The notes beneath the pieces were generated by a model. It searched no databases. It was not told the origin of the DNA and saw only the letters and a list, made by a program, of their open reading frames with translations. The translations under genes were made by a program, and so were the position numbers. 53,181 nt of DNA. It comes from Gammaproteobacteria bacterium (lineage in GTDB: Bacteria > Pseudomonadota > Gammaproteobacteria > Pseudomonadales > Azotimanducaceae). This document shows, one piece after another, positions 1 to 53,181 of this stretch (positions are counted from its first letter, which is position 1; the number at the start of each line of letters is the position of its first letter). Location of the stretch: assembly GCA_032124855.1 (NCBI GenBank), contig JAQBCT010000376.1, forward strand, positions 1 through 53,181, written 5' to 3'.

Positions 1-42
1 TGCCACCCGTAGCTGCATGACCCTTCCCCTCCCACCGCCGCG

Positions 43-1515
43 TTGAGTTGGCATACTAGCCTGGACCCAGTGCCCCAGCGAGACGACGCCTTGTCTTCGA
101 TCCACGACCTGCTCGCCGATATCCGTGGTACCCAGAGGGGCTCGCATGTGGCGGCGTTGTTCGACATGGATCGAACGCTGATCGAAGGTTTTTCGGCCCA
201 GGATGTGCTCGTCGAGCGGTTGCAGCGGCGCGAGGTGACATTGCCCCAGCTGGCCACCGGCATCGGCGCGGCGCTTCAATACGGCGCCGGTCGCATCGCC
301 TTTGTCGAATTCGTCAATCGCACAGCCGCCTTGCTGGCAGGCCGCAGCGATGCCGAGAACCGTGCGTTCGGCGCTGAGCTCTTCGAAAAGCGGGTGGCGC
401 GCCGCATCTATCCGGAAGCGCGACGATTGATCGAGGCGCATCGCGCGGCAGGACATACGCTCGCGGTGGTGTCTTCGGCAACGCCGTACCAGGTCGAACC
501 CGTCGCCGCCGCGCTGGGCATCACCCACGTGTTGTGTACGCAATTGCAGGTAAACGATGGCATCTGCACTGGCCGCGTGCTCGAACCCGCCTGCTTCGGC
601 CCGGGGAAGGCGGATGCTGCTCGGGACCTGGCTGAGCGGATGGCATGCGATCTGAAACAGAGCTACTTTTACAGCGATGGCGCCGAGGACCTGCCCCTGC
701 TTGAGATCGTTGGGCATCCGCGACCGCTCAATCCAGATGGCACGCTTACGACGATTGCCAGGCAGCGCCGCTGGCCCATCACCCGATTCAACAGCCGCGG
801 TGTACCCACCGCGCTGCAGTTGTTGCGCACGGGTCTCGCCTACTCCACCGCGCTGCCGGCATTGGCCTTTGGCATTGCGGATCTTGCTTTGAATGGTTCG
901 GTGCGTGACGCGCGCAACCTGACGGCGTCGGTGTGGGGCGATCTGGCCGCTGCAGCGATCGATCTGAAGCTGGAAATCGTGGGTGAGGAGAACCTGTGGA
1001 GCCACCGCCCGGCAGTTTTCGTCTTCAATCATCAAAGCGCGCTCGATGCAGTCGTGCTGGCGAAACTGCTGCGCCGGGATTTCAGCGGGGTGGCCAAACA
1101 GGAGCTGCGCGATCAGCCATTCGTGGGCCAGCTGGCGCAACTGGCAGGGGCGATCTTCGTCGATCGTGGCGACACGGCGGGCGCCATCGACGCCTTGGAC
1201 GCGGCGGTGGATGCGCTGCGCGCCGGCACGTCAATCGTCATCGCGCCTGAGGGAACGCGCAGCGCGACGCATCAGCTCGGGCCGTTCAAGAAGGGTGCCT
1301 TTCATCTGGCGCGGCAAGCAGGTGTGCCGATCGTGCCGATCGTGCTCAAGCACACTACCGATGCACTGCCTAAAGGCGCATGGATCGCACGCCCGGGCAC
1401 GGTCGAGGTGATCGTGCATTCGCCGATTGACACTGCCGGGTGGCACGAAAGCTCCATGAACACATACGTCGCGCAAATCAGACAAATCTTCATCGATGCC
1501 TTGGCAACCGAGTAA
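43..1515 (+). CDS. HAD-IB family hydrolase fused to 1-acyl-sn-glycerol-3-phosphate (lysophospholipid) acyltransferase
   Basis: ORF 43..1515. N-terminal HAD motif I is FDMDRTLIEG (DxDxT). The C-terminal half carries the acyltransferase H(x)4D block NHQSALD and the PEGTRS block. Confidence 0.8.
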   Translation: MSWHTSLDPVPQRDDALSSIHDLLADIRGTQRGSHVAALFDMDRTLIEGFSAQDVLVERLQRREVTLPQLATGIGAALQYGAGRIAFVEFVNRTAALLAGRSDAENRAFGAELFEKRVARRIYPEARRLIEAHRAAGHTLAVVSSATPYQVEPVAAALGITHVLCTQLQVNDGICTGRVLEPACFGPGKADAARDLAERMACDLKQSYFYSDGAEDLPLLEIVGHPRPLNPDGTLTTIARQRRWPITRFNSRGVPTALQLLRTGLAYSTALPALAFGIADLALNGSVRDARNLTASVWGDLAAAAIDLKLEIVGEENLWSHRPAVFVFNHQSALDAVVLAKLLRRDFSGVAKQELRDQPFVGQLAQLAGAIFVDRGDTAGAIDALDAAVDALRAGTSIVIAPEGTRSATHQLGPFKKGAFHLARQAGVPIVPIVLKHTTDALPKGAWIARPGTVEVIVHSPIDTAGWHESSMNTYVAQIRQIFIDALATE

Positions 1516-1814
1516 TCTGGCGGTCGGGATGGCCGGATTTGATGCCCGTCACAATTTGCTGGCAAGGCGCCGGTGGATGCAGATAACGCCATGCCGATAG
1601 TCGCCGCGGGTGAGACCTGTCTAACCGATTTTGCGCAGCGAAACGGCGAGCATGGGTCCGGCGTGCGTCCAACGCAGCGCTGCCGAGGCAAGGTTCAAGC
1701 CGAGGCTCTCAATTGATGCACAGGGATTGCGGCTCACATGTTCGACCCGACCCGACACCCCGGACCCCGCGTGGTTGATCGATACCCTCGACGAATCCGC
1801 CGCGCAGGCATGCG

Positions 1815-4370
1815 ATGACCTTCTCGATCGCCCAGGTTGTCGCCATTCTCATTCTGGCCTGCTCCAGCTTCGGAGCGGGCTGGTTATTGCGCCGCATCCA
1901 GGCCAAAACCCGTGAAGCACAGCTGCACAAGAGTCTGCAGGAAACACGGGACATCATTCCGCAGCTCGAAACCAATGTGCGCAAGCGGGACCAGCGTCTG
2001 GCGGTGCTGAGCGCTGAGCTCGTGGACTGGAAAGACAAGGTTCCGCAGCTGGAAACGTCAGTCAAACGCCAGGCAGGCGAGGTGCACGCTAAAGAGCGCG
2101 AACTGCGACTCGTGCGCACGGAACTCAGCGCGGTCAAGGATGCGCTTGCAGAGGCGCCGCGCCTGGCCGAAGCCGAACGGGCACCACTGCGCGAGGCATT
2201 GAAGACGTGGCAAGCCCGCTGCGATGAGCTGGTGAGTGTGCTGGCCGCAGTGGAGGCGCACCCGCCTCGCCTGGATCAGCCTGGCGATGGTAGCGACGAT
2301 CGGGCGGCTCTTGCCGCACAAGCGGCACGCTCGGACGCTATGGGCGCTGCGCTGCGAGACCGTGAAGCCACGATCAATGAGCTGCGCACGCATCTGGACA
2401 GTGTGGTCGCGCGACGCGACGCGATGGAGATTGAAGCGAGCGAGCGCGCGAACGAAGTGATGAAACTGCGCGATGATGTGGGCAAGTGGCAGGCCCGCGT
2501 ACCCAAGCTGCTGGCAACCATCAAAGCGCGCGAGTCGACGATTGAAGCCCATGCGACAACGTTGGCCGACCGGAATCAGCAGGTCAAAGATCGCGACGGT
2601 GCGCTCGCTCAGCGCGAGATTTTGGGGGCGAAGCGCGAACTCGTGCTCGCCGAGCAGGCCGTGAAACTCGTCGAAGCCGAACGGGCAATCGAGGTGCTGC
2701 GCGGTGAACTCGCCATTCAGCGTGTCGCGGAACAGAAGCTGCACGACGAACTGCAGGTAGCGTCGCAGCGGTTCGCCATCGAAAACACGCGGGTTGCCGA
2801 ACTATCCGCGAAGGTCGACGCGCTGGTCACAACGGTGGCAGAACGTGATGCCACGAACGCAGAGCGCCATACCGCGCTTCAGGAGCGCGATGCCGCGCTC
2901 GAGGGACAGCGGCAGGCCAGCGAACACCAGACCGCCGAATTTCAGGCCTCGCTGGCCCACACCAACAGTCAGCTCGCCACTGCGCTTCGCGTTGGCCGCG
3001 ACGAGCAGGCGAGTCATCGCGATATGGTCGAATCGTTGGTGGCGGAGCGCGATGCCGTCGCGGCCCGCGTAAGAAGCGTCGAACAGGAGCTGGATCAACT
3101 GCGCGCGCAGCAGAGCCAAGCCCTGGCTGCAGAGCAGCTGCGCGCCGAGCACGAATTTGGTCAGCGCACGGAACTTTCGGCGGCGCGTGACCAACTGACG
3201 GAACGACTCAACTCGCTGCAGGCGCAGCTCGCCATGGGCGAACGCCAGCGGGCCGTGGTGGAGGCCGAACGTTCTGCGCTGGCGGAGCGCGCCTCGGCGT
3301 TCCAGGAGCAGCTCACCCAACAGCAGAACGAGCGCGAGGCATTGCAGCGCTCGCACGATGCGACACGCGGCGAGCTGGCAGAGTTGCATACAAAACTCGC
3401 CGAGGCCGAAGCGGCGCAGCACGCGGTGCAGTCGGGCGCGGCGAACATGGATGCGCAGATCGTTGAACTGCAGGAACAGCGCACCGCGCGTGAATCGGAT
3501 CTGACGACCGTGCGTGCTTCGCTTGATCAGTCCCACGCGCAGAGCAGCGAGCTGCAAAGTGCGCTGCAGCAGCGCGATGCGGAGATGGTGGTGCTGCGAG
3601 CCGAACTGGCCACAGGACCTGCGCGGGTCGCGCCATTGGAGAGAATGCTCAAAGCACGCGATGCGGCCATCGTGGAGCGCAGCGAGCGCATCGACACGCT
3701 CACCAGTCAGATCGAGACCTTGGATGCGACGTTGCGGCAACGTGCGAGTCGCATCAGCGAGTTGGAGAAGCAAGTCACCGATGCAGCCGCGGTGGAAGGA
3801 GACGGCGACGTTCGAAAAACCGAATACCTCGAGCAGCGCGTTGCGGCGCAGATCGAAAAGAACCGGGAGCAGTCCCGATTGCTTGACGAACGCGATCGCG
3901 AAGTTGCGGCCTTGACCAAGCAGCGCGATCTCAATGACAAGTCGCTGACGGTGCTCAAACAACAGCTCGACGGTGCGCGCGACTCCGAAGCGCGGCTTGC
4001 AGAATTGCTGCGGACGCTCAAGAGCGAAGCACTCGCAGGTGCTGCCACGGAGCCCTCCGAGTCCGCAGCGATCGCGCCTAACGGACTGCTTCAGGCGCGT
4101 CCTGAAGCAGTGGATGACCTGCAACAGATTCGCGGCATCGGTGAGGGGTTCGAGCGGGGCTTGAACAAGCTTGGAATTTACCGCTACAGCCAGCTGGCTG
4201 GGTTGTCGGCCGCCGAGATCGTATGGATCGAAAATCAGCTGCCGACATTCCGTGGCCGCATCGAGCGCGACGATTGGCCCACCCAGGCGGCGCAACTGCT
4301 CGCGCAAGACGGCGGCAATGATTGGACGTTGCGCGCGCCGGATGCCCCGACCGTGCACGGGCTCAACTAA
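1815..4370 (+). CDS. Membrane-anchored long coiled-coil protein with C-terminal helix-hairpin-helix module
   Basis: ORF 1815..4370 (851 aa). It starts with a hydrophobic N-terminal helix, IAQVVAILILACSSFGAGWLL. About 750 aa of A/E/R/L/Q-rich coiled-coil-like sequence follow, with no Walker A motif. The C-terminal DDLQQIRGIGEGFERGLNKLGIYRYSQLAGL...FRGRIERDDW resembles the HhH module seen as a C-terminal extension of some NuoE proteins. Confidence 0.7.
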   Translation: MTFSIAQVVAILILACSSFGAGWLLRRIQAKTREAQLHKSLQETRDIIPQLETNVRKRDQRLAVLSAELVDWKDKVPQLETSVKRQAGEVHAKERELRLVRTELSAVKDALAEAPRLAEAERAPLREALKTWQARCDELVSVLAAVEAHPPRLDQPGDGSDDRAALAAQAARSDAMGAALRDREATINELRTHLDSVVARRDAMEIEASERANEVMKLRDDVGKWQARVPKLLATIKARESTIEAHATTLADRNQQVKDRDGALAQREILGAKRELVLAEQAVKLVEAERAIEVLRGELAIQRVAEQKLHDELQVASQRFAIENTRVAELSAKVDALVTTVAERDATNAERHTALQERDAALEGQRQASEHQTAEFQASLAHTNSQLATALRVGRDEQASHRDMVESLVAERDAVAARVRSVEQELDQLRAQQSQALAAEQLRAEHEFGQRTELSAARDQLTERLNSLQAQLAMGERQRAVVEAERSALAERASAFQEQLTQQQNEREALQRSHDATRGELAELHTKLAEAEAAQHAVQSGAANMDAQIVELQEQRTARESDLTTVRASLDQSHAQSSELQSALQQRDAEMVVLRAELATGPARVAPLERMLKARDAAIVERSERIDTLTSQIETLDATLRQRASRISELEKQVTDAAAVEGDGDVRKTEYLEQRVAAQIEKNREQSRLLDERDREVAALTKQRDLNDKSLTVLKQQLDGARDSEARLAELLRTLKSEALAGAATEPSESAAIAPNGLLQARPEAVDDLQQIRGIGEGFERGLNKLGIYRYSQLAGLSAAEIVWIENQLPTFRGRIERDDWPTQAAQLLAQDGGNDWTLRAPDAPTVHGLN

Positions 4371-4415
4371 CCTGATAGGCGTACACTGCCGAACCCGCCC
4401 GAGTTCGGAGTCCCT

Positions 4416-5741
4416 GTGACCACCACCACTGCAGCGTTCGATGTCGCATTTCGCGCTGAGCAATTCATAGACAGTCTGAAACGCGATGGCGTCGCTGGCC
4501 GACTGTTCGGCCACAGCCGCGAACGCACCGAACTCGCCAGCCACACGCTGTACGGCGGCAGTGGCGGCATCATTCTCTTCTACCTCGAGTTGTACGCGGC
4601 CACCGCACAGACCCGGTATCTCGATGTCGCGCGCTCGGCAGCGCGCGAACTCGCCGCGTATGTGCGCTCCACCCAGCGGCAATCGTGCGCCATCTATACG
4701 GGCTGGCCGGGCCACGCGTTCGTGCTGAGCCAAGCGGCAAAAGCGGCGGGTGATGCGGATCTGCGCCAGGCGGCGGTGCTGTGCCTGGATCGCCTGCGCG
4801 AAAGCGCCCATGAACTTGGCGCTGGCATTGGCTGGATTGAGCCCATGCCGTTTTCCGATATCCACGGCTTCAAGGGCGACCGCGAAATCTACGATGCGTC
4901 CGTCGGTGCGGCTGGCGCGGGCTTCGTGCTGCTGCGCGCCCCACGAGATGATCTGCATCCCCAGGCGCTTGCGTGGGCAACGGGTGTGGGCGATCGGCTG
5001 TTGGAGGTCGCGGATGCGACGCCGCACGGCTTGAACTGGGCGCTGATGTCCGAGATGCCGTTTGCCTGGACGCCGTCGAACTTTGCCCACGGCGCCGCGG
5101 GTGTCGGTGCGTTCATGGCGATGTTGTACGAAGCAACCGGACACGCCCGCTTTCTCGATGCGGCGCGCGCGGCGGCGGCGCATCTGATGCATCTCTCAAG
5201 CCCTGCAGGCGACGGTCATCTTGTTCACCACCATGACGGCGATGGTGAAAACCTGTTCTATCTCTCGGTATGCCACGGACCACCGGGCACCACCCGCCTG
5301 TTCTACCTGCTGCAGCGCATCACTGGCGAGGCTCAGTACGAACAGTGGCAGGACGGCGCATTTCGCGGGCTGCTCAGCACAGGTGCGCCAGAGACGCGCT
5401 CGGCGGGATTCTGGAACAACGTGTCGCAGTGTTGCGGTGATGCGGGGGTGGGCGACTACGCGTTGCAGAGCTATCACGCCAATGGTGATGCGCGCTATCT
5501 GGAACTTGCGGAGCGCGAGGCGGCCGAGCTGGTGCGGCGCAGTGTGGCCGTTGGCGACGGTCTGTGCTGGCCGCAGGCGGAGCATCGCGAGCGGCCGAAA
5601 TATCTGGAGGCTCAGACGGGCTACATGCAGGGTGCAGCGGGTATCGGCAGCTTCTTTGTGCACCTGGCAACCACCCGAGCGGGTCGGCCTGTGAAGATCG
5701 CCTTTCCCGATACGCCGTTCGCCGACGCGCCCGGGGATTGA
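4416..5741 (+). CDS. LanC-like (lanthionine synthetase C family) protein
   Basis: GTG start at 4416 with GGAG upstream. There are seven GxxG-type repeats typical of the LanC alpha-toroid: YGGSGG, GWPGHAF, VGAAGAG, FAHGAAGVG, VCHGPPG, QCCGDAGVG, QGAAGIG. Confidence 0.75.
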   Translation: MTTTTAAFDVAFRAEQFIDSLKRDGVAGRLFGHSRERTELASHTLYGGSGGIILFYLELYAATAQTRYLDVARSAARELAAYVRSTQRQSCAIYTGWPGHAFVLSQAAKAAGDADLRQAAVLCLDRLRESAHELGAGIGWIEPMPFSDIHGFKGDREIYDASVGAAGAGFVLLRAPRDDLHPQALAWATGVGDRLLEVADATPHGLNWALMSEMPFAWTPSNFAHGAAGVGAFMAMLYEATGHARFLDAARAAAAHLMHLSSPAGDGHLVHHHDGDGENLFYLSVCHGPPGTTRLFYLLQRITGEAQYEQWQDGAFRGLLSTGAPETRSAGFWNNVSQCCGDAGVGDYALQSYHANGDARYLELAEREAAELVRRSVAVGDGLCWPQAEHRERPKYLEAQTGYMQGAAGIGSFFVHLATTRAGRPVKIAFPDTPFADAPGD

Positions 5742-5746
5742 CAGTG

Positions 5747-6460
5747 ATGCGCATCGGTTTGATCGGCGACATCCACGCCGAACACCGGCGCCTCGACGCC
5801 GCGCTGGCGTTCCTGCACGGACAGAGCGTGACGTCGATCCTCAGCACCGGCGATATCGCCGACGGCGATGGTTGCGTCGACACCTGCTGCCGGCTCCTCG
5901 CCGACGCATCAGTCGTCGCGGTGGCGGGAAATCACGATCGCTGGCTGCTCGCGGATCGTCTGCGCGACATTCCCGGGGCGCACCGCGCCGGTGATTTGGC
6001 CCAGAGCAGTCGCGACTATCTTGCGGCGCTGCCCGCCACCCATACGTTCGACACGCCGTTCGGGGAGACGCTGCTTTGCCACGGCGTGCTCGAGAATGAC
6101 CTGCGCAAGGTGTGGCCGGGTTCGCCACGCATGCCCGTCGAGCGCAGTCCGGAGCTCGACCGTCTCATCGGCACGGGGCAGACACGCCTCGTTATCAACG
6201 GCCATCTGCACTATCGGGTGGTGGTGAATTTCGAGGGTCTGACGATGCTCAATGCCGGGACGCTGCGCGGCGATCATCGCCCAGGGGTCACCATCCTGGA
6301 TCTGGCGAAGGCCGAGGCCAGCGCATTCGAATTCGATGCGGCACTTGCGCTGCACCGTGTCGCTGAGGCGTCGCTGCAGGGTGACGGGGAGCGCCGGGTG
6401 TGGCGCGACACCCAGGAATTCGACGGTCGCTGGTCACCGGTAACGTTGTACGCGGCCTGA
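5747..6460 (+). CDS. Metallophosphoesterase (calcineurin-like phosphoesterase)
   Basis: I chose the internal ATG at 5747 within ORF 5564..6460, 5 nt after the LanC-like stop. Motifs present: GDIHAEH, TGDIADGDG, AGNHDRW, CHGV, INGHLH. Confidence 0.8.
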   Translation: MRIGLIGDIHAEHRRLDAALAFLHGQSVTSILSTGDIADGDGCVDTCCRLLADASVVAVAGNHDRWLLADRLRDIPGAHRAGDLAQSSRDYLAALPATHTFDTPFGETLLCHGVLENDLRKVWPGSPRMPVERSPELDRLIGTGQTRLVINGHLHYRVVVNFEGLTMLNAGTLRGDHRPGVTILDLAKAEASAFEFDAALALHRVAEASLQGDGERRVWRDTQEFDGRWSPVTLYAA

Positions 6461-6500
6461 GGCTTCGGCGTTCGCCTGGAGCCCCAAAACTGACCAAAAA

Positions 6501-6528
6501 TTGGGCATTTGGGCGGCGAAGGTAGATA
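6501..6528 (+). promoter_or_regulatory. Possible sigma70 promoter upstream of the small basic protein gene
   Basis: TTGGGC (6501-6506), a 16-nt spacer, then TAGATA (6523-6528). Pattern match only. Confidence 0.25.
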
Positions 6529-6551
6529 CTGTCGACTTCCACTTTTGACCG

Positions 6552-6761
6552 ATGAGAATCCCCATGGCGATCAAGCCCAAGACACCTTCGTCTCCAGAAG
6601 CCCGTAAACAGCTCGAAAAAGACGTTGCCGCATTCCTGAAATCCGGCAACAAGATCCAGCGCATTCCCACCGGCGTCAGCGGCCAGGACGGGCTGGGTAA
6701 TCGCAAGCAGCTCGTGCTCGGCCCCAGCTCCAAGGCGAAAGCCGGCAAAGCCAAGAGGTAG
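6552..6761 (+). CDS. Small basic hypothetical protein
   Basis: ORF 6552..6761, with an alternative ATG at 6564. It is Lys-rich with coding-like third-position GC. I recognise no family. Confidence 0.45.
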   Translation: MRIPMAIKPKTPSSPEARKQLEKDVAAFLKSGNKIQRIPTGVSGQDGLGNRKQLVLGPSSKAKAGKAKR

Positions 6762-6782
6762 CGGCACGGGGCCGCGTCGCAG

Positions 6783-8204
6783 ATGGCTGCCTTCGCTGAA
6801 TACCCCCAATACGACGCCATCGGCCTGGCTGCGCTGATTCGCGCGGGCCAGGTGTCGGCTGCCGAGGTTCTGGACGAAGCCATCGCGTGCACCGCGGCCG
6901 CGAATCCGTCCCTGAATGCGGTGGTCGCCACCTGCTACGAGCCGGCGCGACGCAGCGCCGCGCTGAAGTTGCCCGACGCGCTGCTGGCTGGCGTGCCCTT
7001 TCTCGTCAAGGACATCACCTACATGCAGGGACTTCCCTGCACGTCGGGCAGCCGCTTGTTCGCCGACTATGTGCCAGACCACGACGCAGAGATCGTGGCC
7101 CGCTATCGTGCGGCGGGACTGGTGATCTTCGGCAAGACCAATACACCGGAATTTGGTCTCAATGTGTCCACTGAATCGGTGCTGTTCGGTGCCTGTCACA
7201 ACCCGTGGGATCTCGGGCGGACCACGGGCGGATCCAGCGGTGGTGCGGCTGCGGCTGTGGCGGCAGGCCTGCTGCCTGCAGCCCACGCCACCGACGGCGG
7301 CGGATCCATCCGTATCCCCGCCGCCTGCTGCGGCCTGGTGGGACTGAAACCGACGCGGGCCCGCAATCCCCAGGGCCCTGATGTGGGGGAAGGCTGGAGC
7401 GGTATGTCCGCCGGACATGTCGTATCGCGCAGCGTGCGCGACAGTGCCGCCTTTCTCGATGCGACGCATGGGCCTGCAGCCGGGGATCCCTATTTCGCAC
7501 CGACCTTTTCGGGCTCGTATCTGGCGCGGCTGGTTGAGACGCCGCGACAGCTGAAAATTGCGCTCGATAATTCGAGCCTCACCGGGATGCCTACCGATCC
7601 CGAATGTGTGGCGGCAACGCACGCAGCCGCGCGCCTGTGCGAATCCCTGGGGCATAGCGTCGAGGTGGCCTCCCCGCAATTCGATCGCTCGGCGTTTCGC
7701 CACGCCACCGGTATCGCGATTTCGGCCAATGTGGCCCATCTCGTGGACGGCCGGCTGGCAGTGCTGGGCCGGACACTGGATGACGGTGACGTCGAGCCCC
7801 AGACCCGCCGCACGGTGGAGTACGGGCGCAGCCTGGCGGCGACGCAACTGACCGCGGCGCTGCATACCATCCACCGCATCGGCCGCGCGGTCGGGCGATT
7901 CCACGACACCTACGATGTCATGCTGACACCCACTCTGGTAGCGCCACCGGTGCCGCTGGGCTGGCTGGATACCGTCAATCTCGATGCGGCGACCTTCGCC
8001 GATCGCTTCGCCCGGTTCTGGGGATTCACCAATCTGCAGAACGCCACAGGGCAGCCCGCGATCTCCCTGCCGCTCGCCTGGAGCGAGGCGGGGCTGCCGG
8101 TGGGCGTGCAGTTTGTGGGCCGCCTTGGCGATGATTTGCTGCTGCTGCAACTAGCGGCGCAGTTGGAGCAGGCCCAGCCATGGTTCGATCGACGGCCCGG
8201 CTGA
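6783..8204 (+). CDS. Amidase (amidase-signature family)
   Basis: ORF 6783..8204. Contains the GGSSGG signature ([17 protein letters not shown]) and the surrounding Gly/Ser-rich AS region. Confidence 0.85.
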
Positions 8205-8229
8205 GGCCGACCCGCGCCGGCAAGCCACG

Positions 8230-8826
8230 ATGTTGATCACGCACGCGGCCAAATCCCCCGACGTTCATCCCAGTGCCTGGGTGGCACCCAACGCGGTGGT
8301 CTGCGGCGATGTGACCATCGGACCGGGCTGTCGCGTACTGCACGGCGCACAGTTGATCGCCGAAGGCGGGTCAATTTCGCTGGGCAAAGAAACCATCGTG
8401 CTGGAAAACGCGGTGCTGCGAAGCACGTTCCGGCATCAGCTGGTGGTGGGCGATCATTGCGTCATCGGTCCGCACACCCATGTGGTGGGCTGCACACTCG
8501 AAGACGAGGTATTCATCGCCACGGGCGCGGCCGTTTTCCACGGCGCCCACATCGGCAAGGGCGCCGAAGTGCGCATCAACGCCGTCGTTCACCTGCGCAC
8601 GCGACTGGCCGGCGGGACCACCGTGCCGATCGGGTGGGTCGCGGTTGGCGATCCTGCGCGCATACTCCCCGCGCATGAGCACGATGCGATCTGGGCGATT
8701 CAGCAACCGCTGAATTTTCCGCTCACGGTTTATGGCATCGAACGTGCCGACGCGAATATGGTGAGCATCACACAACGGTTGTCGCAGGTGCTGGGCACAC
8801 ATCGTGATGACACGATCAGCGAGTGA
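8230..8826 (+). CDS. Gamma carbonic anhydrase-like / left-handed beta-helix (hexapeptide repeat) protein
   Basis: ORF 8230..8826. Hexapeptide-like periodicity is visible (VCGDVTIGPGCRV, VVGDHCVIGPHTHV, IGKGAEVRINAVV). Confidence 0.75.
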   Translation: MLITHAAKSPDVHPSAWVAPNAVVCGDVTIGPGCRVLHGAQLIAEGGSISLGKETIVLENAVLRSTFRHQLVVGDHCVIGPHTHVVGCTLEDEVFIATGAAVFHGAHIGKGAEVRINAVVHLRTRLAGGTTVPIGWVAVGDPARILPAHEHDAIWAIQQPLNFPLTVYGIERADANMVSITQRLSQVLGTHRDDTISE

Positions 8827-8844
8827 CGTAATGCGGGGGATGCG

Positions 8845-9240
8845 TTGAGCCCGAAACGTGTGCTGCTGCTGCGCCGCGCGCTGGCAATCCTCTGTGGATA
8901 CATCGCCTGGTCGGCGCTGTGGCTGGGTTATGGCGCGTTGCTGCAGATGCTCGCCGTGCTCCCCGCCGACCCGACGCTCGCGATCCAGCGCAATGCGACG
9001 CTGGTTGCGCTGCTGTCGGGCAGCGTCACCGCCTCGCTGATGGCTGGCTTCATCACCGGAATGATCGACCGCACGAATTCGTACCGCTCTGCGGTATGGT
9101 TGGGTTGCGCGCTGCTGGCGACAGGAATTTTCGTGCAGGTGCAATATTGGGGGTTGATGCCACTGTGGTATCACCTGAGTTTTCTGGGACTGCTGCTGCC
9201 AATGAGTCTCGGCGGCATGCACCTCTCCCGTTGGAGGTGA
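8845..9240 (+). CDS. Small integral membrane protein (about 4 TM helices)
   Basis: TTG start at 8845 preceded by GGGGGA. Four hydrophobic stretches are present. It is operonic with its neighbours. Confidence 0.5.
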   Translation: MSPKRVLLLRRALAILCGYIAWSALWLGYGALLQMLAVLPADPTLAIQRNATLVALLSGSVTASLMAGFITGMIDRTNSYRSAVWLGCALLATGIFVQVQYWGLMPLWYHLSFLGLLLPMSLGGMHLSRWR

Positions 9241-9245
9241 ACGCG

Positions 9246-9662
9246 ATGACACAAACTGATCTGGTGATGCAGTCGTTCGAGGTTGCCGCCGAGCGGGACG
9301 GCGATGTCACCCAGCCCGTCTACGAGCGCTACTTCGCGAGCTGCCCAGGTTCCAGGCAGCTGATGAGTCATATCGACGGCTATGTGCAGGGCCGCATGCT
9401 CGAGGAAGTCATTGAGTTGCTCTTGACCGCAGACCCCGCCGGCCTGCGTGACTATCTGCGCTTCGAAATGAAAACCCATCTGTCCTACGGGGTGGAATCG
9501 ACGATGTACCGCAATCTGTTCAGCGCGGTGCGCGACGTGGTGCGCGATGCGCTCGACTCGGACTGGGATGCAGCGTACGAGCAGGCGTGGGCACAGCGTA
9601 CTACCGCGTTGTTGGCAGAGATTGATGTCGCAGCCGAGGCCGCCGCAGGTGCAACTTCCTGA
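9246..9662 (+). CDS. Globin-like domain protein (putative)
   Basis: ATG at 9246 inside ORF 8919..9662. It is about 139 aa and looks all-helical (MTQTDLVMQSFEVAAERDGDV..., candidate proximal His in MKTHLSYGV). The family assignment is tentative. Confidence 0.45.
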   Translation: MTQTDLVMQSFEVAAERDGDVTQPVYERYFASCPGSRQLMSHIDGYVQGRMLEEVIELLLTADPAGLRDYLRFEMKTHLSYGVESTMYRNLFSAVRDVVRDALDSDWDAAYEQAWAQRTTALLAEIDVAAEAAAGATS

Positions 9663-10180
9663 TGAATAGCCCGAGGCGGGTGCTGGGCTTGCCCGGCCGC
9701 GACGCCGCAACCGAGGCATGGCTGACCGCGCTGTTGAACTCGCTCGACATCGGCGCCTGTGATATCCGAGTGCAGCGCTATCGGTTCTGGGCAGATCCAT
9801 CGTTGCCGCTGGATCCCGCTGTGGAAGCTGAAATCGCCGCGCAGTTACCACCAGATCTGCTGGTCGCCAAGTCGTTCGGCACCATCGTTGCAGTCACCGC
9901 GCACGTTGATCACGCGTTGCGTCCGCGCGCGAGTGTGTTCATCGGCACGCCGCTGGTGGCCTACACCGACGACCGATTGCGCGCATTGCGCAGCTATTGT
10001 GCCGCTGCTCGCGTGCTGTTCATTCAACAAACCAACGACATGACTGGGTCGCATGCAGACCTTGCCGCGATCGTCGCAACGCAGCCCGGCTGTGTTGTCG
10101 TCGAAGTGCCGGGTGGAGACCACGTGTACAGCGATATCGGCGACCAGAGCGCGGTGATCTCGGCATGGTGCAATCGCTAG
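9662..10180 (+). CDS. Small alpha/beta-hydrolase-fold protein (putative)
   Basis: ORF 9662..10180, with its start overlapping the previous stop (TGATG). A candidate Ser-Asp-His triad is present: AKSFGT, NDMTG, GGDHVY. Confidence 0.5.
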   Translation: MNSPRRVLGLPGRDAATEAWLTALLNSLDIGACDIRVQRYRFWADPSLPLDPAVEAEIAAQLPPDLLVAKSFGTIVAVTAHVDHALRPRASVFIGTPLVAYTDDRLRALRSYCAAARVLFIQQTNDMTGSHADLAAIVATQPGCVVVEVPGGDHVYSDIGDQSAVISAWCNR

Positions 10181-10188
10181 CTGTGACC

Positions 10189-11928
10189 CTAGAACCCGTT
10201 TTCGGCTGACGGTGGCGTCAGCGCATGCAGCGACGCAGCGCGCTGTGCCTCGACCAGTTCGCGCACGGAGTCTGTGGGCAATCCCATTTTCTCTAACAAC
10301 ACCTGGCCCAGCTGCAGGCCCGCTTCCAGCACCTCGGGAATGACGGCGGTTGCGCCCGCGGTGAGCAGCTCTGCTGCGTGGTCGCTGTCGTGTGCGCGCA
10401 CCAGAATCGGCAGCGTTGGCACCAGCGCGCGCGCCAGACTCAGCACGCGTTGTGCCGCGTCGGGGTCGTCGGTGGTGATGACGAGCGCAATCGCCTGGGG
10501 CAAGTGCAGGCGCTCCAGCACACCCGGCCGCGTCGCGTCGCCGAAGTAGACCGGTGAACCCTGGGTTCGCCAACGACTTACTCGAGTCGCGTCCAGATCC
10601 AATGCAACGTAAGGAACCTTCTGCCGGTCGAGCAGCTGCGCGATCACTCGTCCGGTGCGGCCGTAGCCGACGATGACCGCGTGGCCGTCCACGGCGTCCA
10701 CCACCAGCTCGGGGGTTTCCGCCGGCGCCGACGATGCTTCGAATGCGGCGCCGATACTGCGCGCCAGCTTGGCCACCAGCGGCGTCAGCAGCAGCGTGGC
10801 GCTGACCACGATCAGCATGAACTGTGCGGTGGCCGCGGGAAACAGCGTCAGACTCACTGCCAGCCCAATGGCGACGAAGGCGAATTCACCGCCCTGCCCC
10901 AACAGCAGCCCCATCTCCGTGGCTTGCCCCCACGTGTACCCGAACGCGCGTGCAATCAGTGTGGTGATCACGGTCTTGAGGATGAACAGACCCGCTACGG
11001 ATGCGGCGATCATCAGCGGATCCGCAGCGATGGCGGCCAAATCGATCGCCATGCCCACGGTGATGAAAAACAGGCCGAGCAGCAGACCCTTGAACGGTTC
11101 GATATTCACTTCTATTTCGTGGCGGTACTCGGTTTCCGCCAGCAGCAGCCCCGCGAGAAATGCGCCGAGTGCCGCCGACAGCCCTGCCGCATGCGTTAGC
11201 GCAGCTGTTGCAAGAATCACGAGCAGCGTGACGGCCATGAAGGGTTCCGGGCTGCGGGTCTCGCTGGCGAAGCGAAACAACGGACGCAACACCAATCGGC
11301 CGATGCCCAGAATCAGTGCAACGGCAAGCGCAGCTGCACCGAGTGCGTAGCCGATTGAAAGGGCCAGATCATGGCTGCGCGCGCCGAGCGCGCCGACGAG
11401 CAACAGGATGGGTACCACGGCGATATCCTGCGCCAACAATACCGCGAAGCTGCCCCGCCCGACTGGGCTGCCGAAACGACCCTGCTCGGTGAGCAACTGC
11501 ATCACCACGGCCGTGGAGGACAACGCCAGACAGGCGCCGAGCACAATCGACATCTCTACGGGATTGCCGAAATGTGCGGCAATCACCCCGATCACCGCGG
11601 CGGTGAAGATGATCTGCGCGAATCCCATGCCGAACACGAGCCGCCGCAATGCCCACAGGCGCTCCAGTGACAGCTCGAGGCCGATCATGAACAGCAGGAA
11701 TACCACGCCGAGCTCGGCTAGCGCCCGCACCCCAGCGGGGTCGGTGATCAGCACGACGGAGAGCCAGCCGAAGCTATCTGCGAAACGCGCGAGCCCAAAC
11801 GGACCCACGGCCAGGCCCACCAGCAGAAAGCCGAGTACACCGCTGATGCGGAATCGTTTGACGATGGGAATGATGATGCCGGCGGCAGCGAGAAATACGA
11901 CGGCGTCGTGCAGCTTCAGTTCTTCCAT
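10189..11928 (-). CDS. Monovalent cation:proton antiporter-2 (Kef-type K+ efflux) with TrkA-N domain
   Basis: I chose the internal ATG at 11928 (MEELKLHDAVVFLAAAG) in ORF 10189..12009. It has a polytopic membrane domain followed by the Rossmann GxGxxG motif VIVGYGRTGR. Confidence 0.85.
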   Translation of the reverse strand: MEELKLHDAVVFLAAAGIIIPIVKRFRISGVLGFLLVGLAVGPFGLARFADSFGWLSVVLITDPAGVRALAELGVVFLLFMIGLELSLERLWALRRLVFGMGFAQIIFTAAVIGVIAAHFGNPVEMSIVLGACLALSSTAVVMQLLTEQGRFGSPVGRGSFAVLLAQDIAVVPILLLVGALGARSHDLALSIGYALGAAALAVALILGIGRLVLRPLFRFASETRSPEPFMAVTLLVILATAALTHAAGLSAALGAFLAGLLLAETEYRHEIEVNIEPFKGLLLGLFFITVGMAIDLAAIAADPLMIAASVAGLFILKTVITTLIARAFGYTWGQATEMGLLLGQGGEFAFVAIGLAVSLTLFPAATAQFMLIVVSATLLLTPLVAKLARSIGAAFEASSAPAETPELVVDAVDGHAVIVGYGRTGRVIAQLLDRQKVPYVALDLDATRVSRWRTQGSPVYFGDATRPGVLERLHLPQAIALVITTDDPDAAQRVLSLARALVPTLPILVRAHDSDHAAELLTAGATAVIPEVLEAGLQLGQVLLEKMGLPTDSVRELVEAQRAASLHALTPPSAENGF

Positions 11929-12030
11929 GGCGCCACTGTACGACACTCCGGACGCAATGCTGTGTTGTGATAGCCTGCCGCAGGCCCGTTGTTCGTCGCG
12001 TTGCGCCACCGCTATGAGAGCAGATCAGCC

Positions 12031-13299
12031 ATGAGCCTCACCGTCAGAATTCTCATCGGCATGGCCGTTGGCGTGACACTCGGCATTGCCGTACAGCAAT
12101 CGGGAGTTGGCGCCGATCACTGGCTCTACACCTTCTTCATCAACGGCGTGATGTTCGTGGGTGGCAAGGTCTTCATCGCCTCGTTGATGTTGATGGTGGT
12201 GCCGCTGGTATTCGTTTCGCTGGTGTGCGGGTCGAGCTCACTATCGGACGGCGCCAGCATGGGACGCCTCGGTGGCAAAACCCTGGCGTTGTATCTGGTG
12301 ACCACCGCATCGGCGATCACGCTTGCGCTGGTGTGTGCATTACTCATCGCGCCAGGCAAAGGTGCGCACAACGCAGCGTTACCCAGCGACTACACCGCAC
12401 CCCCCGCCCCGCCGCTTACCCAGGTGATCATCGACATATTCCCCACCAATCCCGTGGCGGCAATGGCCGAGGGCAACATGCTGCAGATCATCGTATTCGC
12501 CATTCTGCTGGGCATTGCGATGGCGCATGCCGGCGAGCGCGGCGCGCGTCTGCGCGGCATCTTCGACGACCTCAATGAAGTGCTGATGCGGCTCATCGCC
12601 ATGTTGATTGAACTGGCGCCCTACGGGGTCGTCTGCCTGATGACCAAACTCTTCGCTGAAGTGGGGTGGGAGGAAATTCTCAAGCTCGGCAAATATTTCG
12701 GCACTGTCGTGCTCGCGCTCGTCCTGCACATCACGATTGTCTATCCACTGCTGCTGTTGCTGCTGGGCCGGCTCAATCCGAAAACCTTCTTCAGCAAAAT
12801 GCGCCAGCCCATGCTGGTGGCGTTCAGCACATCCTCCAGCGGTGCGACGCTGCCGGTGACATTGCGCACGGTCGAGCATCGTCTCGGCGTGCACAACGAG
12901 GTGGCGGCGTTTGCCATCCCGCTGGGCGCCACCATCAACATGGATGGCACGGCCATCATGCAGGGCGTGGCCACGGTGTTCATCGCGCAGTTCTTTGGTA
13001 TCGGCTTGGAGCTGAACGACTACCTCATGGTGATCCTGACGGCGACACTCGCATCCATCGGCACCGCGGCCGTACCCGGTGTCGGATTGGTGATGCTGGC
13101 GATGGTGCTCAAGCAGGTGGGTCTGCCGGTGGAGGGCATCATGCTCATCATCGGTGTGGATCGCCTGCTCGACATGATGCGCACCGCCGTCAACGTCACC
13201 GGTGACTCCATGGTCGCCTGTCTGGTGGCGAACAGTGAGGGACGCCTGGACCGGGCGAAATTCGACGACCCCACGGCGGGCATTGAGGACGAAGCCTGA
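12031..13299 (+). CDS. Dicarboxylate/amino acid:cation symporter (DAACS family)
   Basis: ATG at 12031 in ORF 11989..13299. Signature AIPLGATINMDGTAIMQG is present, and the protein is polytopic. Confidence 0.85.
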   Translation: MSLTVRILIGMAVGVTLGIAVQQSGVGADHWLYTFFINGVMFVGGKVFIASLMLMVVPLVFVSLVCGSSSLSDGASMGRLGGKTLALYLVTTASAITLALVCALLIAPGKGAHNAALPSDYTAPPAPPLTQVIIDIFPTNPVAAMAEGNMLQIIVFAILLGIAMAHAGERGARLRGIFDDLNEVLMRLIAMLIELAPYGVVCLMTKLFAEVGWEEILKLGKYFGTVVLALVLHITIVYPLLLLLLGRLNPKTFFSKMRQPMLVAFSTSSSGATLPVTLRTVEHRLGVHNEVAAFAIPLGATINMDGTAIMQGVATVFIAQFFGIGLELNDYLMVILTATLASIGTAAVPGVGLVMLAMVLKQVGLPVEGIMLIIGVDRLLDMMRTAVNVTGDSMVACLVANSEGRLDRAKFDDPTAGIEDEA

Positions 13300-13385
13300 C
13301 GCGCTGATCGTGCCGACTGGGTCACGGTTTCGTTACCACACGTAGCGAAACGTGGACATCTGCGCCCGAAGCCCTAGTATTGGCC

Positions 13386-13406
13386 GGACCAAATTGGTCC
13401 GACCAA
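13386..13406. promoter_or_regulatory. FadR/GntR-type operator candidate (two overlapping palindromes)
   Basis: GGACCAA-A-TTGGTCC (13386-13400) overlaps TTGGTC-C-GACCAA (13394-13406). It lies 6 nt upstream of the GntR start. The TGGTCCGACCA core resembles the E. coli FadR operator core TGGTCCGAC. Confidence 0.5.
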
Positions 13407-13411
13407 GCGCC

Positions 13412-14149
13412 ATGAACGAAACCCGCCACGAATCCATCGCGGATGAACTGACCGACGAGATCCTGCGCGGCCGCTACCGGCCCGGTGATCGTCTGCCGTC
13501 TGAGCGAGAGCTCGCTGCTCGATACGGCGTCAATCGGGGCACGGTGCGCGAAGCGATCAAAAAACTCGAACAGCTGGGCCTGGCCCACGTACTCCCCGGT
13601 GGCGCGCGCGTGCTGCCGCTCGAAGAGGCCAGCCTCGATGTGATCGGCCCGCTGCTTGCGCTGAACGAGCTGCCCGATGCCCAACTCGTGGAGCAGATGC
13701 TCACGGTAATGAGCGCGCTGATGAAGGTAGCCGCCCAACAAGCGATGCACCGGGCCAGTGATGAACAGATAGATACGGCTCGCGCACTCATCGCGCGGCT
13801 GCGTGACAAACGGCTGGGACCTGACGAGCGCATTCAGATCCGCCACGAACTGGGCCGTCAGTTCATGACGATGAGCGGCAATCTGGTACTCATGCTCATT
13901 GCGCGCGCGCTGCGGATGCAGATCTTTGCCGGCGACGCCCGCACGGCCAGCCTGATCCACGGCGCCGACGACCAGGACGTTTATCTGCAGCGTATGGATG
14001 AGGCGCTGTCGTCGCGCGACGCCGACGCTGCGGTTGCGACGCTGCAGGCAGTGATCGATCTCAACCAGCGACAAGTTCTCAACGCGCTGCGCGCCGCGCA
14101 CGCGAACGGCAACGGTGTCGATGATGGTCACAGGAAGCTCGCATCATGA
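13412..14149 (+). CDS. GntR family transcriptional regulator (FadR/FCD subfamily)
   Basis: ATG at 13412 in ORF 13352..14149. Winged-helix block: RYRPGDRLPSERELAARYGVNRGTVREAIKKLEQLGL. The C-terminal domain is all-helical. Confidence 0.85.
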   Translation: MNETRHESIADELTDEILRGRYRPGDRLPSERELAARYGVNRGTVREAIKKLEQLGLAHVLPGGARVLPLEEASLDVIGPLLALNELPDAQLVEQMLTVMSALMKVAAQQAMHRASDEQIDTARALIARLRDKRLGPDERIQIRHELGRQFMTMSGNLVLMLIARALRMQIFAGDARTASLIHGADDQDVYLQRMDEALSSRDADAAVATLQAVIDLNQRQVLNALRAAHANGNGVDDGHRKLAS

Positions 14150-15315
14150 TCCGCAAATTGATTATCCCCGCCGCCGTTGTGGCCATATCCATCTTTGGCG
14201 CGATGACGCTGCTGGCGACCAGCCCGAAGCTGACGCCCACGGCGCCGACGCCCATTGCCACCACGGTGCGCGTGATCACGGCAGACCCTCATCCCGTGGT
14301 ACTGCAGGTAAATTCCCAGGGCACCGTCATGCCCAGCACGGAGTCCGATTTGATTCCCGAAGTGTCGGGCAAGGTCAGCTGGATCTCCCCTGCGCTCGTG
14401 GCGGGTGGCTATTTTGAGCAGGGCGACGTGCTGCTGCGCCTGGAGGACAAGGACTATCGCGCCAACGTCGAGCGCGCACGCGCTGGCGTGAATCGCAGCA
14501 AGGCCGAGTACGAGCACGCACGTTTCGAATACCAGCGCCTGCAAAGCCTGGAGGCGCGCCAGCTGGTATCACGTTCGCAACTCGAAAATTCGCTGCGCGC
14601 CTATCGCGTTGCGGAGGCGACCGTGCGCGACAGCGTGGCGGCGTTGGAGCAGGCCGAGCGGGATCTGACACGCACCGAGCTGCACGCGCCATTTGCCGGC
14701 CTCGTGCGCAGCGAAGCGGTCGACATCGGTCAGTTCGTTGGCCGTGGCGCAGCGATCGCAAAAATCTACGCCACACAGGATGTCGAAGTGCGTCTGCCCA
14801 TCGCGGACCGCCAGCTGGCCTATCTCGATCTGCCGGTGGGGCACCGCGGCGAGCTGCCGCTGGATGCGCAACCCAACGTGACGCTCACGGCCGACTACGC
14901 CGGACAGCAGTTGACCTGGCAGGGGCGGGTGGTTCGGGCGGAGGCGGCGATCGACATCAAAAGCCGGATGGTGCATGTCGTTGCGCGCGTGGACAACGTC
15001 GCCCAGGCCGCGCCGTTGAGCGTCGGTCTGTTCGTGGATGCGCAGATTGAGGGACGACTTGCTCAGAACGTGGTGGTGCTGCCGCGCATCGCATTGCGCG
15101 AAGGTGATCGCGTGCTCATCGTCGATGCGCAGGACAAGATGCGTTTTCGCGACGTGACCTTGCTGCGGCTGTGGGGCGATGAGGTGCTCATCGACGGTGG
15201 CATCACGGCCGGTGAGCGTGTCTGTGTGTCGCCCATTCAGACCGCCATTGATGGCATGTCTGTCGCGCCGATTGAAGAGCCGGCGGCGCGCGCTGCAGCC
15301 GCTGCCGCCACCTGA
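14146..15315 (+). CDS. Efflux RND periplasmic adaptor (membrane fusion protein)
   Basis: ORF 14146..15315, with an ATGA overlap onto the GntR stop. It has an N-terminal TM/signal segment, a coiled-coil hairpin region and beta-barrel-like domains typical of MFPs. Confidence 0.85.
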   Translation: MIRKLIIPAAVVAISIFGAMTLLATSPKLTPTAPTPIATTVRVITADPHPVVLQVNSQGTVMPSTESDLIPEVSGKVSWISPALVAGGYFEQGDVLLRLEDKDYRANVERARAGVNRSKAEYEHARFEYQRLQSLEARQLVSRSQLENSLRAYRVAEATVRDSVAALEQAERDLTRTELHAPFAGLVRSEAVDIGQFVGRGAAIAKIYATQDVEVRLPIADRQLAYLDLPVGHRGELPLDAQPNVTLTADYAGQQLTWQGRVVRAEAAIDIKSRMVHVVARVDNVAQAAPLSVGLFVDAQIEGRLAQNVVVLPRIALREGDRVLIVDAQDKMRFRDVTLLRLWGDEVLIDGGITAGERVCVSPIQTAIDGMSVAPIEEPAARAAAAAAT

Positions 15316-15330
15316 TCTCGAGTTCAACCG

Positions 15331-18300
15331 ATGTATACCGCCATCTCCTGGTTCGCACGCAACAGTGTCGCCGCCAATCTGTTGATGTTCGTATTTCTGG
15401 TCGCCGGCGGCATGGCGATGCTCACCGTACACCAGGAAGAGTTCCCGAATATCGACCCGGAAATCGTCACAATATCCGTGCCCTATCTCGGTGCCGCGCC
15501 CGAGGAAGTGGAGCAGGGCGTATGCATCCGCATTGAAGAGGCCGTAGAAGGCATTGACGGCATCGACAAGATTTACACCACCGCCAGCGAGGGCGTCTGT
15601 TCGGTGCGCATCGAGTTGACGGAAGACGCCAATGCCACCCGCACGCTAAATGAAATCAAGAGTCAGGTCGATGGCATCAATACCTTCCCGCTGGAAACCG
15701 AAAAGCCCATCGTCTCGAAGCTGGTGATCCGCAGCGGTGTGGTGCAACTCGCCGTGTCGGGCAAAACCGATGAACGAACGTTGAAGGAACTCGGGCGGCG
15801 CATTCGCGATGACATCGTGGCGATGGATGGCATCTCGCAGGTGGATCTCGCCTACGTGCGTCCGTATGAGATTTCCATCGAAGTATCGGAGTACACGCTG
15901 CGCCGCTATGGCCTGACGATGAATCAGGTGGCTGAGGCGATCCGGCGTACGTCGCTCGACATGCCAGGTGGTGTCATCAAAACCGAAGGCGGCGAGATTC
16001 TGCTGCGAACCAAGGGGCAGGCCTATCGCGGCGAGGAATTCGCAAGCGTCGTCGTATTGACGCGCGACGATGGCACGAAGGTGACGCTGGGCGAGATCAG
16101 TTCGATTCTCGACGGATTCGAGGAAGGCGATCTGCGCGCCCGATTCGACGGCGGTGATGCCGTGGTCGTGAAGGTCTCGCGGGTGGGCAAGGAAGACGTC
16201 ATCGACATGGCGAAGCAGGTGCGTGCCTACGTTGCCGAATTGCAGGCGACGCTGCCCGCCGGTCTGGATATCACGCTGTGGACGGACGAGTCCGAGGAAC
16301 TGCGTGCCCGGATCAATACGCTGGTCTACAACGCGCTGTCCGGCCTGGTGCTGGTGTTCGTCGTGTTGTCGCTGTTTCTGCGCTTTCGCCTGGCGCTGTG
16401 GGTAACCGCGGGCATCCCCATCGCGCTGCTCGGCACGATGGCAGTGTTTCCCTATATCGACTTCTCCATCAGTTCGTTGACAGTCATGGCGTTCATTCTG
16501 GTGCTCGGCATCGTCGTGGACGATGCCATCGTGGTGGGAGAACGGGTGCATGCGCACGAAGTGATGGGCAAGCCACCCATCACCGCGGCCATCGACGGCA
16601 CCTATGAAGTTTCTATTCCCGTGATCTTCGGCGTGCTGACTACGATGGCGGCGTTCATTCCGCTGATCGTCGTGCCCGGTCGTATGGGCAGTTTTTTCAA
16701 TGTGCTGGGCTGGGTGGTCATCATCAGTTTGATCTTCAGCCTCATCGAGTCGCAGTTGATCCTGCCGGCGCACCTGGCCAACCGCAAGCGCGAAACCGGT
16801 GAACGCGGCCACGGTGCGTGGACGCGCCTGCAGGACCGTCTGGGGGGTGGACTGGAACGGTTTGCGAGCAATGTCTACGAACCGTTTCTGGAGAGAGCAC
16901 TCGAATGGCGCTATGTCACCGCGGCAATCGGACTCGGCATTCTGATTCTCGCCATTGCGATGATCGCAAGCGGCCGGGTGATCTTTCAGTTCTTTCCACC
17001 CATCGAAGGCAATCGTCTCTACGCGACACTCGAATTGCCCGAAGGTGTTTCGGTGGAAACGACCATTCGTGCGGCAGAGCGCATCGAAGCGGCGGCCGAG
17101 AAATTGCGCGCGGAGTTGGACTCCGAGCACTCAGATGGCCAGCCGAGCACGATCCACCATGTGCTGACCAGCATCGGCACTGCGATTACGCGCGGCGGCC
17201 CGCCCCGCTTGAATGGCCCGGGCCGCAGCCATTTCGCGGAGGTCGCGCTTGAACTGGTGCCGCTGGCCGAACGCGACAATCTGAGTGCGAAAGTCGTCAA
17301 CGCACGCTGGCGTGAACTCACAGGCAGCATTCCCGATGTGGTGGAGCTGAGCTTCACGGCAGATGCGTTCTCGGCGGGAAATCCCATCGACTTTCAGCTC
17401 GCGGGACGTGATGTGACCGAGCTGCAGGCGGCAGCGGCCGAAATCCGCGCCGAACTTGGCCGCTACGATGCCGTATTCGACATCAGCGATTCGTTTCGTG
17501 CTGGTAAACAGGAAATCAAACTGAGCCTGTTGCCGGAGGCCCGCAACCTCGGCCTGACGCTCAACGATCTCGCCCAGCAGGTGCGGCACGCGTTCTACGG
17601 CGCTGAAGCACAGCGTATTCAACGCGGCCAGGACGACGTGCGCGTCATGGTGCGGCTGCCCGAAGACGAGCGCGAATCCATCGGCAATCTCGAGGATATG
17701 CGCATCCGCACGCCGGACGGCATCGAAGTGCCGTTTACCAGCGTGGCCGATGTGAGCCTGGGTCGCGGCTATTCGCGGATCAACCGCATCGATGCGCGGC
17801 GTGTGGTGAACGTCACGGCCGACATCGATCGTGAAATGGCGAGCCCCGAGGCGATCATCAACGGATTCATGAAAGGTGCATTGCCGGACATCTTGGCGAA
17901 GTACCCGGGTGTCTCATTGTCGCTGTCGGGTGAATCGAACGAGCGCGCGAAGGCGATGACAGGCCTGGCGCAGGCATCGATCCTCGCGCTGTTCATCATC
18001 TACACGTTGCTGGCTATTCCCTTGCGCTCCTACATCCAGCCGCTGGTGATTATGAGTGTGATCCCGTTCGGTGCGGTGGGCGCCATTCTGGGTCACTACA
18101 TCATGGGCTGGCCCCTGGTCTTCTTCTCCATGCTTGGCATCGTTGCGCTGTCGGGCGTCGTCGTGAATGCGAGCCTGGTGCTGGTCGACTATATGAACCG
18201 GCGCCGTCGTGAGAACGAGCCCCTCTTCGGCGCCGTCAGCATGGCGGGCGTCGCGCGGTTCCGGCCGATCGTGCTCACCTCTGTTACTACTTTCATTGGC

Positions 18301-18504
18301 CTGGCACCGCTGATGGTGCTGGCCAATCCTTCCACGGCGATGATCGTGCCGATGGCCATTTCGCTGGGATTCGGCGTGCTGTTCGCCACGGGTATCACAC
18401 TCATCCTTGTGCCGTGTCTGTATCTGATTGCCGAAGACTTCTTCCCCTGGCCTGATCTGGAGCGCGCGCGTGATATCGAGGCGCAGCAGGCGCAGTCGGT
18501 CTGA
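15331..18504 (+). CDS. RND efflux transporter permease (AcrB/AcrD/AcrF family)
   Basis: ORF 15331..18504 (1057 aa). It shows the 12-TM RND architecture with two large periplasmic loops and typical N-terminal sequence ISWFARNSVAANLLM. Confidence 0.9.
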   Translation: MYTAISWFARNSVAANLLMFVFLVAGGMAMLTVHQEEFPNIDPEIVTISVPYLGAAPEEVEQGVCIRIEEAVEGIDGIDKIYTTASEGVCSVRIELTEDANATRTLNEIKSQVDGINTFPLETEKPIVSKLVIRSGVVQLAVSGKTDERTLKELGRRIRDDIVAMDGISQVDLAYVRPYEISIEVSEYTLRRYGLTMNQVAEAIRRTSLDMPGGVIKTEGGEILLRTKGQAYRGEEFASVVVLTRDDGTKVTLGEISSILDGFEEGDLRARFDGGDAVVVKVSRVGKEDVIDMAKQVRAYVAELQATLPAGLDITLWTDESEELRARINTLVYNALSGLVLVFVVLSLFLRFRLALWVTAGIPIALLGTMAVFPYIDFSISSLTVMAFILVLGIVVDDAIVVGERVHAHEVMGKPPITAAIDGTYEVSIPVIFGVLTTMAAFIPLIVVPGRMGSFFNVLGWVVIISLIFSLIESQLILPAHLANRKRETGERGHGAWTRLQDRLGGGLERFASNVYEPFLERALEWRYVTAAIGLGILILAIAMIASGRVIFQFFPPIEGNRLYATLELPEGVSVETTIRAAERIEAAAEKLRAELDSEHSDGQPSTIHHVLTSIGTAITRGGPPRLNGPGRSHFAEVALELVPLAERDNLSAKVVNARWRELTGSIPDVVELSFTADAFSAGNPIDFQLAGRDVTELQAAAAEIRAELGRYDAVFDISDSFRAGKQEIKLSLLPEARNLGLTLNDLAQQVRHAFYGAEAQRIQRGQDDVRVMVRLPEDERESIGNLEDMRIRTPDGIEVPFTSVADVSLGRGYSRINRIDARRVVNVTADIDREMASPEAIINGFMKGALPDILAKYPGVSLSLSGESNERAKAMTGLAQASILALFIIYTLLAIPLRSYIQPLVIMSVIPFGAVGAILGHYIMGWPLVFFSMLGIVALSGVVVNASLVLVDYMNRRRRENEPLFGAVSMAGVARFRPIVLTSVTTFIGLAPLMVLANPSTAMIVPMAISLGFGVLFATGITLILVPCLYLIAEDFFPWPDLERARDIEAQQAQSV

Positions 18505-18512
18505 CGAAAATC

Positions 18513-18630
18513 GTAGGAGGGGCTTCAGCCCCGATCCCTGTTGCAGGCTACTCAAACAAAGATCGCGGCTGAAGCCGCTCCCACAACTTTCAATCGGACC
18601 TTTTGCGACACCCTCTGAAGCCCCTCCTAC
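18513..18630. repeat. Composite REP/MITE-like element, about 118 bp, with terminal inverted repeats
   Basis: GTAGGAGGGGCTTCAG (18513-18528) and its inverse CTGAAGCCCCTCCTAC (18615-18630) flank an internal inverted unit GATCGCGGCTGAAGCCGCTCCCACAA. It is homologous to the element at 27151-27266. Confidence 0.7.
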
Positions 18631-18661
18631 GAGACGGCGCCGGAACATTGCAGAACCCGCG

Positions 18662-19126
18662 TCACGCCCCGTCGTGCAGACACTCAAATACCCGATATTC
18701 GACGCCGCTCGGAACCACGCGTCCCTCCGCCACCGCAACAATCGAATTGAGCCAGGCGTACTTCTCGCTGCCGGTTTCGAAACGCGGCTGCGTCATGAAG
18801 TACGTGTCGCCGTAGGCCGTCTCGCGACCCGCTGCGAGCGCGGCGGCTGTCGCTTCGTTGAGCCGCAGCTTGCCGAGATACTGCACGTAGATGAACGCGC
18901 CGTCGTCGGTCTTCAGGGTTGCGCGCACATCCACCTGCAGCACGCCATCGCTGCCCAGCAGATACCAGTCGGCACCGGGGGTTACCACGGCCCCTTTGAG
19001 GCGGGCGCCCTCGAAGGAACCGCCAACCACCTCCGCGATACCGCGTTGGCCGAACGGCGTGGTCCCGACCGCGTCGGCGGGTTGGCGCAGCGTGGCTCGA
19101 AATGTCATCAGGTGATCGAGTTTCAT
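18662..19126 (-). CDS. DUF3237 (UPF0311) family protein
   Basis: ORF 18662..19126. The sequence is typical of DUF3237 by recollection of the family: MKLDHLMTFRATL...TPFGQRGIAEVVGGSFEG.RLKG.V..GADW. Confidence 0.65.
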   Translation of the reverse strand: MKLDHLMTFRATLRQPADAVGTTPFGQRGIAEVVGGSFEGARLKGAVVTPGADWYLLGSDGVLQVDVRATLKTDDGAFIYVQYLGKLRLNEATAAALAAGRETAYGDTYFMTQPRFETGSEKYAWLNSIVAVAEGRVVPSGVEYRVFECLHDGA

Positions 19127-19147
19127 TGGGGGCTCCTTGATGCGGTG

Positions 19148-19975
19148 TTACGGCTTGGAGAATTTCAGCGTCATGCGATCCGACTCACCAATTGCTGCGT
19201 AGCGCGCCACGCATTCGGTCTTCGCCGCGCCTTCGTCCATCGGTTGGCAAACCCTGAGGTTTGGCGGCAGGCTCCACACGCCCGCCGGGTGATCGGCCGA
19301 GTCCTGCGCGTTCGCATTGATTTCCGATCGGCCCATCAGCTTGAAGCCAGCCTTCGCGGCAAGGTCGATGACATACTGCTCCGTGACATACCCAGACTTC
19401 TTCATGACGTCGAGCGACGTGCCTGCCTTGGCGCGGTGTTCGACGATGCCGAGCACGCCACCGGATTTCAACGCGCGATGAAACGCGGCCATCATGGCGT
19501 CCGCGTTGCCGGCGGCCAGCCAGTTGTGCACGTTGCGGAATGTCAGCACGAAGTCGACGCGGCCCGGCGGTGCCATGGTGGAGCGCTGCGGTGCATTCAG
19601 TTCGGTCATTACCACGTGGTCATAGGCCGGCTTGCTGGCCAGCTTGTCCGCCAGCGCGGTGTTCGCCCGGGTCATGTACTGCGCAGCGTCGGGCAGGGTG
19701 GTGGCGAATGCCGCAGCGTAGTACACCCCGCGATCGCGCAGATAGGGTGCCAGTACTTCCACGTACCAGCCGCCGCCGGGCCACACTTCCACGACGGTTG
19801 AATCATCACGCACCCCGAAAAACGTGAGCGTCTGAAGGGGGTGGCGATACCCGTCGCGTGCTGCGTTGGCCGCATCGCGATCGGGGCTGGCGACGGCCTC
19901 CTCGAGCGTAACGGCGTAGCCAAACGGCGCGGTGGTGAGCAGCAGCAATGCAAAACACGTGAGCAATGACTTCAT
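19148..19975 (-). CDS. Class I SAM-dependent methyltransferase with N-terminal signal peptide (COG4798-like)
   Basis: ATG at 19975 (MKSLLTCFALLLLTTAPFGYA) in ORF 19148..20044. Methyltransferase motif I-like block: VVEVWPGGGWYVEVLAP. Confidence 0.7.
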   Translation of the reverse strand: MKSLLTCFALLLLTTAPFGYAVTLEEAVASPDRDAANAARDGYRHPLQTLTFFGVRDDSTVVEVWPGGGWYVEVLAPYLRDRGVYYAAAFATTLPDAAQYMTRANTALADKLASKPAYDHVVMTELNAPQRSTMAPPGRVDFVLTFRNVHNWLAAGNADAMMAAFHRALKSGGVLGIVEHRAKAGTSLDVMKKSGYVTEQYVIDLAAKAGFKLMGRSEINANAQDSADHPAGVWSLPPNLRVCQPMDEGAAKTECVARYAAIGESDRMTLKFSKP

Positions 19976-20045
19976 CGGCAATCCCTGGCTGGTTGAACGG
20001 AATGTGGGGCAGTGTAGCGCGCGCCGCACTATCGAAAAGACCATA

Positions 20046-20076
20046 TTGACTAATAATAAGTACGACTTACTATCAG
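20046..20076 (+). promoter_or_regulatory. Sigma70-like promoter plus imperfect palindromic MarR-type operator
   Basis: TTGACT (20046-20051), a 16-nt spacer, then TACTAT (20068-20073). The imperfect inverted repeat CTAATAATAAGT-ACG-ACTTACTATCAG (20050-20076, 10 of 12 arm positions paired) overlaps the spacer and the -10 element. Confidence 0.4.
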
Positions 20077-20100
20077 CAAGACCTAACCAGATTTGTAGCC

Positions 20101-20568
20101 GTGGACGACAACAATCCGAACGTCAATCTTGGCTTTCTCGTGTCCGACGTGGCGCGCCTGCTTCGCGTGCGATTCAACGCCACGGCCCAGAAGTTAGGGC
20201 TCACTCTGGCCCAGGCCCGCGTGGTGGTGCACCTCTCACGCAACGAAGGCATCAGCCAGGTGGCGCTGTCGGCGATCCTCGAAGTGCAACCGATTACGCT
20301 GCTGCGCCAGATCGACCATCTCGAACGGGCCGGCCTCGTAGTACGGCGAGTCCACCCCACCGACCGGCGCATGCAGCAGCTGTTTCTCACGCCGGCCTCG
20401 CAACCGCTGCTGCAGCAGATCTTCGATGTCGGCACGGATCTGCATTTCGACGCGATGACCGGGCTCGACGCGGCGCAGCGCGCTCAGCTGATTGCGGCCC
20501 TGTCACACGTTCGCGCGAACCTGGCGCAGGCACCGGCGCAAGTCGCCGCGGGTTCCGACAATGGCTGA
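20101..20568 (+). CDS. MarR family transcriptional regulator (EmrR-like)
   Basis: GTG start at 20101. Winged-HTH block: LGLTLAQARVVVHLSRNEGISQVALSAILEVQPITLLRQIDHLERAGLVVR..DPTDRR. Confidence 0.85.
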   Translation: MDDNNPNVNLGFLVSDVARLLRVRFNATAQKLGLTLAQARVVVHLSRNEGISQVALSAILEVQPITLLRQIDHLERAGLVVRRVHPTDRRMQQLFLTPASQPLLQQIFDVGTDLHFDAMTGLDAAQRAQLIAALSHVRANLAQAPAQVAAGSDNG

Positions 20569-21676
20569 AGTACGCCAACTCACAGACGACGGGCACACCC
20601 CGCTGGTGAAGCAGGTGCCGGCTCCGAGTGCGCAGCCGGCGCTGCGCGCGCCGCGCAAACGGCCGTGGCTGTTGTTCGGCATTCCCGCACTGGTGGTGGC
20701 GGCCGCGTCGTATGCGTACCTGCAGGGTGGCCGCTATGTCGAAACCAATAACGCGTACGTGAAGGCGGACAAGGCCATCGTCGCAGCACAGGTCAGTGGC
20801 CGCATCGTCTCCGTGGCAGTCACCGAGAACGAACGCGTCGAGCCAGACCAGGTGCTGTTCACGCTGGATCCGGCACCGTTTCAAGTGGCACTCGACCGGG
20901 CTGACGCTGCGCTGGCGCAAACGCGCAGCGATGTCGCCGCCCTGCAGGTTGCGTATGGCACGGCCCTCGCGGAGATCGAACTGGCCCAGACCAATGTCGA
21001 CTACGCCCAGATCGCCTACAAGCGGCAAACCGATCTGGTGACGCGTCGTCTCGCGGCGGTGTCGGATCTGGATGATGCACACCACTTGCTCGAGTCGGCC
21101 GCTCAACAGGTGGTGGTGGCACGACGTCGCGCCGAACAGATCCTTGCCGACCTGAATGGGGACTCCAACAGTTCAGTTGAGGCGCATCCACGCTACCTGC
21201 ACGCTGCCGCAGATCGCGCCCAGGCAGTACTGGAATTGGAGCACAGCGTGGTCAGGGCACCGTTTGCAGGGATCACCAATAAGAAGCCCGAGATCGGCAA
21301 CTTCGCCGAACGCGGGATGCCGATCATGAGCGTGGTATCCGAACGCAACCTCTGGGTGGAAGCCAATTTCAAGGAAACCGATCTCACCCATCTGCGTGAT
21401 GCGCAGCCCACCGAGGTGACCGTCGATACCTACCCGGGCAAACACTGGTACGGTACGGTGCAGAGCATCAGCGAGGCCACTGGCGCCGAATTCGCCATCC
21501 TCCCCGCGCAGAATGCGACCGGCAACTGGGTGAAAGTGGTGCAGCGCATTGCGGTGCGTGTGGCCATCGACGTCCAGCCAGGCGACCCACCGCTGCGCGC
21601 GGGCATGAGCGCCGAGGTGGTGGTGGATACGGGACACACGCGTACCGTGAAGGATCTGCTGCCGCACTGGCGCTGA
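20561..21676 (+). CDS. emrA: HlyD-family secretion protein / multidrug efflux MFP (EmrA-like)
   Basis: ATG at 20561 in ORF 20492..21676, overlapping the MarR stop by 8 nt. It has an N-terminal TM segment, a coiled-coil region, and a C-terminal block of EmrA type: VDTYPG....G.V.SI...TGAEFA.LP..NATGNW.KVVQR..VR. Confidence 0.85.
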   Translation: MAEVRQLTDDGHTPLVKQVPAPSAQPALRAPRKRPWLLFGIPALVVAAASYAYLQGGRYVETNNAYVKADKAIVAAQVSGRIVSVAVTENERVEPDQVLFTLDPAPFQVALDRADAALAQTRSDVAALQVAYGTALAEIELAQTNVDYAQIAYKRQTDLVTRRLAAVSDLDDAHHLLESAAQQVVVARRRAEQILADLNGDSNSSVEAHPRYLHAAADRAQAVLELEHSVVRAPFAGITNKKPEIGNFAERGMPIMSVVSERNLWVEANFKETDLTHLRDAQPTEVTVDTYPGKHWYGTVQSISEATGAEFAILPAQNATGNWVKVVQRIAVRVAIDVQPGDPPLRAGMSAEVVVDTGHTRTVKDLLPHWR

Positions 21677-21698
21677 GGCAAGCGGTCAGCAAACGGCT

Positions 21699-23210
21699 AT
21701 GAATCAAACCGATTCGCCCGCACTGCGCGCCGTTGTATCTGCCACGATCATGCTGGCCACGATCCTGCAGGCGCTGGACTCCACCATCGCGGCGGTTGCG
21801 CTACCCGATATGCAGGGCACGTTCTCCGCCACGCAGGAACAGGTCTCGTGGGTGCTGACGTCGTACATCGTCGCATCGGCCATCATGACGCCGATGGCCG
21901 GCTATCTGGGCGACCGACTCGGTCGCAAACGGCTTTATCTCATCTCTGTGGCAGGTTTCGTCGGTACTTCGATGTTGTGCGGGCTGGCCACCTCGCTCGA
22001 GGAGATGGTGCTGTTTCGTTTCCTGCAGGGCTGCTTCGGCGCCCCGTTGGTGCCATTGGCCCAGGCCACCATGCTGGATACGTATCCGCCGCATCGCCAC
22101 GGCTCGGCGATGGCGATGTTCGGCATGGGCGTGATGGTCGGTCCGATTCTCGGTCCCAGCCTCGGCGCCTACCTCACCGAGTACTACAACTGGCGCTGGG
22201 TGTTCTATATCAACGTGCCACTGGGCGCGCTCGCCATGCTGGGCATTCAAGCAGCAGTGAAAGATCCTGAACGGGATCGCGAACGCCCGTTCGACATCGC
22301 GGGATTCGCCTATCTCGGCATTGCGATCGCCGCGATGCAACTGATGCTCGACCGCGGCAATTCCCAGCTATGGTTTCAATCCAACGAAATCGTAATCGAA
22401 GGCCTCACAGCCGTGATCTGCCTGTACATGTTCATCGTGCACATCTACACCAAGGCGCGGCCCTTCATCGAACCCGCCATCTTCAAGGACCGCAACTTCA
22501 GCGCCGGCGTGATGTTCATGTTTATTGCCGGACTGAACATGCTGGCCACCATGGCGCTGCTGCCGCCGTTTCTACAGAAGCTGCTGGGCTATCCCGTCAT
22601 GACGACCGGCTGGATTCTCGCGCCGCGTGGATTCGGCACCATGGTGTCGATGTTCGTAGTGGGTCGACTGGTGAATCGCATCGATCCGCGCATTCTGCTG
22701 TTGATCGGTCTGCTGATCACTGCGGGTGCGCTGTGGGATATGTCGCTGTTCACCACGAATGTGAGTTTCACCGAACTGGTGCTGACCGGCGTTGCGCAAG
22801 GCGTCGGCCTCGGTTTTCTGTTCACGCCGGTGAGTGTGCTGAGCTTTGCCACGCTCGAGGCCCGCTACCGCACGGAGGCATCGGGCATCTTCGCGCTGGC
22901 GCGCAACCTGGGCAGCAGCATCGGCGTCGCCGTGCTCACCGGCATGCTGGCGCGCTACGTTGCCGTCAATCGCGCCTGGCTGGTGGAACAGGTGACGCCG
23001 TTCAGCGGCGCGCTGCATCAGAGCGAGGTCGCGAGATATCTCGACCCGAACACCATCGAAGGCCTCACCATGCTGAACGCCACCATCATGCGCGAGGCGA
23101 TGATGCTGGGTTATGCGGATGACTTTCGGGCCATGGTGGTGATCACGTTGTGCGCCGTGCCCATGCTGGCGCTATTGCGGCCGGGCCCGCGCCTGGTGGC
23201 GCCCGCGTGA
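21699..23210 (+). CDS. emrB: MFS transporter, DHA2 (14-TMS) family, EmrB/QacA type
   Basis: ORF 21699..23210. MFS motifs GYLGDRLGRKR and the roughly 14 hydrophobic segments are present. It is operonic with the MarR and EmrA-like genes. Confidence 0.9.
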   Translation: MNQTDSPALRAVVSATIMLATILQALDSTIAAVALPDMQGTFSATQEQVSWVLTSYIVASAIMTPMAGYLGDRLGRKRLYLISVAGFVGTSMLCGLATSLEEMVLFRFLQGCFGAPLVPLAQATMLDTYPPHRHGSAMAMFGMGVMVGPILGPSLGAYLTEYYNWRWVFYINVPLGALAMLGIQAAVKDPERDRERPFDIAGFAYLGIAIAAMQLMLDRGNSQLWFQSNEIVIEGLTAVICLYMFIVHIYTKARPFIEPAIFKDRNFSAGVMFMFIAGLNMLATMALLPPFLQKLLGYPVMTTGWILAPRGFGTMVSMFVVGRLVNRIDPRILLLIGLLITAGALWDMSLFTTNVSFTELVLTGVAQGVGLGFLFTPVSVLSFATLEARYRTEASGIFALARNLGSSIGVAVLTGMLARYVAVNRAWLVEQVTPFSGALHQSEVARYLDPNTIEGLTMLNATIMREAMMLGYADDFRAMVVITLCAVPMLALLRPGPRLVAPA

Positions 23211-23250
23211 ACCATTTCTGAATTGCGCAGGGCTGCAGCACAATGCCGCG

Positions 23251-25578
23251 ATGCACACGCGCGGCCTGATTCTGCAGACCAGCTATCGGATCGCTGCCGG
23301 GCGTGCCGTGGTGCATCTCTTCGGCCGTCTCGAAAGTGGTGAAACCTTTCTTGCACGAGACCAACGCGCGCAGCCGCATTTCTATGTTGCGCAGCGCGAC
23401 GTCGCGCGCGCTCAGGCGCGCGCCGGCATTGCCGCCACGGCCTGCGCACTGAGGGACTTCTCAGGGCGCGCCGTGGCGCGTGTCGAGGTGGCGGTGCCGG
23501 GCGACGTCCCCGGCGTCCGCGATCGCCTGCACGCGGCGGGCATCGACACCTATGAGGCCGATGTGCGCTTCGCCACGCGCTATCTCATCGACCGCGATGT
23601 CCGCGGCGGCTGCGCAATCGAAGGTGAAGCGCAGCGGGGCGACGGCGTCGACTGGGTTTTTGACGATGCGACGATTACGGCGTGCGATGTGGACGTGCGC
23701 CCCTCCGTTCTATCGTTTGATATAGAAACAGACGCCAAGGCCAGCCGGCTGCTCGCCATTTCACTGTATGGCTGCGGTGCGGATGAAGTGTTGATCGTCG
23801 AACCGGGCGGGCGGGCGATGCCAGACCACGCCATCGCGTGCCAGGACGAACGTGCCGCAATTGCGGCGTTCTGTCGCCGGGTGAGCGAACTCGACCCGGA
23901 CATTCTGACGGGCTGGAATGTGGTGGACTTCGATCTCACGGTGCTTGCGCGCATTGCGGCGCGGGTGGGACACCCATTCGACCTGGGCCGCCAGTCGGGT
24001 GCGCTGCGCATCCGTCCCGCACGCGGTTACTTCGGCAGCGGAAGTGCGAACATCCCCGGCCGCGTGGTGCTCGACGGCATCGACCTGGTGCGAGGCGCGT
24101 TCATGCGCTTTGAAGATCATTCACTGGATGCAGTGGCGCGCGTAGTGCTGGGCGAAGGTAAAGCGCTGGCGGGCGAGGTGAGCAACCGTGCCGGCGAAAT
24201 CATGGCGAACTATCTGAGCGACCTGCCGGCGTTTGCGTTGTACGCCCGCACGGATGCGCGCCTTGCCCTGCAGATTCTCGAGAAGCTGGATCTCGTCACG
24301 CTGGCCGTGGCGCGCAGCCGGCTCACCGGCATGACCATGGACCGCGTCGCGGCGAGCATCGCCTCGTTCGACTTTCTGTATCTGGCCGAACTCAACAAGC
24401 GCGGCATCGTGGCACCCAGCGTGCGCACCGACGATGCGCGCGTGCATGCCGCACAAGCCGGCGGGCATGTGCTGGAACCGCGTACCGGTGTGCACAGTCA
24501 TGTATGGGTATTCGATTTCAAGAGTCTCTATCCCAGCATCATCCGCACATTCAACATCGATCCATTGGGTTATGTGGCGGCGCACGATACGGCAGTTGAT
24601 CTGATCGAGACGGAGGGCGGTGCGGCGTTCAGACGCGATCGCGCGATTCTGCCGCAATTGCTCGACGAACTGTTTCCGCGGCGTGAAGCAGCCAAACAGC
24701 GCGGCGACGGCGTGGCATCGCAGGCGATCAAAATTCTGATGAATTCTTTCTATGGTGTGCTGGGCACACCGGCGTGTCGCTTCTACAACCCGGCGCTCGC
24801 CAATGCCATCACAGGGCAGGGGCGTCACCTGCTGTTGTGGACCAAAAGCTGGTTCGAGCGCGCCGGCTACACCGTCCTGTACGGCGACACGGACAGCCTG
24901 TTCGTCGCGTGCGGTGCCAACGACGCTACAGAGGCGGCTGTGCTCGGCGCTGATCTCGCCCAAGCCGTGACGCGCGACGTGGCGGAATATGTGGCTGCGC
25001 GCTGGCGCGTCGCCAGCCGGCTTGAACTGGAGTTTGAAAAGCTCTACTTGAAGCTGTTTCTGCCGTCGGTGCGGCATGGCTCGGCTGGCGCGCGCAAACG
25101 CTACGCCGGGCAGGTATTCGGTGCCGCAGACGGTGTGATCGAATTCGTCGGTATGGAGGTGGTGCGTCGCGACTGGACAGAGCTGGCCAAGCGAGTTCAG
25201 CGCGAGCTGTATCTGCGTCTATTCACGGATCAGCCGGTGGAAAAGTATCTGAAAGACATCGTGCGCCGCGTTCGTGAAGGTGCGCTGGATGGCGAGCTCG
25301 TCTATCGCAAAGGACTGCGTAAATCGCTGCGCGAGTACACCACCAGCACGCCGCCGCACGTCGCCGCCGCGCGCAAGTCCGCGGCGGCACCAGGCCGGCT
25401 CATCTCATACCTGATGACCACCGCGGGACCGGAGCCGCTCGACAATCTGCAGCATCCGCCGGATCGTCAGCACTACGTCGATAAGCAGATCCGCCCCGTC
25501 GCCGAACCGGTGCTGGCGACACTTGGATTCGAATTCGAGCAGGTCATCGGCGACGATCGGCAGATCGGGTTGTTCTAG
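23251..25578 (+). CDS. polB: DNA polymerase II (family B)
   Basis: ORF 23251..25578 (775 aa). Exo motifs: SFDIETD, GWNVVDFDL, YARTDARL. Pol motifs: DFKSLYPSII, KILMNSFYGVLG, YGDTDSLF. Confidence 0.9.
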   Translation: MHTRGLILQTSYRIAAGRAVVHLFGRLESGETFLARDQRAQPHFYVAQRDVARAQARAGIAATACALRDFSGRAVARVEVAVPGDVPGVRDRLHAAGIDTYEADVRFATRYLIDRDVRGGCAIEGEAQRGDGVDWVFDDATITACDVDVRPSVLSFDIETDAKASRLLAISLYGCGADEVLIVEPGGRAMPDHAIACQDERAAIAAFCRRVSELDPDILTGWNVVDFDLTVLARIAARVGHPFDLGRQSGALRIRPARGYFGSGSANIPGRVVLDGIDLVRGAFMRFEDHSLDAVARVVLGEGKALAGEVSNRAGEIMANYLSDLPAFALYARTDARLALQILEKLDLVTLAVARSRLTGMTMDRVAASIASFDFLYLAELNKRGIVAPSVRTDDARVHAAQAGGHVLEPRTGVHSHVWVFDFKSLYPSIIRTFNIDPLGYVAAHDTAVDLIETEGGAAFRRDRAILPQLLDELFPRREAAKQRGDGVASQAIKILMNSFYGVLGTPACRFYNPALANAITGQGRHLLLWTKSWFERAGYTVLYGDTDSLFVACGANDATEAAVLGADLAQAVTRDVAEYVAARWRVASRLELEFEKLYLKLFLPSVRHGSAGARKRYAGQVFGAADGVIEFVGMEVVRRDWTELAKRVQRELYLRLFTDQPVEKYLKDIVRRVREGALDGELVYRKGLRKSLREYTTSTPPHVAAARKSAAAPGRLISYLMTTAGPEPLDNLQHPPDRQHYVDKQIRPVAEPVLATLGFEFEQVIGDDRQIGLF

Positions 25579-26048
25579 CCTGCCGCCTGTGCCTCACCTG
25601 GCTTGCCTTGAGTATCCTGCAGACGCTTCAGTTCTTCCCAGCCGAGATACGAGGTGAAGCCATCGTCATTGAAGAACAGCACCGGACCGTCGCACATGAA
25701 CAGATACTCGGTGTCTTCGAGCGCCGTTGTTGCGCCATGCAACACGCCGTTGGGTTCGTAGACGTGATCGCCTGTGTTGAATATGCCGTCGCGCACCTGA
25801 AGTTTGCCGGACAGCACGAAGGTATGTGAGGCGGCCAGGTGTTTATGCGGCGCCGCGACATAGCCCTTCTTCCATTTCAACAACACGGCCCAGCGGCCGC
25901 TCTCGGGGCCGAGCCAGAGGATTTTCATGTACGCGCGCCCGGGATCGGTTTCGATCCAGGGCATCTTGCTCGACTGTGTAATGGTGTCAGCGAGCCCCGT
26001 GTTCACCGGCGAAATATCCTGCGGTAGTGCCATGGTCGATCTCCTCAA
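25575..26048 (-). CDS. Cupin domain protein (ChrR-like / dihydroxyacetophenone dioxygenase-like cupin)
   Basis: ORF 25575..26048. Cupin-like block with His residues: WKKGYVAAPHKHLAASHTFVLSGKLQV...GDHVYEPNGVLH. Confidence 0.6.
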   Translation of the reverse strand: MRRSTMALPQDISPVNTGLADTITQSSKMPWIETDPGRAYMKILWLGPESGRWAVLLKWKKGYVAAPHKHLAASHTFVLSGKLQVRDGIFNTGDHVYEPNGVLHGATTALEDTEYLFMCDGPVLFFNDDGFTSYLGWEELKRLQDTQGKPGEAQAAG

Positions 26049-26061
26049 AACGTCGGGTCAG

Positions 26062-27075
26062 CTAGATTCTGTAGGTACGCGCCGCGGTGCCGTAGCACAT
26101 CGCGTCGCGTTCATCGGGAGTGAAGTCGGCGACTATCTTCTTCAGGCCGTTCCACAACACGGCGTACGCAATCGACCACTTGTCCACGGGAAAGTTGCTT
26201 TCGAACATACACCGATCGGGGCCGAAGCACTCGATCGTGTGCAGATAGTAGCGTTTCTGCGCACCGACGAATTCATCTGACGAGGGCGGTGTGGCGCGCT
26301 CATGCCAGCCGAAGCCGTTGTCCGGCATGGCCAGGCCGCCGAGTTTCGCCACCACGTTCGGGCACTTCGCGATCTCGGCGATATCCTTCTTCCATCCAGC
26401 GAAGATCGCTTCCCGTTGATCCTTGTAGCGACCCACGCCCAGTGGCGTGCCGAAATGATCGAGCACCATGGTGGTCTCGGGCACGGCACGGGCGAGTGCG
26501 GCGAAATCTGCGTTCTGATGGTGGTAGTGCCAGGTGTCGTAGGTCAGGCCGCGACGGCCGAGCGCGCGAACGCCTGCGCGGAAGTCCTCGCGCGCATACA
26601 GCCCTTCCGGTGCACGACCACCGATTGCGAGATCCCCCGGGTGCGGGTCGCGCGCGCCTGCATCGCGAATGCCGCGAAACAGGTCGCGTCCCGCGTCTTG
26701 GTGTGCATCGAGGACCGCTTCCAGATTTGCGCTGTCGCAGAGGTCGGCGTGGGCAACGATCGCGGCGATGACAGCCTTGCCCTTGCCGCCCTTCGCGCTG
26801 GCTGCGGCGACGCCGGCGACGAATTCGGTTTCACCGATGCAGCGCAGGTGTTCGGGTCCGTCATTGCGATACTCCGAGTGGCATTCAACGAATACGGTTT
26901 TGACAACGTTGTGCCCCGCGCCGGTGTCGCTCGAAAGCTCCGGCAGCAGATACGCACCGACGCCGCGGTCGTGCCAGAGGTGATGATGCGGATCGATGAT
27001 CCGCTGCGCGGGATCGACGATGGGTTCTTCCACCTGCGCGAGCCAGGCAGTGTCGATGGGTTTGAGTGTGGGCAT
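26062..27075 (-). CDS. Amidohydrolase family protein (amidohydrolase-2 / TIM-barrel metal hydrolase)
   Basis: ORF 26062..27075. The N-terminal metal motif IIDPHHHLW is present, and the length is consistent with the PF04909-type fold. Confidence 0.8.
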   Translation of the reverse strand: MPTLKPIDTAWLAQVEEPIVDPAQRIIDPHHHLWHDRGVGAYLLPELSSDTGAGHNVVKTVFVECHSEYRNDGPEHLRCIGETEFVAGVAAASAKGGKGKAVIAAIVAHADLCDSANLEAVLDAHQDAGRDLFRGIRDAGARDPHPGDLAIGGRAPEGLYAREDFRAGVRALGRRGLTYDTWHYHHQNADFAALARAVPETTMVLDHFGTPLGVGRYKDQREAIFAGWKKDIAEIAKCPNVVAKLGGLAMPDNGFGWHERATPPSSDEFVGAQKRYYLHTIECFGPDRCMFESNFPVDKWSIAYAVLWNGLKKIVADFTPDERDAMCYGTAARTYRI

Positions 27076-27150
27076 GAGCTCTCCTGCGTGCGCGGTGTCC
27101 GATCATGCCATCTTCCGCGGAGGATGGGCCACGGCGTCGCAGCGACCTTA

Positions 27151-27266
27151 GTGGGAGGGGTTTCAGCCGCGATCAACTGTCTGATTCCATGAGAATCAAT
27201 CGCGCCTGAAGGCGCTCCCACAAGTTCCAATCAGACTTTTACGACACTCACTGAAGCCCTTCCTAC
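27151..27266. repeat. Composite REP/MITE-like element, about 116 bp (same family as 18513-18630)
   Basis: GTGGGAGGGGTTTCAGCCGCGATC (27151-27174), internal ATCGCGCCTGAAGGCGCTCCCACAAG, and terminal CTGAAGCCCTTCCTAC (27251-27266). The right-hand ~65 bp is near-identical to the element at 18513-18630. Confidence 0.7.
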
Positions 27267-27492
27267 ACAGCTCTCCGCCGCCGAAGCGCGCTACTACAAA
27301 ACAGCGCGGGCGCTCGCGCATGGCAACGACTACGTCGACTGGGGTGGGGTGAGCAAACGAACCATGAATGACTGGGTCAGCGTCAGGGCGCTGACGGCGT
27401 TGCACGCGGCCGCGCCACTGCTGAAGCGGCACGGTCCACTCGGGGTCTCTATTCGTCTATGATCGAACCCGCCAATACGGAGGAATCAAGCC

Positions 27493-27972
27493 ATGGCCAA
27501 GTTCAATGACCTCACGATGAAATCCATCACCGGAGAGGCTGTCGCCTTTTCCAGTTTCAAGGACAAGGTCTGCCTCGTCGTCAACGTCGCGAGTCAGTGA
27601 GGCCTCACCCCGCAGTACGCAGGTCTGCGTACCCTTCATGAAGATAACAAGGCCAAGGGCTTCGCGGTCCTGGGCTTCCCGTGTAATCAGTTCGGAAAAC
27701 AGGAACCCGGCAGCAATGCTGAGGTCCTGAAATTCGCCCAGTCCAAATATGACGTCACGTTTCCGATGTTTGAGAAGATCGAGGTCAACGGCGCCGGCGC
27801 GTGTGATCTCTACCAGCATCTGAAAGCGGAGCAGAAGGACGAAGACGGCAAGGCCGATATCGGCTGGAACTTCACGAAGTTCCTCGTCGATCGAAAAGGT
27901 GAGGTCATTGCACGCTTCGGGCCGAAGACCACGCCAGAAGAGATCGCCGCGGTGCTGCCGAAGTATCTTTGA
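27493..27972 (+). CDS. gpx: Glutathione peroxidase with in-frame UGA at the catalytic position (candidate selenocysteine GPx)
   Basis: RBS GGAGGA at 27479-27484 and ATG at 27493. Codon 36 is TGA (27598-27600). The same frame then stays open to the TGA stop at 27970-27972 and joins track ORF 27766..27972. Translation reads ...KVCLVVNVASQ-U-GLTPQYAGLRTL...GFAVLGFPCNQFGKQEPG...WNFTKFLVDRKGEV. The UGA sits where GPx/BtuE homologues have Cys (NVAS.CG.T). The Gln, Trp and Asn tetrad blocks are intact. Confidence 0.7.
27615..27632 (+). promoter_or_regulatory. SECIS-like mRNA hairpin downstream of the in-frame UGA
   Basis: GTACGCA-GGTC-TGCGTAC is a perfect 7-bp stem plus tetraloop, or 8 bp if the GT centre is ignored. 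It starts 14 nt after the UGA. Its apical GCAGGUCUGC is the same decamer I recall from the E. coli fdhF SECIS. Confidence 0.55.
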
Positions 27973-27979
27973 TGCGCGC

Positions 27980-28007
27980 GAGCGCTTCAGCTGAAGCTGA
28001 AGCGCTC
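27980..28007. terminator. Bidirectional hairpin between the convergent gpx and SDR genes (REP-related sequence)
   Basis: GAGCGCTTCAG-CTGAAG-CTGAAGCGCTC gives an 11-bp perfect stem. It begins 8 nt after the gpx stop and overlaps the last codons and stop of the SDR gene. There is no clear T-tract. Confidence 0.4.
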
Positions 28008-28961
28008 CCCGCACAGCCGTTCGGAGAGTTCCCACAAGCGCTCCGCAGCCGCTGGATCCAGCGCATCTGCGTTCACGCCGCTGATGCGTTCGCCCTCTGC
28101 GGCCGTCTTCGCCACGTTGCAGTCCTCCAGGTATTGCCCGCCGTGGCCGTCCAGCAGTTTCGATGTGGCGGCCCAGGTCGCAGTGGCGGCACCACCCTGC
28201 ACGGTCTTGAAGCCTTCGCGCGGTTTGCCGTTCTCATCGAACCAGCCCATGGCGTTCATTTCATCGAACGTCAGATCCTTCTGCAGGCCCGTCATGATGC
28301 CGCCGGGGTGCACGGCAAATGCGCGCACGCCGGCGTCGCATAGTCGCTTATCGAGACCCACGGTAAACAGCACGTTGGCCGTCTTGGCCTGACCATAGGC
28401 CTGCCACTTATCGTACGCGCGTCGTTCAAAATGCGGATCGTCGAAATCCACGCCGGCGATTTTGTGCCCGGTGGAGGAGAGATTGACCACGCGCGCCGGC
28501 GCACCGCGGCGCAATGCCGGCGCCAGCAGACACGTCAGCAGAAAGTGACCCATGTGATTGGTCGCGAACTGCGATTCCCAGCCGGCCTCGGAGCGCGCCA
28601 GAGGACACGCCATGATGCCGGCGTTGTTGATCAGAATGTGCAGGGGCGCACCCGTATCGAGAAACGATTTCGCAAAGGCGCGTACGCTGGCCGGATCGAT
28701 GAGATCCATCTCTGCCACGCGCATGTTGTCGTTGCCAGTGTCGGCTCGGATGTCCGCGGCCACCGCTTCACCCTTCGCCATGCTGCGCACGGGCAGCCAT
28801 AGGTTCGCGCCCGCTTTGGCCAGTGCACGCGCAGCTTCAACACCGATGCCCGATGCCGCGCCGGTGACGATCGCGGTTTTGCCCGCGAGGTTGATCTGCT
28901 TCACCACCTCCAGGGCCGTCGAACCGTGCCCGAAAGGCGAATTGATGGGTTGCTGTGCCAT
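27987..28961 (-). CDS. Short-chain dehydrogenase/reductase (SDR) family oxidoreductase
   Basis: ATG at 28961 (RBS GGAGAA) in ORF 27987..29033. Contains TGAASGIG (TGxxxGxG), NNAG and the YGQAK catalytic YxxxK. Confidence 0.85.
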   Translation of the reverse strand: MAQQPINSPFGHGSTALEVVKQINLAGKTAIVTGAASGIGVEAARALAKAGANLWLPVRSMAKGEAVAADIRADTGNDNMRVAEMDLIDPASVRAFAKSFLDTGAPLHILINNAGIMACPLARSEAGWESQFATNHMGHFLLTCLLAPALRRGAPARVVNLSSTGHKIAGVDFDDPHFERRAYDKWQAYGQAKTANVLFTVGLDKRLCDAGVRAFAVHPGGIMTGLQKDLTFDEMNAMGWFDENGKPREGFKTVQGGAATATWAATSKLLDGHGGQYLEDCNVAKTAAEGERISGVNADALDPAAAERLWELSERLCGERFSFS

Positions 28962-28989
28962 GGCTGTTCTCCGATGAATGAACGGGGGT

Positions 28990-29484
28990 CTATGTTCGGG
29001 GTTTGATGCCAAGCCGTGCGCGGCCACGCTCAATGGCGAGACGCGACAGATCCCGATTGCCGGTCTGCCAGGTCATATGCAGGGCCATGGCCTGGATGCG
29101 CCAGCCGTCGGGCCGCCGGATCAGATCGTGCGCGTAGTAGCCGCCGATGGTCCAACGATTTTCCGATGGCGCATCGTCGATGATGAAATGCTCGGCCTGC
29201 ATATACACCACGGTGTCAGCCCGATCGCCCTGCACCGTCACGGCGTGGTTGGTGAACGAATGCTGCGTAGGGCCGAAGCCTGCAAACAGCACCTCGGCGC
29301 TGCGTACCCAGCGATCCGCCGAATAGGTACCCGGCTTCATGCCCACGGAACTGAATTCCATCTCGATGGAGTCGGTGAAGATCGAGCGCAGGAGCGGCCA
29401 GTCGCGACGATCCAGTCCGGTTGCATAGCAGTTCACCAGATCGATGATCGCTGCCCTATCGAACAGATTTTGCGGGTCCGCCAC
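28990..29484 (-). CDS. SnoaL-like / NTF2-fold protein
   Basis: ORF 28990..29484. The N-terminal FDRAAIIDLVNCYATGLDRRDW pattern is typical of SnoaL_4-type proteins. Confidence 0.65.
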   Translation of the reverse strand: MADPQNLFDRAAIIDLVNCYATGLDRRDWPLLRSIFTDSIEMEFSSVGMKPGTYSADRWVRSAEVLFAGFGPTQHSFTNHAVTVQGDRADTVVYMQAEHFIIDDAPSENRWTIGGYYAHDLIRRPDGWRIQAMALHMTWQTGNRDLSRLAIERGRARLGIKPRT

Positions 29485-29607
29485 GGTGGCTGGCCGAAGT
29501 GATTAGAAGGGCCATGTTGGCCATCGCAACGTGATTGAGCAAGGCTGTGTTGAATACGCCAGCGCGTGGCGTTAGCGTGCACTCCCCCTGAACACACTGG
29601 AGTGCCG

Positions 29608-30570
29608 ATGAAGGCGGTGTACTGCGAAAAGCTTGGTGGGCCCGATGAGCTGGTGGTGCGTGATATCGAACCGCCCGGCGCGCCTGCCGATGACGAGGTG
29701 CAGATTGCGGTCGCGGCGCGCGGTGTCGCCTTCACCGACGTGTTGATGGTGGCGGGGCAGTATCAAGTGAAACCGCAGTTGCCGTTCATTGTCGGCGGTG
29801 AGGGAGCCGGCCGGATCACGGCGGTGGGCGCCAAGGTGAGCGGCCTGCGTGTGGGTGACTCAGTGCTTGCGCCGGCCGGCTGTGTGGAACAGGTGAACGT
29901 TGCTGCCGCGCGCGTCACGCCATTGCCGGCCGGCGTTGATCTCGAAGCCGCTGCGGCATTTCGTGGCAACTACGCGACGGCTTACTACGCCATGCAACGT
30001 GCACAGCTGCGCGCGGGTGAAACCCTGCTGGTGCACGGTGCCGCCGGCGGTGTGGGTCTGGCCGCCGTAGACATCGGCAAGCTGTATGGCGCCACGGTGA
30101 TTGCGACAGCGGGTACCGATGAGAAGCTGGCGGTTGTCAAAACGCTCGGCGCGGACCACGTCATCAACTACAGCAGTGGCGGCTTTCGCGATGCGGTGAA
30201 GGAACTCACGGGCGGCCGCGGCGCCGATGTCATCTACGATCCGGTCGGCGGCGATGTATTTGATGAATCGATGCGCTGCATCGCGCCATTCGGCCGCATT
30301 CTCATTGTGGGCTTCACCGCGGGGCGGCCGGCGCTGGCGAAAACCAATCATCTGCTGATCAAGGATGCGGCCGTGATCGGCTTCACGGTGGGCGCACTGC
30401 AGCGCAACGATCCGGCCTGGGCGAAGCGCAATGCCGATGTGCTGATGGGCTGGCTTGGCAGCGGCCGCATCAAGCCGTATATCTCGCACCGGGTAAAAAT
30501 CGAAAACACCGCCGATGCGCTCAAGCTGATCATCGATCGCAAAGTGATCGGCAAGGCCATCATCGTTTAA
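29608..30570 (+). CDS. NADPH:quinone oxidoreductase (medium-chain dehydrogenase/reductase, zeta-crystallin type)
   Basis: ATG at 29608 (MKAVYCEKLGGPDELVV) in ORF 29566..30570. Contains the cofactor motif VHGAAGGVG. Confidence 0.85.
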   Translation: MKAVYCEKLGGPDELVVRDIEPPGAPADDEVQIAVAARGVAFTDVLMVAGQYQVKPQLPFIVGGEGAGRITAVGAKVSGLRVGDSVLAPAGCVEQVNVAAARVTPLPAGVDLEAAAAFRGNYATAYYAMQRAQLRAGETLLVHGAAGGVGLAAVDIGKLYGATVIATAGTDEKLAVVKTLGADHVINYSSGGFRDAVKELTGGRGADVIYDPVGGDVFDESMRCIAPFGRILIVGFTAGRPALAKTNHLLIKDAAVIGFTVGALQRNDPAWAKRNADVLMGWLGSGRIKPYISHRVKIENTADALKLIIDRKVIGKAIIV

Positions 30571-30572
30571 GT

Positions 30573-31376
30573 ATGGCGCGCGTCATCTCCCTGGCTGCTG
30601 GTGTACTGCCGGAATTTCCACCCGACGTCATCGTGCACGCGGCGGCGGAGGCGGGCTACGGCGCCAGTGGGATCTGGTGCGACGTGGATACATGGACCGA
30701 TGCGACGACCCACGCCGTTGCCCGCCAATTGCGTGAAGGGGCGCTGCTGGCGCTGGACATCGAAGTGGTCTGGATTCGCCCGGGTCGAGATGTCGGCACC
30801 GCCGCGCGCCGTCTGATCGACATCGGTGCTGAGCTCGGTGCGCGCAACGTTCTGATCGTCAGTGCGAACCCGGATCCCATCGAGACGCGGCAACATTACG
30901 CCGCGTTGTGCGAACTGGCGGCGCGCGCGGGCATGCGTGCAGCGCTCGAATTCCTGATGATCGCCGAGGTGAAGACGCTGGCCGAGGCGCTGGCAATTGT
31001 GACCGATGTGAACCATCCGGCTGGCGGTGTACTCATCGACGCGCTGCACCTGCAGCGGTGCGGTGCGCAGATTGCAGACGTGCGCGCGGTTGCGCCGCAT
31101 CTGCTGCCGTATATCCAATTGTGCGATGCACCTGCCACGCTGCCGATAACCAGCTACGAGGCTTACCTGGCCGATGCGCTGGATGGACGCAGCGCTGCCG
31201 GTGAAGGTGAATTGCCACTGCGCGCATTGCTCGACGCGGTGCCGGCCGAGGTGCCGCTCAGTCTCGAGGTGCGTTCGAAGTGGTATCGCGAGCGCTACGC
31301 AGACCCCGTGCAGCGCGCGCGTGCGATACTTCGCACCACAGAACGCTTCCTGCACCCACCCACCCATCGCGAATAG
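30573..31376 (+). CDS. Sugar phosphate isomerase/epimerase (xylose isomerase-like TIM barrel)
   Basis: ORF 30573..31376, starting 2 nt after the previous stop. Length and the LEF....E / D..H pattern are consistent with the AP-endonuclease-2/xylose-isomerase-like fold. The assignment is moderately confident. Confidence 0.6.
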   Translation: MARVISLAAGVLPEFPPDVIVHAAAEAGYGASGIWCDVDTWTDATTHAVARQLREGALLALDIEVVWIRPGRDVGTAARRLIDIGAELGARNVLIVSANPDPIETRQHYAALCELAARAGMRAALEFLMIAEVKTLAEALAIVTDVNHPAGGVLIDALHLQRCGAQIADVRAVAPHLLPYIQLCDAPATLPITSYEAYLADALDGRSAAGEGELPLRALLDAVPAEVPLSLEVRSKWYRERYADPVQRARAILRTTERFLHPPTHRE

Positions 31377-31381
31377 ACCCT

Positions 31382-32587
31382 ATGCAGTTTGGTATTGATC
31401 GTTTGTTGTCCGACGCTTCGCTGAGAGCGCAACTGAAGGGTCGGCGCGTTGCGCTCTTGGCACATCCGGCGTCCGTCACGCGGGACCTGACGCATACGTT
31501 GGATGCGCTGTCCGTATGCGCCGATCTCGATGTCACCGCCGCGTTCGGCCCCCAACACGGGCTGCGTGGCGATAAGCAGGACAACATGATCGAAACCCCG
31601 GACTACCGCGATCCGGTGCATGGCATTCCGGTTTTCAGTCTCTACGGCACCGTGCGCCGGCCCACTGCATCGATGATGGATACGTTTGATGTGCTGTTGG
31701 TCGATCTGCAGGACGTGGGCTGCCGTATCTACACGTTCATCACGACGCTGAAATACGTGCTTGATGCCGCCGCGCAACACGGTAAGACCGTGTGGGTACT
31801 CGATCGTCCCAATCCTGCGGGACGGGTGGTGGAAGGATTGCGGCTGCAACCGGGCGAGGAGAGCTTCGTCGGCGCGGGTCCGCTGCCCATGCGCCACGGG
31901 CTGACACTGGGGGAGTTGGGACACTGGTTCATCTCGACACTGGCGCTCGACCTGAATTATCGCGTGGTGGAGATGGAAGGCTGGCAACCCGACGCCGCCC
32001 CAGGTTTCGGCTGGCCGTCACATGAGCGCAGCTGGGTAAACCCCAGTCCCAATGCGGCCAATCTGTGGATGGCACGTTGTTTCGCAGGCACGGTCATGGT
32101 GGAAGGCACCACGCTGTCTGAAGGGCGCGGCACCACGCGCCCGTTGGAACTGTTTGGCGCGCCGGACATCGATGCGCGCACGCTGCTGGCCGCCATGCAC
32201 GAGATGGCCCCGCAATGGCTGGCGGGTTGCCGCCTGCGCGAATGCTGGTTCGAGCCCACGTTTCAGAAGCATCAGGGCGCGTTGTGCAATGGCCTGCAGA
32301 TTCATGTTGAAGGCGCAGATTACGACCACGCGCAGTTTCGGCCGTGGCGACTCGTGGCACTTGCCTTCAAAACGCTGCGCACGCAACGGCCGGACTATCC
32401 GCTGTGGCGCGACTTTGACTACGAATATGAACATGGGCGTATGGCCATCGACGTGATCAACGGTGGACCGCAACTGCGCGAATGGGTGGACGATGCCGCG
32501 GCCACGGTTGAGGATCTGGACGCGCTCGCGATTGCCGACGAATCATCGTGGCGCGGTGAACGCGCGCGCTATCTGATCTATCGCTGA
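31382..32587 (+). CDS. DUF1343 family protein (NamZ-like exo-beta-N-acetylmuramidase family)
   Basis: ATG at 31382 (MQFGIDRLL...LKGRRVALLAHPASV) in ORF 31280..32587. The later blocks FGPQHG.RGD and DLQDVG.R.YT are typical of DUF1343. Confidence 0.75.
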   Translation: MQFGIDRLLSDASLRAQLKGRRVALLAHPASVTRDLTHTLDALSVCADLDVTAAFGPQHGLRGDKQDNMIETPDYRDPVHGIPVFSLYGTVRRPTASMMDTFDVLLVDLQDVGCRIYTFITTLKYVLDAAAQHGKTVWVLDRPNPAGRVVEGLRLQPGEESFVGAGPLPMRHGLTLGELGHWFISTLALDLNYRVVEMEGWQPDAAPGFGWPSHERSWVNPSPNAANLWMARCFAGTVMVEGTTLSEGRGTTRPLELFGAPDIDARTLLAAMHEMAPQWLAGCRLRECWFEPTFQKHQGALCNGLQIHVEGADYDHAQFRPWRLVALAFKTLRTQRPDYPLWRDFDYEYEHGRMAIDVINGGPQLREWVDDAAATVEDLDALAIADESSWRGERARYLIYR

Positions 32588-32675
32588 GTTCGCGGCGCCA
32601 GTCGTCGAAATGCTCTGGGCACGGGTCGCGGCCGTATGCGCGCTACCCGATCTTTCGTCGCGGGGTGACCCTGGT

Positions 32676-32705
32676 TTGCCTATGCCGTCGAGAGATGCCT
32701 ACAAT
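32676..32705 (+). promoter_or_regulatory. Possible sigma70 promoter upstream of the sulfatase/Bat gene string
   Basis: TTGCCT (32676-32681), an 18-nt spacer, then TACAAT (32700-32705). Pattern match only. Confidence 0.25.
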
Positions 32706-32803
32706 GCCTGCGCAATTCGCTCTGATTCGTCGCTCGCTGCGGTGACTGGACGTACGGCTGAGCGTGAGAACCGCCCTTTAATGCAACACTCGAGGTAGCT
32801 TCG

Positions 32804-34345
32804 ATGCAGAAATTCGTCTGCGCGGCATTGGCCGCGTCCGTATTCGTGCTGATGAGTTTGTCGGGTCTGGGCTACGCACAGACCAGCAAGCCGAACATTC
32901 TGGTGATCTGGGGCGACGATATTGGTGGCTTCAATATCAGCGCCAACAACCAGGGGATGATGGGCTATCGCACACCCAACATCGACAGCATTGCCAAGGA
33001 CGGGGCGCTGTTCACCGATTGGTATGGCCAGCAGAGTTGTACAGCCGGACGCGCTGCCTTCATCACGGGCCAGTCGCCGATGCGCACCGGCCTCACCAAA
33101 GTGGGTCTGCCCGGCGCGCCCGAAGGTATGCAGAAAGAAGATCCCACGATCGCGGTGCTGCTGAAGGCACAGGGCTACATGACAGGGCAGTTCGGCAAGA
33201 ATCACCTTGGCGACCGTGACCATATGCTGCCCACGAATCACGGCTTCGACGAATTTCTGGGCAACCTATATCACCTGAATGCTGAGGAAGAGCCGGAAAA
33301 TCCCGACTATCCGAAGGATCCAGCGTTCAAAAAGCAGTTTGGCCCGCGCGGCGTCATTCACAGCTATGCCGATGGACGCATCGAAGACACGGGTCCGCTC
33401 ACCAAGAAGCGCATGGAGACGGTGGACGAGGAAGTCACGGCGCAGGCGCTGGACTTCATGGAGCGCGCCAAGAAGGCCGACAAGCCGTTCTTCGTCTGGT
33501 GGAACAGCACCCGTATGCACATCTGGACGCACCTGAAGCCATCGTCCGTTGGAAAGACCGGCCTCGGTGTATATGCCGACGGCATGGTTGAACACGACGC
33601 GATGGTGGGCCAGTTGCTCGCCAAACTGAAAGAGCTGGGCATCGAAGACAACACCATCGTGATGTATTCCACCGACAACGGCGCCGAATTTTTCTCGTGG
33701 CCCGACGGTGGCACCACCATGTTCCGCAACGAGAAAGCCACGCAATGGGAAGGCGGCTTCCGCGTGCCCACCATGATCCGCTGGCCCGGCGTCATCAAGC
33801 CCGGCACGGTGATCAACGACATCGGCGCCCACGAAGACATGCTGGCCACGCTGGTCGCGGCAGCGGGCGATCCCAACGTCAAAGAGGATCTGCTGAAGGG
33901 TCGCAAAGTCGGCAACATGACGTACAAGGTGCACCTCGACGGCTACAACCTGATGCCCGCACTGAAGGGCGAAGCCGCGTGGCCGCGCCATGAGTTTCTC
34001 TACTGGACCGATGACGGCAGTGTTGCTGCGCTGCGCTACAACAACTGGAAAGTCACGTTCCTGAAGCAGAACGCCCACGGCATCGACGTGTGGCGCGACC
34101 AGTTCCAGGTGCTGCGCGCACCGATGCTGAGCAACTTGCGCATGGACCCGTTCGAGCGCGCCGAGGATGAAAGCATCGGCTACAACAAGTGGTGGGTGGA
34201 GCATATGTTCGCCTTTGCGCCGGCCGGTGCCTATGTCGGCCGGTGGCTGCAGAGTTTTCGGGAGTTCCCACCGCGCCAGAAGCCCGGCAGCTTCAACCTC
34301 GAGCGCGTGATGGAATCGATCACTAAAGGCGCGGGCGACAAGTAG
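32804..34345 (+). CDS. Arylsulfatase (type I sulfatase) with signal peptide
   Basis: ORF 32804..34345. Signal peptide MQKFVCAALAASVFVLMSLSGLGYA. Also NILVIWGDDIG, the formylglycine motif CTAGRAAFITG (C-x-A-x-R) and GKNHLGD. Confidence 0.85.
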   Translation: MQKFVCAALAASVFVLMSLSGLGYAQTSKPNILVIWGDDIGGFNISANNQGMMGYRTPNIDSIAKDGALFTDWYGQQSCTAGRAAFITGQSPMRTGLTKVGLPGAPEGMQKEDPTIAVLLKAQGYMTGQFGKNHLGDRDHMLPTNHGFDEFLGNLYHLNAEEEPENPDYPKDPAFKKQFGPRGVIHSYADGRIEDTGPLTKKRMETVDEEVTAQALDFMERAKKADKPFFVWWNSTRMHIWTHLKPSSVGKTGLGVYADGMVEHDAMVGQLLAKLKELGIEDNTIVMYSTDNGAEFFSWPDGGTTMFRNEKATQWEGGFRVPTMIRWPGVIKPGTVINDIGAHEDMLATLVAAAGDPNVKEDLLKGRKVGNMTYKVHLDGYNLMPALKGEAAWPRHEFLYWTDDGSVAALRYNNWKVTFLKQNAHGIDVWRDQFQVLRAPMLSNLRMDPFERAEDESIGYNKWWVEHMFAFAPAGAYVGRWLQSFREFPPRQKPGSFNLERVMESITKGAGDK

Positions 34346-34377
34346 GGCTGCGCAAACAGGGGTGCGGCGCCGCACGA

Positions 34378-35337
34378 ATGAATTCCCGTGAAGCCTTTCA
34401 ACACATCACCGCCGCGATGAACGCGGCGGTGATCGGCCAGGAAAGGGTAGTTGAACGTCTGCTGATTGCGTTCCTTGCGGACGGTCACGTGCTGATGGAA
34501 GGCCTGCCGGGTGTGGCGAAGACCCGCTCCATCAAGACGCTGGGCAAACTCGTAGAGAGCGAGTTCCGGCGCGTGCAGTTCACGCCGGATCTGCTGCCCG
34601 GCGATGTCACGGGCTCCGAGATCTACCGCGAGCAGACCGGCAGTTTCGAATTCCAGCCGGGCCCTCTGTTTGGCAATCTCGTGCTGGCCGATGAGATCAA
34701 CCGTGCGCCGGCAAAGGTGCAGGCAGCGTTGCTTGAGGCCATGGAAGAACGCCAGGTCACTGTGGCCGGCACCACCCACGCACTGCCACAACTCTTTCTC
34801 GTCCTCGCCACCCAGAATCCCATCGAGCAGGAAGGTACATATCCTTTGCCCGAAGCGCAGATGGACCGCTTCCTGCTGTACGTCAACGTGCCGTATCCGC
34901 CGGCTGCGAACGAGACCGCCATCATGCGACTGGTGCGCGGTGAAAAATCCGGCGCGGCCGGGCAACCGCCGCCGAAGATCGCACAGCAACTGATCTTCGC
35001 CGCGCGCGAAGAAGTCAACGCCGTCCATGTCTCGGAAGCAGCGGAACGCTACATCGTCGATCTGGTGATCGGCACGCGCGAGCCACAGCGCCACGGTGGC
35101 GATCTCGCAAAATGGATCCGTCTGGGCGCCAGTCCGCGCGGCACGCTGGCGCTGGATGCTGCATCGCGCGCGCACGCGTGGCTGCACGACCAGGATTTCG
35201 TGTCACCGGAAAGCATCCGGGCCGTGGCACCAGCCTGTCTCGCACATCGTGTACATCTGTCCTACGAAGCGGAAGCCGCCGGCAAAACCCGCAGCGAAGT
35301 CATCGAGGCGTTGTTGCAGGTCGTCGTACCTGTCTGA
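34378..35337 (+). CDS. MoxR-family AAA+ ATPase
   Basis: ORF 34378..35337. Walker A is GLPGVAKT, Walker B/sensor is LLADEINRAPAKVQAALLEAMEE, and the QNPIEQEGTYPLPEAQ.DRF block is present. Confidence 0.9.
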   Translation: MNSREAFQHITAAMNAAVIGQERVVERLLIAFLADGHVLMEGLPGVAKTRSIKTLGKLVESEFRRVQFTPDLLPGDVTGSEIYREQTGSFEFQPGPLFGNLVLADEINRAPAKVQAALLEAMEERQVTVAGTTHALPQLFLVLATQNPIEQEGTYPLPEAQMDRFLLYVNVPYPPAANETAIMRLVRGEKSGAAGQPPPKIAQQLIFAAREEVNAVHVSEAAERYIVDLVIGTREPQRHGGDLAKWIRLGASPRGTLALDAASRAHAWLHDQDFVSPESIRAVAPACLAHRVHLSYEAEAAGKTRSEVIEALLQVVVPV

Positions 35338-35350
35338 GAGTCACATCCCT

Positions 35351-36274
35351 ATGCAAGCTGGTGTCACCATCGCGCTCGACGAACTGATCCAGCTCAAGGC
35401 CGACGCGCACGGTTTCAGCTTTCTGCCACGCCAACCGGTTACGTCACTGCTCTCGGGTCGGCATGCCTCGCGCTTGCGCGGTCGCGGCCTCGCGTTCGAA
35501 GAGTTGCGCCGCTACGCCCAGGGTGACGATGTGCGCACCATCGACTGGCGTGCCACGGCGCGGCTTCGCTCCCCGCATGTGCGTGTATACAGCGAGGAAC
35601 GTGAACGGCCCGTGTTGTTGGTGGTGGATCAACGTCGCGCGATGTTTTTCGGCAGCCGCCGTGCAATGAAGTCGGTGGCGGCCGCTGAGGTGGCAGCGTT
35701 GGGCGCGTGGCGCGCGCTGGCAGGCGGTGATCGCGTGGGCGGCATCGTGTTCAACGACAACGAAATAGTTGAGCTGCGCCGCCATCGCAGCCAGACACGC
35801 GTGTTGCGTGTGCTCCATGAAGTGGCGCGGCTCAATCAGTTGCTTGCGCAGCCCGCTGAATCGCAAGTCAGCCGGGTGAGCTTGAACCACGCGCTGGAGG
35901 CCGCAACGCGGCGTGCGCAACACGACCATCTGGTGGTGCTGATCAGCGATCTGGACGGCGCCGATGAACACACTCATCGGCTTGCAACTCTGCTCGCCGC
36001 ACACAACGACGTGCTGGTGGTGGGCATCTATGATCCACTGGGCGCATCGTTGCGCGGCCGAGACGGCATGTTTGCCACCGATCGCGGCGCCACGTACGCC
36101 ATTCCCGCGGGAGCCGCATTTGCGCAGGCATTTCGGCAGGCTTTTGCGGCGCACATCGGCCAGTGGCGGGAGCTGTTTCGCGCGTTGCGCGTTCCGGTGA
36201 TCCCGATTTCCACGGCGGCGCCGCCCGCACAACAACTGCGCGAGCTGTTCGGCCGGCAGTCCGCAGGGCAATGA
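35351..36274 (+). CDS. DUF58 domain protein (MoxR-associated, vWA-like)
   Basis: ATG at 35351 in ORF 35096..36274. Contains the characteristic RRYAQGDDVRTIDWRATAR motif. Confidence 0.8.
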   Translation: MQAGVTIALDELIQLKADAHGFSFLPRQPVTSLLSGRHASRLRGRGLAFEELRRYAQGDDVRTIDWRATARLRSPHVRVYSEERERPVLLVVDQRRAMFFGSRRAMKSVAAAEVAALGAWRALAGGDRVGGIVFNDNEIVELRRHRSQTRVLRVLHEVARLNQLLAQPAESQVSRVSLNHALEAATRRAQHDHLVVLISDLDGADEHTHRLATLLAAHNDVLVVGIYDPLGASLRGRDGMFATDRGATYAIPAGAAFAQAFRQAFAAHIGQWRELFRALRVPVIPISTAAPPAQQLRELFGRQSAGQ

Positions 36275-36777
36275 ACGAAGCTGCCACCAGTCTCGATCGC
36301 CTGCACGACATCGCGCTGCCCGCGCCGGTGCCGTGGTGGCCGCCAGCACCCGGCTGGTATGCACTGTTCGTACTGCTTACGGTGGTCGCCGCATGGATGG
36401 CCTGGCGCGCGTGGCAAGGATGGCGCGCCAACGCCTATCGCCGCGCCGCGTTGCGCGAACTTGATGCGCTGGGTGATGCGGCAGCCATCGCGGAACTGTT
36501 ACGCCGCACCGCCCTGGTGATCGCGCCGCGAAGTGTTGTCGCAGCAAATACGGGCATCGGCTGGACCAACTGGCTCGACGCGAACGCGCGGGAACCGATG
36601 CCCGTCGCGGTGCAGCAGTTGCTCATCGCCGGCGTCTATGGCCGACCCACTTCGCATCGTGAGCTCAGCGCGTTACGCGCTTATGCAGCGCGCTGGATCA
36701 CGCATCACTCGCCAGCTTCGCTCCGTGGTGCGGCGCCAATGGAACGCGTGAATCCACCAATAGGGAAAAACTCATGA
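36271..36777 (+). CDS. DUF4381 domain protein (single TM)
   Basis: ATG at 36271 makes an ATGA overlap with the DUF58 stop. Sequence: LHDIALPAPVPWWPPAPGWYALFVLLTVV... It sits in the canonical position after MoxR and DUF58 in Bat-type operons. Confidence 0.65.
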   Translation: MNEAATSLDRLHDIALPAPVPWWPPAPGWYALFVLLTVVAAWMAWRAWQGWRANAYRRAALRELDALGDAAAIAELLRRTALVIAPRSVVAANTGIGWTNWLDANAREPMPVAVQQLLIAGVYGRPTSHRELSALRAYAARWITHHSPASLRGAAPMERVNPPIGKNS

Positions 36778-38531
36778 TGAATAGCCGACCAACCGGGTCC
36801 AGCACATCGGCGCTGGTACTGGGGGTAGCGTTTTTACTCTCTGCGGGCGTCTGCGCACCCAGTGCCGCAGGAGACGCAGCGCCAGCGCCCAGGCTCATTC
36901 TGCAGATCACGGTGGATCAGTTGCGCGGCGATCTGCCGAACCGTTTCGTCCGGAACATGGGCGCCGGCGGCTTTCGCTATCTCATGGAGCAAGGCATCTG
37001 GTATGCGGACGCGAATTACTCCCACGCCAACACGGAAACCATCGTGGGCCACACATCACTCGCAACCGGCGCGTACCCGTCGGCACATGGCATGGTCGCC
37101 AATGTCTGGCTGGATCGCACAACCGGCAAGCTCACGTACAACATAGAGGATCCGCGTTATCACATCCTCACACCGGGCGCGGACGTGGACAAGACAACTG
37201 AGATCGATCCAACCCAGAAGGTGGCATCCACCGACGGTCGCTCACCTGCGGCTATTGAAGTGTCGACGTTCAGCGACGAGCTGGCCATTCGCACGGCCGG
37301 AAAAGCCAAGCTGTTTGGCGTGTCGGTGAAAGATCGCGGCGCGGTGTCGATGGCGGGACATGCCGGCAAGGCATTCTGGTTTTCGAAGAAGTCGGGTGAG
37401 TTCGTCACCAGCTCTTACTACTACGACCGCTACCCGGCCTGGGTGAGCGCATGGAATGCCAAGAAGCCGGCCGGGAGCTATTCCGGTAAGTCATGGCAGC
37501 TGCTGCGCGAACAGGCAACGTACGCATTCGGCGGCAGTGATGACGCACCCTGGGAGACCGACTTCCCCGGCTATGGGCGTGTCTTTCCGCATCCCTACGG
37601 TGCGGCGGACAGCAAATATTTCACAACCCTGCTGACACTCAGCCCTGCGGGGGATGCACTCACGCTCGACTTCGCCAAGTCGCTGATCGACTCCGAGCAG
37701 CTAGGCCAGGACGATGTCCCCGACTACCTTTCAATCAGCTTTTCATCGACAGACTACGTGGGACATCTGTTTGGCCCTTCCAGTCTCGAGATGGAAGACA
37801 ACATCTTGCGTTTAGATCGCACCCTTGCAGATCTGTTTGCGTATGTCGACGAACACGTAGGCTTGAGCAATACGTTGATCGTGCTATCGGCGGATCATGG
37901 CGGCCCGGAAATTCCTGGCTATCTGAACACGCTTGGCATCGATGCGGCCTACGTGACACCCGATGCGTGGGACAAAGCGCCGACAATGAACAGGCTCAAG
38001 CAGAAGTTTGGAATTGCCGGCGAACTGATCCAGTCTTACTTCCATCCGTATTTGTATCTGAACAGAGACGCCATTGCGGCAAGAGGTCTCGATCAAGCGG
38101 AAGTGGAACAGATGGTGGCAGACGAGCTGATGAAGTTCGACGGTGTGGCGCTGGCGGTGTCGAGCAGGGCACTGCGTGACGGCCACCTGCCGGATACGCC
38201 GCTGATCCGCTCTGCGTTGAGAAACTACAACCCGAAGCGTTCGGGCGATATCTATCTGATCTTCGAGCCGGACCATTACATCAACGACTTCGACGGCCTG
38301 ACGGTGGCATCTACGCATGGCTCGCCGTGGCGCTATGACACGTTCGTACCCGTGGTGTTTGCGGGTGGCCCCGCGCGGGGGCAACAGGTCTATCGCGCGA
38401 TCGAGCCCACAGACATTGCACCGACGCTGGCGGCGGTCGTCGGTGCCAAACCGCCATCGGGCGCCCGCGGTGGGCCATTAATGGAAGTGATGGAAAGTTT
38501 CGAGCGGCAGGCTGAAGTGCCAGCGCGCTGA
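36774..38531 (+). CDS. Alkaline phosphatase-superfamily enzyme (nucleotide pyrophosphatase/phosphodiesterase or PafA-like) with signal peptide
   Basis: ORF 36774..38531, with an ATGA overlap onto the DUF4381 stop. It has a signal-like N-terminus, plus ITVDQLRGD, SFSSTDYVGHLFGP and VLSADHGGPE. Confidence 0.8.
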   Translation: MMNSRPTGSSTSALVLGVAFLLSAGVCAPSAAGDAAPAPRLILQITVDQLRGDLPNRFVRNMGAGGFRYLMEQGIWYADANYSHANTETIVGHTSLATGAYPSAHGMVANVWLDRTTGKLTYNIEDPRYHILTPGADVDKTTEIDPTQKVASTDGRSPAAIEVSTFSDELAIRTAGKAKLFGVSVKDRGAVSMAGHAGKAFWFSKKSGEFVTSSYYYDRYPAWVSAWNAKKPAGSYSGKSWQLLREQATYAFGGSDDAPWETDFPGYGRVFPHPYGAADSKYFTTLLTLSPAGDALTLDFAKSLIDSEQLGQDDVPDYLSISFSSTDYVGHLFGPSSLEMEDNILRLDRTLADLFAYVDEHVGLSNTLIVLSADHGGPEIPGYLNTLGIDAAYVTPDAWDKAPTMNRLKQKFGIAGELIQSYFHPYLYLNRDAIAARGLDQAEVEQMVADELMKFDGVALAVSSRALRDGHLPDTPLIRSALRNYNPKRSGDIYLIFEPDHYINDFDGLTVASTHGSPWRYDTFVPVVFAGGPARGQQVYRAIEPTDIAPTLAAVVGAKPPSGARGGPLMEVMESFERQAEVPAR

Positions 38532-38545
38532 TAGCCGGACGCCGC

Positions 38546-38965
38546 ATGCTCACCTTCACGCATCTCTGGATTTTCGCTGCGTTGCCGCTGCCGTGGCTGC
38601 TGCGCGCAGTGTGGCCGGCGCCGCAGATAACCACGGCGCTCGCATTCGAACCCCGCGCGAGCGTCGCTACGCACGTCGGTGGTGCCTGGGCGGACTGGCT
38701 CGATCTGCGCGCCGCGCAGCCGATGTCGCAGGAAGTGCGGCAGTGTCTGACTGTTGGCGTGTACCAGGTCCCCGCGCAGAGCGATGTCGAACTATTGCGC
38801 GCCTACGCAGCTGCATGGATTGCCCACCACCGCGTTTGGGTGGTTGTAGGAGGGGCTTCAGCCCCGATCCTTGTAGCAGGCTACTCCACAGGGATCGGGG
38901 CTGAAGCCCCTCCTACAACAGCGATTGGGGCTGAAGCCCCTCCCACAGTGGGCTCCCACCGATAG
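38546..38965 (+). pseudogene. Chimeric batA-5' / DUF4381-3' duplicate running into REP sequence (remnant or small paralogue)
   Basis: The first ~27 codons, MLTFTHLWIFAALPLPWLLRAVWPAPQ, parallel the BatA N-terminus MLTLTYLWMFALLPLPWLVRALLPARR. Residues WADWLD..PMSQEVRQCLTVGVY....LLRAYAAAWIAHH parallel the DUF4381 C-terminus WTNWLD..PMPVAVQQLLIAGVY...LRAYAARWITHH. The tail VVGGASAPILVAGYSTGIGAEAPPTT is translated REP. Confidence 0.5.
38846..38946. repeat. REP cluster: perfect 25-bp inverted repeat plus a third unit
   Basis: GTAGGAGGGGCTTCAGCCCCGATCC (38846-38870) and GGATCGGGGCTGAAGCCCCTCCTAC (38892-38916) are exact reverse complements. A third unit, GATTGGGGCTGAAGCCCCTCCCAC, lies at 38923-38946. 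Confidence 0.75.
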
Positions 38966-38974
38966 CGAGACGCC

Positions 38975-40012
38975 ATGCTCACCCTCACCTACCTCTGGAT
39001 GTTCGCCCTGCTGCCGCTGCCATGGCTGGTACGTGCGCTGTTACCCGCGCGGCGCGCAACCGAGGTGGCTGTTCGGGTGCCGTTCGGCGAACGCTTGCGT
39101 GCCGCATCCGTCGCGGCAGGCACCGGATCGCGCGCAGCGAGCAATCTGTCACGTCAGTGGACGCCTGCATTGATCTGGCTTCTGGTGCTCACCGCGCTGG
39201 CGCGTCCACAGTGGCTGGAGCCGCCCATCACGCGTGACCTGCCGGCGCGCGATCTCCTGTTGCTGGTAGACCTTTCGCTTTCGATGCGACAGGAGGATTT
39301 TAACAACATGGCCGGGGCGCAGGTGGACCGCCTCACGGCGGTCAAGGAAGTCGTGGGGGATTTTCTGTCGCGCCGCACCGGCGACCGGGTTGCGCTGGTG
39401 GTATTCGGTGATGCGCCATTCCTGCAGGCGCCGTTCTCCAACGATCTCCATCTGTCGCGACAGCTGCTGGAAGAAACCGAAATCGGCATGGCGGGAGCGC
39501 GCACGGCTTTCGGCGATGCCATCGGACTCGGCATCACGCTGTTCGAACAAAGCGATGCGCCAGCCAAGACGATCATTGCGTTGACCGACGGCAACGACAC
39601 AGCGAGCCAGGTGCCGCCCATCGAAGCGGCACGCATCGCTGCCGAGCGCGGCATTCGCATTCATGCTGTTGCAATCGGCGACCCCACCACCCTGGGTGAG
39701 GAAAAACTGGATGAGGCGGTCCTGCGCGACGTGGCACACACGGCGGACGGGACCTACTTCTACGCCGGCGACCGGGTGCAGCTGGCCGGCATTTACGACG
39801 AACTGGATCGCATTGAGACGCGCCAGGTGGAAGTCGTCAGCTACCGCCCGCGCCGCGAGCTGTTCTTCTGGCCCCTGCTGGCCGCGCTGTTGCTGTCGCT
39901 GGCGGAGAAGGCGCTGTACTTGCTGCGCGGCTCGCGCGAGGTGCGCAGCGCGCAGGTCCTTGAATCGGTGCATGTGGATCCGCTCAGCGGTCGCCTCGAG
40001 GTGCGCACGTGA
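38975..40012 (+). CDS. batA: vWA domain protein, BatA type
   Basis: ORF 38975..40012. It has an N-terminal TM, the MIDAS motif LLLLVDLSLSM (DxSxS), a vWA fold, and a C-terminal TM (FFWPLLAALLLSL). Confidence 0.85.
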   Translation: MLTLTYLWMFALLPLPWLVRALLPARRATEVAVRVPFGERLRAASVAAGTGSRAASNLSRQWTPALIWLLVLTALARPQWLEPPITRDLPARDLLLLVDLSLSMRQEDFNNMAGAQVDRLTAVKEVVGDFLSRRTGDRVALVVFGDAPFLQAPFSNDLHLSRQLLEETEIGMAGARTAFGDAIGLGITLFEQSDAPAKTIIALTDGNDTASQVPPIEAARIAAERGIRIHAVAIGDPTTLGEEKLDEAVLRDVAHTADGTYFYAGDRVQLAGIYDELDRIETRQVEVVSYRPRRELFFWPLLAALLLSLAEKALYLLRGSREVRSAQVLESVHVDPLSGRLEVRT

Positions 40013-40929
40013 TGGACCCGGCCGCCAGCCTGCACTTCATTCGCCCGCTTGCGCTGCTGCTCGCGCCCCTGGCCATGGGCGTGTGGTGGTTCTGGCAGCG
40101 TCACGCCGATCCGTTGCGGGGCTGGCGCGAACAGATTGCGCCCGGCCTGCTGGTTGCACTGACCGTGGGCCACACGACGCAAAGCAAGGGGCCGGCCCGC
40201 TGTCTGTTGGCAGCGTGGCTGCTGGCCGTGGTTGCAATCGCCGGCCCCACGTGGCGCCTGGAACCCAGTCCATTCGCCGACGACGCCAGCCCGATGCTGC
40301 TGTTGCTGAAGGCCGACATGAGCATGGAGCAGCCGGACCCGGCACCGTCACGGTTAGTGCGCGCGCGTCTGAAGATCGCCGACATCGCCGCGGCGCGCGC
40401 GGGCCAACCGCTGGGTTTGATTGCCTACGCCGGCTCCGCGCATCTCGTGCTGCCGCCCACGCGCGACACCGCCGTCCTTGCGACCCTGGCCCAGGAAATC
40501 GATCCGGACATCATGCCGCTGGCCGGCGATCGACTCGATCTGGCGCTGGCGGAAGCGGACCGCGTGCTGCGACATGGTGGTCGCGGCGGCAGCGTCGTCG
40601 TGCTGGCCGACACGGTCGATATGGATATCGGGGCGCTGCGCCAGCCATCCGAGTTCCCGGTGCAATTCCTGGCGATCAACACAGCACAGGGTGTCGGACT
40701 CGATGCGCTGCGCAATGCCGCACGCATCCTTGATGCGCCCGTGGAACTGCTCGACGTCAGCGGCGCCGATGTCGCGGCGGTTGTGCGCCGCGCTGCGCAT
40801 ACGCCCAGCGCCGAGCGCGGCGAACGCAGCGACCAGTGGCAGGAGAGCGGCTATTGGCTGGTACCGCTCCTGGGGATGCTTGTTCTACTGGCCTTTCGCC
40901 GTGACAGCAAAGCGGCGTCCCCTGCGTGA
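40009..40929 (+). CDS. batB: vWA domain protein, BatB type (degenerate MIDAS)
   Basis: ORF 40009..40929, with a 4-nt overlap onto batA. It has N-terminal TMs and a vWA-like core with DMSME in place of DxSxS, then a C-terminal TM. Confidence 0.65.
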   Translation: MMDPAASLHFIRPLALLLAPLAMGVWWFWQRHADPLRGWREQIAPGLLVALTVGHTTQSKGPARCLLAAWLLAVVAIAGPTWRLEPSPFADDASPMLLLLKADMSMEQPDPAPSRLVRARLKIADIAAARAGQPLGLIAYAGSAHLVLPPTRDTAVLATLAQEIDPDIMPLAGDRLDLALAEADRVLRHGGRGGSVVVLADTVDMDIGALRQPSEFPVQFLAINTAQGVGLDALRNAARILDAPVELLDVSGADVAAVVRRAAHTPSAERGERSDQWQESGYWLVPLLGMLVLLAFRRDSKAASPA

Positions 40930-41510
40930 AAGCGTTAGCCGTCGCCGCGGCAATGACATGGATCGGCCTGTGGCTGACGCCGGATCAGCAGGGGCAACGC
41001 GATTTTGTGCGCGGTGAGTTCGCTGCAGCTGCCACGCAATTCCAGGATCCGATGTGGCAGGGCGCGGCCTGGTATCGAGCGGGCGAATTTGAAAAGTCGG
41101 CCGCAGCATTTGCGCGCCGTGACACGGCCGATGCGCACTTCAACGAAGGGAATGCCCGGTTGATGCTGGGCAAGTACGAAGCTGCCATCGCCTGCTACGA
41201 CCGTGCACTGGCAATGCGTGGCGACTGGAGCGAAGCGATTGAGAATCGCGCGCTCGCCCAGGCACGCGCAAAACTGGTTGAACAGAAGGGCGGTGAGATG
41301 GGCGATCAGAAGATTGGCGCCGACGAGATCGTGTTCGACAGCAAGGCAGAGAAGCAGGGCCAGGAGACCGAGGTCGCCGGCGGCGATGCATTGTCGGATA
41401 AGGAGATCCAGGCGCTGTGGTTACGTCGTGTGCAGACGCGCCCGGCGGATTTTCTGCGTGCGAAGTTCGCCTACCAGCTTGCTGCGGACGGCGAGGGGTC
41501 AGCGCCATGA
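40926..41510 (+). CDS. batC: TPR-repeat protein, BatC type
   Basis: GTG start at 40926 with a 4-nt overlap. TPR-like sequence: GAAWYRAGEFEKSAAAF...FNEGNARLMLGKYEAAIACYDRAL. The C-terminal LWLRRVQTRPADFLRAKF is typical of BatC. Confidence 0.65.
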   Translation: MKALAVAAAMTWIGLWLTPDQQGQRDFVRGEFAAAATQFQDPMWQGAAWYRAGEFEKSAAAFARRDTADAHFNEGNARLMLGKYEAAIACYDRALAMRGDWSEAIENRALAQARAKLVEQKGGEMGDQKIGADEIVFDSKAEKQGQETEVAGGDALSDKEIQALWLRRVQTRPADFLRAKFAYQLAADGEGSAP

Positions 41511-42721
41511 ACTGGCTGCGTGTGCTGTTGGTCAGCGCCTGGATGGCAGGCGCAGTTGCACAAGCTGCGGTGGCGCCCGCCGTAGTGAATGTGCCTCAAA
41601 GCCAGGCCTGGACAGGTCAGCGCGTGCAGTTCTTCGTCGAGGTGCGTGCGCTGGGTTCGTTCGTCGGCACAGCAAGCTTTGACCTGCCGCAGCTCCCGCG
41701 CACCACCGTCATCAAAATCGGCAATCCGGTGGTGTCCTCTGAAGTGCGGGGTGGCGAGACATGGTTCGTGCAGACGCACGAATTCGCGCTGTTCTCGCAG
41801 CGCAACGGTCGCCTCGACGTGCCTGCATTCGCTGCGCGTTTTGCGGCGCGTGATGGCTTCACCGGTCCGGCCGCCGATATCGCGGCGCAGGTGCCCGGCT
41901 GGCACGTCGAGATTCGTCGTCCGCCGGGCAGTGACGGCATTGGCTTTCTCATCACCGCGCCAATGCTGGATGTGAGTGAAACGTGGGAGCCGCGCCCCGG
42001 CCCGGCGCAGGTGGGTGCGATCTTCAAGCGCACCATCGTGCAGCGTGCGGAGCAGGTTCCCGGGATGGCGCTCGCACCGGCGCCAACAACGGCACCGGGG
42101 GGCGTGCGCGTATATGCCGGTGCGCCGCAGACGAGGGATGACCTGGAGCGTGGCGCATTCGTGGGTGAACGTCGCGATACGGTGACGTATCTGGTGATGC
42201 AGCCGGGCGTGGTCACGCTGCCGCCAATCAGGTACGTGTGGTGGGATCCCGAACGACAAGAACTGCAATCGACCACGCTGGCCGGCGTGACGATCGATAT
42301 TAGGGCGGCGCCTGCGCCATCGCAGACGCACACACACCGCAGCTGGTGGACATGGTTTGCGGTCGCGGGGGGGTTGCTGGGTATCGTCGTGTGGCAGAGG
42401 GTTCGGCTCCATCAGCTATGGCGCGCATTGAATCCACCTGATCGGGCAGCCGAGCGCGCAGTGCTGCGTGCCTGCCGCGGGCACGATGCTGCAGCGGCCG
42501 AGTCGGCCTGGACGGCGTGGTGCAACACGCAGGCAACTTTCGAAGCGGAACCCGCGCTGGCCGCGGCGCTTCTCGAATTGCGTCGGCTTCGCTTCGGCAG
42601 CGCGGTGTCACACCCGTGGCGTGGGGATGCGTTGGCACGCGCATTTCGGGAGACCCTGTCGGCTGCGAAGACGGCGCCCTTTCAGTTATCGGCACCGGTG
42701 CTGCCGGCCCTCAACCCATGA
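41507..42721 (+). CDS. batD: BatD-type protein (signal peptide plus C-terminal TM)
   Basis: ATG at 41507 makes an ATGA overlap. Signal peptide MNWLRVLLVSAWMAGAVAQAA. It has a beta-rich middle region and a late TM (WWTWFAVAGGLLGIVVW). The position in the operon fits. Confidence 0.6.
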   Translation: MNWLRVLLVSAWMAGAVAQAAVAPAVVNVPQSQAWTGQRVQFFVEVRALGSFVGTASFDLPQLPRTTVIKIGNPVVSSEVRGGETWFVQTHEFALFSQRNGRLDVPAFAARFAARDGFTGPAADIAAQVPGWHVEIRRPPGSDGIGFLITAPMLDVSETWEPRPGPAQVGAIFKRTIVQRAEQVPGMALAPAPTTAPGGVRVYAGAPQTRDDLERGAFVGERRDTVTYLVMQPGVVTLPPIRYVWWDPERQELQSTTLAGVTIDIRAAPAPSQTHTHRSWWTWFAVAGGLLGIVVWQRVRLHQLWRALNPPDRAAERAVLRACRGHDAAAAESAWTAWCNTQATFEAEPALAAALLELRRLRFGSAVSHPWRGDALARAFRETLSAAKTAPFQLSAPVLPALNP

Positions 42722-43752
42722 ATGATCACGAGCCCAACTGGATTCGAGCAACGCCGGCCCTGCCGGGATCTGACGCGGCTCTCACGCCGGATCAGGTCGA
42801 ATCCTGGCGCACGCGAGGATTTGCCTTCGTGGAAGGCTTGTTCCCGAGCGATCTGGTGGCGGAGCTCGCAGCCGATGCCGCAACGCGTTTCCCCGCGGCC
42901 GACACCGCCCGAGCCGCGCAGATTGCCGATTTCGGAAGTGCGGGGCAGCTCAATTTTCCGGCTCAGAACCGCGCTTTCAATGCGGTGACGCTGCATCCGC
43001 GCTTGTTGCATTCGATCGGTCAGCTGCTCGGTGTGGCGCCCACGGATCTGCGCCTCACCCAATCGGATCTATGGCCGAAGTATGGCCGCGCGCAAAAATC
43101 GGCGAGCCCGTCCGACAATGACGATCAACGCATTCACGTCGACTACCCCAACCACACGCTGGCCCATCCCGCGCCGTGGTCGCGGCCCGAAGCGGTGGAG
43201 CTGATTCTGTATTTCGATCATGTCGAGGACTGTGGCGGCGCAACGGCCGTGGTGCCACGCAACGGCCCCGACGATCCGGCCTACCGCTGGCCGATTGTCG
43301 ATACACCGGGGATCGCGGAGCTCGATTACGTGAACGATCGCGCGCAGGCAGAGGTGTATTTCGCTGGCGAGCGCCCGCAACTCGCGGCATGGCGGCAGAG
43401 CCTCTATGCCCGCGAGCACCGCGCGCATTTCAAGCCGGGCGATGTGCTGATGTACCGGCACGATACGTGGCATCGCGGTACACCGCTGCGCGTCGGCAGT
43501 CGCCGTCTCGTGCAAAACATCACTTACCGCAAAGCCGCTGCCGAATGGATCAGCGTGCTGCACGTGGGCTGGGCGTGGTCTGCGTACCGCAGGAACAAAT
43601 TCCTCGAGAAGCTGATCGCACAAGCATCGCTCACCCAGCGCGCGGTGCTGGGTTTTCCGCAGCCGGGCTCGGATTACTGGTGTGCAGAAACCATCGCCGC
43701 CATCGAAGCGCGCTACGGCGTATTCGGCATGGATCTGACGCCGTATCGCTGA
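42718..43752 (+). CDS. PhyH-like Fe(II)/2-oxoglutarate dioxygenase family protein
   Basis: ATG at 42718 makes an ATGA overlap with the batD stop. HxD is in RIHVDYPN, the distal His is in HDTWHRGTP, and a following Arg is present. Confidence 0.65.
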   Translation: MNDHEPNWIRATPALPGSDAALTPDQVESWRTRGFAFVEGLFPSDLVAELAADAATRFPAADTARAAQIADFGSAGQLNFPAQNRAFNAVTLHPRLLHSIGQLLGVAPTDLRLTQSDLWPKYGRAQKSASPSDNDDQRIHVDYPNHTLAHPAPWSRPEAVELILYFDHVEDCGGATAVVPRNGPDDPAYRWPIVDTPGIAELDYVNDRAQAEVYFAGERPQLAAWRQSLYAREHRAHFKPGDVLMYRHDTWHRGTPLRVGSRRLVQNITYRKAAAEWISVLHVGWAWSAYRRNKFLEKLIAQASLTQRAVLGFPQPGSDYWCAETIAAIEARYGVFGMDLTPYR

Positions 43753-43812
43753 CCCCCTTCTCGCGCATCGTTGATACCATCGCGGTTCGATGAATCGTTT
43801 GGAGATTTGGTC

Positions 43813-44295
43813 ATGCTGACACTGAACGTGAACGGCAAGGCCTATGCCTTGGAGGATGTGGACCCCGACACGCCATTGCTGTGGGTGCTGCGCGACAACC
43901 TCAATCTCGTTGGCGCGAAATATGGTTGCGGCATCGGCCAGTGCGGTGCCTGTACGGTGCTGGTGGATGGCACGCCCGTGCGTTCGTGTTCGTACAGCGT
44001 TGCCATCGCCGCTGAGCACGCCGTGACGACCGTGGAAGGGCTGGCCGTAGCAGAGGATTCGTTGCATGTGCTGCAACAGGCCTGGATCGATCTGGACGTT
44101 GCGCAGTGCGGGTACTGCCAGGCAGGTCAGCTGATGTCGGCGGCGGCGCTGCTCGCCAAAAAACCCGAACCCAGTGACGACGACATCGATGCGGCGCTGG
44201 CCGGCAATCTGTGCCGGTGCGGTACGTATCTACGCATTCGCGCAGCGATTCACGCGGCGGCGAAGGCCGCGCAGACACAGGAGGCCGGCGCATGA
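43813..44295 (+). CDS. (2Fe-2S)-binding small subunit of a molybdopterin oxidoreductase (IorA/aldehyde oxidase type)
   Basis: ATG at 43813 (RBS GGAGA) in ORF 43771..44295. Cys clusters: [12 protein letters not shown] and QCGYCQAGQ...CRCGTY. Confidence 0.9.
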
Positions 44296-46556
44296 ACAGG
44301 CACCTGTCCTATCACAGCGACAACTTTCTCGCCGAGCACGAAGCCGCCGCGACGGGCGGCGCCTCAGGCGTTGTTGATGTGCGCAAGCTAGGCCGACGTC
44401 GCTTTCTGCAGCTCACGGGTGTCGCCGGTGGTGGTCTCATGCTGGGTGTCAGCGTGGCCTGCGGTGAACGCAGCAGTGCAACCGCCGCCAACGTCGGCGA
44501 ATTCGCGCCGAACGCCTATCTGAGGATTTCGGAATCCGGCATCGTGATCTGCGCACCGAACCCGGAAGTCGGGCAGGGCGTGAAGACCGCGTTGCCGATG
44601 ATCGTGGCGGAAGAGCTGGATGCGGCGTGGACCGACGTGCGTGTGGAGCAGTCTGCGATCGATGCCGCGCTGTATGCCCGTCAGGTGGCCGGTGGGTCGC
44701 GCTCGATTCCGGCAGAGTGGGACGTACTGCGCCAGGTGGGCGCGGCGGCGCGTTCGATGCTGGTATCTGCCGCCGCCGCGCGCTGGGGCGTGGCCGAAGC
44801 GCAGTGCAGCACGGCAGACAGCACAGTGCACCACACTGCCAGCGGGCGCAGCCTGCGCTACGTGGAGCTCGCCAACGATGCCGCTCGGCTGCGCGTGCCG
44901 GACGCGAAACGCGTCGCGCTGAAGTCGCGCGCCGACTACACGTTACTTGGCCGGCGCATCAGCGGCGTCGACAACCGCTCCCTGGTAACAGGACAACCGC
45001 TGTTCGGCATCGATCAGGTGCAGCCCGGCATGCGCTACGCCGTGTATCAGAAATGTCCGGCCACGGGTGGCAGCGTGGTCAGCGCCAATCTCGATGCCGT
45101 CAAAAAGCTGCCCGGCGTGCTGGATGCGTTCGTGCTGAAGGGCAACGGCAACGTCGGCGAACTCATGCCGGGGGTGGCCATCGTTGCAAGGAGCACCTGG
45201 GCTGCGCTGCAAGCCAAGCAACAGCTGCAGGTGCAGTGGGATGAAACCGGTGCGGCGAAAGACAGCTGGGACGCAACGATTGCGCAAGCCAATGCCGCAA
45301 TGCGTTCCGGCGGTGGTGACGTGATTGCGGATCGCGGCCAGGTCGATGCCGCGTTCGCGGCGGCGCCGGTGACGCGCGAAGCGCACTACCGCTATGCCTT
45401 CGCCTCGCATGCGCAGCTGGAGCCGCAGAATTGCACGGCCTGGTTCCGCGACGGTTCCATCGAACTGTGGGCGCCAACGCAGACGCCGCAGCGCGGCCTT
45501 GCGAGCGTGGCAGCCACGCTTGGCATTGCACCCGATAAAGTCACCGTGCATCAGACGCGCGCGGGCGGCGGCTTCGGCCGGCGGCTGACGAACGACTCCA
45601 TGTGCGAGGCGGCGGCGATCGCGCAACGCGTGGACGCGCCGGTGAAGCTGCAATGGACGCGGGAAGACGATATGAATCACGACTTCTTCCGCGCGGGCGG
45701 CTTTCACGAATTGAAGGGTGCGGTGGACGCGGCCGGCAAACTGTCCGCGTGGCAGCAGCACTTCGTGACATTCGCCCGCGATGGTGCACTCGTGTCTGGC
45801 GGTGGCATGTCGGATCAGATTTTCCCAAGTCCCATGCTCGCCAACTATCGCCTCACCCAGACGAGTCTCGCGTGGGATACGCCGTGCGGTGCGTGGCGCG
45901 CGCCCGGATCGAATGTCTACAGCTTCGTGGTACAGAGTTTTCTGCATGAGATGGCTGTGGCAGCCAAGCGCGATCACCTGGAGTTCCTGCTTGAAGTATT
46001 CGGCGAGCCGCGCTGGTTTGAGGAAGGTAACTTATGGTCGGTGCACACGGGCCGCGCCGCAGCGGTGATCAAACTGGCGGCGCAGCGCGCCGGTTGGGGA
46101 CAACCCATGCCGCAGGGGCGCGCGCTGGGGCTTGCGTTCTACTTCAGCCATGCAGGGCACATTGCCGAAGTGGCCGATGTCAGTGTCTCATCTGACAAGA
46201 AGATCAAGGTGCATCGGGTGACCGTGGTGGCCGATGTCGGTCCCATCGTCAATCTCAGCATGGCGGAGAACCAGTGCCAGGGTTCGGTGGTGGATGGTTT
46301 ATCCACGATGCTCGCGCAGAAGATCACGATCGAGAATGGTCGCATCGAGCAGCAGAATTTCGATCAGTACGCGCTACTGCGCATGCCGCACACACCGCAG
46401 GTGGACGTGCACTTTATCGCCAGTGATTTCCCACCCACTGGGTTGGGCGAACCGGCGCTGCCGCCGCTCGCACCCGCCGTATGCAACGCGATCTACAGCG
46501 CAAGCGGCCATCGCATTCGCACGTTACCGATCGCTGAGGAAGGATTTTCAGTCTGA
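44292..46556 (+). CDS. Molybdopterin-dependent oxidoreductase large subunit (IorB / xanthine dehydrogenase family) with Tat signal
   Basis: ATG at 44292 makes an ATGA overlap. Twin-arginine motif [15 protein letters not shown]. The protein is about 754 aa and has the aldehyde oxidase/xanthine dehydrogenase Moco-binding layout. Confidence 0.9.
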
Positions 46557-46564
46557 ACGTAGGA

Positions 46565-47647
46565 TTGTTCGCCCGCGCTGCAGCGCTCTTGCTATGGGTT
46601 GGGTCAATGGTCGCGCAGTCCGCCGATTGGGATGACGCCGCGCTCGGTCGGCTACAAGAACAGATCAGTTCGGGTGACGCCGCGGGCGTTCACAGCGTGC
46701 TGGTCGTGCGGAACGACCAAACGATTACCGAATGGTATTTCGCGGGCGACGACGAAACGATCGGGCCGCGCGGCCCGATCGCGTTGCCCGCTGTCCAGTT
46801 CGCCGCGACTACGCTGCACGATGTGCGCTCCGTGACGAAGAGCGTCGTTTCGATTCTGTTCGGCATCGCAGTCGGAGAAGGTGCGATCGGCGATCTCGAT
46901 GCGCCCGTGCTCGACTACTTCCCCGAGTATCCGGCGCTGCGCACACCCGATCGCATGCGCATTCGCCTGCGCGACGTGCTGACGATGTCATCCGGTCTGC
47001 ACTGGGACGAGCGCACCTATCCCTATTCGGATGCCCGCAATTCCGAGATCGCGATGGAAATTGCGCCGGATCTGTACGCCCATGTCCTGTCCCAGCCGAT
47101 CGACCAGCCGCCGGGCGCGCGGTTCAACTACTCCGGCGGCGACGTGGCGCTGGTGGGCGCGATCATCACGCGCGCGACGCATACGCCCCTTGAGGTCTAC
47201 GCGAAAGAGAAGTTGTTCGGGCCGTTGGGTATCACGCGCTTCGAATGGACGCGGACCGCGGGGGGCATTCCCCGCGCCGCCTCCGGATTGCGCCTGACAT
47301 CGCGGGACATGGGCCGCATCGGGGAACTGATGCTGCACGGTGGTCGCAGCGGTGACCGGCAGATCGTCTCTGAAGACTGGGTTGCGTCATCCACCACCCC
47401 ACACATCGACGTGCCCGACAGCGATGCAACCTGCCCGCTCCAGTTCGGCTATCTGTGGTGGCTCAGCGCGGGATGTGGCAGCGAGCCGGCGTGGTTCGCC
47501 GGCATCGGCAATGGCGGGCAGCGCATCTGGGTGGTTCCATCCCACAATCTGATCGTCGCGATGACCGCGGGCCTGTACAACGATTCCGCGCAGGGCGCCG
47601 CCCCCACCGCCGTTCTCACCGGCGTGCTGACCGCGACGCACCCCTGA
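46565..47647 (+). CDS. Serine hydrolase, beta-lactamase/transpeptidase-like fold, secreted
   Basis: TTG start at 46565 gives the signal-like FARAAALLLWVGSMVAQS. The SxxK motif is SVTKS. Alternative ATG at 46607. Confidence 0.8.
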   Translation: MFARAAALLLWVGSMVAQSADWDDAALGRLQEQISSGDAAGVHSVLVVRNDQTITEWYFAGDDETIGPRGPIALPAVQFAATTLHDVRSVTKSVVSILFGIAVGEGAIGDLDAPVLDYFPEYPALRTPDRMRIRLRDVLTMSSGLHWDERTYPYSDARNSEIAMEIAPDLYAHVLSQPIDQPPGARFNYSGGDVALVGAIITRATHTPLEVYAKEKLFGPLGITRFEWTRTAGGIPRAASGLRLTSRDMGRIGELMLHGGRSGDRQIVSEDWVASSTTPHIDVPDSDATCPLQFGYLWWLSAGCGSEPAWFAGIGNGGQRIWVVPSHNLIVAMTAGLYNDSAQGAAPTAVLTGVLTATHP

Positions 47648-47653
47648 CGCGAG

Positions 47654-47690
47654 GGTGGGGCAAAAGGTGCCAGGCACCTTTTTCCCCACC
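47654..47690. terminator. Long hairpin after the serine hydrolase gene (possible terminator, also a repeat unit)
   Basis: GGTGGGG-C-AAAAGGTGCC-A-GGCACCTTTT-T-CCCCACC gives 17 paired positions with one C/T mismatch. It starts 7 nt after the stop. There is no downstream T-run beyond the TTTTT inside the stem. Confidence 0.4.
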
Positions 47691-47779
47691 GCCCATTCTC
47701 CGGCCATTTGGCGCCAGGCAACCGTTGTCCCATCGGCCATTTGGTGCCAGGCACCTTTTGGCAGGCGCCTTTTGGCAGG
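47654..47779. repeat. Cluster of short palindromic and direct repeats built on a GGTGCCAGGCACC core
   Basis: The core occurs at 47667-47679 and 47744-47756. A degenerate copy, GGCGCCAGGCAACC, lies at 47710-47723. The direct repeat CGGCCATTTGG(C/T)GCCAGGCA occurs at 47701 and 47734. The tandem repeat C(A/G)CCTTTTGGCAGG occurs at 47753 and 47766. Confidence 0.55.
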
Positions 47780-47793
47780 GACACCCATCGGGT

Positions 47794-48960
47794 TCACCGC
47801 CCGGATTGTTCGCGCACGAACGCCACCAGCCGGTGCAATCCCTGGGCGAGGCGCTCATGCGACTGAGCGAAGCAGATGCGGATATGGGTTTCGTTGTCGG
47901 GCCCGAACGTATAGCCAGGCGCCACGCCCACGTCGTATTTTTCGAGCAGCTGCTCGGCAAAACGCCGCGATGATGTCATCCCGTCGATGTGTGCGAATGC
48001 ATAGAACGCACCCACCGGTGGTGTCAGACGAATCGACGGCTCCTGACTCAGGACGTCGAGCGTAATCTGCCGGCCGCGTTCGTACTGCGTGCGCAGCGCG
48101 CGCACCGTGGCCTCACCGCCTTGCAGCGCCGCAATAGCGCCGGCCTGCGCAAACACCGTGGCGCCGGTATTGAAACACTCCGACAGCGCGGCCATCTGCA
48201 CCGCGAGCCGCTTTGGCGCGACCATCCAGCCGATGCGCCAGCCTGTCATCGCCCACGCCTTCGAAAAACCGTTCACCACGACCAGCGGATCGTCGTCCTG
48301 CGCGATCGACAGAAACGACGGTGCGGCATCGGCGTCGTACACCGTGCGGTGATAGACCTCGTCGGCCAGCAGCAGAATGCCGCGGTCACGGCAGAACGCG
48401 AGCAGCGCCTGCTGTTCCTCGCGCGCCATCACCCAGCCGGTGGGGTTACTGGGCGAGTTCACGTAGATGCAGCGGGTGTTGGTTCGCACGGCCGCCGTGA
48501 TTTCGGCCGCGTTCAATGCCCAGCCTTCCGCCGTCTCGCGTTGGCGCACGCACGACAGTTCCGCCCCGGTGACGCGAAACACGGTTTCGATATTCGGCCA
48601 GTGCGGCGACACGATCAGACCATGATCGCCCCGCGACAGCGCCAGCTGCGCCGCAATGGTGACACCCAGCATCGCGGATCCCGGCACGGTGATGCGATCT
48701 GGATGCACGTCGATTCCGTACAGCGAGTCCAGATATACCTTGATGGCGTCGCGCAATTCTTTGCGGCCCCGTGTGTTCACATAGAACGTGTCGCCCCCAT
48801 CCAGCGCACTTTTGGCTGCGTCACGAATGAACGCCGGCGTCGGCACATCGCCCTCGCCGAACCACAGGGGAATCACTTTTGGATCTGGCCAGCGCGGCAT
48901 TGCTACACCGGTGATACCGTTCTGCTGCAGGGCTTCGATCTCGTCTCGAATGGGACGCAT
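47794..48960 (-). CDS. PLP-dependent aminotransferase, class I/II
   Basis: ORF 47794..48960. Contains NSPSNPTGW and NGFSKAWAMTGWRIGW (the PLP lysine). Confidence 0.85.
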   Translation of the reverse strand: MRPIRDEIEALQQNGITGVAMPRWPDPKVIPLWFGEGDVPTPAFIRDAAKSALDGGDTFYVNTRGRKELRDAIKVYLDSLYGIDVHPDRITVPGSAMLGVTIAAQLALSRGDHGLIVSPHWPNIETVFRVTGAELSCVRQRETAEGWALNAAEITAAVRTNTRCIYVNSPSNPTGWVMAREEQQALLAFCRDRGILLLADEVYHRTVYDADAAPSFLSIAQDDDPLVVVNGFSKAWAMTGWRIGWMVAPKRLAVQMAALSECFNTGATVFAQAGAIAALQGGEATVRALRTQYERGRQITLDVLSQEPSIRLTPPVGAFYAFAHIDGMTSSRRFAEQLLEKYDVGVAPGYTFGPDNETHIRICFAQSHERLAQGLHRLVAFVREQSGR

Positions 48961-48974
48961 GGAGTATTTTCCCG

Positions 48975-49733
48975 TTACTGGCGATAGTCGATTCTAAGCA
49001 GAGCGTGATCGCTTCTGAATCCCGCGTTGTGCAAGGTGCGTTGGGAGCCGATGTTATCGAACGCGCATCCACAGATCGGGCGCAGGCCGCTACGAAGCGT
49101 ATGGTCCTTCAGAAACGCGATGATATGCGCGCCGTATCCCCCACGACGATGTGCAGGCGCCACGAGCATCCCGATATCCACCGCTGGCCGGCCTGGAATA
49201 ACGCGCTTTGCGACGCCACAGCCAACGATCGCGTCGTGCGATTTCAGAACGAACAGCCCGTTGATTGCCGCGAATTTGCGCACCTCGTCGGCGCCGTCGA
49301 AAAACCCGTCATCGAAAGCCATGATCGCCTCTGCGTCATCGTCATCGCCCGGCCGGATCGCGCAATCCGGTCGAGGTGAATAACCATCCTGGGCGATCCG
49401 TCGGAACAGCAGCCCGGTGGTGCGAACTCCTCTGCTGTGCGGCAACGCCGCGTCCAGCAGCTGTCGGTCGAACGATTTGCACATCACTTGCACCGCGCCG
49501 CTCGCCCGCATGACCTGCGCCAGCAGCTCGACGGTGTCGCTGTTTGACGGGGTAAAAAACCCAACCAATGAGGTGCCATTGACCACTGCGTAGCCGCCGT
49601 CGCTCAGCTGCCAGACCGTCCCATTCGCAACCAGATTTTCCACGAACATTTCCTGCGGCTCGGGGAGTGAGTCGAGGTAGCGCGCGCGCAGCTCGGCCGG
49701 CACCCCGTCCAGTTTCAGCGGTCCAGCCATCAC
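48975..49733 (-). CDS. GNAT family N-acetyltransferase with N-terminal extension
   Basis: ORF 48975..49733. The C-terminal half carries the acetyl-CoA binding-like sequence VAPAHRRGGYGAHIIAFL...DNIGSQRTLHNAGF. Confidence 0.65.
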   Translation of the reverse strand: MMAGPLKLDGVPAELRARYLDSLPEPQEMFVENLVANGTVWQLSDGGYAVVNGTSLVGFFTPSNSDTVELLAQVMRASGAVQVMCKSFDRQLLDAALPHSRGVRTTGLLFRRIAQDGYSPRPDCAIRPGDDDDAEAIMAFDDGFFDGADEVRKFAAINGLFVLKSHDAIVGCGVAKRVIPGRPAVDIGMLVAPAHRRGGYGAHIIAFLKDHTLRSGLRPICGCAFDNIGSQRTLHNAGFRSDHALLRIDYRQ

Positions 49734-50383
49734 AACCCACCCGCCAGAAACAACCGCACCATTCGATACTCATCGAATTCGCCGAGGTTCGGGAAAGTGC
49801 GCGCCTCGATCTCGGCGATGCAGCGATACCGACAATCGGTGATGGCTCGAATCCGTGAGTCGGCGACGAGCACATTGCTGAAACGCGCGTGCACTTCATC
49901 CAGCAATGGCAGATTGGCTGCGTCGTACAGCACGTCGGATAGCAGCACGAGATTTACCCGGCCGACGACGTCGCTGAGTTGCGCAACCACATCCAGCTCC
50001 ACACGGTTGAGTGCCGCATTGATACGCGTCGCGCTCCTCGCCAGCGGGTCGTTATCGCAGGCGATCACGCGGGCAGCACCGTAGCGCGCCGCCGCAATCG
50101 CGGCTACGCCGGACCCGCATCCAAGGTCCAGCACGGTTTTGCCGGCCACCCACTGCGGGTGCTCATTAAGCAGTCGGGCTAGTCCCAATCCGCTGCCCCA
50201 GCAGAATGCCCAGTACGCAGGGTTTGCGATTACGTCGCGCATCACTTCGGCCGGCAGTGGGCCGGTGGGGAACGCCGGGTCGATCAGGCCGAGTGTGATG
50301 TCTTCGCACCCGGGCAACGCCTGCGCAACGATTCGTGCCAGCGGCAGCGTCGTGCGCAGATTGGCTTCGAGCAGCGTCAGCAC
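49730..50383 (-). CDS. Class I SAM-dependent methyltransferase (PrmA / protein-lysine methyltransferase-like)
   Basis: ORF 49730..50383, with a 4-nt overlap onto the GNAT start. Motif I: VLDLGCGSGVAAIAAARYGAARVIACDNDP. Confidence 0.7.
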   Translation of the reverse strand: MLTLLEANLRTTLPLARIVAQALPGCEDITLGLIDPAFPTGPLPAEVMRDVIANPAYWAFCWGSGLGLARLLNEHPQWVAGKTVLDLGCGSGVAAIAAARYGAARVIACDNDPLARSATRINAALNRVELDVVAQLSDVVGRVNLVLLSDVLYDAANLPLLDEVHARFSNVLVADSRIRAITDCRYRCIAEIEARTFPNLGEFDEYRMVRLFLAGGL

Positions 50384-50404
50384 GGCCGCGGCCAGATAGC
50401 CTGC

Positions 50405-51589
50405 CTAGGCAGCAGTGAGCGGTGGCATTCCCAGCGCGTCCCGGTAGGTGTTGTGATAGTGGTGCAGCGCGGGCTCATTACGACCAAACACAACGAACTC
50501 GTTGGCGCCCGAAACGGCGCCTCGGTGCGCGCTGGCTGCGGCGGCGTAGTCTTCCTTCTGGATGACATCGGCGAAGCCCTCCGCGCGGGCTTGCAGCGTT
50601 CGCTCGGATACGTCCTCACCGTCGCTCGCGCCTGCGTTGCGCATGCCTTCGTGCGAGTAGAAGCCGATCTCAGAAAAGCTCTGGTGCGGATTCGCGCCGC
50701 GTGGATACACGCGCACCAGGGTCGGTCCACCGCGACCGAAGATGAGTTGAACATTCGGAAATATGTAGTACACCGGGATGGTTGCCTTCAACACATGCCA
50801 TTCGCTCTCGGGCAGATTGCGCAACAGGTCGATGCTGCGCGAACACAACATCATGCGGTGGTTCCGCTTAAACGTGTCGTACGTCTGGCAGTTGCCGTAC
50901 GTGAATTCGGCGAGCGTGTCGCGATGCAGCGTATTGAAATGGTATGTCTCACCGAACGTATCGATGGCGAGCTTCCAGTTCATCGATGTATTGAACGTGG
51001 TGGCGCCCTGATGCACGGCCTCGTCCAGGCGCCAGCTGGCGAGCTCGGGCCCCAGATCCCCCAGCAGATCATCGATGTCGAACGCGCCATCCGGATTCGC
51101 ACTGGCCCACAACAGCCCGTGTCGCTCCACGGCCGGCAATGCGACAAGCCCATGGCCGGCGCGGTCCACGGCGCCGAACTGCTCTTCTTTCGGCACCGCC
51201 ACCAGCGCGCCGTCGCTGCTGTAGCCCCACGCATGAAACGGGCAGCTGAACAGCGACTTCTTTCCGCGTGGTGCCGCTTCGACAATCGTGCCGCGATGTC
51301 GACAGACGTTGAGGAATGCGTGGAACACACCTTCCTTGTTTCGCGTGCACAGCACCGGCTTGCCCAGTGCATCCGATGTGAAGAACGAGCCGCGCTCGGG
51401 CAGATCGGCGGACAAGCCCAACAGCTGGGGGTATTGCTGAAAGAATGCGCCCCATTCCTGGTGGGCGACGTCTGGGTCGGTGTAGCTCTTCACGGGGTTG
51501 AGCAGTTGCCTGCCCGCATCCACATTGGTGCCGTTGTCGAGATGCGACATCAGCTGCTTGATGACGCGAATTTGTTCGGCTTGCTGCAT
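50405..51589 (-). CDS. Rieske non-heme iron oxygenase, alpha subunit
   Basis: ORF 50405..51589. Rieske motif CRHRG...CPFHAW. The mononuclear iron motif is ETYHFNTLH (Hx4H). Confidence 0.85.
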   Translation of the reverse strand: MQQAEQIRVIKQLMSHLDNGTNVDAGRQLLNPVKSYTDPDVAHQEWGAFFQQYPQLLGLSADLPERGSFFTSDALGKPVLCTRNKEGVFHAFLNVCRHRGTIVEAAPRGKKSLFSCPFHAWGYSSDGALVAVPKEEQFGAVDRAGHGLVALPAVERHGLLWASANPDGAFDIDDLLGDLGPELASWRLDEAVHQGATTFNTSMNWKLAIDTFGETYHFNTLHRDTLAEFTYGNCQTYDTFKRNHRMMLCSRSIDLLRNLPESEWHVLKATIPVYYIFPNVQLIFGRGGPTLVRVYPRGANPHQSFSEIGFYSHEGMRNAGASDGEDVSERTLQARAEGFADVIQKEDYAAAASAHRGAVSGANEFVVFGRNEPALHHYHNTYRDALGMPPLTAA

Positions 51590-51661
51590 GGCGTGCTCCG
51601 CTGCTTTGCCTTACCGTAGATAAATCACCGTCGCCTATCAAGGCGCCCATTGCGGGACACC

Positions 51662-52558
51662 ATGACAGAAGCCACCGATCTCATTGCCGACCTCTTCCGC
51701 GACAATCCGCCGCGCGATGCACTGCAGATGCGCGAGGTTCTCGATGCCTTCATGTTGCAGCTGGGCAACGCGGACCTGCCCGAGATTGGCGCCAGCCACG
51801 ATGATGTGGTGATCGGCACCTTCGGCGGCCGCCAGCTCACCGTGGATGTGCACGTGCCGAAGGGCGTGGGACCGTTCCCCGTGCTGGTATATCTGCACGG
51901 CGGTGGCTGGATCATGGGTAGTCCAAAAACCCACCGCCGCGTGGGATTCCGTTTTGCTCAGGCGGGTTATCTCGTATTCAACGTGCACTACCGCCTCGCG
52001 CCAGAGCATCCGTTCCCCGGCGCATTCGATGACTGTGTTGCCGCCATTCGCTGGGCGGCGGCGCATGCACGCGACTACGCCGGCGATGCATCGCGCCTCG
52101 CAGTGGGCGGCGATTCAGCCGGCGGCAATCTCACCGCGGCGGCGGCCGCGGCATTGAGCGAGGCCGATGATGTCGACATCAAAGCGGTGCTGCTGATTTA
52201 CGCGGCCCTCGATTTCGCGAACATGGCCGGCGAAACCCCGGTCGGCGCCGAAATGGTTGAAATGATGGTCGGTCCCTACATCGGCCACGATCGTGACGCC
52301 CTCACGCGCGACTGGCGTGTCAGTCCCATCCACGCCGCCGAAAAGTTGCCACCGGCCCATGTGCTGTGCGGCACCATGGATCCGCTGATAGAAGATGCGC
52401 GCGCGCTGGTGGCGCGACTGAAGGCGGCCGGCACCGATCATGAATTTTGCATCTACGAAGACATGCCGCACGGCTTCGTGCAGATGGAAGAAGTATTTCC
52501 AGATGCGCGCCGCGCCATCGACCGGATGGTGGACTTCCTGCGCACGCGGCTGGGCTGA
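51662..52558 (+). CDS. Alpha/beta hydrolase, hormone-sensitive-lipase-type esterase
   Basis: ATG at 51662 (alternative TTG at 51650). Oxyanion motif HGGGW, nucleophile elbow GDSAGGN, and late DPL and HGF blocks. Confidence 0.85.
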   Translation: MTEATDLIADLFRDNPPRDALQMREVLDAFMLQLGNADLPEIGASHDDVVIGTFGGRQLTVDVHVPKGVGPFPVLVYLHGGGWIMGSPKTHRRVGFRFAQAGYLVFNVHYRLAPEHPFPGAFDDCVAAIRWAAAHARDYAGDASRLAVGGDSAGGNLTAAAAAALSEADDVDIKAVLLIYAALDFANMAGETPVGAEMVEMMVGPYIGHDRDALTRDWRVSPIHAAEKLPPAHVLCGTMDPLIEDARALVARLKAAGTDHEFCIYEDMPHGFVQMEEVFPDARRAIDRMVDFLRTRLG

Positions 52559-52568
52559 GCCGTCAGCC
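52553..52568. terminator. Small hairpin containing both convergent stop codons
   Basis: GGCTGA-GCCG-TCAGCC. The stem is only 6 bp, so a terminator function is weakly supported. Confidence 0.25.
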
Positions 52569-53174
52569 GGTTTCCTGGAATACCGGCCAGCGATCGACGA
52601 TGACGCCATCGTCCACCACCAGCAGATCGCCGAACTGCAGCATCACGTGTTCGCTCTGGGTGGGGCGTAGAAACATATAGTCATCCACAGCCAGATGTAC
52701 CGAGTGAGAGGTCGTCACCGGCTCCTGATTGGTGCTGTGGTAAAGCGCCTCGGGCACGCCAGGCGGTGATACAAAGCGCGCTTTCCAGTAACCGCCGTAG
52801 ATGAAATACAACTGCCGGCGGTTCGGATCCCACCACTGCAGCAAATCGACGGCGGCGGGATCACCCGGCGCGCGCAGCGCGTCGTAGCGCTTCAGAATCG
52901 GTGTCGCGATGAACAGCGCCGGCGTGTTGTCGGACAGATAGCGTGTATCGAAATCCAGCGGCATCACCACGCCTGATCCGGCCGACAGATCGTTCATCGT
53001 GTCGTCATCGTGATAGATCGCCAGCGTATGGCTACCCGCGCCGTTGAACGTCAGCCGCCCGGCAGCTACGCAGGGGGTGGGGGCTTTGGGGGCCGGCACC
53101 CAAAGCCCCCCACGTTGGATGAAGGCGCGATAGCGCGCGGGGACCAGCGGCACCGCGGGGTCCGGCAGCCCCAC
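52563..53174 (-). CDS. Hypothetical protein (5' end may lie beyond the window)
   Basis: ORF 52563..53174, whose first codon is GTG 7 nt from the window edge. Third-position GC is coding-like. I recognise no family. Confidence 0.4.
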   Translation of the reverse strand: MGLPDPAVPLVPARYRAFIQRGGLWVPAPKAPTPCVAAGRLTFNGAGSHTLAIYHDDDTMNDLSAGSGVVMPLDFDTRYLSDNTPALFIATPILKRYDALRAPGDPAAVDLLQWWDPNRRQLYFIYGGYWKARFVSPPGVPEALYHSTNQEPVTTSHSVHLAVDDYMFLRPTQSEHVMLQFGDLLVVDDGVIVDRWPVFQETG

Positions 53175-53181
53175 GGCGCCG

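Follow-up and report, generated by a model that had tools for sequence, protein, structure and literature searches.

Does a TGA codon inside an otherwise intact glutathione peroxidase (GPx) gene mark a broken gene, or is it read as selenocysteine (Sec)? The locus that raises this question lies at 27493-27972 on the forward strand of the window, by which we mean the whole contig that was analyzed (53,181 bp, ~63% GC). Translated, the segment gives 159 sense codons, codon 36 included, and one internal stop, the TGA at 27598-27600 (Table 1).

Reading frame and family identity

An earlier, sequence-only reading of this locus had described a 159-codon protein that starts at ATG 27493 with GGAGGA 8 nt upstream, is broken once by TGA at its peroxidatic residue, and keeps the motifs FPCNQFG.QEP and WNFTKFL; it had also remarked that the ORF track holds just the last 68 codons and a long antisense ORF. 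All of these elements are confirmed. The translation contains VNVASQ-U-GLT, FPCNQFGKQEP and WNFTKFL, each of them intact, and the mechanical ORF list gives only 27766..27972 (+, 68 aa) and the antisense frame 27457..28035 (-, 192 aa) at the locus. The start codon is further backed by full-length homologues of 159 aa that open with M[AS]KF[NH]D.

When codon 36 is read as Cys, the protein matches the Pfam GSHPx domain (PF00255) at 6.2e-41 and 138.8 bits (cut-off 27), covering profile positions 2-108 of 108, and its matches among solved structures in the PDB (1e-43 to 1e-35) are yeast Hyr1/Gpx3, Schistosoma GPx and human GPx4. The label "GPx/BtuE-type" given by the sequence-only reading therefore stood in its first half but not in its second: at 168 bits against the NCBIfam BtuE equivalog cut-off of 270, a BtuE orthologue is ruled out, and the protein also scores under the NCBIfam Gpx7 equivalog cut-off. 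Codon 36 aligns with the peroxidatic Cys of 73 Cys homologues from reference genomes and with that of the solved structures. Among the other homologues, 25 DNA-verified ones also have TGA at this codon, and 73+64 have TGC or TGT. The catalytic tetrad, made up of U36 (the TGA), Q70, W125 and N126, lies entirely in invariant alignment columns, with Gln70 aligned to FPCNQFGKQEPGSN of the GPx4-derived chains among the solved structures, and residues U36-G-L-T39 supply the U-x-x-T redox motif within the GSHPx domain.

Table 1. Features at and around the GPx locus (positions in the window)
Feature	Position	Strand	Remarks
Shine-Dalgarno GGAGGA	27479..27484	+	8 nt 5' of ATG 27493; from reading the sequence
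Predicted selenoprotein GPx CDS	27493..27972	+	159 codons including Sec36, plus the terminating TGA
In-frame UGA, codon 36	27598..27600	+	Peroxidatic Cys/Sec position; U-G-L-T (UxxT) motif
Putative bacterial SECIS hairpin	27615..27632	+	Within codons Q41-T47
Gln70 codon	27700..27702	+	Tetrad Gln in GKQEP; invariant in 12/12 Sec forms and 72/73 Cys forms
Ala82 codon	27736..27738	+	Resolving-Cys position of thioredoxin-dependent 2-Cys GPx; aligns with Hyr1/Gpx3 Cys82
Cys104 codon	27802..27804	+	Clade-typical Cys in place of the usual His
Trp125-Asn126 codons	27865..27870	+	Tetrad Trp and Asn in WNFTKF; invariant in 85/85 aligned homologues
Terminating TGA of the GPx gene	27970..27972	+	No SECIS behind it
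Perfect 12-bp palindrome GAGCGCTTCAGC-TGAA-GCTGAAGCGCTC	27980..28007	.	Between the convergent GPx and SDR genes

The internal TGA recurs in independent assemblies. An NCBI MAG (GCA_032122735.1) holds a near-identical 15-kb contig, with 4 mismatches in 14,959 bp, and contigs assembled independently from four runs (ERR5010711, -15, -21 and -22) also carry the GPx gene. Over 580 bp that include the RBS, TGA, hairpin and stop, all five assemblies are the same as the window, an agreement that stands in for a read pile-up. Looking up the accessions of the MAG and the runs in the literature gave no result. The expectation that automated annotation would break the gene was borne out in these five public assemblies, where callers give pieces of 35 and 68 aa. 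In short Logan contigs, an 85-aa "gene" is also placed upstream of GPx. We dismissed it as an edge artefact, since its frame stays open only by running into the contig ends, the longer contig has no such call, and no start-to-stop ORF upstream of GPx in the window reaches 40 aa.

Of the 44 likely genes in the window, 29 stop at TGA, and so does the GPx gene itself, which rules out a genome-wide reassignment of UGA (code 4 or 25). UGA is thus an ordinary stop here, and any other reading of it at codon 36 must come from its local context. A search of the window by GC3 signature returned nine other in-frame-TGA candidates, none of which was retained: known genes read in an antisense frame account for eight, and the ninth comes from TGA 27460, an in-frame stop upstream of the GPx gene's own start.

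Pfam and NCBIfam searches of ~40 window genes returned ordinary chromosomal functions, none of them selenium-related. DNA polymerase II and RND and EmrA-type efflux genes are among the neighbors in the window; the polymerase is 66-68% identical to proteins labeled Steroidobacter/Steroidobacteraceae, Sulfurifustis and, in many cases, "Gammaproteobacteria bacterium", which together with the efflux genes points to a gammaproteobacterium, probably uncultured, as the source. With E. coli queries, tblastn found no homologue of SelA, SelB or SelD in the window; the first 80 related loci gave just two hits, both weak (L035 and L080, which carry Cys-form GPx). The tRNA scan found no tRNA in the window, and no tRNA-Sec in the window or in 13 related loci. 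Few 53-kb stretches of a multi-megabase genome would be expected to hold sel genes. No synteny was found between the window and the named loci, and the promoter scan upstream of GPx found no sigma-70-like site. Downstream, the palindrome overlaps the 3' end of the SDR gene (27987-28961, minus strand); the terminator scan left it unflagged and it has no T tract, and it is likely a shared transcript-end hairpin without a T-run.

The hairpin behind the TGA

Fifteen nucleotides after the UGA lies a hairpin of 7 bp with a 4-nt loop, in which the arms GUACGCA (5', 27615-27621) and UGCGUAC (3', 27626-27632) enclose the loop GGUC (27622-27625). The distance from UGA to loop is 21 nt and the fold energy is -9.5 kcal/mol. 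The published model of bacterial SECIS elements (bSECIS) describes a loop of 3-9 nt with G in its first two positions, a stem of 4-16 bp, 16-37 nt between UGA and loop, and an MFE of -7.5 kcal/mol or lower (PMC13188914); the GPx hairpin lies within all four published constraints. The 10-nt apex, GCAGGUCUGC, is the same as that of the experimentally defined E. coli fdhF SECIS (NC_000913) and occurs once in the window. Since single-sequence folding energy is unremarkable and uninformative in such GC-rich DNA (z = -0.07 for 63 nt), the support for this hairpin is comparative, not thermodynamic. Rfam gave no match over the whole window at gathering thresholds, no eukaryotic SECIS match at the GPx locus, and no relevant family in a permissive search of 27450-28050, where the few faint matches amount to noise; Rfam seems to contain no model for bacterial SECIS elements.

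A scan for GPx loci that took one genome per species yielded 80 loci. The 11 closest to the window in a neighbor-joining (NJ) tree (L001-L004 and L006-L012) have TGA at codon 36 and the rest have TGC or TGT; hosts of the 11 are Acidimicrobiales/Ilumatobacteraceae, Gammaproteobacteria/Pseudomonadales and one "Deltaproteobacteria" MAG. In all 12 genome-derived TGA forms (window gene counted), the peptide QYAGLR is written with the codons CAG TAC GCA GGT CTG CGT while the flanking codons drift, and 25 Cys forms with the same QYAGL peptide use 2-5 codons per position. Nine further TGA forms, all with this hairpin core, came from a metagenome scan. Among the 120 closest relatives in a collection of 5.8 billion proteins, 41 are TGA forms, of which 27 are stored with Trp at position 36, via code-4 gene calls, and 14 as fragments of 122-124 aa that start just after the TGA.

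DNA was fetched for those few of the 41 that differ in the hairpin peptide. In L172, L173 and L174, ACA...UGU replaces GCA...CGU, which exchanges the pair G22-C31 for A22-U31 at the cost of A43T and R46C; in L176, UAU...CAU turns C21-G32 into U21-A32; L177 has a G.U intermediate in the stem, and L175 has lost the basal stem pair alone. The GGUC loop is invariant across these variants (L172-L177). In an alignment of 26 TGA forms, standard pairs make up 98.9% of cells, and both partners have changed in two of the seven pairs; the covariation score of these 26 sequences was reached by none of 500 shuffles, and slid registers collapse. The hairpin core of the window gene is the consensus, shared by 20 of the 25 other DNA-verified TGA forms. 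This 18-nt SECIS core is essentially fixed across phyla and dictates the peptide QYAGLR(T/A/V): here the RNA constrains the protein, and compensatory stem changes have been accepted despite two amino-acid substitutions.

Two Cys forms are nested in the TGA clade of a 14-leaf locus tree, L005 and L006b, the latter a Cys paralogue directly upstream of L006's Sec copy, and their hairpins are degraded (-4.6 kcal/mol with a mismatch, or destroyed). This decay matches the "remnant SECIS" known from Sec-to-Cys conversions (PMC1794560). The 28 residues upstream of the TGA have a mean pairwise identity of 51% among Sec forms, versus 65% downstream; the upstream segment is conserved as protein, and translation must therefore pass through the TGA. 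The sequence-only reading had suggested a bSECIS-type search and an alignment with Cys and Sec homologues as checks, and had named further disabling mutations in relatives as the sign of a true pseudogene. The search gave a hairpin that agrees with the published model, the alignment gave a clade of TGA forms with a conserved and covarying hairpin, and none of the close TGA relatives has further disabling mutations.

Decoding of codon 36

We consider it probable (roughly 85%) that 27493-27972 is a functional selenoprotein gene encoding a GPx with Sec36. The proposal of a bacterial Sec-GPx with UGA at its catalytic position, made before any comparison, thus gains support from the hairpin, the TGA clade and the five assemblies. 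From the intact, conserved UGA/SECIS pair, we infer that the source organism decodes Sec. The product would be a 159-residue, monomeric GPx-family enzyme of the GPx4/PHGPx type with selenocysteine as peroxidatic residue 36. At UGA 27598-27600, the hairpin would direct SelB- and tRNA-Sec-dependent insertion of Sec instead of termination, whereas the second UGA (27970), which has no such hairpin, would terminate the protein.

Alternatively, the gene could be a fresh pseudogene: a Sec-GPx was inherited, Sec decoding or expression was recently lost, and the UGA now ends the product after 35 residues. This scenario would fit the lack of Sec machinery in the 53-kb window, the frequent loss of selenoproteins and of the Sec trait in bacteria (PMC1794560), and the many Sec/Cys switches in the clade (~13 by the estimate given below). 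We nevertheless judge it improbable, since the ORF carries no further lesion, neither the RBS nor the hairpin has a flaw, the core of that hairpin has kept its consensus form, and the 580 bp compared in five assemblies show no variation. Moreover, clade lineages that dropped Sec went from TGA to TGC or TGT as their hairpins decayed, and none kept a stop codon. An even smaller chance, the slightest of all in our estimate, goes to a sequencing or assembly error over a true TGC or TGT, or to a truncated gene whose product is the downstream ORF of 68 or ~122 aa. Products of 68 aa and 122-124 aa are indeed what gene callers give for this gene and its relatives. Against this reading, the NCBI MAG, the four independently assembled runs and 25 homologues from unrelated samples all carry the same TGA. 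A protein initiated beyond the TGA would be missing both its peroxidatic residue and the first beta-strands of the fold, and the 35 codons upstream are conserved as protein.

The hairpin evidence indicates selection for recoding but is silent on which residue is inserted. The UGA could thus be recoded to another residue, either Cys carried by a tRNA-Sec-like tRNA in a SelB- and SECIS-dependent manner, or Trp or Cys inserted at a low level by near-cognate tRNAs. Some bacteria have been proposed to insert Cys in a SelB-dependent way with tRNA-Sec-like tRNAs, which lends this explanation some plausibility. We still regard it as very improbable: Cys is directly encodable, as the TGC and TGT codons of neighboring clade members illustrate, and maintaining a costly UGA/SECIS pair to insert it would be unparsimonious, while Trp cannot act as a peroxidatic residue. 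In addition, the resolving Cys is gone in all Sec forms, which fits selenium rather than thiol chemistry.

Catalytic cycle and relation to known peroxidases

The lack of a resolving Cys separates the Sec forms from typical bacterial Cys-GPx. Ala82 of the window protein aligns with Cys82 (FCQLNYGV) of yeast Hyr1/Gpx3 (structure 3cmi), and Cys at this position occurs in 0/12, 0/9 and 0/41 Sec forms versus 71/73 typical bacterial Cys forms. Cys forms of the near clade (n=79) have Cys82 in 26 cases, Cys79 (one helical turn earlier) in 30 and neither in 23, whereas Cys79 or Cys82 is found in 0/42 Sec forms, the window gene also being without Cys79. Sec and Cys forms are interleaved, with ~13 switches estimated (NJ/Fitch) from a rough NJ tree. 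In the near clade, Cys104 occurs in 32/41 Sec forms and in 62/79 Cys forms, compared with 8/73 among more distant Cys forms, and it could possibly act as an alternative resolving thiol. A wider protein search ruled out Arg46 and Cys104 as Sec-specific residues, as both are also found in the clade's Cys forms.

In the proposed mechanism, the selenolate, activated by Gln70, Trp125 and Asn126, would reduce H2O2 or organic/lipid hydroperoxides and be converted to selenenic acid. With Ala82 in place of a canonical resolving Cys, recycling is therefore probably via an external thiol, as in animal GPx4; the reductant may be glutathione, a different thiol of low molecular weight, or a protein of the thioredoxin or glutaredoxin type that attacks directly. 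The usual bacterial route, in which an internal disulfide forms and is then reduced by thioredoxin, seems unlikely for this GPx, and the residues present point instead to a cycle with one selenol, in which an external thiol does the recycling.

The gene belongs to a known family. A prokaryotic GPX-like selenoprotein family (PF00255, UxxT, representative WP_010957027.1) has been known as a high-confidence computational prediction since 2004-2005 (Kryukov & Gladyshev 2004), with five sequences in Sargasso Sea data and 40 Sec versus 3,287 Cys sequences in GOS. Its bacterial type of SECIS is the reason why the literature favors an independent bacterial origin for it; according to a 2026 review, experimental characterization is lacking for every bacterial Sec-GPx. 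Our gene shares with this family the GSHPx domain, a peroxidatic in-frame UGA in U-x-x-T, a coding-region bacterial SECIS just downstream, and rarity beside abundant Cys homologues. No defining feature differs and every testable one is present, and the gene is therefore a member of this family. The clade's invariant fdhF-like SECIS core across phyla, its protein-altering compensation and the exclusion of the resolving Cys from its Sec forms are undescribed in the Sec-GPx literature surveyed, and we regard them as modest additions.

Like the SECIS of E. coli fdhF, the hairpin here follows closely on the UGA within the coding sequence. The two share the apex GCAGGUCUGC, with a GGUC loop whose G and U are contacted by SelB, and even the reading frame of that apex (GCA GGU CUG = Ala-Gly-Leu), although the host proteins are unrelated. 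They differ in spacing, with the loop 21 nt after the UGA here and 18 nt in fdhF (one codon longer here), and in the stem, which is a continuous 7 bp here and lacks fdhF's bulged U. Because its apex is identical to that of fdhF, the gene could plausibly serve for recombinant selenoprotein production in E. coli, although the spacing differs by one codon and the bulged U is missing.

Thioredoxin-dependent atypical 2-Cys GPx (yeast Gpx3/Hyr1, plant GPXL, E. coli BtuE) have the same fold and size as the window protein, typical bacterial Cys-GPx are 50-55% identical to it, and its best solved natural homologue is Hyr1 (3cmi, 1.8e-42). However, UGA replaces the peroxidatic Cys and Ala replaces the resolving Cys82 here, and the defining feature of this group, a resolving Cys, is therefore absent. 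With animal GPx4/PHGPx, the protein shares a peroxidatic Sec, the Gln/Trp/Asn tetrad partners, the absence of a resolving Cys, and an end-to-end alignment without the oligomerization insert (E ~1e-35 to GPx4 structures). The resolving-Cys region of GPx4 reads "EFAAGY", and "FA" is found here and in the Sec-clade consensus. The SECIS, in contrast, is a bacterial, coding-region element, while that of GPx4 is a 3'-UTR kink-turn element, and the protein is no closer to GPx4 in sequence than to yeast Hyr1 (149.7-148 bits vs ~125 bits). This GPx would thus work like animal GPx4 while standing outside the GPx4 lineage, as its bacterial SECIS and its lack of special sequence affinity suggest.

Bacterial GPx have been described as having both a peroxidatic and a resolving Cys, and in animals the acquisition of Sec is proposed to have made the resolving Cys dispensable (PMC8614756). 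The clade described here shows the same coupling between Sec and the resolving Cys within bacteria. We advance a broader scenario tentatively and with the odds somewhat against it: a horizontally scattered clade (found in Gammaproteobacteria, Acidimicrobiales and a "Deltaproteobacteria" MAG) in which Sec gain was repeatedly coupled with loss of the resolving Cys, and which would contain the first bacterial one-selenol, external-thiol, GPx4-like peroxidases. If true, this coupling would be a bacterial parallel to the proposed origin of animal Sec-GPx, and it would contrast with the general view of bacterial GPx as thioredoxin-dependent 2-Cys peroxidases.

The strict absence of a resolving Cys in the Sec forms offers a testable model for the effect of selenium on the GPx cycle and on the choice of reductant. 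Since this gene and 41 of the 120 closest relatives are stored as fragments or Trp-substituted proteins, the antioxidant capacity and selenium use of these environmental bacteria are under-counted.

Database relatives and the upstream gene call

Among the 120 best matches to the selenoprotein glutathione peroxidase (Sec-GPx) in the large protein collection, 41 are selenoproteins that have been stored wrongly. Roughly two-thirds of these (27 of 41; P0007, P0008, P0021 and others) carry tryptophan at the Sec position because genetic code 4 was used for gene calling on their contigs, and the other 14 (P0031, P0057 and others) are fragments in which Leu38, just 3' of the TGA, serves as an alternative start codon. 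Gene calling also placed an 85-87 aa gene upstream of the GPx ORF and in the same frame, ending at the TGA at 27460. We reject this gene as an edge artefact, since it is called only where a contig end leaves the frame open and since no start codon within the window would give it at least 40 aa.

Features discussed in this part, with coordinates
Feature	Location	Strand	Source or context
Called 85-87 aa gene	window 27193-27462	+	gene calls on four short Logan contigs
Stand-alone LanC-like cyclase domain protein and preceding 851-aa protein	window 1815-5741	+	
MoxR AAA+ ATPase, DUF58, two VWA-domain proteins and TPR protein, consecutive	window 34378-41510	+	
Aldehyde-oxidase/xanthine-dehydrogenase-family enzyme: [2Fe-2S] small subunit and molybdopterin-binding large subunit	window 43771-46556	+	
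Perfect 12-bp palindrome, TGAA loop	window 27980-28007		between the GPx gene and the convergent short-chain dehydrogenase gene
Residues 79, 82 and 104 of the clade alignment	window codons 27727-27729, 27736-27738 and 27802-27804		
Two tandem GPx genes	L006 9540-10465		Ilumatobacteraceae MAG JBEBGL010000007.1

Other loci in the window

The palindrome 3' of the GPx gene overlaps the final codons of the short-chain dehydrogenase gene and was not flagged by the terminator scan because it lacks a T-run. About 7 kb from the Sec-GPx gene, the MoxR/DUF58/VWA/TPR row resembles a Bat (aerotolerance)-type operon in its layout, and is a further oxidative-stress-associated locus. The molybdopterin enzyme belongs to the aldehyde-oxidase/xanthine-dehydrogenase family rather than being a formate dehydrogenase; its genes contain no in-frame TGA. 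Elsewhere, the LanC-like protein (441 aa) scores far under all lanthipeptide-synthetase cut-offs, and the coiled-coil, low-complexity protein that precedes it has no real family match.

Resolving thiols and paired Sec and Cys forms

In the clade alignment, the Cys forms (TGC/TGT homologues) of the near clade are split between those with Cys82, the resolving Cys of yeast Hyr1/Gpx3 (26), those with Cys79 (30) and those with neither (23). At position 104, where His is usual, about 78% of the clade has Cys, Sec and Cys forms alike. Together, these residue patterns suggest that the resolving thiol has been relocated in this lineage. In the tandem pair of locus L006, the upstream copy is a Cys form with TGC, a degraded hairpin (the bacterial SECIS) and Cys at position 79, and directly downstream lies a Sec form with TGA and an intact hairpin. 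This pair may represent a Sec/Cys backup for selenium limitation.

What the first reader, a model, noticed from the sequence alone, without database searches (positions are those of the whole stretch)
27598..27632. Hairpin after the UGA carries the same apical GCAGGUCUGC as the E. coli fdhF SECIS
- GTACGCAGGTCTGCGTAC (27615-27632) is a perfect palindrome lying inside coding sequence, 14 nt after the UGA.
- Folded, it gives a GGUC tetraloop closed by A-U, C-G and G-C pairs.
- This is the arrangement I recall for the SelB-binding apical stem-loop of E. coli fdhF (GGUUGCAGGUCUGCACC).
- It differs from fdhF in two ways. It lacks the bulged U, and the loop sits one codon further from the UGA.
- A perfect 8+8 palindrome at this position is unlikely to be needed for the amino-acid sequence alone. 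The encoded residues QYAGLRT are not conserved in GPx homologues after the QY.
Basis: partly seen in the sequence, partly recalled or inferred. Interest (0 to 1): 0.7.

Follow-up and report, generated by a model that had tools for sequence, protein, structure and literature searches.

The report
Selenocysteine insertion hairpin in bacterial GPx
The hairpin is real and is very probably the mRNA signal that makes the ribosome read an in-frame UGA as selenocysteine in a bacterial glutathione-peroxidase gene, which is a known kind of element in a known selenoprotein family.

Summary
Window 27493-27972 (+) is a 159-codon glutathione peroxidase gene. Its catalytic Cys codon is replaced by TGA at 27598-27600. 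The hairpin lies 14 nt downstream at 27615-27632, with a 7-bp stem and a GGUC loop. Its apical 10 nt, GCAGGUCUGC, are identical to the E. coli fdhF SECIS, which I verified in E. coli genomes.

By itself the hairpin is not statistically unusual. The comparative evidence is decisive:
- All 26 distinct TGA-containing relatives carry the hairpin at the same offset. They come from Acidimicrobiia, Gamma- and Deltaproteobacteria MAGs and from metagenomes. Only 1 of 131 Cys-codon relatives carries it.
- The five hairpin codons are each frozen to a single codon. None of 32 other invariant residues is.
- Two stem pairs show compensatory changes (G-C to A-U through G.U, and C-G to U-A), each paid for with amino-acid replacements.
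- A syntenic Cys orthologue encodes the same peptide QYAGLR with different codons and has no hairpin.

The element meets all four criteria of the published bacterial SECIS model. It differs from the E. coli fdhF type: no bulged U, the loop 3 nt further from UGA, and no Rfam SECIS_2 match.

Bacterial Sec-GPx genes with SECIS elements have been reported since 2005, so this is a new member of a known kind. SelB binding and the Sec machinery of the source genome could not be tested.

The parts
27479..27484 (+). Shine-Dalgarno-like GGAGGA, 8 nt upstream of the ATG
   Evidence: Read directly from the sequence. Not tested further.
27493..27972 (+). Glutathione-peroxidase-like selenoprotein gene: 159 codons plus a TGA stop, with the motif U-G-L-T
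   Evidence: Pfam GSHPx E = 6e-41. The frame is open on both sides of the internal TGA here and in 12 relatives. Catalytic NQFG and WNF motifs are invariant.
27598..27600 (+). In-frame UGA at the position of the catalytic Cys, read as the selenocysteine codon
   Evidence: It aligns with TGC/TGT in 131 Cys relatives and with TGA in 25 other relatives. TGA is the ordinary stop of 26 of 39 genes in the window.
27601..27614 (+). 14-nt spacer between UGA and the stem, with no conserved pairing
   Evidence: RNAalifold predicts no conserved lower helix. Synonymous sites vary here.
27615..27632 (+). SECIS hairpin: 5' arm 27615-21, loop GGUC 27622-25, 3' arm 26-32
   Evidence: Energy -8.5 kcal/mol for the 18 nt alone. 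98.9% of cells are paired in 26 TGA forms and 2 pairs show compensatory changes.
27616..27630 (+). 15-nt core TACGCAGGTCTGCGT, identical in the first 21 TGA forms. The apex CAGGTCTG (27620-27) is identical in all 26.
   Evidence: Five of 5 codons are frozen against 0 of 32 elsewhere, Fisher p = 2e-6.
27980..28007 (.). 13+13 perfect inverted repeat just after the GPx stop, between convergent genes. Possible terminator hairpin with no T run.
   Evidence: The terminator scan did not call it.

Best explanation
The hairpin at 27615-27632 is a bacterial selenocysteine insertion sequence (SECIS).

**Proposed mechanism.** While the GPx mRNA is translated, the apical stem-loop is bound by the C-terminal winged-helix domains of the Sec-specific elongation factor SelB. 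The apex is a GGUC tetraloop stacked on A-U and C-G pairs, 21 nt downstream of UGA. SelB carries Sec-tRNASec and is tethered at the right distance to deliver it to the UGA in the A site. Codon 36 therefore becomes the catalytic selenocysteine of a 159-residue glutathione peroxidase, and translation does not end after 35 residues.

**Shown here**
- The gene, the in-frame UGA at the catalytic position and the fold.
- The strict association of the hairpin with UGA across relatives.
- Purifying selection on the RNA sequence at synonymous sites.
- Compensatory base-pair changes.

**Inferred, not shown**
- SelB as the binding partner, from the identity of the apex with the E. coli fdhF SECIS and from established knowledge of bacterial Sec decoding.
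- Actual Sec insertion.
- The presence of selA, selB, selC and selD in the source genome.

Because the element lies in coding sequence, it also fixes the peptide Y-A-G-L-R downstream of Sec.
For: 1. The GPx frame is intact on both sides of TGA in the window and in 12 relatives. The catalytic motifs downstream are conserved.
2. The element meets all four criteria of the published bSECIS model (PMC13188914):
   - Loop of 4 nt and stem of 7 bp.
   - GG at the first loop positions.
   - 21 nt between UGA and the loop.
   - Energy of -8.5 to -9.5 kcal/mol.
3. 26 of 26 distinct TGA forms keep the five core pairs plus GGTC, against 1 of 131 Cys forms. The 14-mer ACGCAGGTCTGCGT occurs nowhere else in about 870 kb of loci and window.
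4. The codons for Y, A, G, L and R are each a single codon in 21 TGA forms. All 32 other invariant degenerate residues use 2-6 codons. Fisher p = 2.3e-6.
5. Compensatory changes occur in TGA forms:
   - Pair 22-31 is G-C in 23 forms, G.U in L177 and A-U in L173 and L174.
   - Pair 21-32 is C-G in 25 forms and U-A in L178.
   - No shuffle of 500 reaches the observed covariation score.
6. Cys relatives inside the same clade have decayed hairpins: L005, L006b, L172, L180 and L181. The syntenic Cys orthologue L166 encodes QYAGLR as CAA TAC GCG GGC CTT CGC.
7. The apical GCAGGUCUGC is identical to the verified fdhF SECIS. The loop G and U of fdhF are reported to be essential for SelB (PMC8659212).
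Against: - No selA, selB or selD and no tRNA gene lie in the 53-kb window or in the flanks of the related loci. The Sec trait of the source organism is therefore unverified.
- No Rfam SECIS model matches, even at E <= 10.
- The bulged U, reported as essential for E. coli SelB, is absent. The loop is 3 nt further from UGA than in all three E. coli SECIS elements.
- One Cys-codon form, P0037, keeps a perfect hairpin.
- The five variant TGA forms were picked because their peptide differed, and the association statistics are not corrected for phylogeny.
- Fold energy alone is unremarkable.
Confidence: 0.9

Rival explanations
1. The hairpin is a by-product of the peptide QYAGLRT and local codon usage. 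The TGA is a true stop, giving a pseudogene or a truncated product.
For: - The fold energy is not different from shuffles.
- Another perfect 8+8 palindrome in the same gene (27866-83) is plainly a by-product of WNFTKF.
- 35 TGA-plus-hairpin combinations in the window meet generic criteria.
- Some Cys forms encode the same AGLR.
Against: - Cys forms encode the same peptide with free codon choice and no hairpin (L166, L172, L181).
- The frozen codons GCA, GGT and CGT are minority codons elsewhere in these genes.
- The frame downstream of TGA stays open, and its catalytic residues are conserved in 26 diverged relatives.
- Compensatory changes cost amino-acid replacements.
Confidence: 0.02
2. The hairpin is a selected RNA structure with a role other than SelB recruitment. 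It might be a ribosome pause site, an mRNA stability element or a generic stimulator of near-cognate UGA read-through by Trp or Cys tRNA.
For: - One Cys-codon form keeps the hairpin intact in 12 contigs.
- No Sec machinery could be shown.
- The element lacks the bulged U that E. coli SelB needs (PMC8659212).
Against: - The other 130 Cys forms lack the hairpin, including seven close relatives that show stepwise decay.
- The loop GGUC and its two closing pairs are invariant in sequence, not only in pairing, and equal the known SelB-binding apex of fdhF.
- The UGA sits at the one residue where Sec and Cys interchange in GPx. Trp there would remove the redox residue.
- TGA is the normal stop codon in this window.
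Confidence: 0.05
3. The palindrome acts at the DNA level, as a protein-binding or restriction-type site, and its position after TGA is a coincidence.
For: It is a perfect DNA palindrome apart from the central 2 nt.
Against: - The G.U intermediate (L177) and the U.G outer pairs in six forms keep RNA pairing but break DNA symmetry.
- The element has a fixed offset from TGA, on the coding strand only, in unrelated genomic contexts with no synteny among TGA loci.
Confidence: 0.01

Closest known systems
Bacterial SECIS elements of GPx-like selenoproteins (Treponema denticola GPx; Sargasso Sea and GOS marine GPx: PMC1088965, PMC1794560, PMC2398784; 'GPX-like protein, PF00255, UxxT' in PMC13188914)
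   Same: - Same protein family and the same UxxT motif (U-G-L-T).
- UGA at the catalytic Cys position.
- A stem-loop with G in the apical loop directly downstream, in the coding region.
- Cys homologues far more numerous than Sec forms.
   Different: I could not see the published GPx SECIS sequences, because they are in figures only. Identity with this clade's hairpin is therefore untested. The published cases are predictions too, listed as 'predicted with high confidence'. Added here for this clade: invariance across phyla, compensatory changes, and decay in Cys descendants.
E. coli fdhF SECIS (Rfam RF01988 SECIS_2), the SelB-binding 17-nt minimal hairpin GGUUGCAGGUCUGCACC
   Same: - The apical 10 nt GCAGGUCUGC are identical: the GGUC loop plus A-U, C-G and G-C closing pairs.
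- They lie in the same reading frame and encode Ala-Gly-Leu.
- The element is located in coding sequence just after UGA.
   Different: - No bulged U.
- A continuous 7-bp stem that is more stable: -8.5 against -4.2 kcal/mol.
- 14 nt rather than 11 nt between UGA and the hairpin, so the loop is 3 nt further away.
- No conserved lower helix.
- The Rfam model finds fdhF at 87 bits but nothing here at E <= 10.
- A different host protein.
E. coli fdnG / fdoG SECIS
   Same: A hairpin after UGA with a G-U step in the loop, GCAAGUCUUGC.
   Different: The loop is AGUC/GUC rather than GGUC. The offset matches fdhF, which is 3 nt closer to UGA than here.
Remnant SECIS-like structures after Sec-to-Cys conversion (PMC1794560)
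   Same: Cys forms nested in the Sec clade keep partial hairpins (L180 one change, L005 and L181 two changes) or a complete hairpin (P0037).
   Different: These are relatives, not the window gene. The window gene has TGA and an intact element.

Membership tests
Bacterial SECIS (bSECIS consensus model as given in PMC13188914) | Apical loop of 3-9 nt on an upper stem of 4-16 bp | tested here: met
   4-nt loop and 7-bp stem.
Bacterial SECIS (bSECIS consensus model as given in PMC13188914) | At least one G in the first two loop positions, usually G followed by G or U | tested here: met
   The loop is GGUC and is invariant in 26 TGA forms.
Bacterial SECIS (bSECIS consensus model as given in PMC13188914) | [quoted passage not shown] | tested here: met
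   21 nt (27601-27621), the same in all 26 TGA forms.
Bacterial SECIS (bSECIS consensus model as given in PMC13188914) | Minimum free energy of -7.5 kcal/mol or lower | tested here: met
   -8.5 kcal/mol for the 18 nt alone. -9.5 kcal/mol for the hairpin-only centroid.
Bacterial SECIS (bSECIS consensus model as given in PMC13188914) | Lies in the coding region directly after an in-frame UGA that aligns with Cys in homologues | tested here: met
Bacterial SECIS (functional definition) | The element goes with UGA and is lost when the codon is Cys | tested here: met
   26 of 26 against 1 of 131. There is one exception, P0037.
Bacterial SECIS (functional definition) | Binds SelB and supports selenium-dependent UGA read-through | not testable with these tools
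   Needs binding and reporter assays.
Bacterial SECIS (functional definition) | The host genome encodes selA, selB, selC (tRNASec) and selD | tested here: inconclusive
   None were found in the 53-kb window or in the locus flanks. These genes need not be linked, and the rest of the genome is not available.
E. coli fdhF-type SECIS (Rfam RF01988 SECIS_2) | Match to the family covariance model | tested here: not met
   No SECIS hit at E <= 10 in 27450-27750. In the positive control, fdhF scores 87.1 bits.
E. coli fdhF-type SECIS (Rfam RF01988 SECIS_2) | Loop G23 and U24 on the GCA/UGC apex | tested here: met
   GCAGGUCUGC is identical.
E. coli fdhF-type SECIS (Rfam RF01988 SECIS_2) | Bulged U17 in the 5' arm | tested here: not met
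   The 7-bp stem is continuous with no bulge in any of the 26 forms.
E. coli fdhF-type SECIS (Rfam RF01988 SECIS_2) | 11-nt spacing between UGA and the minimal hairpin | tested here: not met
   14 nt here. fdhF, fdnG and fdoG all have the apex 3 nt closer to UGA.
GPx-like selenoprotein (PF00255, UxxT) | GSHPx domain with U/C-x-x-T and the conserved Gln and Trp/Asn motifs | tested here: met
   Pfam E = 6e-41. U-G-L-T, NQFG and WNF are invariant.

The most novel reading that the evidence does not exclude
**Main reading.** The 8-nt apex CAGGUCUG, a GGUC tetraloop on A-U and C-G pairs, is a sequence-specific SelB recognition module shared across phyla.
- It is identical in E. coli fdhF and in GPx genes of Acidimicrobiia, Gamma- and Deltaproteobacteria.
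- In this clade it works without the bulged U that E. coli SelB requires and one codon further from UGA.
- It has travelled with the GPx gene by horizontal transfer.
- It leaves a peptide fossil, AGLR, in Cys descendants after the RNA structure has been erased.

**More speculative extension.** In one lineage (P0037) the intact hairpin sits after UGC, so a Cys codon might still be read as Sec by a tRNASec with anticodon GCA.
Probability: 0.3. Interest if true: 0.45.

Novelty: new member of a known kind. Interest (0 to 1): 0.3.

Why it matters
- **Annotation.** Standard gene callers split or miss this gene. In the public protein collection its relatives appear as C-terminal fragments of 122-124 residues or as proteins with Trp at the Sec position. 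In the window a 192-codon shadow ORF covers the gene. Recognising the SECIS gives the correct 159-residue selenoenzyme.
- **Biology.** The clade is a clean natural experiment on a coding-region RNA signal. It shows frozen synonymous sites, base-pair compensation paid for with amino-acid changes, and stepwise decay after Sec-to-Cys change.
- **SelB recognition.** The clade suggests that the GGUC apex known from E. coli is used by distant bacteria without the bulged U.
- **Limits.** None of this changes the accepted picture of bacterial Sec decoding.

Tried and rejected
- **Rfam, gathering threshold.** The whole window gave nothing.
- **Rfam, E <= 10.** The local region gave only chance microRNA-type hits.
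- **Fold-energy z-scores.** They were not informative.
- **Conserved lower helix pairing the UGA.** Single sequences show varying small helices, but RNAalifold keeps only the 7-bp stem.
- **Covariation in the first 21 TGA forms.** There was none, because the core is invariant. Variants had to be found through the protein search.
- **Sec machinery.** There is no tRNA in the window or the locus flanks. Pfam on 40 window ORFs found no SelA, SelB or SelD. tblastn with E. coli SelA and SelB hit only generic GTPases in two Cys loci.
- **Synteny among TGA loci.** There is none. Only the Cys form P0009 is syntenic with the window.
- **Source organism.** The window proteins occur only in Logan assemblies of metagenome runs ERR50107xx. 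GPx relatedness points towards Acidimicrobiia-like relatives but is not proof.
- **Generic SECIS-like scan of the window.** It gave 35 hits, so it is too unspecific to reveal further selenoprotein genes.

Full report
**1. The observation**

Window 27493-27972 (+) reads as one 159-codon frame interrupted by a single TGA at 27598-27600:

MAKFND...NVASQ*GLTPQYAGLRTLHED...KYL*.

- With Cys in place of the stop, the protein matches Pfam GSHPx at E = 6e-41 and NCBIfam glutathione peroxidase models.
- The TGA sits exactly where glutathione peroxidases carry their catalytic Cys or Sec.
- A GGAGGA lies 8 nt before the ATG.
- The repeat finder reports arms 27615-22 and 27625-32, 8 nt each, 100% complementary, 2 nt apart.
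- As RNA this gives a 7-bp stem with loop GGUC (27622-25). It is the MFE and centroid structure of the region.
- The hairpin starts 14 nt after the UGA, and the loop starts 21 nt after it.

The 42-mer TGACACGGCCCATCGGTTGCAGGTCTGCACCAATCGGTCGGT is 100% present in fdhF of more than 5400 E. coli genomes. The shared GCAGGTCTGC begins 15 nt after TGA in fdhF and 18 nt after it here. It is in the same reading frame (Ala-Gly-Leu), and there is no bulged U here.

**2. Is it more than chance?**

Not on its own.
- Fold energies do not differ from dinucleotide shuffles: z = -0.07 and -0.45.
- A generic rule is satisfied 35 times in this 63% GC window. The rule was an in-frame TGA with open frames on both sides, a stem of at least 6 bp, G among the first two loop bases, and 16-37 nt spacing.
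- The same gene holds another perfect 8+8 palindrome, 27866-83, encoding WNFTKF. Its codons vary freely in relatives.

**3. Relatives decide it**

*First sample.* A scan of one genome per species returned 80 GPx loci.
- The 11 closest loci apart from one (L005, see below) have TGA at the catalytic codon. They are MAGs of Acidimicrobiales/Ilumatobacteraceae, Gammaproteobacteria/Pseudomonadales and a Deltaproteobacterium. The rest have TGC or TGT.
- A metagenome scan added 9 more TGA forms.
- In all 21 TGA forms the frame is open on both sides.
- All 21 share the 15 nt TACGCAGGTCTGCGT at the same offset, although their proteins are only 47-70% identical.
- Across the gene, the only invariant nucleotide run longer than 5 is this one.
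- The five codons for Y, A, G, L and R are each a single codon. All 32 other invariant residues with degenerate codons use 2-6 codons. Fisher p = 2.3e-6.
- The 14-mer ACGCAGGTCTGCGT occurs nowhere else in about 870 kb of fetched DNA.

*Second sample: stem variants.* A protein search showed further TGA forms, called either as Trp-containing proteins or as fragments starting just after the TGA. I fetched the DNA of all five whose peptide differs within the hairpin.

| Locus | Sequence of the hairpin codons | Effect on the stem |
|---|---|---|
| L177 | GCA...TGT | G-C becomes G.U |
| L173, L174 | ACA...TGT | the same pair becomes A-U (Ala to Thr and Arg to Cys) |
| L178 | TAT...CAT | the neighbouring C-G becomes U-A (Arg to His) |
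| L179 | core unchanged | loses only the outermost pair |

On 26 TGA forms:
- 98.9% of cells pair.
- Two pairs show changes on both sides.
- No shuffle of 500 reaches the observed covariation score.
- The loop GGUC and its two closing pairs never change.

*Cys relatives.* In a neighbour-joining tree of 146 GPx sequences, the TGA forms make one clade with two Cys forms nested in it, L005 and L006b. Both have decayed hairpins.
- P0009 (L166) is a Cys form 69% identical to the window protein and syntenic with it (Amidohydro_2, GPx, SnoaL_4). It encodes the same QYAGLR as CAA TAC GCG GGC CTT CGC, with no hairpin.
- L172 and L181 also encode AGLR without the hairpin. L180 differs from it by one base.
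- Counting distinct sequences, 26 of 26 TGA forms have the five core pairs plus GGTC, against 1 of 131 Cys forms. Fisher p = 8e-29, not corrected for phylogeny.
- The exception is P0037 (L169-171, L184-189): TGC with a perfect hairpin, identical in 12 contigs from one set of samples.
- Remnant SECIS-like structures after Sec-to-Cys conversion are documented (PMC1794560). The age of this conversion cannot be judged, because no close TGA relative is in hand.

**4. Mechanism**

The best explanation is a bacterial SECIS. The apical stem-loop recruits SelB with Sec-tRNASec, so that the UGA 21 nt upstream is read as Sec. This gives a full-length selenoenzyme.

- Shown: purifying selection on RNA sequence and pairing, tied to the UGA.
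- Inferred: SelB as the partner. The apex is identical to the fdhF SECIS, where the loop G23/U24 and the bulged U17 are reported as the SelB contacts (PMC8659212).
- TGA is the ordinary stop of 26 of 39 genes in the window, so a dedicated recoding signal is needed.
- The Sec machinery itself could not be shown. There is no tRNA and no selA, selB or selD in the window or the locus flanks. These genes need not be linked.

**5. Comparison with what is known**

The element meets every criterion of the published bSECIS model. The criteria are a loop of 3-9 nt, a stem of 4-16 bp, G in the first two loop positions, 16-37 nt from UGA, and an MFE of -7.5 kcal/mol or lower (PMC13188914; PMC10778597).

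It is not a member of the fdhF-type family.
- Rfam SECIS_2 scores E. coli fdhF at 87 bits and SECIS_3 scores it at 36 bits. Neither hits the window at E <= 10.
- The bulged U is absent.
- The spacing is 14 nt rather than 11 nt.
- The three E. coli elements all place the apex 3 nt closer to UGA.

Bacterial Sec-containing GPx genes with downstream SECIS elements are already published:
- Five in the Sargasso Sea, with one GPx SECIS drawn in a figure (PMC1088965).
- Treponema denticola GPx (PMC1794560).
- 40 in the GOS data (PMC2398784).
- 'GPX-like protein, PF00255, UxxT' in a 2026 review.

The same review notes that many bSECIS elements resemble neither each other nor the E. coli ones. The 10-nt identity with fdhF is therefore a small curiosity, not a new principle.

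**6. Verdict**

- Novelty: a new member of a known kind.
- Interest is modest. The clade gives a tidy example of an RNA signal constraining a coding sequence, and it hints that the GGUC apex serves SelB in distant phyla without the bulged U.
- The unexplained UGC-plus-hairpin form P0037 is the one lead that could turn into something less ordinary.

Noticed in passing
L169-171 and L184-189 (protein P0037; runs SRR26074208-19): This GPx has TGC (Cys) at the Sec position but a perfect copy of the SECIS hairpin, identical in 12 contigs. It is either a recent Sec-to-Cys conversion with a remnant SECIS or a hairpin still in use, for example Sec at a Cys codon. There is no tRNA within 10 kb.
   Followed up: partly
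window 27866-27883: A second perfect 8+8 palindrome, GGAACTTC AC GAAGTTCC, lies in the same gene and encodes WNFTKF. Its codons vary in relatives, so it is a by-product of the peptide and serves as a negative control for the SECIS hairpin.
   Followed up: yes
window 27980-28007: A 13+13 perfect inverted repeat, GAGCGCTTCAGCT / AGCTGAAGCGCTC, lies 8 nt after the GPx stop, between the convergent GPx and short-chain dehydrogenase genes. It may be a terminator hairpin, but it has no T run and the scan did not call it.
   Followed up: no
window 27457-28035 (-): A 192-codon shadow ORF on the opposite strand covers the whole GPx gene (GC3 0.57 against about 0.75 for real genes). A gene caller could pick it instead of the split selenoprotein gene.
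   Followed up: partly
L166 (P0009), L172, L181 and many Cys proteins: Cys relatives of the Sec clade keep the peptide AGLR, while typical Cys GPx have AGLE or AGLQ. The hairpin is erased at synonymous sites, so the peptide looks like a fossil of a lost SECIS. Sec and Cys forms are interleaved in the tree, which suggests repeated conversions.
   Followed up: partly
L006 2534-3480: An Ilumatobacteraceae MAG carries a Cys-GPx gene and a Sec-GPx gene in tandem. The two are each other's nearest relatives in the tree.
   Followed up: no
window 23251-25578 (+): A family B DNA polymerase gene (775 aa; DNA_pol_B E = 3e-45) lies about 2 kb upstream of the GPx gene, next to ChrR-cupin and amidohydrolase genes.
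   Followed up: no
window 4416-5741 (+): This ORF encodes a LanC-like (lanthionine synthetase C-like) protein. The 851-codon ORF before it has no real Pfam match. The context was not examined.
   Followed up: no
L182 and L183 (E. coli fdnG, fdoG): The two E. coli formate dehydrogenase genes share an identical 48-nt stretch after their Sec codon (codon 196). Its apex is GCAAGUCUUGC, at the same offset from UGA as in fdhF.
   Followed up: no
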